This document shows, in pieces, positions 1 to 32,000 of a DNA stretch of 32,000 bases. A program made the position numbers and the translations under genes. This DNA comes from Nitrososphaera viennensis EN76 (lineage in GTDB: Archaea > Thermoproteota > Nitrososphaeria > Nitrososphaerales > Nitrososphaeraceae): positions 930,001 through 962,000 of the forward strand of contig NZ_CP007536.1 of NCBI RefSeq assembly GCF_000698785.1. Direction: 5' to 3'. Below the pieces are notes generated by a model. That model was not told the DNA's origin and did not search any database. It saw only the letters and a program-made list of their open reading frames with translations. Position 1 is the stretch's first letter. Each line of letters starts with the position of its first letter.

Positions 1-223
1 TGGCTCCGAGCATGAACAGGGGCTCTGCCACTGCAGGCATCATGTCGATGCTTGGCAAGTCAAGCACAAACACGGCAGTCCTGTCGCCATTCAGTTCCAT
101 AAAGTACGCGGCCTCGGCCTTGTTGGCCTTGATGTAGTTTTCCATGCTGGAAACAAAGTTCGGATCCTTGACCATCTTGTTGCCTGCTTCGGTAGGCATG
201 ATTGCTCTTATGACAAACCTCAT
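1..223 (-). CDS. hypothetical protein, N-terminal fragment (gene continues beyond the left edge of the window)
   Basis: Minus-strand frame is open from ATG at 223-221 (MRFVIRAIMPTEAGNKMVKDPNFVSSMENYIKANKAEAAYF...) to base 1 with no stop. Codons are GC3-rich like neighbouring genes. It is absent from the ORF track, presumably because it is truncated by the window edge. Confidence 0.45.
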   Translation of the reverse strand, partial: MRFVIRAIMPTEAGNKMVKDPNFVSSMENYIKANKAEAAYFMELNGDRTAVFVLDLPSIDMMPAVAEPLFMLGA

Positions 224-310
224 GTCAGACAGTAATAGAGGACGGTTGATTTCAAGCGTCGCAAGAGAATCATCGCAATAGATATAATATCTGAAGCACG
301 ATCTTGAGGC

Positions 311-865
311 ATGGCACGAACACTTTCATCCCCGCAGGTCCTGAAAACGGGCGCAAGTGCACCCGATTTCCAATTAAAGGGCGTCGACGGCAAGATGCAC
401 TCGCTCTCCGAGTACAAGGGCAAGGCGACGCTTGTTGTTTTCATCTGCAACCACTGCCCCTTTGTCAAGGCAAGGATAGGCGACATCGTCGCGCTCCAGT
501 CCAAATTCAAGCCTTCTGAACTGCAGGTCGTCGGAATAAACAGCAACGACCCAAGCTACCAGGACGAGGGTTTTGACAACATGGTCAAGTTCTCCAAGGA
601 ATACGGCCTGAATTTCCCGTACCTGATCGACGAGAGTCAGGACATCGCGCGGGCGTATGGCGCGGTGTGCACGCCAGACCCGTTCCTCTTTGTCGACGGC
701 AAGCTGGCATTCCACGGCAGGATAAACGACGCGATGGAGCCGGAGGCCAGGCCGACCGTGCCGGTAATGGAGAACAACGTGCGTACGCTCCTCTCTGGCA
801 AAAAGCTGGAAAAGGATTTCGACCCGTCTATCGGCTGCTCGATCAAGTGGAAAAATAATAACTAG
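311..865 (+). CDS. thioredoxin-fold thiol:disulfide oxidoreductase (AhpC/TSA-redoxin family)
   Basis: 184-aa ORF with ATG start. N-terminal APDFQLKGVDGKMHSLSEYKGKATLVVFICNHCPFV is the typical redoxin beta-alpha-beta with a CxxC active site. A TATA-like 'gatataata' lies about 35 nt upstream. Confidence 0.8.
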   Translation: MARTLSSPQVLKTGASAPDFQLKGVDGKMHSLSEYKGKATLVVFICNHCPFVKARIGDIVALQSKFKPSELQVVGINSNDPSYQDEGFDNMVKFSKEYGLNFPYLIDESQDIARAYGAVCTPDPFLFVDGKLAFHGRINDAMEPEARPTVPVMENNVRTLLSGKKLEKDFDPSIGCSIKWKNNN

Positions 866-2730
866 CCGTACTGGTAGACGATCCCTTTTTCTCCCCTTGG
901 ATGGCGCCACTCGGTTTCTTTGGCGCACGTCCCGCACTCTACGCAGGCCTCGTGCTGCAGCACCACCTTGCCGTCTTCGAGGCTGTAGCATTTCGTGGGG
1001 CAGAGTGTGACGATTTTTTTCATGAACTCTGACTCGGGGTTTGTGACTTTGATGTGCGATTGCCTGTCGTCGTCATATTTCAGGCTGGCGACCCGTTCTG
1101 CAACGCTCGGTATCGTGGGCGTGTACGATGCGGCAACTTTCTTGCCCAGCCTTTCTGCGATTTCTATCGGCACCTGCACGTACGTCTCCTCCGACTCGAC
1201 CAGCGGCAATAGTTTGTCGTAGCCGAGCATGTTGGCAAGGCCCACCGCAAGGCCCCTAAACGTGCTTGAGGACATCAGCCGGAATATCATGCCGTAGCGC
1301 TGGCCGACGATGTCCTTTGGCACGTCCTTTGCCGCGTCAAGGAATATCTTCAGGTAATCCTTGTCTATTTCGTGCATGTCCCGCGTGTACGGGCTTGCCT
1401 CTACCTGCTGCGAATAGTACTCGCCCATATATTCCGGCGTAAAGTTGCCGCGGTCGATTGCGCGGGCTACCGACTCGGCGGCCCTCACGGCGTCGTCGAT
1501 CCCGACGTTGAGCCCTTCTATCCTGGGCCCGATGAACACTCCCCTTCCGGCCGCGTCGCCCACGAACAGGATGTTCTTGTGGTACGGCTTTTTCATCATG
1601 CAGCGCTTGCCGTCCGGCACGAGTTTTGCAGAGTATTCCAGTTCGACGTAGTCGGTTTCAAATCTTGCCCCGTACTTGGACTGCAGGTCGCCCTTTATCG
1701 ATTCAAGCCGCGACCTTATCTCGTCGTCGGATTTGTATTTTCCAGACTCGACCAGCCTCTTGCGCGCAGAAGGCGAGTAATAGGCGTCTCGCAGTTCGTT
1801 CCACGTCTTTATCAGCTTGCTGACTGCAAATTTTATCCGCAGCTGCTCCTCCTTTGGCAGGTTGCGGTCAATCTCTTGCTTGACTGCCACCTCGTCCCTG
1901 ACAAACTCTGACACCAGCGGGTTCCGCAATAGAGCGTCTACGAGCGCGCCAGGCTCTGCAGGTTTTTCCATCAGCGAGTCAAAATGGTAGACGGCGCCCA
2001 CCGAGAGCGTGTCGCGGTTTGTGTAGGCAAAGCCGCCCCCGATGTGCCCGAGCGTGACGTCTCCTGCAAACAGGTGGGCGGCCCCTTCGTCCGGGCCTAT
2101 GCCAAAGCGCTCCTCAAGGATCTGCTCGGGCAGTTTTGCAACCACCTTGACGCCCTGGTACAGCTGTGCCGGCGAAAACTTGGGCCTAGCTCCTGTCATC
2201 TCGGCTATTTCCGAGTTGACGCCGTCTGCGGCAATTACCGCCTTTATCTCAAAAGGTTCAAGCTCGTCGGTCTCTATCACCGCGTGCCTGTCGTTCCAGC
2301 TAATTGAGCGGACGTGGACGCCTGACACTATCCCCCCGCCGGCCTTTTCAGCGGCCTCTGCGGCCTGCTTTGCAAACCAGGCGTTCAGCCTGCCAAGGAG
2401 CACCGAATAGCCAAAGTTGGCCTGGTACTCGTGCGCGGCAGTAAGGTCGATTGCAAAGTCCTTGTCCTTTGACACTGCGTGCAGGATGTATTGGGTAATC
2501 TTGCGCTCCACCGGCGCCTCGGAAAAGTTGCCATAGACGTCCTCGACGTTGTGCACTTTGCCTTGCTTTGGCTTCTTTGAGTACAGGATGCCTCCAGAGA
2601 CGTTTTTTGTCCCCACCTGCCTGCCGGCCTCGATGAGGACGGCCTGCTTGCCAAGGTCTGCAAGTTTCTTGAGCGCGGCAAGCCCCGCCGAGCCTCCGCC
2701 AATGACCGCGACGTCATAGTGCTCAGTCAT
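862..2730 (-). CDS. fixC: FAD-dependent ETF:quinone oxidoreductase FixC fused to ferredoxin-like FixX
   Basis: MTEHYDVAVIGGGSAGLAAL is a Rossmann FAD motif at the start I prefer (ATG 2730, 1 nt after the etfA stop; the track start at 2832 adds an Arg/Ser-rich extension). The C-terminus CPTKCYSLEDGKVVLQHEACVECGTCAKETEWRHPRGEKGIVYQYG matches the FixX ferredoxin-like signature. Confidence 0.85.
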   Translation of the reverse strand: MTEHYDVAVIGGGSAGLAALKKLADLGKQAVLIEAGRQVGTKNVSGGILYSKKPKQGKVHNVEDVYGNFSEAPVERKITQYILHAVSKDKDFAIDLTAAHEYQANFGYSVLLGRLNAWFAKQAAEAAEKAGGGIVSGVHVRSISWNDRHAVIETDELEPFEIKAVIAADGVNSEIAEMTGARPKFSPAQLYQGVKVVAKLPEQILEERFGIGPDEGAAHLFAGDVTLGHIGGGFAYTNRDTLSVGAVYHFDSLMEKPAEPGALVDALLRNPLVSEFVRDEVAVKQEIDRNLPKEEQLRIKFAVSKLIKTWNELRDAYYSPSARKRLVESGKYKSDDEIRSRLESIKGDLQSKYGARFETDYVELEYSAKLVPDGKRCMMKKPYHKNILFVGDAAGRGVFIGPRIEGLNVGIDDAVRAAESVARAIDRGNFTPEYMGEYYSQQVEASPYTRDMHEIDKDYLKIFLDAAKDVPKDIVGQRYGMIFRLMSSSTFRGLAVGLANMLGYDKLLPLVESEETYVQVPIEIAERLGKKVAASYTPTIPSVAERVASLKYDDDRQSHIKVTNPESEFMKKIVTLCPTKCYSLEDGKVVLQHEACVECGTCAKETEWRHPRGEKGIVYQYG

Positions 2731-2731
2731 T

Positions 2732-3907
2732 TTATCTCCTCGCCTCCAGCGCGGGCCTGATGGCGCGCAGCTCCTCGATGAGCGCGGGTATAACGTCCTC
2801 CATCCTTCCCTTGATGAACATGTCGCACTCATCCTTTATCGGCGACTCGGCGTCCGGGTTTATCGCAATCACAAAGCAGGACTCTTTCATGCCGGCGATG
2901 TGCTGCATGGCGCCGCTGATGCCGGCGGCAATGTAGAGAAGCGGCATTATCTTCCTGCCGCTCGTGCCTATCACCCTGTCAGGTATCATGTAGGCCGAGC
3001 TGATGCCCTCGCTCACGGGATATGGCTTTTTTGATATTGGAAGCGACACCCCGACCTCGGCGTCGATCTCTTTTGCAAGTTCGGCGACGAGCTTGATGTT
3101 TTGCTCCGGCGCGTCCTTTATCCCCCGGCCAAAGCTGACCACCGCTTTTTTGCTGTCATAGTCGACAGCGCTCTTGACCTGCTTTCTGCTCAGCACCTTT
3201 ACCTTCAGGTCGTCGGGGTCAAACGCCGGCGAGTAGTCAACTATGACGCCTTTCCTCGAAGTGTCGCGCTCTATGGGCTCAAACACTCCCGGGATTATGC
3301 TGCAGGCCTGCGGGTGGTAGTCCCTTGCGATCGCAGGGTTGCGGTTGTCAAGGCACAGGATAGTAGTCCAGAGAAAGCCGGAAAAGTCAGGCCTGTACAT
3401 TTCAAGCGTCCTTTCGTAGACCATCTGCTGGCCCTTGGTCTTGTGCTCGTGCCTTATCTCAAGGTCGCCGATTACAAGCTTGTTGATGTCAGACGCAAGG
3501 CCCGAGTCAAGCTGCGCCATAACAGTCGAGGACAGCTGCCTGCCCACGCTGTCTGCCGCAAAGAACATGTACCGGGGCCGGACAAAATTAGAAGAATCTG
3601 CAAATTTTGCGACAAGCGACTTGTCAAGCGCTATCTGTGAGATGACCTTGGTGTCTACAAGGTTGCGCGAGTATTTCAGCTCGGGGCTGTCCGCGTATAT
3701 CACGACGTCCGCGCCGTGGTAAATGAGCTCGTCGCATACCGCGCGCACGCCGCTTCCAAGGACTATAGCGACCACCTTTTCGTCGGCCGAGTATTTCTTG
3801 TTGTAGCCGTCCATGAGGCGCCTTGCCTCGCCGAGCATCTCGAGGCTGACAGGCACCAGCTTGCCCTCTTCGTGCTCGATTGTCACGTACAGGTGCTCGT
3901 ACTTCAT
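2732..3907 (-). CDS. etfA: electron transfer flavoprotein alpha subunit (FixB/EtfA-like)
   Basis: The C-terminal FAD-binding block VIGTSGRKIMPLLYIAAGISGAMQHIAGMKESCFVIAINPDAESPI is classic ETF-alpha. The ATG overlaps the etfB stop (ATGA). Confidence 0.9.
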   Translation of the reverse strand: MKYEHLYVTIEHEEGKLVPVSLEMLGEARRLMDGYNKKYSADEKVVAIVLGSGVRAVCDELIYHGADVVIYADSPELKYSRNLVDTKVISQIALDKSLVAKFADSSNFVRPRYMFFAADSVGRQLSSTVMAQLDSGLASDINKLVIGDLEIRHEHKTKGQQMVYERTLEMYRPDFSGFLWTTILCLDNRNPAIARDYHPQACSIIPGVFEPIERDTSRKGVIVDYSPAFDPDDLKVKVLSRKQVKSAVDYDSKKAVVSFGRGIKDAPEQNIKLVAELAKEIDAEVGVSLPISKKPYPVSEGISSAYMIPDRVIGTSGRKIMPLLYIAAGISGAMQHIAGMKESCFVIAINPDAESPIKDECDMFIKGRMEDVIPALIEELRAIRPALEARR

Positions 3908-4782
3908 TTTATTACCATGCCTCCAAGCACTTCGTGGATCTTGGCAGCGACCCTGCGCAACTGCTCGCGGTCTGCGCCGTCTATCACCTCGGCCTTTCTG
4001 CTTGCCTTGGCCTTGGGTATCTTTTCTACCTTGTACACTATGGTGGGCGAGCCGGGTAGGCCAACCATCTTGGGGTCGACTCCCAGCTGCTGCGCGTTGA
4101 ACGTCTTTAGGTAGCGCTTGTAGTCGGCCGATCTTTCCTTTGCCTCCTTTTGGTATTTTTCAAGGGCAAGCCTCTGCGAGACGGTGTCAAACGACGGCTT
4201 GTACGACGGGTCGATTGCGATAAACACCGGAAGCGGGGCCTCCACTTCCTCTATCACGTCGTAAACTCCCTGGAGCGATATGAGGCGCCTTGCCCTCACC
4301 ACCCGCCTTTCCATGTCGATGTCATAGCCTACGACGTGGCCAAGGAACGTGAACCCAAGCTTCCATGCAGTCTGCGGCCCCGTCTGGCCGGTCTCGCCGT
4401 CGGACGCGCGGTGGCCGGAAAAGACAATGTCCATCTTGCCGTCCATCTTGGCGATACCGGCCTGCAGGGTCTCGGCGGTGGCAAGCGTGTCGGCGCCGGC
4501 AAACAGCCTGTCGCTGTACAGGTGCAGCTCCTCCGCGTCGCATATCAGCTGCGCCTGCGCAAGGGCGGCGTCCGCGTTTGGCGGGCCCATCGTGCCCACT
4601 GACACCTTGGCGCCAAACTTTACCCGGGCGTAAAACGCGGCCTGGCAGGCGATGGCGCTGTGGGGCCCGAGAATGCTCTTGGTCTCTGCCCTGTTGAGCG
4701 TGCCGTCGGCGTTGTAACTTACATTCCCTTCGGAGAAATCAGGCTCTAGTTTCACAATAACGGCAACGTTAAGGTTTGGCAT
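3904..4782 (-). CDS. etfB: electron transfer flavoprotein beta subunit (FixA/EtfB-like)
   Basis: 292 aa with an ETF-beta-like N-terminus (NVAVIVKLEPDF...). It sits immediately upstream of etfA and is translationally coupled to it. Confidence 0.85.
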   Translation of the reverse strand: MPNLNVAVIVKLEPDFSEGNVSYNADGTLNRAETKSILGPHSAIACQAAFYARVKFGAKVSVGTMGPPNADAALAQAQLICDAEELHLYSDRLFAGADTLATAETLQAGIAKMDGKMDIVFSGHRASDGETGQTGPQTAWKLGFTFLGHVVGYDIDMERRVVRARRLISLQGVYDVIEEVEAPLPVFIAIDPSYKPSFDTVSQRLALEKYQKEAKERSADYKRYLKTFNAQQLGVDPKMVGLPGSPTIVYKVEKIPKAKASRKAEVIDGADREQLRRVAAKIHEVLGGMVIK

Positions 4783-4835
4783 ACTTTATGCTCCCTTTAT
4801 TTCCATTCTTTTCCTTTAAATGGGTTTGCCATGTA

Positions 4836-5528
4836 TTACACGGTGGTAGCCAGCTGTTTTTGTCGGGACCGCAGCGCTTCGTACGCCCTGCGAAGCCTTG
4901 CATAAAACTGGGGCATGCTGGGCTCCATCATTGCATAGGCAAGGTAAAAGTCCTCTGCCTCGCGCATGTAGCGCTTTTGCTTTTCGTGCCCCGGCAGGCT
5001 GTATATGAAGGCCATGTTGTTGAGCCGGTCAGCAAGTTTTATCACCTTGACGTCATAGTCCGCCTTTGCAAGGAGGCTGCAGTAATCCCAAAAGCGCGCG
5101 GCCTTGCGCTCGTCTTCGGTCTCGCCGGGAAACAATTCAAGGGGCTTTATCTTCAGGTCGCTTGCTATCTCTTGCACCTTTGTACCAAACCTGTACGCAA
5201 GGTACGCCTCAAACCCGTACGCCTTGGACTCGTACAGGTTGAGTATGCGCTCGTCGTCTTCCATCACGTCGTGCAGTATCGCCGACGCGATTTCTACCCC
5301 GGTTATGTTCCTGTTGTTTGCACGGTAATGAGCCACCACGTCCATTGCGACCGGCCACGTGTGGGTTTCAAGAAAGAGCGACTTGCCGTCCTCCCTGACA
5401 AGCCCGGCGTGCACCTCCTCGGCGACCTCTATCGCGCCCTCTATCAGGCTGTCGGGGCGAAACCTGCCTTCGTTTTCAAGGAACGAGAGGAACTCGCTCC
5501 TGCTTGCCTTGGTGGTCGTCTGGGCCAT
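4836..5528 (-). CDS. HD-domain phosphohydrolase, RelA/SpoT-hydrolase (Mesh1/SAH-like) type
   Basis: HTWPVAMDVV...ASAILHDVMEDD reproduces the H...HD...ED arrangement of the SpoT/Mesh1 hydrolase domain. No synthetase domain is present. I prefer ATG 5528 (MAQTTTK...) over the track's TTG at 5555. Confidence 0.7.
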   Translation of the reverse strand: MAQTTTKASRSEFLSFLENEGRFRPDSLIEGAIEVAEEVHAGLVREDGKSLFLETHTWPVAMDVVAHYRANNRNITGVEIASAILHDVMEDDERILNLYESKAYGFEAYLAYRFGTKVQEIASDLKIKPLELFPGETEDERKAARFWDYCSLLAKADYDVKVIKLADRLNNMAFIYSLPGHEKQKRYMREAEDFYLAYAMMEPSMPQFYARLRRAYEALRSRQKQLATTV

Positions 5529-5729
5529 ATAGTATAGTTTGATGCAGAACTGCAAGAAAAGATTTGCTAAGAGGGGGGCCTAGAGGATTTGTTCATAACT
5601 CTTTAAAATTATTATTCCGTCCATATAGTCCAGCGACCGGCGCTTGCCGCACCGTTGTTGAGGCTCGGGTGGTGGTGTCCTTGACGCAGGCAAGCGTTGG
5701 CGCTCCTTTGAGTGAGTGATAATAACAAA

Positions 5730-6089
5730 ATGAAGACAAGCAGAGAGCAAAGACCGTGGGGATGGTTTGAGCAGTTCAACAAAAACGACCCGTGCACCGT
5801 AAAACTCATCCACGTCAAGGCAGGAAGCAGGCTTTCCCTGCAATACCACGAAAAGCGCAGAGAGTTCTGGAAGGTGGTAAAGGGACCCGCTATTGTTCAG
5901 ATAAACGGCAAGACGTTTACAGGCAAGGCCGGCGACGAGTTTGAGATACCAACCCGCGCAAGGCACCGGCTTGCCGCAAAGGGTTCAGACGCCCTGATCC
6001 TGGAGATATCGTACGGCCATTTTGACGAAGACGACATTGTCAGGATAGAGGACGACTTTGGGAGGACGAAGGACGTCCTTTACGCCTAG
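5730..6089 (+). CDS. cupin-domain protein (mannose-6-phosphate isomerase type II C-terminal-like)
   Basis: RPWGWFEQF...VKLIHVKAGSRLSLQYHEKRREFWKVVKG...GDEFEIPTRARHRL is the cupin motif pattern of stand-alone type-II PMI-like cupins. I prefer ATG 5730 to the track's GTG at 5712. Confidence 0.75.
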   Translation: MKTSREQRPWGWFEQFNKNDPCTVKLIHVKAGSRLSLQYHEKRREFWKVVKGPAIVQINGKTFTGKAGDEFEIPTRARHRLAAKGSDALILEISYGHFDEDDIVRIEDDFGRTKDVLYA

Positions 6090-6099
6090 CTAGACCAGG

Positions 6100-6411
6100 C
6101 TAGTCGCCTTTTTTTCCAGTTATTGCCTTTGCCAGGTGCTGGAAGAATATTGCCCTGCGGAGCTTGCCAAATTTGTTGCTTGTCGCATACAGCTTGACAG
6201 GGGTATCGCAGTGGGTACACACCTTTTTCTTTTTCAGTATCACAAGGTCGGTCAGCGGGTGCGTGCCGGAGCAGGTCGAGCACCAATAGTACATCAGACC
6301 CCGCGTCTGGTGTAGAGTAAGCGACTCGAAATCAAGGCCTTCCTTCGAGCATACCTCCCGCGCGATCTCTACCAGCGCAGGGTCGCAGTTGCTTGGAATC
6401 TGTTGTGCCAT
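6100..6411 (-). CDS. hypothetical zinc-ribbon protein
   Basis: 103-aa ORF with ATG start and coding-like composition. CSTC...(20 aa)...CTHC forms a four-Cys zinc-ribbon pattern. I do not recognise a family. Confidence 0.55.
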   Translation of the reverse strand: MAQQIPSNCDPALVEIAREVCSKEGLDFESLTLHQTRGLMYYWCSTCSGTHPLTDLVILKKKKVCTHCDTPVKLYATSNKFGKLRRAIFFQHLAKAITGKKGD

Positions 6412-6480
6412 GCTTATTAATGGGTCGGAGCGGTTAGATAAGTCTAATGGTCACATGTTAGCTAACCACATTCGAGCATT

Positions 6481-6491
6481 AAAGTTATATC
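6481..6491 (+). promoter_or_regulatory. TATA-like box for the ArsR-family gene
   Basis: 'aaagttatatc' ends about 28 nt upstream of ATG 6518. This spacing is typical of archaeal leaderless or short-leader promoters. Confidence 0.35.
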
Positions 6492-6517
6492 TTGAATAGA
6501 AATAACCCACGCAGTCC

Positions 6518-7066
6518 ATGAAAGCGGTATACGTAGTCAGAGATCCGGAAGTTGCAAGGGTGCTTGTAGACCCGATGCGCAGGGCAATCCTGAGCTTTTT
6601 GCGCGAAAAGCCGATGACCCAGGCGCAGCTTGCCGACGAGCTCGGGCTATCTGACGCGTCGCTCAACTACCACATGAAGATACTAAAAGAAAACGGCCTG
6701 GTCGTGCTGACCAAAAAGGTCGCCGAGGAACACGGCATAATCCAGAAATTCTTTTCGCCGGTGGCCTGCCTTTTCGTGTATGACATTGACGCGCTTCCAA
6801 AGGACATCGCGCGTTACTTTTATCCCCAGAGCCTAGAGCGCGCAAGGTCTGTCATCTCTATGCACGACCTTGGCATAGAGGCCCATGACTCGCATTCCGT
6901 CAACGCAATCTCTGACAACCTGTCGCGCCTTTTGGTGAGCACCGCCAAGGCGTACGAGAAAAAGCAAGTCCCGTACGGCAGCGACGCGCTTATTCACGAG
7001 ATTTACGGCAAGGCCATATCGGCCCTAGGCAAGAGCCCAATCAGCATGCACCAAAAGCGCAAGTAG
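6518..7066 (+). CDS. ArsR-family winged-helix transcriptional regulator with C-terminal extension
   Basis: DPMRRAILSFLREKPMTQAQLADELGLSDASLNYHMKILKENGLV is a canonical ArsR/SmtB HTH. Confidence 0.8.
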   Translation: MKAVYVVRDPEVARVLVDPMRRAILSFLREKPMTQAQLADELGLSDASLNYHMKILKENGLVVLTKKVAEEHGIIQKFFSPVACLFVYDIDALPKDIARYFYPQSLERARSVISMHDLGIEAHDSHSVNAISDNLSRLLVSTAKAYEKKQVPYGSDALIHEIYGKAISALGKSPISMHQKRK

Positions 7067-7075
7067 CGTAGACTC

Positions 7076-7082
7076 TTTTTTT
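7076..7082 (+). terminator. oligo-T terminator after the ArsR-family gene
   Basis: A T7 run lies 10 nt after the TAG stop. Archaeal RNA polymerase terminates at oligo-T tracts. Confidence 0.5.
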
Positions 7083-7224
7083 CTCGTTTGTTAGTTCTCT
7101 CACTCAGACAAGCACCATAAGGATCAGGGACGACGATATGAGGGCACACGCGATTATGATTGCGACGCGGAGTTTTTTGTTAGACAGCACTAATCGTTTT
7201 GGCACAGCTGAACATAATTTTAGG

Positions 7225-8865
7225 CTATGCCCCCTTGTGCACGATGCTGTCAAGGTACATCTGCACGTGCGGCTCCGCGACCCACAGCTTGCTCTCTTTT
7301 TCAAACAGGTACCCGTACCTTTGCGAGCTTCCCATCTTTTCCTTTGACTGCAGTTCTGTAAGGTAGCGCGCCGTTATCGCCTCTTCGTCAAAGCCGTTCT
7401 TCCTTGCCACGGCTTCAAGCATGTCGTGCATTCCAGAGCCGTGCTGGGCGGCCTCTTTGACCCTGAAGGCGACATCGTGCGGTATGCCCAGCCTTTCTGC
7501 AAGTCTGCGGTGGACGCGCTTGCCAAACCTGTCGCCTGGCCTGACGTTTAGGCGCAGGTCTGCCTCCATCGATGCCTTGACGACGTACAGGTCAAGGTAC
7601 GGCTCGCGCAGCTCTATGCTGTGCGCCATCGTTATCTTGTCCTCGCGCTCCAGCGTCTCCTTGTACAGGAGCGAAAGGTCCTGCGCCATGCGCCTGCGCA
7701 GCTTGCGGTAGCCTTCGCGCTCGGCCACGCACGAGTACCAGTTGTAGCCGGCAAAAAGCTCGTCGGCACCCTGTCCTGTCAGCATTATGCGTATCCCGTC
7801 CTTCTTGGCAAGCTCGACCGCGCCGTACACGGGCAGGGCGACTTCTATCTGGCCAGCGTTGCTTTCCTCAATGACCCGGATTAGCTCTGGCACCAGCTGC
7901 TCGACCCTGTCCTGCGAAAGCTCGTTTGCTTTAAGCTTCAGCCCAAGCGTGTCTGCAATCTGGCGCGCAAACTCTAGGTCGCTTGACCCTTCCACTCCGC
8001 AGGTGTAGCAGATCACTTCAGGCACCATCTTGCTTGCAAGGTATGCCACGAGCACGCTGTCGATGCCGCCGGAAAATATTATCCCTATGCGCTGCACGTC
8101 CTGCGTGCGTTTTTTCATCGCGGCGACAAGCGCGTCTTCATAGGCGGCAACCGCAGAAGCCATTGTCCTGTGCATGACCCGCGCCTTTAGCAGGCCGGCT
8201 ACCTGCACCTGCGGCTTTGTGCAGGCCTTTTCAATGACGAGTGCGTGGCCGGGAAGCACGCGCAGAGTAGGCTCCTTAAAGCCCACCGCCCACAGCGCCT
8301 TGCGCTCTGACGCAAACGCCACCATCTGCTCGTTTTCCGCATAGTACATCGGCCTGACCCCAAGCCTGTCCCTCACAAGCACGGTGGTGTCCGTTGCTTC
8401 GTCCCGTATCGCAAGCGCATAGACCCCATCAAGCTCCGCCACGGTCCTCCTGACTGCTTCAAGGAGGTCGCGGCAGGAGTTGTTGTAATGCTCTTCAAGC
8501 AGGTGCACTATGACTTCGCTGTCGGTTTCTGTCGTAAAGGTGTGGCGCCCCTCGATTCGCGCTTTTAGCTCTTTGTAGTTGTATATCTCGCCGTTGTGCT
8601 CCAGAGTCAGCCTGCTGTCGCAGCTCCTGAAAGGCTGGGTCCCGCACGTCCCTCCCACGATGGCAAGCCTCGAATGGCCGATAACGCTCTGCGCGCACAT
8701 CTTGCCAAGGTCAAGGTCTGCCACTGATTGCGAACGTATCACTTGTCCTTCAAAAGAGACGCCGGCGCCGTCCGGCCCGCGGCTTGCCATGCTAAAAAGC
8801 ATCGAGCCGACAAGCGGCGCGACGTTCCCTCCACGTTTACTCAATACACCTGCAATTCCACACAT
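7225..8865 (-). CDS. asnB: asparagine synthetase, glutamine-hydrolysing
   Basis: N-terminal MCGIAG (Cys2 Ntn amidotransferase nucleophile) plus the PP-loop IIFSGGIDSVLVA. 546 aa. Confidence 0.9.
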   Translation of the reverse strand: MCGIAGVLSKRGGNVAPLVGSMLFSMASRGPDGAGVSFEGQVIRSQSVADLDLGKMCAQSVIGHSRLAIVGGTCGTQPFRSCDSRLTLEHNGEIYNYKELKARIEGRHTFTTETDSEVIVHLLEEHYNNSCRDLLEAVRRTVAELDGVYALAIRDEATDTTVLVRDRLGVRPMYYAENEQMVAFASERKALWAVGFKEPTLRVLPGHALVIEKACTKPQVQVAGLLKARVMHRTMASAVAAYEDALVAAMKKRTQDVQRIGIIFSGGIDSVLVAYLASKMVPEVICYTCGVEGSSDLEFARQIADTLGLKLKANELSQDRVEQLVPELIRVIEESNAGQIEVALPVYGAVELAKKDGIRIMLTGQGADELFAGYNWYSCVAEREGYRKLRRRMAQDLSLLYKETLEREDKITMAHSIELREPYLDLYVVKASMEADLRLNVRPGDRFGKRVHRRLAERLGIPHDVAFRVKEAAQHGSGMHDMLEAVARKNGFDEEAITARYLTELQSKEKMGSSQRYGYLFEKESKLWVAEPHVQMYLDSIVHKGA

Positions 8866-8981
8866 TTTTCTTTAACCAAAACCTGACACGCAGTCAGGCA
8901 TCTGCCCAAACTACCCGTACATGATTTAAAAGAGTTTGCCGGGAATGTTATGCAGCTTTTTTGCAGATCAATATCCCGCGG

Positions 8982-9110
8982 TCATGACGAATACTGGTCT
9001 TCGCCGCCAAGCGACTCTAGATATGCCGCGTGGCAGTCCTTGCACTGGTTTCCAACAAAATTGCTTTCCTCCACTTCTTGCTTGCAGCTGACGCACCTTT
9101 TTTTCGCCAT
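8982..9110 (-). CDS. small zinc-ribbon protein (42 aa), not in the ORF track
   Basis: ATG 9110-9108 to TGA 8984-8982 reads MAKKRCVSCKQEVEESNFVGNQCKDCHAAYLESLGGEDQYSS, with CxxC-13-CxxC. The frame differs from the implausible 69-aa track ORF 8968..9177. 'cacttatc' lies about 30 nt upstream. Confidence 0.45.
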   Translation of the reverse strand: MAKKRCVSCKQEVEESNFVGNQCKDCHAAYLESLGGEDQYSS

Positions 9111-9180
9111 AACGGCTGACAGTTGAAAATCTGCCGGCGGATAAGTGTTTGCGTGCGTGTTTATGCATCACTACCAATAT

Positions 9181-11190
9181 ATGCTTGAATTGGAAATTTA
9201 CAGCCCCTTGCTCTCAGCCACAGGAAGATTCCGCCTTGCAGACGTGTTTGCCCCCAGCGGCGACCAGCCGGAGGCCATAGAAAAGCTGGCAAAGAACGTG
9301 CAAAAGGGCGGGAGGCAGACACTCCTTGGCGTGACAGGAAGCGGCAAGACGTTTACCATTGCAAACGTCATTGCAAGGACAAACAAGAACACGCTTGTCA
9401 TATCGCACAACAAGACGCTTGCGGCGCAGCTGTACGCCGAGTTCAAGGAATTCTTTCCTGAAAACAACGTCGGATATTTCGTCAGCTTTTACGACTATTA
9501 CCAGCCGGAAAGCTATATCCCGCAGACAGACACGTACATCGAAAAGGACACGGAGGTCAACGAAAAGATTGAAAAGATGCGCCTTGAGGCTACCGCGATG
9601 CTCATGTCCGGCGAGCCCACCATCATAGTCGCGACCGTTTCGTGCATATACTCGCTTGGCTCACCAAAAGAGTGGGAGGGCAGCTCGATCGCCCTTGCCA
9701 GGGGAGACATGATCGACAGAAAGGCGATAATAAAGAGCCTCATAGACGCGCGCTATGAGCGAAACGACCTTGCGCTTGTCCCCGGCACGTTTCGCGCAAA
9801 GGGCGACACGATTGACATCATACCCGGCTACTCTGACGACGTTATCCGCGTATCCATGTTTGGCGACGAAATAGAGAGGATAAGCATCCACGACCACGTC
9901 AGCATGAAAAAGCTGCGCGAGGCAGGCGCTGTGAGGATATTTCCGGCGAAGCACTACATCACCGCAGAGGAGGCCCGCGAGCACGCAGTCAGGTCGATAA
10001 AGAGCGAACTGCAAGAGTGGCTGCCGCGGCTGCCCTCTGAACTTGAAAAGCAGCGCCTCGCCTCAAGGACGAAATATGATTTAGAGATGATAGAGGAGCT
10101 TGGCTACTGCTCTGGCATCGAGAACTATTCCCGCCACTTTGACGGGAGAAGGCCGGGCGAGCCGCCGTTCTGCCTTCTTGACTTTTTCGGCGACGACTTT
10201 CTCCTTGTAATAGACGAGTCGCACGTCACGATTCCGCAGCTGCACGGCATGCATAACGGCGACCACACGCGAAAAAAGTCGCTCGTGGACTTTGGCTTCC
10301 GGCTGCCAAGCGCGTTTGACAACCGCCCCCTGAAGTTTGAAGAGTTTGAGAAATACCTGAAAAACACGGTGTTTGTCTCTGCCACGCCGGGCCCGTACGA
10401 GCTAAAGACGAGCAGGCAAGTCGTTGAACAGCTAGTAAGGCCGACGGGGCTTGTGGACCCCAAGGTGGAGGTCAGGCCGACGAAAAACCAGATGGACGAC
10501 CTCATCCGTGAAATAAAAGCCAGGGCAAAGCGCGACCAGCGCACGCTCGTGACAACCCTCACAAAGAGGATGGCAGAGGACCTTGCAGAATTCCTGGCGA
10601 AAAACGAGGTGCGCGTGCGCTACCTCCACTCCGAGATAGAGGGGCTGGAGCGCACAGAATTGATAAGGCAACTGCGCCTCGGCGAATTTGACGTAATAGT
10701 GGGAATCAACCTGCTGAGGGAAGGCCTTGACATCCCGGAGGTCTCGCTCGTGGCGATACTTGACGCTGACAAGGAAGGCTTTTTGCGCAACACGACCAGC
10801 CTGATACAGACCTTTGGCAGGGCGGCCAGGAACCTTGACGGCATGGTGATACTGTATTCCGACAGGATGACAGAATCGATGGAGGAGGCTATCGAGGAGA
10901 CGGAGCGCAGGCGCAAGCGCCAGATTGACTACAACAGGCGCCACAAGATAACTCCAAAGACGATCGTCAAGCCGGTGCCAGAAAGCACGGCGCCCGGTGA
11001 AGTTGCCGAGGCGGCAGAGACAAAGTCGATGACCCGGCGCGACCTGCTAAAGCTTGCGATAGAGACAGAGGCGACAATGAAGAAATATGCCGAGGAGCTA
11101 GAGTTTGAGAAGGCGATAATGTTCCGGGAAAAGCTGGCAAGGATAAAAAGGGCGCTTGGCGACGTGACGCCTGTCACTGAGGTGTCCTGA
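9181..11190 (+). CDS. uvrB: excinuclease ABC subunit B
   Basis: [13 protein letters not shown], Walker [10 protein letters not shown], helicase motifs and the C-terminal UVR motif ([19 protein letters not shown]). The start is uncertain. TTG at 9208 gives a bacterial-like N-terminal length and sits about 25 nt after 'aatatatg'. The track start at 9145 is unlikely. Confidence 0.9.
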
Positions 11191-11194
11191 CAAT

Positions 11195-14053
11195 ATGGCG
11201 CACGACAAGATAATCATCAGGGGCGCAAGGCAGCACAACCTGAAGAACATAAGCGTCGAGATCCCAAAGAACAAGCTTGTCGTGATTACAGGGCTGTCAG
11301 GCTCGGGGAAATCGACGCTTGCGTTTGACACGATATACGCGGAGGGCCAGCGCAGGTACGTCGAATCATTGTCGGCGTACGCAAGGCAGTTTCTGGAGCT
11401 CATGGACAAGCCCGACGTCGACTCGATAGACGGGCTTTCGCCGGCGATATCCATCCAGCAAAAGACCACCAGCAAGAACCCGCGCTCGACAGTCGGCACC
11501 GTGACAGAGATCTACGACTATTTGCGCCTGCTTTTTGCAAGGATCGGCATCCCGCACTGCCCCAGGTGCGGCAGGCGCATTGCAAGCCAGTCCGTTGACT
11601 CGATCACAGAGTCGGTGCTAAAGACGGCGGAAGGCAAGAGCGTGATGGTGCTTGCGCCCGTCGTGCAGGCAAAAAAGGGCACGTACGAAAAGCTGTTCGA
11701 CGAGCTAAAGCATGAAGGCTACTCCCGCATAAGGCTTGACGGCGAGGTGACAAACCTCGAGGAAGAGGATGAAAAACCCAAGACGCCGAGGCTTGACAAG
11801 CAGAAAAAGCACACGATAGAGGTAATAGTCGACAGGCTAAAGCCGTCAGCTGAAGAAAAAAGCAGGCTCTTTGAATCAGTCCAGTCGGCGCTAAAAGTAG
11901 GAAGTGGCACTGTAGTCGTGTCGGTGGACGGCAAGGACACGATGTACTCGCAGAAAAACGCGTGCCCCCACTGCGAGATAAGCATAGGCGACATCGAGCC
12001 CCGCACGTTTTCGTTCAACTCGCCCTTTGGCGCCTGCCAGGGCTGCAACGGCCTTGGCATAAAAATCGAGTTTGACCCCGACCTGATAATACCAGACAGG
12101 CAAAAGAGCATCCTTGAGGGCGCAATAAGGCCGTGGACGGGGCACTTTGCCACTTTCCGCGCGTCGATGCTAAAGGACGTGGGCAGGAAATACGGCTTTG
12201 ACCTTGCCATGCCTGTTTCCAAGATGACGCAGAGGCAGCTCAACGTCATCCTGTACGGCACCGACGAGAACATACACTTCAAGTACGAGTCAAAGTATTC
12301 CGACAGCCGCTGGGAATACAACGGCACGTTTGAGGGCGTGATCCCAAACCTGGAGCGGACGTACAGGCAGACCGAGTCTGAGAGCAAGCGCGAAGACCTC
12401 ATGCAGTTTATGCGCGAGCGGCCCTGCGAGCGCTGCAGCGGCAGGCGCCTGCGGGAAGAGGCGCTTGCAGTCAAGATAGGAGACAGGTCGATAATGCAGG
12501 TCTGCGACCTGTCCATTGACGCCTGCTACAATTTCTTCCAGAAAATAGAGCTGTCAGAGACAGAGCGCTACATCGCCCGGACGATACTGAAGGAGATAAT
12601 GTCCAGGCTAGAGTTTTTGAGAAACGTCGGCCTCAACTACCTCACGCTCAACAGGATGAGCGCGACCCTCTCCGGCGGCGAATCGCAGAGGATCAGGCTT
12701 GCGACGCAGATAGGCTCTAACCTCACCGGCGTCCTGTACGTCCTTGACGAGCCGACAATCGGCCTGCACCAGCGCGATAATGCACGGCTGATTGATACGC
12801 TAAAGAAACTTCGCGACCTTGACAACACGCTTGTTGTAGTCGAGCACGACGAGGAGGTGATACGCAGTTCAGACTGGATAATAGACATCGGCCCGGGGGC
12901 AGGAATACACGGCGGCCAGATAGTCGCGTCAGGCACCCTTGCGGACATTGTTGCTAGTTGCGATTCCATCACCGGCGCGTTTCTGCGCGGCGAGCAGACT
13001 GCGGCGCACATGCACGAGCGCAAAAAGCCAGGCAAGTGGCTTGCCGTGCACGGCGCGCAGGAAAACAACCTGAAAAACATCGACGTCAGGTTCCCGCTTG
13101 GCTGCATGTCAGTAGTCACCGGCGTCTCTGGCTCTGGCAAGTCGACGCTTGTAAACGACATACTGTTCAAGGCCCTTGCAGGCCACTTTTTTGGCGCAAA
13201 AGACAGGCCCGGCAAGCACGGCAGCATTTCCGGCCTAGAGCACGCCGACAAGGTGATAGGAATCGACCAGTCGCCCATTGGCAGGACTCCCAGGTCCAAC
13301 GCCGCGACATACGTCAACGCCTTTACGCCGATACGCGAGCTGTTTGCCAGGACGCCGCACGCCCGGGAGATGGGCTACACCGCCGGCAGGTTCTCGTTCA
13401 ACGTGTCAGAAGGCAGGTGCGAGGCGTGCGAGGGCGGCGGCGTCAAAAAGATAGAGATGCAGTTCCTGCCCGACGTCTATGTCACCTGCGACGAGTGCAA
13501 GGGCAGGCGCTACAACTCGGAGACTCTATTGATAAAATACAAGGGCAAGACGATTTCTGACGTCCTTGACATGACGATAGAAGAGGCCCTGTCGTTCTTT
13601 TCAAACATACCTGCAATAACAAAAAAGCTGCAGACGCTAAACGACGTTGGCCTTGGCTACCTGCGCCTTGGCCAGCCGGCGACCACGATGTCCGGAGGAG
13701 AGGCTCAGAGGATCAAGCTTGCGGCAGAACTGTCAAGGCGCGACACGGGCAAGACAGTATACATCCTTGACGAGCCGACCACCGGCCTGCACTTTGCAGA
13801 CGTGAGCAAGCTGTTGCACGTGCTAAAGAGGCTGGTAGAACTTGGCAACACGGCCATCATAATCGAGCACAACCTAGACGTCATTGCCTCAGCAGACTGG
13901 ATAGTGGACCTCGGGCCCGAGGGAGGAGAAGGCGGAGGCACAATCGTGGCCGAAGGCACGCCCGAGCAGGTCAGCGAAAACGCCGCAAGCTACACCGGCC
14001 AGTACCTGAAGCAGAAACTTGCAATGGACCAGAGGCTGGTGCGGCGCAAGTAA
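11195..14053 (+). CDS. uvrA: excinuclease ABC subunit A
   Basis: [34 protein letters not shown], two ABC ATPase modules (LSGGE signature twice) and zinc-finger Cys clusters. 952 aa. It starts 4 nt after the uvrB stop. Confidence 0.95.
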
Positions 14054-14054
14054 A

Positions 14055-15662
14055 ATGACGATGATAACCACAGCAACCCTTCGGGAAAAGCGCATCCCAA
14101 AAAACCCGGGCGTCTACCTGATGAAGGACGCAAAGGGCCAGATAATCTATATCGGCAAGGCAAAAGACCTGAGCAAGCGCGTCACTTCTTACTTTACAAA
14201 GCGCGACCACAACGGCAAGACCGCAAGGCTCGTGCAGGAAATAGCAGACATTGAGTTCATGGTCACCGACAACGAGATCGAGGCTTTCCTGCTAGAGTCC
14301 AACCTGATAAAGCGCTACCGGCCGGTGTTCAACATCGAGCTCAAGGACAACAGCCGCTATTCGTACCTAAAGATAACCGACGAGCAGTTTCCCCGGCTCC
14401 TTGTCGCGCGCCGGAACAGAAACGGCGAGTTCTCCGGCCCAAGGGGGAGGATTTACGGCCCGTTTGTGCGCGGCAGCTCAAAATACCTGACGGCAGGGCT
14501 CCTGCGCAAGCTGTTCAAGGTCAGGGTGTGCACCCGCCTGCCAAAGGTGCCCTGCTTGCAGTATTTCATCAAGAACTGCGACGCGCCCTGCATCGCAAAC
14601 GTGACGCGGGAAAAATACATGGAAGGGATTGACGCGCTGCGCCAAATACTTGAAGGCAAGAGCAGCGTCGAGCGCTTTGCCCAGGAAATGGAGGTGGAGA
14701 TGAAGCGCGCGTCTGACATTGGCGATTACGAGCGCGCTAGGGAGATCCGCGACACGCTCTATCGCCTGAGCGACCTGCGCATAAGGCAAAAGATGGAGAA
14801 GGCGAACAAGAGGCCCCACGAAGAGTACGTCGGGATTGTGCGCGACAAGAAAAAGGGCGTGGCGCACGTCATGGCGCTCAAGCGCACCCACGGCGTCATA
14901 AGCGACCGGAGGAAGTTCGAGTTTGATATTGTGGCAGACAACTCGTTTTCGTCGTTTCTTCTGCAGTACTATTCATCGGCGCCGGCAATCCCGCAGATGA
15001 TATTCACCAGCGAAGAGCCTGAGGAAAAGGGCGTGCTCTTGATGTCGCTTGAAAAGCTTGCAGGGCACCCGGTAAAGATAGCGGCCGCCGGCAACTCTGG
15101 CGAGAGGCGCCAGCTTGTCGACCTGATTATGAAAAACCTGTCAATGTACGTCGAGCGGGGCTACGCGCCGGCGGTCGTGGAACTGAAACAGGCGCTTGCG
15201 CTTTCCGTCATGCCAGAGACAATCGACTGCTTTGACGTCTCTAACCTTGGCACGGACATTGCGGTTGGCTCTAGCGTGCGTTTTGTAAACGGCAGGCCGC
15301 ACAAGGGGGGCTACCGCAAGTTCAGGATAGAGACTGTTTCAGGCCAGAACGACTTTGCGATGATTGCCGAACTTGTAAGGCGCCGGTACAAGGACGCAAA
15401 GGACCTGCCCGACCTCGTGGTAATAGACGGCGGCAGGGGCCAGCTTGGGGCGGCCACCTCTGCGCTTGCCTCGACGGGCCTCATCGTGCCGTGCATTGGC
15501 CTTGCCAAGGAAAACGAGGAGATCCACGTGCAGGGAGCAAAGGAGCCAATAGTTCTGCCGAGGAGGAGCGCGGCGCTGAGAATGCTGCAGCATGCGCGTG
15601 ACGAGGCGCACAGGTTCGGCCTTGCGTACAACAAGAACCTGCGAAGGCTCACTCGACCTTGA
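14055..15662 (+). CDS. uvrC: excinuclease ABC subunit C, short form lacking the C-terminal (HhH)2 domain
   Basis: GIY-YIG (PGVYLMKDAKGQIIYIGKAKDLSKRVTSYF), a UVR motif (YERAREIRDTLYRL) and an endonuclease-V-like region ending in RDEAHRFGLAYNKNLRRLTRP-stop. ATG 14055 lies 1 nt after the uvrA stop. Confidence 0.9.
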   Translation: MTMITTATLREKRIPKNPGVYLMKDAKGQIIYIGKAKDLSKRVTSYFTKRDHNGKTARLVQEIADIEFMVTDNEIEAFLLESNLIKRYRPVFNIELKDNSRYSYLKITDEQFPRLLVARRNRNGEFSGPRGRIYGPFVRGSSKYLTAGLLRKLFKVRVCTRLPKVPCLQYFIKNCDAPCIANVTREKYMEGIDALRQILEGKSSVERFAQEMEVEMKRASDIGDYERAREIRDTLYRLSDLRIRQKMEKANKRPHEEYVGIVRDKKKGVAHVMALKRTHGVISDRRKFEFDIVADNSFSSFLLQYYSSAPAIPQMIFTSEEPEEKGVLLMSLEKLAGHPVKIAAAGNSGERRQLVDLIMKNLSMYVERGYAPAVVELKQALALSVMPETIDCFDVSNLGTDIAVGSSVRFVNGRPHKGGYRKFRIETVSGQNDFAMIAELVRRRYKDAKDLPDLVVIDGGRGQLGAATSALASTGLIVPCIGLAKENEEIHVQGAKEPIVLPRRSAALRMLQHARDEAHRFGLAYNKNLRRLTRP

Positions 15663-15873
15663 CGCTTTCCCTGCGCTGTGCCCTCTTCATCTCCTGCTCT
15701 GCAAGCTCGATGTACTTGGCAAGGGCCGTGTCTGCAGACTGGGCCGCTATCTGGACCATCCTGGCAATGGAAATTGATGCAGTCATGGCCATCTCGGTAG
15801 CCATCCTGCCTGCCACCAGGGGCCACATGTACAAGTCGGGGCCGAGACCACCGCTACTGCTCTTTTCGACCAT
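15649..15873 (-). CDS. hypothetical small protein (74 aa)
   Basis: ATG start with 'tttaaga' 24-30 nt upstream, GC3-rich codons and a helical charged C-terminus (KYIELAEQEMKRAQRRESVKVE). It overlaps the uvrC 3' end by 14 nt, convergently. Confidence 0.5.
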   Translation of the reverse strand: MVEKSSSGGLGPDLYMWPLVAGRMATEMAMTASISIARMVQIAAQSADTALAKYIELAEQEMKRAQRRESVKVE

Positions 15874-15896
15874 GCAATAAAGTGTCCTTGCTGCGT

Positions 15897-15903
15897 CTTA
15901 AAC
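15897..15903 (-). promoter_or_regulatory. TATA-like box for the 15873 small ORF
   Basis: The minus strand reads 'aaagtttaagacg', with the box at -24 to -30 relative to the ATG. This fits leaderless geometry. Confidence 0.35.
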
Positions 15904-15983
15904 TTTCTATAGCAAAACGGCACACAACCAACAGCCGCCGGGAGGAAAAAAGGCAGAATATGCAAAATTAAAATGCATGGTAG

Positions 15984-16310
15984 GTGCATGTATACCCGTG
16001 GTGGAAAGGCGTGTCAGCTTTTGACGATAACCCATATTCGGTGCATTTTGCTCACTTTGCAAGCAAGCTGGAGCAGTACCTGAGAAAGAACGGGATCTCG
16101 TGCGATGACGCGGACATGATAATCGAGGAAAGCTCGGCCATTTACTTTGAAAAGCTGGGCTCTTCCACAAACAGGCTCCTGAAGGCCTTCAAGAAGCAGG
16201 ACCCTGCAGACGTGTTTGTCGACTCGGCCCACAAGGCCATCGAGAGGCACATCCCGGAGGCAAAAGACACCTTTGGCTCAACAGCCGAGATATCCAAGGT
16301 CATACGCTAG
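15984..16310 (+). CDS. hypothetical protein
   Basis: 108-aa ORF with coding-like composition and no recognisable motif. The start is uncertain (GTG 15984 or GTG 16011). 'aaaattaaaat' lies upstream. Confidence 0.5.
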   Translation: MHVYPWWKGVSAFDDNPYSVHFAHFASKLEQYLRKNGISCDDADMIIEESSAIYFEKLGSSTNRLLKAFKKQDPADVFVDSAHKAIERHIPEAKDTFGSTAEISKVIR

Positions 16311-16355
16311 GGAAAAATAATAATAGGAAATTTTGGATATAGCCTGCGTATAATA

Positions 16356-17552
16356 TTGTTGATAGTAGGCGTCCCGAGGGAGATAAAAGATCATGAAAAC
16401 AGGGTCGCGCTCACCCCGCGCTCTGTCGCGTCGCTGGTCGCGTCAGGGATCAAGGTGTCAGTCGAGCGCGGCGCGGGAGCCAAGAGCGGCTTTTCAGATG
16501 CCGAGTATGTTTCTGCTGGTGCGCAGGTTGCAGGCGACGCCGGCGAGCTGTACTCAAGGGCAGACCTAGTGGTCAAGGTAAAAGAGATCCAGGTCGGCAA
16601 GGGCGAGCACGCGCACATTTCGCAGAGGCACGTGATTTTTGGCTACAACCACTTTGAGTCAAGCCGCGAGCTGACCAACGCCGCGGTGAGATCAGGCGCC
16701 ACGTTCATCTCGTTTGAGAAGGTAATAGACGGAAACGGCCAGACGCCTCTTTTGATGCCCATGAGCAGGATCGCCGGGACCCTTGCCGGCGTGTGGTCAG
16801 GGTTTTTCCACAACTATGCGTTCAGGCACGACAGGTCGCTACGCATGAAGGCGGGTGCAGACCAGGTCAAAACAAAATTCATCGAAGACTTTGAGCTCAT
16901 CGCAGAGGGCAAGATCGACGGCGCGCTGGCAAGCGGCCTGTCGCTGCATGACAGGCAGGCGATAATATTTGGAGGCGGAACAGCTGGCGAGATGGCTGCG
17001 CGGGTCTGCCATGCGCTTGGGGCGAAACTCACGATAGTGGAAAAGAGGGACAGCCGCAGAAAATACCTGCACGAGCTTGGCCTTGGCAGGTGCTCGGTAG
17101 TGGCAAGCGCCGACTATGACGCAATAAAGGGGGCAAGCGCGATAATCGGCGCGACGTACGACAAGGAAAAGGCAGACAGGATGATTGACGAAACGACGCT
17201 AAAGAACGCGTCTGAGGTACGCAAGAAGGTGATAATCGACATTTCCATAGATCAGGGAGGAAACTTTCCCTTTGTCGACTCGACCGGCAGGTACGCGCCT
17301 GAAAGCATGGGCACCATAATGTCGCCGGCGCAGATAGACTATTTTGGCAACGTCTTTGTGCGCGTCCCAAACATGCCGTCCATCGTCCCCCGCTATGCGT
17401 CAATGGCGCTGTCAAACGCGATAACCGACTACGTCAGGGCCATTGCCACCAGCCAGGCCAGGCCGGAGCTTGTACGGGCCACAAGCATAGCAAAAGGCAA
17501 GGTGCTTGACGAGGCAGTCGCAAGGGCCCACAGCCATGCAAAGGCCTTTTAG
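16356..17552 (+). CDS. ald: alanine dehydrogenase / PNT-family NAD-dependent dehydrogenase
   Basis: VGVPREIKDHENRVALTPRSVASLVASGIKVSVERGAG...GFSDAEY is the AlaDH/PNT N-terminal domain. The dinucleotide loop is IIFGGGTAGEMAARV. TTG start. Confidence 0.8.
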   Translation: MLIVGVPREIKDHENRVALTPRSVASLVASGIKVSVERGAGAKSGFSDAEYVSAGAQVAGDAGELYSRADLVVKVKEIQVGKGEHAHISQRHVIFGYNHFESSRELTNAAVRSGATFISFEKVIDGNGQTPLLMPMSRIAGTLAGVWSGFFHNYAFRHDRSLRMKAGADQVKTKFIEDFELIAEGKIDGALASGLSLHDRQAIIFGGGTAGEMAARVCHALGAKLTIVEKRDSRRKYLHELGLGRCSVVASADYDAIKGASAIIGATYDKEKADRMIDETTLKNASEVRKKVIIDISIDQGGNFPFVDSTGRYAPESMGTIMSPAQIDYFGNVFVRVPNMPSIVPRYASMALSNAITDYVRAIATSQARPELVRATSIAKGKVLDEAVARAHSHAKAF

Positions 17553-17596
17553 CCGGCTCTTTTGCTGGAAGAGCGTTGGAAGCTAAAGACTCGCAC

Positions 17597-17713
17597 ATGC
17601 TCTGCCCGGCGTGCCAGCACGAGTACGGCTACCACGACAAGGAAGGCCACTGCCACAAGGGCTGCTGCGGCTGCGGGTCAGACGACCATCACCACAACAA
17701 TTGCTCGACCTAG
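17597..17713 (+). CDS. candidate Cys/His-rich metal-binding micro-protein (38 aa), not in the ORF track
   Basis: ATG 17597 to TAG 17711-17713 reads MLCPACQHEYGYHDKEGHCHKGCCGCGSDDHHHNNCST, with 8 Cys and 8 His in 38 residues. Third codon positions are almost all G/C, as in neighbouring genes. Confidence 0.4.
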   Translation: MLCPACQHEYGYHDKEGHCHKGCCGCGSDDHHHNNCST

Positions 17714-18195
17714 GCAAAGTTTTCCACGACGCGGATCACGCCCTGCATGAAAGGATGCGGGACGCAGTGATAGGCGTAATCTCCGGCTTTTGTAAACGTG
17801 AATGACCACGAGCCACCCCCGGCAATGAAGCCGTTAAAAGTCTCGTCAAGGTGCGCCTGTGAATCGAACTTGCCGCTTATGGCATCGACATAGCCATCAT
17901 CACTTGTCACGGTATGAAAATTAGGATCCTGGTTTATCCAGGTCACTTTATTTGACAGCCCGAGAACGGCGCGCACATCGTTTGGGACATAGTTCTTGGG
18001 GTTTGACTCCAAGCCTGCGTCCTTTACGATGGTGACCGGGATGGTTTGCTCTGGGTTTCGTACTTCTGGCGGGACATAAGGCGTCCTGTTGGCTTCTGGC
18101 ACGTACACGTACTGGTAGTATGCCAGGCTGACAGCCACGGCAACAATGAACGCAGTCATGCTTATTCCGGCAGCGTGGCTTCTTGCCGCTTGCAC
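17710..18195 (-). CDS. membrane-anchored type-1 (blue) copper protein, plastocyanin/amicyanin-like
   Basis: Cupredoxin copper ligands are FHTVTSDD (His) and YHCVPHPFMQG (Cys, His, Met). An N-terminal hydrophobic anchor reads MTAFIVAVAVSLAYY. The start is GTG 18195 (TATA-like box at -20 to -27) or ATG 18159. Confidence 0.85.
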   Translation of the reverse strand: MQAARSHAAGISMTAFIVAVAVSLAYYQYVYVPEANRTPYVPPEVRNPEQTIPVTIVKDAGLESNPKNYVPNDVRAVLGLSNKVTWINQDPNFHTVTSDDGYVDAISGKFDSQAHLDETFNGFIAGGGSWSFTFTKAGDYAYHCVPHPFMQGVIRVVENFA

Positions 18196-18214
18196 GCCGC
18201 AAGTATGGGCGGCG

Positions 18215-18222
18215 TTTTATTT
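18215..18222 (-). promoter_or_regulatory. TATA-like box for the blue-copper protein gene
   Basis: The minus strand reads 'ccaaataaaacg' about 20-27 nt upstream of GTG 18195. Confidence 0.3.
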
Positions 18223-18509
18223 GGAAATTAGTCCAAACGTTTGGACAAAGGTTGATATCGTTGCTGCGGAAATTTTTTCATGTAAAAGACGTATGGCCGC
18301 CGGACCTGTATCGTTGGCGCGGCTTGCGGCCAAAGCAGCGCCAAAAGAGAGGCTTGCCGAAAATTACTTACTTCTTTTTCGGTTTCGCCTTGGACTTCTT
18401 TGCCTTTTTAGCTGCCATTGTTCTAGTAGAGTGACAGCTTATTGATATTATTTTGGGTATCCGGAAATTTTTCAGACTCTTGTACGCCGGCGGCAAGAGC
18501 AGCAACGAC

Positions 18510-18516
18510 AAAAAAA
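18510..18516 (-). terminator. oligo-T terminator after the M23 peptidase gene
   Basis: The minus strand reads 'ccccgccggcttttttt', a short GC palindrome followed by T7, about 28 nt after the stop at 18544. Confidence 0.5.
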
Positions 18517-18543
18517 GCCGGCGGGGATTTTGCATTCGCCACT

Positions 18544-20169
18544 CTACGGGTACTGCGGCTTGCCTCCTTTCCACGAGATCGAGTACCTTGCGCAGGGCGT
18601 GCTTATCGGGTCGGTGAGGTTTTTCGGGTAGCACTCTGGAGGCCCATAGATTCCGTACGGGTCTATGAAGTACCATTCGTTGTCAGACGGGTCGCGCCGG
18701 GCAAAAAAGATGTGCAGGTGCGTGTTTGTACCGCCCTTCCATTCGTAGTCGACCTCATCGCTTGTGCATCCGCAGCCGCCGGGCGCCGTGTCTCCTGCCC
18801 ATCCAAGAAACGCGCCCCTGTCGACCTTCTTGCCAAGCATGCCCGTGTCTATCTTTTCCGACTCCTTGCCCCAGTACTTTTCCTGCGGCGTGCCGCTGCC
18901 GTCTTTTTTGCAGCCGGTGTCGTTAAGGTATTTCTTGAATTGCGAAAGCCGCGGCTCCGATAGGTTGGGCACGGTCTGGGCCCAGGACGCCTTGCAGTCT
19001 GCACTCGGGCCGTTTGCAAGGTGCATGTAGACGGTACGAAAAGCATCCTTTACGCCGCCTGCGTCGTGGCTCACGACAATAGTGTTGCCTGACCACCAAT
19101 CCCACCCTATGTGGACTACAGTCCCGGAGGCCGCTGCGACTACCCCGAATTTCTTGCCGTCGTTGCGGTAATAGTCAATGGCGTGGTGCCACGAGCCGGG
19201 CTTGTAAAGCCACGTCCCGCCCCTTACCACCTTTTTGTCTGTAAACGGAAGAGTAAAGGGAGCGCCGTCAAAATAAAGCGCGGAGAGCCTTGCGTACCTC
19301 CTGTCCCCTTGAAGGGTAACCGGCCAGCGGTAATACACCACTTCTCCTGCTCCAGGATTTCCACAGGTGTTTGGTAGCCCGGGGCAGTGGATCTTGGTTC
19401 TTGTAATGCCATAGTTGTACGAGCCTTCAGGCATCACGACCTGGTTCATGCACTTGCCGTCGCATGCGCTGTCGCTCAGGGCCATTCTTACGAGACGCAG
19501 TCCCTTGTCGAAATATTCCTTGTCGCGGCTTACGAACGCCTCGGTGTCGTATCCCGACACCCACCACTGGGCGCCGGTGCCGGGGCGCCATACGGCAGAG
19601 TATTTGCCATTGGTTATGTTCAGATCAGTCAGGCGCAACCCCTTGTCGAAATAGCCCTTGTCCAGCGCCTTGAACTCGGAAAAAGTCTTTCCAGAAGTCC
19701 ACCATTGCGCTCCGGTGCCGGGGCGCCAGACGCCGGCGTACTTGCCGTCACGCACTTCAAGGTCGACCAGACGGAGGCCGTCGTCGAAATATTTCTTGTC
19801 TATTGCTTTGAACTCAGAGTAGGTCTTGCCGGATGTCCACCACTGGGCGCCGGTACCTGGCCTCCACACTCCGGCGTACTTGCCGTTGTATATGTGCAAG
19901 TTTGTAAGGCGCAGTCCATCGTCAAAGTATCCCTTGTCTATTGCCTTGAATTCCGCGTACGTCTTGCCATACACCCACCACTGGGCGCCGGTGCCGGGGC
20001 GCCATATGCCTGCAAATTTGCCGTTGTGTATTTCGAGGTCTACAAGCCGCAGGCCTTTGTTGAAATAGTCCTTGTCTATCTTTTTGAAATCGGCGTAGCT
20101 TTTTCCCGAGACCCACCACTGGGCGCCGGTACCTGGCCTCCATGCTGCAGCATAAATTGTCCCGGCCAC
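18544..20169 (-). CDS. M23 (LytM/lysostaphin-type) zinc metallopeptidase with five N-terminal 46-aa Trp-rich tandem repeats
   Basis: M23 signatures are WHHAIDY (HxxxD), NTIVVSHDAGG...TVYMHL and GGTNTHLHIFF (HxH), followed by DPYG. The N-terminus has five units beginning WRPGTGAQWW. GTG is the only start in frame, and there is an in-frame stop 17 codons upstream. Confidence 0.85.
   Translation of the reverse strand: MAGTIYAAAWRPGTGAQWWVSGKSYADFKKIDKDYFNKGLRLVDLEIHNGKFAGIWRPGTGAQWWVYGKTYAEFKAIDKGYFDDGLRLTNLHIYNGKYAGVWRPGTGAQWWTSGKTYSEFKAIDKKYFDDGLRLVDLEVRDGKYAGVWRPGTGAQWWTSGKTFSEFKALDKGYFDKGLRLTDLNITNGKYSAVWRPGTGAQWWVSGYDTEAFVSRDKEYFDKGLRLVRMALSDSACDGKCMNQVVMPEGSYNYGITRTKIHCPGLPNTCGNPGAGEVVYYRWPVTLQGDRRYARLSALYFDGAPFTLPFTDKKVVRGGTWLYKPGSWHHAIDYYRNDGKKFGVVAAASGTVVHIGWDWWSGNTIVVSHDAGGVKDAFRTVYMHLANGPSADCKASWAQTVPNLSEPRLSQFKKYLNDTGCKKDGSGTPQEKYWGKESEKIDTGMLGKKVDRGAFLGWAGDTAPGGCGCTSDEVDYEWKGGTNTHLHIFFARRDPSDNEWYFIDPYGIYGPPECYPKNLTDPISTPCARYSISWKGGKPQYP
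19453..20142 (-). repeat. intragenic tandem repeat, 5 x 138 nt (5 x 46 aa)
   Basis: The 'ccaccactgggcgccggt...' block recurs at 19561, 19699, 19837, 19975 and 20113, an exact 138-nt period. The peptide consensus is WRPGTGAQWWxSGKTYxEFKAIDKxYFDxGLRLxDLxIxNGKYAGV. Confidence 0.9.
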
Positions 20170-20460
20170 TACGACTCGCCCCTTTGCCTCAAGGTCGAAG
20201 CAACTGTTATCCGATGCGCGCTAGTTACGGCATTTTTATGGAATATATCCATTAGATGCCACTCATTCATGATTTTTCTGTTTAAAGACAATACCTAGCA
20301 CATAGAAATTAGCTATTTAAAGAAAGTGCAATTTCATTCTATCAGGTAGCAGTCGAAAAGCGTGCGTATGTGTAGAAATTTTAACTGAAACAGAAAAAAA
20401 ATGCATAAAATATCAAGCAGGTCTGTGCCGCATGCCAGGTCTACCTTTCTAAAATTTTTT

Positions 20461-20465
20461 AAAAA
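20461..20465 (-). terminator. oligo-T tract after the second blue-copper protein gene
   Basis: The minus strand reads 'ccagtctttttaaaaaatttt' about 29 nt after the stop at 20494. Confidence 0.4.
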
Positions 20466-20493
20466 GACTGGCGGCGGCTTGTCATCCCCCTCC

Positions 20494-20964
20494 TTATGAT
20501 GCAGCCGCTGCCACTACTACTACCGTTCCTATCATGTTAGGATGGATGGCGCAAAAGTATGGGTATTCTCCGGCCTTGTCAAACGTAAAGCTGAATGTCT
20601 GGCCCCTTCTCAGAACGTCAGAGTCAAAAGTGCCGTCATTGGAGGTCGCTGTGTGCACGGCAGAGTCGTCGTTTACCCAGGTGATCGTTTCTCCGGCCTT
20701 GATCTCGACAGGATTTGGACTGTACGAGTTGCTTTTTGAATTGTCAATTATGCTCACCTTTGTCCCATTCACGGCGGCAGGGGACGAGCCTTGTTGCTGC
20801 TGTTGCGAACCCTGTCCAGAGCCTCCCCCTCCTCTTGGCTGCTGACCTATGTCGTCGGGGATGTCAAAGCCGCCTCCCAGTACCTGCGCCGCCGCGATGG
20901 CCCCGGCTATGATGATTGACGATATCACCATTGCCACTGCAATTATCACAATTTTCCAAACCAT
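20494..20964 (-). CDS. membrane-anchored type-1 (blue) copper protein, plastocyanin-like, with Gly/Gln-rich linker
   Basis: Copper ligands are VHTATSND (His) and YFCAIHPNMIG (Cys, His, Met). The N-terminal anchor is MVWKIVIIAVAMVISSIIIAGAIAAA, followed by a QQPRGGGGSGQGSQQQQQGS linker. The true start is ATG 20964. The track's 21183 start adds a nonsensical Arg/Cys/Ser extension. Confidence 0.85.
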   Translation of the reverse strand: MVWKIVIIAVAMVISSIIIAGAIAAAQVLGGGFDIPDDIGQQPRGGGGSGQGSQQQQQGSSPAAVNGTKVSIIDNSKSNSYSPNPVEIKAGETITWVNDDSAVHTATSNDGTFDSDVLRRGQTFSFTFDKAGEYPYFCAIHPNMIGTVVVVAAAAS

Positions 20965-21168
20965 GGACAGGCATGATGAATGAATTTCTTGCTTTAACCA
21001 TTGTTCACCTGTCCTACGTAACTGAGTTACCTGAATGCTTATTTGCTTCGCCAATAGGTAGAACTGGTGACTGGAAAAAAGAGAACGGCAACGACGACAA
21101 CACCGGCGGCGGCTGCTGCTGCTCTTGCTCTGGTCAGATAGTAGCACGTCTGTGGCAACTGAGTCAAA

Positions 21169-21468
21169 TTGGTACATGCGCACCGAGAGAGAATTTACAT
21201 CAGGAAGGACATCATCTTGAAACTAAGCGATTATGGGGAGCTCAACCAGAGCCAGTTGATGAGCTACTGCGGGCTCAACAACGTCAAGCACAAGCCGATC
21301 ATTGACGAGCTGGTGGAAAAGGGGCTGATAATCAGGTTTGAAGAACCATGGGGAGAGCAGAACAGAATAATCAAGTACAGGGTTTCAGAGAAAGGAAAAG
21401 AAATCGTCGAGGCGGTACTAGAGCCCTATGAGCTACTGTTTCCAAGGGGAGAGGACAGGAAGAAATGA
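21169..21468 (+). CDS. small winged-helix DNA-binding protein (archaeal HTH_45-like)
   Basis: RKDIILKLSDYGELNQSQLMSYCGLNNVKHKPIIDELVEKGLIIRFEE...YRVSEKGKEIVEAV has the wHTH layout of small archaeal regulators. It resembles the ORF at 26975..27283. TTG start, uncertain. Confidence 0.65.
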   Translation: MVHAHRERIYIRKDIILKLSDYGELNQSQLMSYCGLNNVKHKPIIDELVEKGLIIRFEEPWGEQNRIIKYRVSEKGKEIVEAVLEPYELLFPRGEDRKK

Positions 21469-21506
21469 GCACGGATGTAGCAGCAGGTAACACAGTTACT
21501 GCCTTC

Positions 21507-21514
21507 TTTATAAT
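21507..21514 (+). promoter_or_regulatory. TATA box for the 21538 membrane-protein gene
   Basis: 'tttataat' ends 24 nt upstream of ATG 21538. Confidence 0.4.
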
Positions 21515-21537
21515 GCGGCAGAGGGGATCATCGCTTA

Positions 21538-21921
21538 ATGAGTGACTTGACCGATCACAGCAGCGGCAAGAAAGAGACTGCGCACGAGAACCTGCTTGAG
21601 ATACTGGACAATGTCATTCGACAACTGGATTTCACAAAAAAGATGATAATCATAATGGTCATTTCGTTCATCACCGTCGTACCAGTTTCTGCCATTGTCA
21701 TCAATGCAGTGACTGGTGGCAACAACCCGGGAGTTGCAATCCCCATCATTGCAGTCGCGGTTTTTCTCATATGGCTTGGAGTGGGGATCAGGCAGTGGAT
21801 CGTGTTTTCAAGGTGGACGCGCAAATACCGCATGTACAGGAAATTGCAGAAAGAGCTTGACAGGAGGCTGGATTTTGAAAAAAATGATGAAGAAAAAAGC
21901 GAAAAGAAAGAACAACAGTGA
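21538..21921 (+). CDS. hypothetical membrane protein (2 TM, Lys/Glu-rich C-terminus)
   Basis: 127 aa with ATG start. Two hydrophobic spans (MIIIMVISFITVVPVSAIVINAV and VAIPIIAVAVFLIWLGVGI) precede a charged tail. GC is lower than in flanking genes. Confidence 0.6.
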   Translation: MSDLTDHSSGKKETAHENLLEILDNVIRQLDFTKKMIIIMVISFITVVPVSAIVINAVTGGNNPGVAIPIIAVAVFLIWLGVGIRQWIVFSRWTRKYRMYRKLQKELDRRLDFEKNDEEKSEKKEQQ

Positions 21922-21950
21922 GATCATCTACAACTTGTCATCCCAGTAGA

Positions 21951-21957
21951 TTTTTTT
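21951..21957 (+). terminator. oligo-T terminator (T7), with A5 on the same strand serving the convergent gene
   Basis: 'gatttttttgcccaaaaag' lies 30 nt after the TGA at 21919-21921, between convergent genes. Confidence 0.45.
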
Positions 21958-22046
21958 GCCCAAAAAGAGAGTAGGGGCATCAGGCTTGCTCTCTGTTAGC
22001 GGCTATGATGCCTTGCTATGCTACGGTAACTCTCAATTTTGACACG

Positions 22047-22433
22047 TTATGATTGCATACTTTTTGAGGAGGAGAAGAAATGTCTGACCGGCAGCAGCAA
22101 TCCCAAAAGGGATAGAACAATGAAAACAATTTGATGAATATGATCGTTGCCTGGCGGCAATCCAAGTGCCAAATGTGTTGTCCAAAAGACAGGATAATAC
22201 CAGAGAGTAAACCATACCCATTTTTCTCCTCTTCTGTAAGCCTTTAGGGTAATCATGACACCAAATATTCCCATTCCAGTTGTCGCGACACCAATTGTTC
22301 GTAGTAACTCAACTTCTTTAGCGCCAGAGTAATCAGGAGAAATTTGTGGATATGCAGCAATTACGAATCCAAAACCAAGGATTGCGGTTCCGGTGGCTAG
22401 AAGCAGCATCCAGCCAATTCTTAATAATCGCAT
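22047..22433 (-). CDS. hypothetical integral membrane protein (about 4 TM)
   Basis: Starts MRLLRIGWMLLLATGTAILGFGFVIAAY and has four hydrophobic segments. ATG 22433 with 'ctaaaatattt' about 30 nt upstream. GC is markedly low and codons are A/T-ending. Confidence 0.6.
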   Translation of the reverse strand: MRLLRIGWMLLLATGTAILGFGFVIAAYPQISPDYSGAKEVELLRTIGVATTGMGIFGVMITLKAYRRGEKWVWFTLWYYPVFWTTHLALGLPPGNDHIHQIVFIVLSLLGLLLPVRHFFSSSKSMQS

Positions 22434-22591
22434 ATTCAGAGCTCTATAATACAAATATTTTAGGCGATTGATAGTGCTGCAAACTATGCTCATCAATACC
22501 TTGCTTACTTGCTATCTAACACCGGCATTCTTGCCAAATGCCTAAAATATTTTTGCTACATCAACATATCAATAGTAGTAGAGACCAGAAA

Positions 22592-22906
22592 ATGAGAGAT
22601 GAGGAGCTAACGAACCCCGCGGTACGAGCGGTAATAACTGCAATGCGTGACTGTAATAGAGAGGCGTTCTTTGCTGCATTTGCCCCGTCGGCAGAGCTTA
22701 CCGATGATGGCCACCTACAGCCGCTGAAAGAGTGGGCGGATAGAGAAATCTTTCAAGCACATGGTCATCTAGATGTGGAGAGAGAAGACAGTAACGGTTT
22801 GGAATTGGTCGGACTATTCCATTCGGATCAGTGGGACATGAAGACCATGTGGCGGTTCAGGGTCATCGATGGACGCATACACCGTCTTGATGTGGCCGCC
22901 CTCTGA
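22592..22906 (+). CDS. hypothetical small protein, possibly NTF2/SnoaL-like fold
   Basis: MRDEELTNPAVRAVITAMRDCNREAFFAAFAPSAELTDDG...WRFRVIDGRIHRLDV resembles the SnoaL-like pattern. This is a weak call by eye. ATG 22592 with 'cctaaaatattttt' about 40 nt upstream. A T6 run follows the stop. Confidence 0.5.
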   Translation: MRDEELTNPAVRAVITAMRDCNREAFFAAFAPSAELTDDGHLQPLKEWADREIFQAHGHLDVEREDSNGLELVGLFHSDQWDMKTMWRFRVIDGRIHRLDVAAL

Positions 22907-22908
22907 AG

Positions 22909-22914
22909 TTTTTT
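22909..22914 (+). terminator. oligo-T tract after the 22592 gene
   Basis: A T6 run lies 3 nt after the TGA at 22904-22906. Confidence 0.4.
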
Positions 22915-23042
22915 ATCGCAGTACCAAGATAGGCACACACAGTTTTGGACGGTTTTGGCGGCATTCAACGGTTACTGTGGCGATTGTAGTCCTCCATGAT
23001 ATTGAAGAGATTTATTCTGAAAAAGTAAGTGGGGCCGAAGGG

Positions 23043-23072
23043 ATTTGTCCTGGCGCGGGATTAACCGCAGCC
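23043..23072 (-). other. tRNA-Trp intron 2 (non-canonical, in the T-loop, about 30 nt)
   Basis: Removing 30 nt restores a perfect AAGGG-UUCAAAU-CCCUU T arm. The insert folds as GGC(U)GCGG-UUAAUC-CCGCGCC. The junction is ambiguous by up to 5 nt because 'caaat' flanks both sides. Confidence 0.65.
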
Positions 23073-23095
23073 ATTTGAACCCTTGACCCACGGGT

Positions 23096-23128
23096 TTCTT
23101 TCTCTAACTAGCCCATTTGTTGTTAGAT
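23096..23128 (-). other. tRNA-Trp intron 1 (canonical 37/38 position, about 33 nt)
   Basis: The insert lies between anticodon-loop G37 and A38. Internal helix is UCUAAC/GUUAGA. The exact 3' junction is ambiguous within an A run. Confidence 0.7.
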
Positions 23129-23226
23129 CTGGAGCCCGTTGCGATGCCTGGCTTCGCTACGACCCCACCAAGTGGCACCGTGTGTTTTTGATAGCAGAAA
23201 GATGTCTGTATAAGTCTTATCTTTCT

Positions 23227-24489
23227 TCACGGGCTTGGCTTGTTCTTGGCGTCTTTGTACCTGAACTTGTCCAGTTTTACCAGCTGATGGTACGAGCCAA
23301 ACTGAGCCGAGTCTGCGCTGTCAAGTGCAGACTCGGTCTCGTCGCTTTCGTCACGAAAAGTCTTTAGCAGCTTGTACGTGGTCGAGCGCTGCGCCGGAAT
23401 CCTGCCCGACGAGCGTATCAGCTGCCTTATCTCTTTTGGCCTCATGAGCTGGCCGTGCTGCGCGCCTGCCGCAGTCGAGATGCTCTCGTTTATCAGCGTG
23501 CCCCCAAAGTCGTTTGCGCCGGCGGCAAGCAGGAGCTGCGACATCCTTGCGCCTTCCTTGACCCACGACACCTGGATGTTTGGTATGTGGTTGTTCAGCA
23601 TTATCCTTGCCACCGCGTGCATCTTGACTACTTCGTTTCCGTCCGCGCCGGCGCGTATCCCCGGAACCGTGTGGTGGCTGTACATCGGCGCCTCCGTGTG
23701 GACGAAACTGAGCGGGACAAACTCGGTAAAGCCGTGCGTCTCTTTCTGGATCTCGCGCAAGAGCGCGATGTGCTCTGCCTTGTGGCGCGACGTCTCGATG
23801 TGGCCGTACATTATGGTCGAAGTCGTCGCAATGCCAAGCGAGTGTGCCTGCTTGATTATCGACACCCACTCGTCGACCTTTATCCTGCCCGGCGATATCA
23901 CGTCGCGCAGCGGCTGGTCCAGGATTTCTGCCGCGGTGCCGGGAAGGCTGCCGACCCCGGCCTCCTTGAGCATCTTCAGGTAGTCATAGGTCTGCGTCCC
24001 GGACCTCACCGCGCCGTACAGCACCTCCTCTGGCGAAAAGGCGTGTATGTGCATGTCCGGCAGGTCCTTTTTCACGGCCCTGCATATGTCGATGTAGAGG
24101 TGGCCGTCCATCTTGGGCGGAAGCCCTGCCTGTATGCAGACCTCCGTTGCGCCAAGCGACGCCGCCTCCTTGGCGCGCCTCACTATCTCTTCGTTTGGGA
24201 GGAAGTAGCCTTCCTCCTCGCGGAAATCGCGTGAAAAGGCGCAAAAGCCGCACTGCTTGATGCAGACGTTTGTAAAGTTGATGTTGCGGTTGACGACGTA
24301 CGTGACGGTGTCGCCCACCGTCCGGCGCCGGAGCTCGTCTGCCACGGTGACAAGCAGGTTCATCTCAAGGCCCGTGCAGTCAAAAAGCGCGACTGCCTCG
24401 TCGACCGTGATGTCCTTGCCTGAAAGGGCGCGGTCAAGCGCAGAAGCCACCACGGGGTCGGCGTTTTTCAGGACAGAGTCAAGCGCCAC
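23227..24489 (-). CDS. cofH: FO synthase subunit 2 (7,8-didemethyl-8-hydroxy-5-deazariboflavin synthase, radical SAM)
   Basis: TYVVNRNINFTNVCIKQCGFCAFS contains the CofH-type CxxxCxxC radical-SAM motif. GTG start overlaps the cofG end by 11 nt. Confidence 0.9.
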   Translation of the reverse strand: MALDSVLKNADPVVASALDRALSGKDITVDEAVALFDCTGLEMNLLVTVADELRRRTVGDTVTYVVNRNINFTNVCIKQCGFCAFSRDFREEEGYFLPNEEIVRRAKEAASLGATEVCIQAGLPPKMDGHLYIDICRAVKKDLPDMHIHAFSPEEVLYGAVRSGTQTYDYLKMLKEAGVGSLPGTAAEILDQPLRDVISPGRIKVDEWVSIIKQAHSLGIATTSTIMYGHIETSRHKAEHIALLREIQKETHGFTEFVPLSFVHTEAPMYSHHTVPGIRAGADGNEVVKMHAVARIMLNNHIPNIQVSWVKEGARMSQLLLAAGANDFGGTLINESISTAAGAQHGQLMRPKEIRQLIRSSGRIPAQRSTTYKLLKTFRDESDETESALDSADSAQFGSYHQLVKLDKFRYKDAKNKPSP

Positions 24490-25654
24490 CTAGATACTCC
24501 TCCTTTACAAGGCCCGAGTGGTCAGAAAGCAAGCGCACATACTCTTCAAGGCGTTCCGATATAAATCCACCTTCAAGATATTCTGGATAAACAGGCAGCC
24601 GGGCGCGCAGATGCTTGCCCTTTTCCTCCGTGACCTGCTTCACTGACTCGATGGTAGGCCAGGGAAACTCGGGGTTGACGTGGTCGATTGTAACCGGAGA
24701 AATTCCGCCCCAGTCGTTGATGCCGGCATCGATGTAGCGGCCATAGATTGCAGGGTTCAGGTTTGGAGGCACCTGTATGTTCATTGCAGGCATCACGAGG
24801 CGCGAAACCGCGACTGCGCGCAAAAAGTACTCTTTTGGAGTCGATGCAAAGTTTGCCATCCCGGTGTCCGGCTTGGGCTCGAAATTCTGCAGTATCACTT
24901 CCTGGATGTGGCCGTGTTTTTCGTGCAGCTCCTTTATCACAAACAGCGAGTCGACAAGCTCCTCTGGCGTCTCGCCGATGCCGGCAAGTATTCCTGTCGT
25001 CATAGGTATCTTTAGCTCGCCGGCGCTTTCAAGCGTCTTTATCCTCACCTTTGGGTTCTTGCTCGGCGCGCCCTCGTGGGCCATACCCCTGCCCATCAGC
25101 CGCTCGCTTGACGTTTCAAGCATGACTCCCATGCTGACGTTGGTGTCGCGCAGCTGCGCCATCTCTTTTTTCGTCATGCTGCCGGCGTTGGTATGCGGCA
25201 GCAGGCCTGTTTTTGCAAGCACGAGCTCGCTCATCTCGCGGATGTAGTCGACGGTGGACGAGTGGCCAAGCGACGACAGCCACGACCTTGCCTCGCCGTA
25301 TTTCTGCTCGGGGCGCTCGCCCGTGACAAACAGCGCCTCCGTGCACCGGGCGCGCCTGCCAGCCTCTGCTATCGCAAGCACCTGGCCGGGGCCAAGCATC
25401 GAGAGCATCGGGTCGCCCGGCTCTTTTTTGTACGTGCAGTACGAGCACGTGTCGCGGCACAGATTAACAAGATTGATGAACACCTTTCTGGAATACGTCA
25501 CGATGCCGCCTGGCCTTGCCAGGTCGCGCACCCTGCCTGCGGCTGACACGAGCTCCTCTGTGGGGCATTCGGCCATCAGGCGCATGGCGTCGTGGCGTGT
25601 CAGGGCGCCGGGCCTTTCAACCGCTCTTGAAAGCGTTTCCGAGTCGGCCAGCAT
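24479..25654 (-). CDS. cofG: FO synthase subunit 1 (radical SAM)
   Basis: TYSRKVFINLVNLCRDTCSYCTYK is the CofG-type motif. It lies immediately upstream of cofH. Confidence 0.9.
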   Translation of the reverse strand: MLADSETLSRAVERPGALTRHDAMRLMAECPTEELVSAAGRVRDLARPGGIVTYSRKVFINLVNLCRDTCSYCTYKKEPGDPMLSMLGPGQVLAIAEAGRRARCTEALFVTGERPEQKYGEARSWLSSLGHSSTVDYIREMSELVLAKTGLLPHTNAGSMTKKEMAQLRDTNVSMGVMLETSSERLMGRGMAHEGAPSKNPKVRIKTLESAGELKIPMTTGILAGIGETPEELVDSLFVIKELHEKHGHIQEVILQNFEPKPDTGMANFASTPKEYFLRAVAVSRLVMPAMNIQVPPNLNPAIYGRYIDAGINDWGGISPVTIDHVNPEFPWPTIESVKQVTEEKGKHLRARLPVYPEYLEGGFISERLEEYVRLLSDHSGLVKEEYLGGA

Positions 25655-25708
25655 GTTTGTGATGTTGTATTTTATTGCCGGGTCGTCTAATAAACACAGT
25701 GTCCTTTT

Positions 25709-26929
25709 CTACGGCAGTTCCTGCGTTGACGGCCTTGGATCAAGGCGCACCTGTATGTGCTGCAGCTGGCCGTCGCGCAGCACGGTCACATCCATATTGT
25801 CGCCCACGGTCTTTTCCCTCTGCAGGTAGACGAGTATGTCGTCGACCTTCCTTATCTGGTGGCCGTCAAGCTCAAGCACAATGTCGCCGCCAAGAGGTAT
25901 GGTCTGGCCGTCCACCCGGGTCGGGGTGCTGCCGGCCTTGATGCCGGCCTTTTCGGCGGGGCTCCCGCCAATTACTTCAACCACAAGGACGCCGCGGGGC
26001 TCCTGGAGCTTGAGCGCGCTTGCCAGGCCAGGCGTCATGTCGGCCCCAGAGATCCCGACCCACGGGTGCTGGAACTTGCCTGTCTGTATCAGAGACGGCA
26101 CTATCTTGGATATGGTGTTTGACGGGACTGCAAAGCCGATGCCGGCAAACTCGCCGGTGGTCGAGCGGATGGCGGTATTGATGCCTATTACCTGGCTGCG
26201 CATGTTAAGCAGCGGGCCTCCCGAGTTGCCCGGGTTTATCGGCGCGTCGGTCTGTATGATGTCCGGGATGAAAAACGGGAGGGGGCCGGAATCCTGCGAG
26301 GGGATGAGGCGCCCGACACCGCTTACGATGCCGGCAGTCATCGAGCTTGAAAGCCCAAAGGGGTTCCCTATCGCCGCGACCTGCTCGCCCACGCGGATCT
26401 TGGTCGAGTCGGCAAGGGGCAGGGGCACGAGCTTTTCCTTTGGCGCGTCCTTGATGTAGAGCACAGCAAGGTCTGTGTACGGGTCTGAGCCAAGGATCGT
26501 CGCGCGGTATATCGTCCCGTCTGCAAACGTGACGTCAAGCTGGTTGGAGCCGGATGCGACGTGCAGGTTGGTGACGATGTGGCCGTTGTCGTCGTACACG
26601 AACCCCGAGCCGAGCTTGCCCTGCTCGGAGGCGTCGTTGCTTGCAGACACCTGCACCACGGACGGCCCTGCCTTGTCAAAAAGGTCTGGAAGCGTCAGTT
26701 CTGAATCCGCGGCCTCGACGGTGCTGACACGCCCCACTTCAAAGGCGCTGTTCTGGAGTCCTGCGCGCGGGTTGTCAGTATTGCTGCTGTCGCCGGCGTT
26801 GGTTATCAGCCTTGATATGTCAGGCAGCGGCCCCTTGGGCGCCCAGTCTAGGGAATTGAACTGCGAATAAGCGAAAAAGATAGCGACTGCAGCGACGGCG
26901 ACTGCCGCTGCAAGTAATCCCTTGTGCAA
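25709..26929 (-). CDS. htrA: HtrA/DegP-family serine protease with C-terminal PDZ domain, membrane-anchored
   Basis: Catalytic triad context is TNLHV (His), DLAVLY (Asp) and GNSGGPLL (Ser). PDZ-like region is GVLVVEVIGGSPAEKAGIKAG. N-terminal hydrophobic anchor is present. TTG start. Confidence 0.9.
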   Translation of the reverse strand: MHKGLLAAAVAVAAVAIFFAYSQFNSLDWAPKGPLPDISRLITNAGDSSNTDNPRAGLQNSAFEVGRVSTVEAADSELTLPDLFDKAGPSVVQVSASNDASEQGKLGSGFVYDDNGHIVTNLHVASGSNQLDVTFADGTIYRATILGSDPYTDLAVLYIKDAPKEKLVPLPLADSTKIRVGEQVAAIGNPFGLSSSMTAGIVSGVGRLIPSQDSGPLPFFIPDIIQTDAPINPGNSGGPLLNMRSQVIGINTAIRSTTGEFAGIGFAVPSNTISKIVPSLIQTGKFQHPWVGISGADMTPGLASALKLQEPRGVLVVEVIGGSPAEKAGIKAGSTPTRVDGQTIPLGGDIVLELDGHQIRKVDDILVYLQREKTVGDNMDVTVLRDGQLQHIQVRLDPRPSTQELP

Positions 26930-26954
26930 CCTGAAGAAAAAGGCCCCTTTTGCG

Positions 26955-26963
26955 CTAATAATC
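26955..26963 (-). promoter_or_regulatory. TATA-like box for htrA
   Basis: The minus strand reads 'gattattag' at -26 to -34 relative to TTG 26929. The adjacent minus-strand 'aaaaggggccttttt' hairpin plus T5 could terminate the upstream wHTH gene. Confidence 0.35.
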
Positions 26964-26974
26964 TTTTTCCCCGG

Positions 26975-27283
26975 TCACTTGCTCAGGTACGGCATTTCAA
27001 GGCCAGCCTGCGGCGGAATATCGAGAAAGTCCACTATCTTTGTGTAAAAGTAGAGGAACTCCCTGCCGCGCTCTGTAGTCCTGTACACCACACCCTCGTC
27101 GGTTGCATTCTGCACAAGCAGCCCGCGCTCGATGAGCTCTGACAGGTACATGTGCACCTGCTCGTAGCTCAGGTTGGCCCGGTACATGATATGGGTCTTG
27201 CGTATCCCGGACGTCGCAAGTCCGAGCACGTCGCCCATGATCTGTATCCTTCCCCTGTTGTTCTTGCGTTCTGGTATCGACAT
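26975..27283 (-). CDS. small winged-helix DNA-binding protein (archaeal HTH_45-like)
   Basis: RGRIQIMGDVLGLATSGIRKTHIMYRANLSYEQVHMYLSELIERGLLVQ...YRTTERGREFL has the typical small archaeal wHTH regulator architecture. Confidence 0.7.
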   Translation of the reverse strand: MSIPERKNNRGRIQIMGDVLGLATSGIRKTHIMYRANLSYEQVHMYLSELIERGLLVQNATDEGVVYRTTERGREFLYFYTKIVDFLDIPPQAGLEMPYLSK

Positions 27284-27370
27284 ATCTTTGTTCTGCCGTA
27301 CTGTATCATGGGGTCAATAAATTAGGGGAAGGGCGGAATTTGCAGTTGAAACGGCCGTTCCGGGCCTGTT

Positions 27371-28630
27371 TCAGTGCATAAAGTCCTGCTTTTCGCTCAC
27401 CGTGTACTGCCTGCCGCGCCAGCTGACCGCGCCCTTTTTGCGTGCGTCGACTATTGCCGACGCAAAGCCAAGGTAGATGAGGGCTCCGGACAGGGGCGAG
27501 CCAAGCGCATAGGCAGGGCTCTGCATGACGCCATGCTTGCTCTGGACGGCAGTAGTCGCAAGCAGCATCATGATTGTGGCGACGTGGACGCCAAGCAGGA
27601 TTGTCGCAGACAGCCCCGCAAGTCCGCCTGCAGCGGCAGCAAGCGCAAAGACCGGGACCGTGTAGGCAAGGAACAGGAACGGGGCGAACATTATGAAGAA
27701 CACCGCGGTCGCTATCAGGTGGGCGCCTGCGTGATCCTGGTGGTACAGCGGGATGACTAGCCGGCGCAGGCCGTGCCACAGAGTCGTAAAGTCCCGCGCC
27801 CATATCGCCTCGACGTGCTTTTCGCCCCTCACCATCTTCATGCGAAAGCCGGCGGCCTTGACCTTGCTCCCCAGCGCGCCGTCCTCCACCAGCTCCTGCC
27901 TGACTCCTTCGTGCGTGCCGACCGCCTCGTACGTCTTTTTGGTTATCACAAAGAAACTGCCAAAAAAGTAGCCGGTCTTTTGCTTCGGGTTGTTTACCCG
28001 CAGGGGCGAAAACCGGGTGTGCAGAAACGTGGAAAGCGCCGGGAGCGTCACCTTTGTCCAAAAGTCGTTGCAGAGAAGCCGGGGCATCGCGGTCAGCGCG
28101 TCGAGGCCCTCTGACAGCATGCGGCCCACGGCAAGCGACATGACATCCGGCTCGTGCTTGGTGTCGGCGTCCGTGAAAAACAGGTACTCGCCTGACGCCT
28201 TTTTGTAGCCCTGGTGGCAGGCCCAGTTCTTGCCGGCCCACCCCTCCGGCTTGGCAGGCGTGCTCACGTACACTATGCGGCTGTCCCTGGCGGCATAGGA
28301 CTGGATTATCTCGCCTGTCCTGTCGGTCGAGCTGTCGTTTATCGCTATTACCTCAAAGTTTGGATAGTCCTGCGCAAGGAGCGTGTCGAGGCAGGACGCG
28401 ATGTATTTTTCCTCGTTTCTTGCCGGCAGGATCACGCTCACCCGGGGCCTGCTGTTGCCGCCATCTGCAGGCGCAAGGTAATAATAATGATCCTCCATCC
28501 TCGGCGCAAGGCGGAACGACTTTGCCATGTATGTCAAAAAGTACACCCAGACGCCAAATATCCCGGCAAATATCGCGGCCAGCGCGAAATTGATGGCCGC
28601 TATTGCCGCGTCGAGGGCAGGATCCATCAT
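27371..28630 (-). CDS. integral-membrane family-2 glycosyltransferase
   Basis: The GT-A core is VSVILPARNEEKYIASCLDTLLAQDYPNFEVIAINDSSTDRT with the DxD-type FFTDADT. It is flanked by one N-terminal and several C-terminal TM segments. Confidence 0.85.
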   Translation of the reverse strand: MMDPALDAAIAAINFALAAIFAGIFGVWVYFLTYMAKSFRLAPRMEDHYYYLAPADGGNSRPRVSVILPARNEEKYIASCLDTLLAQDYPNFEVIAINDSSTDRTGEIIQSYAARDSRIVYVSTPAKPEGWAGKNWACHQGYKKASGEYLFFTDADTKHEPDVMSLAVGRMLSEGLDALTAMPRLLCNDFWTKVTLPALSTFLHTRFSPLRVNNPKQKTGYFFGSFFVITKKTYEAVGTHEGVRQELVEDGALGSKVKAAGFRMKMVRGEKHVEAIWARDFTTLWHGLRRLVIPLYHQDHAGAHLIATAVFFIMFAPFLFLAYTVPVFALAAAAGGLAGLSATILLGVHVATIMMLLATTAVQSKHGVMQSPAYALGSPLSGALIYLGFASAIVDARKKGAVSWRGRQYTVSEKQDFMH

Positions 28631-28658
28631 GTGATTTTTGTAAAAAGAGAGACGTTAT

Positions 28659-29078
28659 TTATTCGACTGCCCCGGCGATACGCTCCAGCGCCTGCTCGGT
28701 CCCCTCGCCGATGTGCTTTTTCACCATGCCGCCAAAGACTGACAGCAGGCCCGCAAGCTTGAAGTCCCATGCCACGTCGACCTTGGTCTTGCTGCCGCCA
28801 CCTGCAGGGCTCAGGGTCACGATCCTGCTCCCGGTTATCGGCCCTTCCGTGATCCTAGTCTCGATTGAAGTCATCGGGTTCAGGGTGACTGTCTGCATCG
28901 TCTTGGAGTCTTTAAAGGCGATCACCACTTCGCGCTGGATAACGTTGCCGTTCTTGCTGATGTTGCGGACCGACTTGGTGCCGTGCCAGTACTGCGCCTC
29001 GTTGTCGACGTCGGAGATGACACCCCACACCTTGTCAAGCGGCGCCCCGATTTCACGGCTTACGTTGATTGTTGGCAT
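28659..29078 (-). CDS. SRPBCC (START/polyketide-cyclase-like) family protein
   Basis: MPTINVSREIGAPLDKVWGVISDVDNEAQYW has the typical SRPBCC N-terminal beta-strand and helix pattern. 139 aa. Confidence 0.6.
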   Translation of the reverse strand: MPTINVSREIGAPLDKVWGVISDVDNEAQYWHGTKSVRNISKNGNVIQREVVIAFKDSKTMQTVTLNPMTSIETRITEGPITGSRIVTLSPAGGGSKTKVDVAWDFKLAGLLSVFGGMVKKHIGEGTEQALERIAGAVE

Positions 29079-29117
29079 ATTCTGTAATATGGGTATCAGG
29101 TTGCCGGGTATATTTGT

Positions 29118-29849
29118 CTAAAGCGCCTTTACCGTTGCAGTCTCGTGCGGCTTGGTCCTGTCCCACAGCACGCCAAGGACCGCTCCAAGGACCAGCCAGA
29201 ACATCGCCATCGTGGCGGCGCTTGCGATCCTAAAGCCGTTGACGAGATCCATAGGCGCAGCAACCTCGTCGGGGTTCGCCGGCAGCGCAAAAAACGCCGC
29301 TATCACCACTGCAGCGTACACGGCTGGAGCGACTGCCTTTCTTGCGCTTTTTGACGACGGCCCCATCTTTTTGTAAAGAAACGCAGAGCCGATTGCTGCA
29401 GCGCCGGAAATCGCCAGCATGGCAACGTAAAGGGTCATGCGCAGGTAGATGGTGTCAGGGTTGCCCACGGCCGGCGGGTTTGCAGGGTATTTTACCGCGA
29501 CTGCAAGGTATATCACGACCCACATTATCCCGGCAAGCAGGACGGCTTTTTTGATGTTGTTTTTACCCGGCAGGCTCTTTCGCGAGTAGGCAAACACGAC
29601 GCCCAAAAGGGCGCCGTACGAAAGCCCGAGGAGCGCGCCTGCGGCAACGCTCCCTTCCCTCTGCCACAGCCTGTACGCGTTCATGGCTACAGGATCGATC
29701 ATCTCTCCCTGTGCCATGGCGTTCTGGTTTTCAATGTCTATCGCCTTTTCGATGAAAGGCAGGACAACACCTTGGTTGACAAGCGCCAAAATACTCCCGG
29801 CAATGACGCCGGACAAAAGAGAAATTGCAATAAAAGTCAGGGTCTTCAT
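29118..29849 (-). CDS. cbtA: CbtA-like putative cobalt (metal) transporter membrane subunit
   Basis: Multi-TM protein with the conserved VKYPANPPAVGNPDTIYLR loop that I associate with CbtA. It lies 15 nt downstream of cbtB. Confidence 0.65.
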   Translation of the reverse strand: MKTLTFIAISLLSGVIAGSILALVNQGVVLPFIEKAIDIENQNAMAQGEMIDPVAMNAYRLWQREGSVAAGALLGLSYGALLGVVFAYSRKSLPGKNNIKKAVLLAGIMWVVIYLAVAVKYPANPPAVGNPDTIYLRMTLYVAMLAISGAAAIGSAFLYKKMGPSSKSARKAVAPAVYAAVVIAAFFALPANPDEVAAPMDLVNGFRIASAATMAMFWLVLGAVLGVLWDRTKPHETATVKAL

Positions 29850-29864
29850 CTTATTTCTCGGACC

Positions 29865-30098
29865 TTAGTGGCATGCGAATCCTGCGGCGTGCCTCATGTC
29901 GTGCGTGAATTCGTGCATCAGCAATTCGCCGTACGCCGGGTTTGCCGGATCGGCAGGATTGCCCTGCGCCAGCGCGAACAGCTGGCCCTGGTCAAAGCCC
30001 ACTGCAAAGATGCCGAATACAAGGACGCCAATCAGAATGCCAACAGCAATCTTGGGAACTCCTTCCGTTGCTCGTGCGATCTGGTTAGTAAATGACAT
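29865..30098 (-). CDS. cbtB: CbtB-like small metal-transporter subunit (77 aa)
   Basis: One TM (IAVGILIGVLVFGIFAV) and the C-terminal HEFTHDMRHAAGFACH, matching the CbtB HDxRHxxGFxCH terminus. ATG 30098 sits 24-32 nt from the TATA at 30122-30130. The track's 30353 start is a spurious extension. Confidence 0.7.
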   Translation of the reverse strand: MSFTNQIARATEGVPKIAVGILIGVLVFGIFAVGFDQGQLFALAQGNPADPANPAYGELLMHEFTHDMRHAAGFACH

Positions 30099-30121
30099 TC
30101 TATTTCGCATGCAATCTGGTG

Positions 30122-30130
30122 TTATATAAA
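30122..30130. promoter_or_regulatory. shared TATA box between divergent cbtB and the wHTH gene
   Basis: 'ttatataaa' is the only strong A/T box in the 44-nt divergent spacer. It is at -24 to -32 for cbtB ATG 30098. It would place a plus-strand transcription start near 30152-30157. Confidence 0.45.
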
Positions 30131-30142
30131 GAATGAGACAGT

Positions 30143-30856
30143 TTGTCCAACTGGACGGTTTATCCAACCCTTTGCGCGGCACGTAAATACTTGTTCGGGC
30201 AACCAAAGAGAGTGCACACTTTTGTAAGAGCGCTTGAAAAGGTGGCAAGCAGGTACGCCCCAAGCAGGCTCCTCTCCTTTGGAGAGGTGCACGTCTTTGT
30301 GGCCTTGCAGTTGATGAGCAGGCGCGGCCACGTGAGCAGGGACGCTCTTTCAAAAGAGCTTGCCCTTGGCGGGGGCGCGGTAAAGACCCTCGTCAAGCAC
30401 ATGAAGATGGCAGGCCTGATAGAGACCTCAAACGGCGGCACGAAAATGACCGCAAAGGGCAGGGGCATCTTTGAGGGCCTTGCATCGGCAATCCCGGCGG
30501 AAATGGACCTGCCGAGGCTGCAGGTTGCGCTGGGCAGGCACAACTATGCAGTTCTTTTGCGCGAGTTTGGCTTTGCGGTCAGGTCGGGGATCGAGCAGCG
30601 GGATGCTGCAATAAAGATGGGCGCAGCAGGCGCGACCACCCTTTTGTACCGGGACGGCAGGTTTGCCATGCCTGACAGCGGGCAGGACCCGCTGAAAAAA
30701 GAGCAGACGCTCAAAAAAGAGCTTGCCGACACGCTAAAGCCGCAGGAAGGCGACGTGGTGATAATCGGCAGCGCGGAAAAGGGCAAGGTGGCCGAGCTTG
30801 CCGCAAAAAGCGCGGCACTTGCCACCATAATGGCGCACGAAAAGCATGCCAGCTAG
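30143..30856 (+). CDS. winged-helix protein with uncharacterised C-terminal domain (putative regulator)
   Basis: The wHTH-like segment is HVSRDALSKELALGGGAVKTLVKHMKMAGLIETS. The start is uncertain. TTG 30143 is too close to the TATA. In-frame alternatives are TTG 30191, GTG 30212 and GTG 30242. Confidence 0.6.
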   Translation: MSNWTVYPTLCAARKYLFGQPKRVHTFVRALEKVASRYAPSRLLSFGEVHVFVALQLMSRRGHVSRDALSKELALGGGAVKTLVKHMKMAGLIETSNGGTKMTAKGRGIFEGLASAIPAEMDLPRLQVALGRHNYAVLLREFGFAVRSGIEQRDAAIKMGAAGATTLLYRDGRFAMPDSGQDPLKKEQTLKKELADTLKPQEGDVVIIGSAEKGKVAELAAKSAALATIMAHEKHAS

Positions 30857-30889
30857 CCAGCCGACTTCAGTCCTTGCGGTAGGCGTAGA

Positions 30890-30923
30890 CCTTGGCGCCA
30901 AGGGACCGTTGTCCTCTTTTCTT
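30890..30923 (+). terminator. palindrome plus T-rich tract after the wHTH gene
   Basis: The perfect 14-nt palindrome 'ccttggcgccaagg' (30890-30903) is followed by 'gtcctcttttctt'. It lies 34 nt after the TAG stop. Confidence 0.3.
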
Positions 30924-31018
30924 ACCAATCTTGCCATGCGCTTTCCATACCAAGTAGGCCAAATAAACCTGGTAGTAATTTACGACTTACCCAGTACTCT
31001 AGAACTAACTTCGGGCAA

Positions 31019-31027
31019 TTTAATATA
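31019..31027 (+). promoter_or_regulatory. TATA box for the 31055 small gene
   Basis: 'tttaatata' ends 28 nt upstream of ATG 31055. Confidence 0.4.
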
Positions 31028-31054
31028 GTAGAAGAATAGCAGAACGGCCTGCAT

Positions 31055-31240
31055 ATGGGATTTCTCAAAAAGCTAAAGGATGCGGCAGGGCAGGGCGTTG
31101 AAAAGGGCACAGAGCTTGGCAAGAAGGGAATCGAAAAAGGCGCGGAGGTAGGCACAAAGGCGTACGACGGCGCAAAAGAAGCGGCGCAGAAAGGCTACGA
31201 AAAGGCGCGGGAAGACAAGAAAAAAGAAGAGGAAAAGTAA
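31055..31240 (+). CDS. small hydrophilic Lys/Glu/Gly-rich protein (61 aa)
   Basis: ATG start with a well-placed TATA. MGFLKKLKDAAGQGVEKGTELGKKGIEKGAEVGTKAYDGAKEAAQKGYEKAREDKKKEEEK contains an internal (V/I)EKGxExG(K/T)K repeat. Confidence 0.55.
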   Translation: MGFLKKLKDAAGQGVEKGTELGKKGIEKGAEVGTKAYDGAKEAAQKGYEKAREDKKKEEEK

Positions 31241-31247
31241 GGACTAG

Positions 31248-31826
31248 TCAGTTCCCCAGCGTCCTCACCATGCCGACTATGCCGTAGAGCGGAGTCTCTC
31301 CAAAGTGGTTCAGGACGCTCGTGTCAATCGTGAATACGATCACCTGCTTTTGCAGGATCTTGATCGTGACTGGCGTTTCGACCGGCCCGTCCCTCGTGGT
31401 TATCGTGGCTTTGCCCTCAAGGGTGGTTGAGGAATCGTCTGAGAACCACTTGCTCACCTTGAAGTCGCTTATCGCGTGCCTGTGCATCGCGTTGCCGTCT
31501 GTCATGACCATCCTGACCGATGCCCTGAACGATACGTTCGGGTTTTCATTTCCGCCGTCAGGCTGGGTGACTATCATCCTCCACGGGCCATAGACCAGCC
31601 AGTGGGCGCCGTCTGCCCCGGTCTGCATGGTTGAAAACACGCCGCTTGCGACCATACGCTTGTTGTCCTTCATTGCCGCCGTGATGCGGTCAGACATGCC
31701 CAGGTTGTCGCCCTGAGCCTGCGCAACGTTGCCGGACAGGAGGGCTGAAAATGCCATCCCTGCCACCAGAATTGCGCTAAGGCCAAGTATTGCTGCTGCC
31801 TGCTGCTGTTGTTTGGCAGTTGTCAT
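31248..31826 (-). CDS. hypothetical secreted or membrane-anchored protein
   Basis: MTTAKQQQQAAAILGLSAILVAGMAFSALLSGNVAQAQG is a signal-peptide-like N-terminus with an AQA motif. I prefer ATG 31826 to the track's GTG 31877. Confidence 0.65.
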   Translation of the reverse strand: MTTAKQQQQAAAILGLSAILVAGMAFSALLSGNVAQAQGDNLGMSDRITAAMKDNKRMVASGVFSTMQTGADGAHWLVYGPWRMIVTQPDGGNENPNVSFRASVRMVMTDGNAMHRHAISDFKVSKWFSDDSSTTLEGKATITTRDGPVETPVTIKILQKQVIVFTIDTSVLNHFGETPLYGIVGMVRTLGN

Positions 31827-32000
31827 GGTGTACGCCCCATCCTGCTTCCAGATATGTCTTATGTAAAAGAAATACACGGTCGTTAGGGCAAATCCTTTTA
31901 CCCGCGAAAGGGAACGATAGGATCAAGCGCCTTGCTCTCACCCACCGTTGACCTCAAGCAGATACAGGCAAGGGCCGAGCGCACCATAGAAAAAGGCGTC

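Follow-up and report, generated by a model that had tools for sequence, protein, structure and literature searches.

M23 peptidoglycan hydrolases that archaea acquired by horizontal gene transfer were described in 2025, and one of these enzymes was found to kill a bacterium (PMC12352652). In that work, a signal peptide was recognised in only 32% of the archaeal peptidoglycan hydrolase (PGH) homologs, and 68% are without one. A second described system is that of the polyglycine hydrolases, in which the N-terminal domain consists of five 44-aa EHEE repeats (PMC9912923); the BTRD1 ring was reported in that work to be "found across all kingdoms", with neither its function nor its ligand known.

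The gene analysed here, NVIE_011220 of Nitrososphaera viennensis, joins a BTRD1 ring to an M23 catalytic domain. It lies in a window of 32,000 nucleotides (the whole stretch of DNA that was analysed; contig NZ_CP007536.1, positions 930,001 to 962,000), and its product (AIC15353.1, WP_075054377.1) corresponds to homolog entry P0001, to which it is 100% identical. The locus tag was set by calibrating baseMean/RPKM values against gene length. A literature search by protein accession found no paper on this product; RefSeq already names WP_075054377.1 "M23 family metallopeptidase".

Results

The NVIE_011220 product consists of a BTRD1 ring (residues 1-235), a cysteine-rich extension (residues 236-325) and an M23 core that is split by an insert (residues 326-541). 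The features of the locus, with the basis for the assignment in brackets, are:

18544..20169, minus strand, complete gene, 541 codons plus stop, GTG start (ORF list)
19453..20142, minus strand, five tandem 46-aa BTRD1 repeats, residues 10-239 (repeat register, Pfam, AF2, Foldseek)
20005-20142, minus strand, repeat 1
19867-20004, minus strand, repeat 2
19729-19866, minus strand, repeat 3
19591-19728, minus strand, repeat 4
19453-19590, minus strand, repeat 5
19195..19464, minus strand, cysteine-rich linker that extends the catalytic domain at its N-terminus, residues 236-325 (alignment A1)
19012..19194, minus strand, M23 core, half preceding the insert, residues 326-386 (aligned by Pfam from 328 to 386)
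19174-19188, minus strand, codons of the HxxxD motif with H328 and D332
19021-19023, minus strand, codon of the catalytic H383
18736..19011, minus strand, mostly helical, family-specific insert, residues 387-478 (alignment, AF2, spacing relative to P0140)
18547..18735, minus strand, M23 core, half following the insert, with the C-terminal tail (C513 and C526), residues 479-541
18712-18720, minus strand, codons of the HxH motif with H484 and H486
20313..20342, minus strand, upstream block of about 30 nt kept in the ortholog L084 (alignment A2)
20313-20321, minus strand, TTTAAATAG, archaeal TATA box-like, some 144 nt upstream from the GTG codon

A total of 401 homologs of NVIE_011220 were found, and the repeat and motif pattern is therefore no product of chance. 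A preliminary description of this DNA had read an open reading frame with five 46-aa units; the 541-aa frame is present and the period is exact, with WRPGTGAQWW at residues 10, 56, 102, 148 and 194. On the DNA, TRF detected periods of 138 (2.7 copies) and 276 (2.1 copies) within 19552-20142. Repeats 1-4 share 65-78% protein identity with one another; for repeat 5, identity with the other four is 50-54%. A candidate allele with 2 repeats is linked to the culture behind SRR27002167. Pfam BTRD1 (PF17660) was matched with E=4.8e-10 and a score of 39.6 bits, where the cutoff is 23. An AF2 model of the whole protein was obtained with a pLDDT of 92.2 and a pTM of 0.86; DSSP assigned to it five E-H-E-E units over residues 4-233 (pLDDT 85-97), each with a 13-residue helix (H25-37, H71-83, H117-129, H163-175 and H209-221). 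When the PDB was searched with Foldseek, the ring matched 7tpu_A, the N-domain of Fvan-cmp, over 254 columns (probability 1.00, E=1.2e-3). These data indicate that the N-terminal repeats form a predicted five-fold alpha/beta barrel-like ring, as in Fvan-cmp; the likeness to the "bacterial tandem repeat" of polyglycine hydrolases, put forward in the preliminary description, is borne out by the Pfam and Foldseek matches. The five-bladed propeller that had also been suggested was abandoned: a beta-propeller lectin of the tachylectin-2 type has all-beta blades with four antiparallel strands each, which are absent from the model, every repeat has a helix, and no propellers were seen among the Foldseek PDB matches. 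The ring also occurs alone (P0151, P0155 and P0179 are leaderless stand-alone rings), fused to a canonical short M23 domain (P0140), or fused to other C-terminal domains, and is, as judged from these sequences, a mobile module.

In the C-terminal part, the M23 motifs are located at residues 328 (HHAID), 381 (YMHL) and 484 (HLH), and H328, D332, H383, H484 and H486 are unchanged in 30 of 30 sequences in alignment A1 and in all 106 aligned relatives. Pfam Peptidase_M23 (PF01551) scored 29.9 bits, 1.2 bits over the cutoff of 28.7 (E=6.4e-7), and the match spans only positions 3-54 of the 96 in the profile because the insert interrupts the core. H383 and H484 are 101 residues apart, compared to 33 in the canonical ring-fused M23 protein P0140; the insert noted in the preliminary description is thus present, but it comprises about 68 extra residues between the MHL and HLH motifs by this comparison, not about 50. 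The insert contains C392, C420 and C466-G-C468, and W396, L415, W433 and G434 within it are unchanged in the family; as further evidence bearing on the insert, residues 68-280 of the query are alignable in more distant relatives too. The extension at residues 236-325 was modelled by AF2 as beta-strands (pLDDT 80-95). Foldseek against the PDB matched ShyA (E=2.2e-6) as well as SpoIIQ, StM23, LytU and EnvC-LytM (probability 1.00, target TM 0.56-0.68), and the structural matches in BFVD, which are to phage M23 lysins, cover the M23 core only.

At the level of sequence, SpoIIQ was the best match in NCBIfam, and a sequence search of the PDB gave nothing beyond a best E of 0.38 (SpoIIQ); among 1.84 billion representatives, just 209 had E<=0.001. 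All characterised M23 enzymes are very distant from this catalytic domain, and substrate specificity is therefore not transferable by homology. Altogether, the Pfam match over threshold, the retention of every ligand and catalytic residue, and the matched fold uphold the original M23 identification: the protein is a member of the M23 (lysostaphin/LytM) peptidase clan and has an intact active site, and NVIE_011220 belongs to a distinct, little-studied M23 subfamily, mainly of soil bacteria.

The ten cysteines counted in the preliminary description are all present (residues 236, 240, 262, 269, 392, 420, 466, 468, 513 and 526). C236-x3-C240 is unchanged in the family (A1), the pairs 262/269 (phi 0.94) and 466/468 (phi 0.91) are gained or lost together, and C392 is mutually exclusive with an alternative cysteine at 460 (phi -0.82). 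This co-variation resembles that of disulfides, of which five are probable in the NVIE_011220 product; the proposed pairings are 262-269, 466-468, 392-420, and 236/240 with 513/526. Judged by sequence length and hydrophobicity, the product has no signal peptide; there is no room for a leader, since the GTG start is 9 residues ahead of repeat 1 (the domain begins at about residue 4) and an in-frame stop is located 17 codons upstream of the GTG. Because the signal peptide is absent, a point that the preliminary description overlooked, its "extracellular hydrolase" is an interpretation, not something read from the protein. About 30 family members from many phyla, diderm bacteria included, are leaderless; in about 50 relatives a Sec signal peptide runs right up to repeat 1, and members from Bacteroidota add T9SS tails. 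The leaderless members share the paired-cysteine pattern of these Sec- and T9SS-secreted relatives. In the available parts of the supplements to glycoproteomics and carbon-limitation studies, the NVIE_011220 product was not listed.

Proteins combining BTRD1 and M23 were found in about 100 species genomes, nearly all of soil bacteria; at least 95 of the carrier species are bacteria, from at least 10 phyla. The rarity of the architecture had been overstated, as it is widespread in soil bacteria and automatically annotated. The non-bacterial carriers are one fungal protein (P0119, which carries a signal peptide) and the archaeal-labelled occurrences, namely N. viennensis with L084, a Methanosarcinales genome (L010) and a Nitrosopumilaceae genome (L032), the latter two being MAGs. 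None of the other Nitrososphaeraceae species representatives was found to carry the family. The L084 ortholog is 84% identical to the NVIE_011220 product. It is assigned to an archaeon on the grounds of its sister position in the tree, an HTH_45 neighbour, the TATA-like block in common and a GC content of 0.506; an exact-cluster look-up of the L084 neighbours and a homology search with the HTH_45 protein matched metagenomic proteins only. The closest named relative is from Pyrinomonadaceae (65% identity), and the nearest metagenomic relatives are flanked by bacterial-type genes. In a neighbor-joining (NJ) tree, the topology of which does not track taxonomy, the archaeal pair is placed inside bacterial sequences, and the archaeal-labelled members are dispersed, not monophyletic, each among bacteria. 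Such nesting of the archaeal gene within bacterial sequences lends good support to horizontal acquisition; as already suggested in the preliminary description, the Nitrososphaera lineage most likely took the gene from bacteria, to judge from the bacterial distribution, the Pyrinomonadaceae relative and the tree.

Relative to the sister ortholog in L084, dN/dS is 0.063. The TTTAAATAG motif in the conserved upstream block occurs once in the window, with 0.10 occurrences expected, and the block may act as a promoter. A 33-codon upstream ORF, the stop of which overlaps the GTG start, was rejected because it is not kept in L084. Under copper limitation, NVIE_011220 rises from an RPKM of about 16 to about 29 (log2FC +1.01, padj 3.5e-10; PMC7785015); this is a low transcript level (RPKM 16-29 vs about 250 for uvrA). 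Judged by purifying selection, transcription and intact active-site residues, NVIE_011220 is functional, with catalysis as a prediction.

NVIE_011220 lies in a cupredoxin-cupredoxin interval. Neighbouring genes were compared by all-vs-all BLAST across 85 loci (+/-4 kb), and none was found that is conserved and could act in immunity, in export or as a partner; the largest neighbour clusters are antisense shadow ORFs of the family gene itself. Generic histidine kinases and response regulators, the sole genuine family to recur (12 of the 85 loci), were rejected as partners, as this was estimated to be about the chance level in soil bacteria. No export gene was found near NVIE_011220, a PADLOC search for defence systems found nothing, and PHROGs returned meaningless short matches only. 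These searches thus do not connect NVIE_011220 with phages or defence.

Discussion

N. viennensis has an S-layer and no murein, and the substrate of this enzyme must therefore be non-self; the use is probably a non-self one such as bacterial cell walls. We consider it about an even prospect that NVIE_011220 encodes a zinc metallopeptidase which was acquired from bacteria, is kept under selection and has bacterial peptidoglycan as its likeliest target. By analogy with LytM and lysostaphin, as they are generally understood, H328, D332 and H486 would bind Zn2+, and H383 and H484 would help the attacking water. The ring, with five near-identical Trp-rich faces, could be a module for multivalent targeting or binding, and the five probable disulfides would steady the protein outside the cytoplasm. 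The bonds cut would then lie in bacterial peptidoglycan, in its peptide stems or cross-bridges, for competition or nutrient release. The missing leader here and in about 30 relatives, the distance of the catalytic domain from characterised M23 enzymes, a ring that is no recognised peptidoglycan-binding domain, the lack of conserved neighbours at the 85 loci and the low expression weigh against this explanation. The analyses above showed the domain identities, the intact active site, the bacterial ancestry, purifying selection and transcription; we infer that catalysis depends on zinc, that the ring targets or binds, that the protein acts outside the cell and that peptidoglycan is its substrate. 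A more speculative and rather improbable extension is that ammonia-oxidising archaea use a leaderless, disulfide-patterned BTRD1-M23 protein against soil bacteria, with a signal-free exit (by vesicles, lysis of some of the cells or a so far overlooked exporter) and with the ring as a new binder of walls or Gly-rich peptides; such a binder would account for the ring in fungal polyglycine hydrolases.

The enzyme could instead be a secreted protease of proteins, in which the ring docks on a protein or glycan and a Gly-rich linker is the bond-bearing target of the M23 domain, a reading that we hold to be unlikely but of some weight. Polyglycine hydrolases acting on plant chitinases and LasA acting on elastin are models for it; the ring is not among the recognised peptidoglycan-binding domains, the fungal homolog has a signal peptide, and the same ring is found in polyglycine hydrolases, the substrate of which is a protein linker (PMC9912923). 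The authors of PMC12352652 also caution that such domains may cut non-peptidoglycan bonds. However, all of the structurally nearest characterised M23 domains cut or bind cell walls, the 85 loci yielded neither a candidate protein substrate nor a conserved partner gene, and the independent fusion of the ring to two M23 types fits a shared wall-type target equally. It is also doubtful that the protein is not exported at all and works intracellularly or after lysis, with its cysteines metal-binding or reduced. The signal peptide missing here and from the approximately 30 leaderless relatives, the leaderless stand-alone rings and the lack of an export gene nearby would fit this; however, the leaderless members keep the cysteine pairing of secreted relatives, we know of no cytoplasmic M23 substrate, and the 68% of archaeal PGH homologs that are leaderless are nevertheless proposed or shown to be extracellular (PMC12352652).

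That NVIE_011220 is a decaying or neutral passenger of the transfer is very improbable: its low transcript level and patchy distribution would be expected of such a gene, but the dN/dS across the 84%-identical pair, the intact frame, the kept catalytic residues, the conserved upstream element and the significant expression change under copper limitation all speak against decay. Hardly credible, finally, is a vertically inherited archaeal family that was passed from archaea to bacteria; the three archaeal-labelled occurrences would be its trace, but they are scattered among bacteria in the NJ tree and not monophyletic, the carriers are overwhelmingly bacterial across at least 10 phyla, and the family was not found in the other Nitrososphaeraceae species representatives.

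If the predicted peptidase attacks bacterial walls, a soil nitrifier that serves as a model and has been viewed until now as a slow-growing chemolithoautotroph would gain a tool to antagonise or feed on bacteria, and the 2025 finding of archaea that kill bacteria by acquired peptidoglycan hydrolases would extend to Nitrososphaerota. The near-identical repeats, two independent M23 fusions and stand-alone forms make the family a tractable system for finding the ligand of the ring, and the split between Sec-leader and leaderless members with the same cysteine pattern is a concrete case for the study of non-classical export.

Among known systems, Fvan-cmp (7tpu), Bz-cmp and Es-cmp resemble the NVIE_011220 product in having a BTRD1 ring of five EHEE repeats at the N-terminus and a hydrolase domain after it. 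In the fungal polyglycine hydrolases, however, the C-terminal domain is a beta-lactamase-like serine hydrolase and their repeats are little alike mutually (PMC9912923), compared to 65-78% identity for repeats 1-4 here; identity as a polyglycine hydrolase was rejected, as the C-terminal domain is M23 and only the N-domain is in common. EnvC, NlpD and SpoIIQ have the same fold, and SpoIIQ is the best NCBIfam and PDB sequence match; these proteins have lost zinc ligands and are activators or scaffolds in the metabolism of their own wall. A degenerate LytM factor was rejected, since all zinc ligands are present in the NVIE_011220 product and the host is without murein. Lysostaphin, zoocin A, LasA, LytM, StM23 (9gy1) and LytU (5kqb) have the same HxxxD and HxH motifs and extra catalytic histidine, and this bacteriolytic set shares the beta-sheet core fold (Foldseek probability 1.00, target TM 0.56-0.68). 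Relative to that set, sequence similarity is marginal, the histidine spacing is 101 vs about 33, ten cysteines are present, and the targeting domain is a BTRD1 ring instead of SH3b, LysM or TRD.

Woldo of Halogranum salarium and the other acquired archaeal M23 hydrolases (PMC12352652) are alike in having an M23 domain in a murein-free archaeon, with bacterial ancestry, patchy spread and a modular build. Woldo has two PG_binding_1 domains C-terminal to M23, a Tat signal peptide and demonstrated killing; unlike Woldo, the NVIE_011220 product has an N-terminal BTRD1 ring, an insert of about 68 aa and a Cys-rich extension, is leaderless, and its activity is predicted. The same paper defines a modular PGH by a catalytic and a recognised cell-wall-binding Pfam domain; with BTRD1 as its sole accessory domain, the NVIE_011220 product falls outside this definition, and neither PF17660/BTRD1 nor "viennensis" was found in the available parts of its tables. 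The novelty was overstated in the preliminary description: archaeal M23 hydrolases were already published in 2025. The ring-plus-M23 architecture was outside the scope of that survey. BTRD1-M23 in an archaeon is a new architecture variant among the archaea with acquired M23 hydrolases that were described in 2025.

Domain architecture and predicted structure

The gene and its immediate flanks occupy the following window positions:

18544-20169, minus strand: M23 gene (NVIE_011220), an open reading frame of 541 codons with a GTG start
17710-18195, minus strand: cupredoxin/plastocyanin-type (blue-copper) gene NVIE_011200, flanking the M23 gene
20494-21183, minus strand: cupredoxin/plastocyanin-type gene NVIE_011230, flanking it on the other side

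The product is 100% identical to AIC15353.1/WP_075054377.1, named 'M23 family metallopeptidase' by NCBI. WRPGTGAQWW recurs at residues 10, 56, 102, 148 and 194, a period of exactly 46 residues; HHAID, YMHL and HLH stand at 328, 381 and 484, and all ten cysteines fall within residues 236-526. The five tandem 46-aa units, M23 motifs and ten cysteines reported in the preliminary description are thus present in the translation; the insert that separates motifs two and three, however, estimated there at about 50 aa, measures ~68 residues, because the two catalytic histidines are 101 residues apart versus 33 in P0140, where a canonical M23 domain is joined to a ring of this kind. In Pfam, BTRD1 (PF17660, 'Polyglycine hydrolase-like, structural repeat') matched at 39.6 bits (cutoff 23) and Peptidase_M23 (PF01551) at 29.9 bits (cutoff 28.7), as had been predicted; only the first half of the M23 profile aligned, because of the insert. 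An NCBIfam search with the protein returned only sub-threshold similarity to SpoIIQ and Pgp3, and the best match in a PDB sequence search had E=0.38.

The AlphaFold2 model, built from a 30-sequence alignment, was confident (mean pLDDT 92.2, pTM 0.86) and contains five strand-helix-strand-strand units (residues 4-233), after which comes a catalytic part that is mainly beta and has a helical insertion. Foldseek against the PDB matched the C-terminal part to ShyA, SpoIIQ, NMB0315, Csd3, StM23, LytU and EnvC-LytM (probability 1.00, target TM up to 0.68), while the N-terminal part matched the polyglycine hydrolase Fvan-cmp (7tpu_A; 254 columns, probability 1.00). The N-domain of Fvan-cmp is a barrel-like ring built of five EHEE structural repeats, each 44 residues long; its authors consider the fold novel and its function unknown, and describe it as 'found across all kingdoms' (PMC9912923). 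The suspected resemblance to the polyglycine-hydrolase repeat is therefore upheld by both profile and structure, whereas a five-bladed beta-propeller lectin was dropped, since the predicted repeats form an EHEE ring and not propeller blades. Polyglycine hydrolase identity was rejected because the catalytic domain differs, and a degenerate LytM factor was likewise rejected. All features examined place the gene in both Pfam M23 and BTRD1.

Every one of 106 family members keeps the five zinc and catalytic residues unchanged, so the ligands are retained on alignment. H328, D332 and H486 would bind zinc and H383 and H484 would be catalytic, roles that we assume by analogy with LytM and lysostaphin.

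Repeat array and the ring as a module

Protein identity among repeats 1-4 is 65-78%, and that of repeat 5 to the others is 50-54%. Tandem Repeats Finder gave a DNA period of 138 and a two-unit super-period of 276 (window 19552-20142), and the cyanobacterial homolog P0009 shows near-identity between repeats 1 and 3 and again between 2 and 4; duplication of a pair of repeats may have built up the ring. In L085, an independent short-read N. viennensis assembly (Logan SRR27002167) with the same gene order and 98.8-100% nucleotide identity to the window, the M23 gene (L085:2998-4209) has only two repeats and encodes 403 aa, being shorter by exactly 3 x 138 nt (window 19591-20004, repeats 2-4). This allele is either a tandem-repeat assembly collapse or a real recombinational repeat-number variant.

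A ring search with residues 1-233 found VWRPGxGAQWW-type rings as stand-alone leaderless proteins of ~240 residues (P0151 from Aliidongia, P0155 from Tepidisphaeraceae, and P0179), joined to a canonical short M23 domain (P0140, Pfam M23 E=2.8e-21), and between a signal peptide and a small Cys-rich C-terminal domain (P0143 and P0149). Three consecutive P0140 repeats are almost identical, which points to recent amplification. These settings, and the beta-lactamase-like domain to which the ring is joined in fungal polyglycine hydrolases, mark it as a portable accessory module, which may present five equivalent, Trp-rich binding faces. When all of 1.84 billion cluster representatives were scanned with HMMER, the long-insert catalytic domain reached E<=0.001 in 209 proteins and E<=1e-30 in 56; it is a small, divergent group.

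Distribution and origin

A word-indexed search returned 401 homologs. Full-length relatives at 55-65% identity come from Hapalosiphon, Gaiellaceae, Hydrocarboniphaga, Bryobacteraceae and Gemmatimonadaceae, with one from the fungus Geoglossum; the closest with a named taxon is a Pyrinomonadaceae cluster (65%). One genome per GTDB species was scanned with the peptide patterns GWDxWSGNT, invariant or nearly so in the 30-sequence alignment, and [FY]RTIYMHL, which is inexact for N. viennensis (FRTVYMHL). Carriers numbered 100 genomes. Of these, the 80 listed, which have the stronger loci, belong nearly all to bacteria of soil or sediment, from Acidobacteriota (including Thermoanaerobaculia), Actinomycetota, Bacteroidota, Fibrobacterota, Myxococcota, Verrucomicrobiota, Gemmatimonadota, Methylomirabilota and Proteobacteria; no other Nitrososphaeraceae appear among these 80, nor does N. 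viennensis itself, presumably because of masking, and two records are labelled archaeal:

L010:5965-7683: family member on a 232-kb contig of a Methanosarcinales MAG, 51% identical to the window protein, leaderless
L032:1938-4676: 912-aa variant on a 4.8-kb contig (GC 0.378) of a Nitrosopumilaceae-labelled MAG, 42% identical

The L010 contig is truly archaeal, because its flanks encode archaeosine tRNA-guanine transglycosylase (DUF5591+PUA+TGT; ArcTGT) and NFACT. Its protein groups with that of the cyanobacterium Hapalosiphon in the tree, and looks like a second, independent transfer into archaea. L032, whose archaeal label rests on MAG binning only, carries a signal peptide, thrombospondin type-3 Ca-binding repeats, the BTRD1 ring and M23.

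A tree of the catalytic part by neighbour joining (75 sequences over 288 columns; distance-based, without support values) pairs N. viennensis with L084, a metagenomic sister ortholog, inside a bacterial clade, and contigs of the nearest metagenomic relatives carry bacterial-type neighbours (TetR, MacB/FtsX, MFS). Together with the bacterial carriers, these sequence comparisons make transfer from bacteria to the Nitrososphaera lineage well supported, in agreement with the bacterial origin proposed earlier; vertical descent within archaea is barely credible against this nesting. The tree overall does not track taxonomy, and the family appears to move often. The GC of the gene (0.57) is near that of the window (0.553) and thus gives no compositional sign of recent transfer.

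Selection, expression and neighbourhood

The L084 ortholog lies on a 5-kb contig (GC 0.506) near an HTH_45 regulator gene, in a different neighbourhood, with identities of 84% (protein) and 78.6% (DNA) to the window gene. Nei-Gojobori dN/dS is 0.063 (dN 0.098, dS ~1.6, near saturation). Both upstream regions share a ~30-nt block with TTTAAATAG ~144 nt before the start codon; TTTAAATAG occurs once in the window (0.10 expected) and is a putative archaeal TATA-type promoter element.

Expression was taken from the N. viennensis copper-limitation transcriptome (PMC7785015, Dataset S1), in which NVIE_011220 is a 'protein of unknown function'. Because baseMean/RPKM is proportional to gene length (0.00198 per nt, calibrated on uvrA, uvrB, uvrC, ald and two cupredoxin genes), NVIE_011220 was identified as the M23 gene (inferred 1,665 nt, actual 1,626). 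Its RPKM is ~16 copper-replete and ~29 copper-limited (log2FC +1.01, padj 3.5e-10).

Other features of the window are:

9145-15662, plus strand: complete bacterial-type uvrB-uvrA-uvrC cluster
18183-18434, plus strand: 83-aa very basic ORF, candidate for NVIE_011210
18194-18215, plus strand: terminator-like hairpin
20167-20269, minus strand: 33-codon upstream ORF (MNEWHLMDIF...), its TAG overlapping the GTG start by one base (GTAGTG)
23030-23166, minus strand: tRNA (Rfam 137-nt match, full-length model, 39.3 bits; missed by ARAGORN), consistent with an intron-containing archaeal tRNA

The M23 gene, whose transcript doubles under copper limitation, lies exactly between the two cupredoxin genes, both weakly expressed; co-regulation or coincidence may account for this. 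The uvr genes each reach RPKM ~190-260. By tag order, NVIE_011210 ('protein of unknown function', inferred length ~259 nt) falls between NVIE_011200 and the M23 gene (window 18196-18543); its RPKM of 373-565 exceeds the M23 value 13-fold or more, and a small RNA or 3' UTR are candidates besides the basic ORF. The 33-codon ORF is not conserved upstream of the L084 ortholog and is probably fortuitous. Asparagine synthase, alanine dehydrogenase, wHTH regulator and CofH-like genes were also found.

Export and cysteines

No signal peptide precedes the first repeat strand, which starts near residue 4, and the reading frame is closed by a stop 17 codons ahead of the GTG; since L085 is 100% identical across this region, the leaderless start is not a sequencing error. 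Members at 85 loci fall into two clean groups: ~30 have at most 11 residues before the domain (including N. viennensis, L084, the Methanosarcinales copy, Acidobacteriaceae, Verrucomicrobiae, Microbacterium, Roseiarcus and Gemmatimonadaceae) and ~50 have typical Sec leaders ending ...AQ or ...AE directly before repeat 1; Bacteroidota members also carry the T9SS C-terminal sorting domain PF18962. No conserved neighbour at the 85 loci points to an exporter, immunity protein or partner. C236, C240, C420, C513 and C526 are near-invariant, Cys 262 and 269 (phi 0.94) and 466 and 468 (phi 0.91) are gained or lost jointly, and Cys 392 and an alternative Cys at 460 are mutually exclusive (phi -0.82). 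Such pairing is disulfide-like behaviour, and its retention in leaderless members argues that they too would work in an oxidising compartment.

Proposed function

The protein is probably a zinc M23 endopeptidase that the multivalent ring would target and that disulfides would keep stable once it is outside the cytoplasm. Nitrososphaerota have S-layer envelopes (PMC12153357), so the enzyme would act on something other than the wall of its own cell. Peptides of bacterial peptidoglycan are the best-supported guess at the substrate, because all structurally related characterised M23 proteins deal with cell walls, secretion to the exterior is seen in many relatives, and antibacterial activity has been demonstrated for archaeal M23 enzymes (PMC12352652).

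Cleavage of Gly-rich protein linkers, as with polyglycine hydrolases, would suit the shared ring, and we regard it as possible though unlikely beside the cell-wall relatives. A non-exported role would fit the missing leader and is somewhat less probable again, given the cysteine pattern and the recognition of signal peptides in only 32% of archaeal peptidoglycan hydrolases in a 2025 survey (PMC12352652). That the gene is a neutral relic is very improbable: the low dN/dS, shared upstream block, transcription with a copper-limitation response, and invariant residues rule out a decaying passenger gene.

Comparison with known systems

A literature search by accession found no paper mentioning the protein, and the one paper found to name both Nitrososphaera viennensis and M23 is an unrelated metagenomics study of ferromanganese crust. 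The architecture (N-terminal BTRD1 ring, Cys-rich extension, M23 core with long insert) is uncharacterised anywhere. The earlier remark on the lack of a known repeat+M23 combination in archaea nevertheless overstated the novelty: archaeal acquisition of bacterial wall hydrolases, M23 included, was already known (PMC12352652), and bacteria commonly carry the BTRD1-M23 architecture, which automatic annotation had already recorded and which was anticipated in concept. The N. viennensis clade of this architecture has no leader peptide. What is notable is the host, a model nitrifier, the puzzle of leaderless export, and the chance to give an orphan ring fold a function. Neither PF17660 nor N. viennensis appears in the accessible part of the archaeal-survey tables of PMC12352652, and the protein falls outside that survey's definition of a 'modular PGH'. 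Fungal polyglycine hydrolases have a similar N-terminal ring, but their catalytic domain is beta-lactamase-like.
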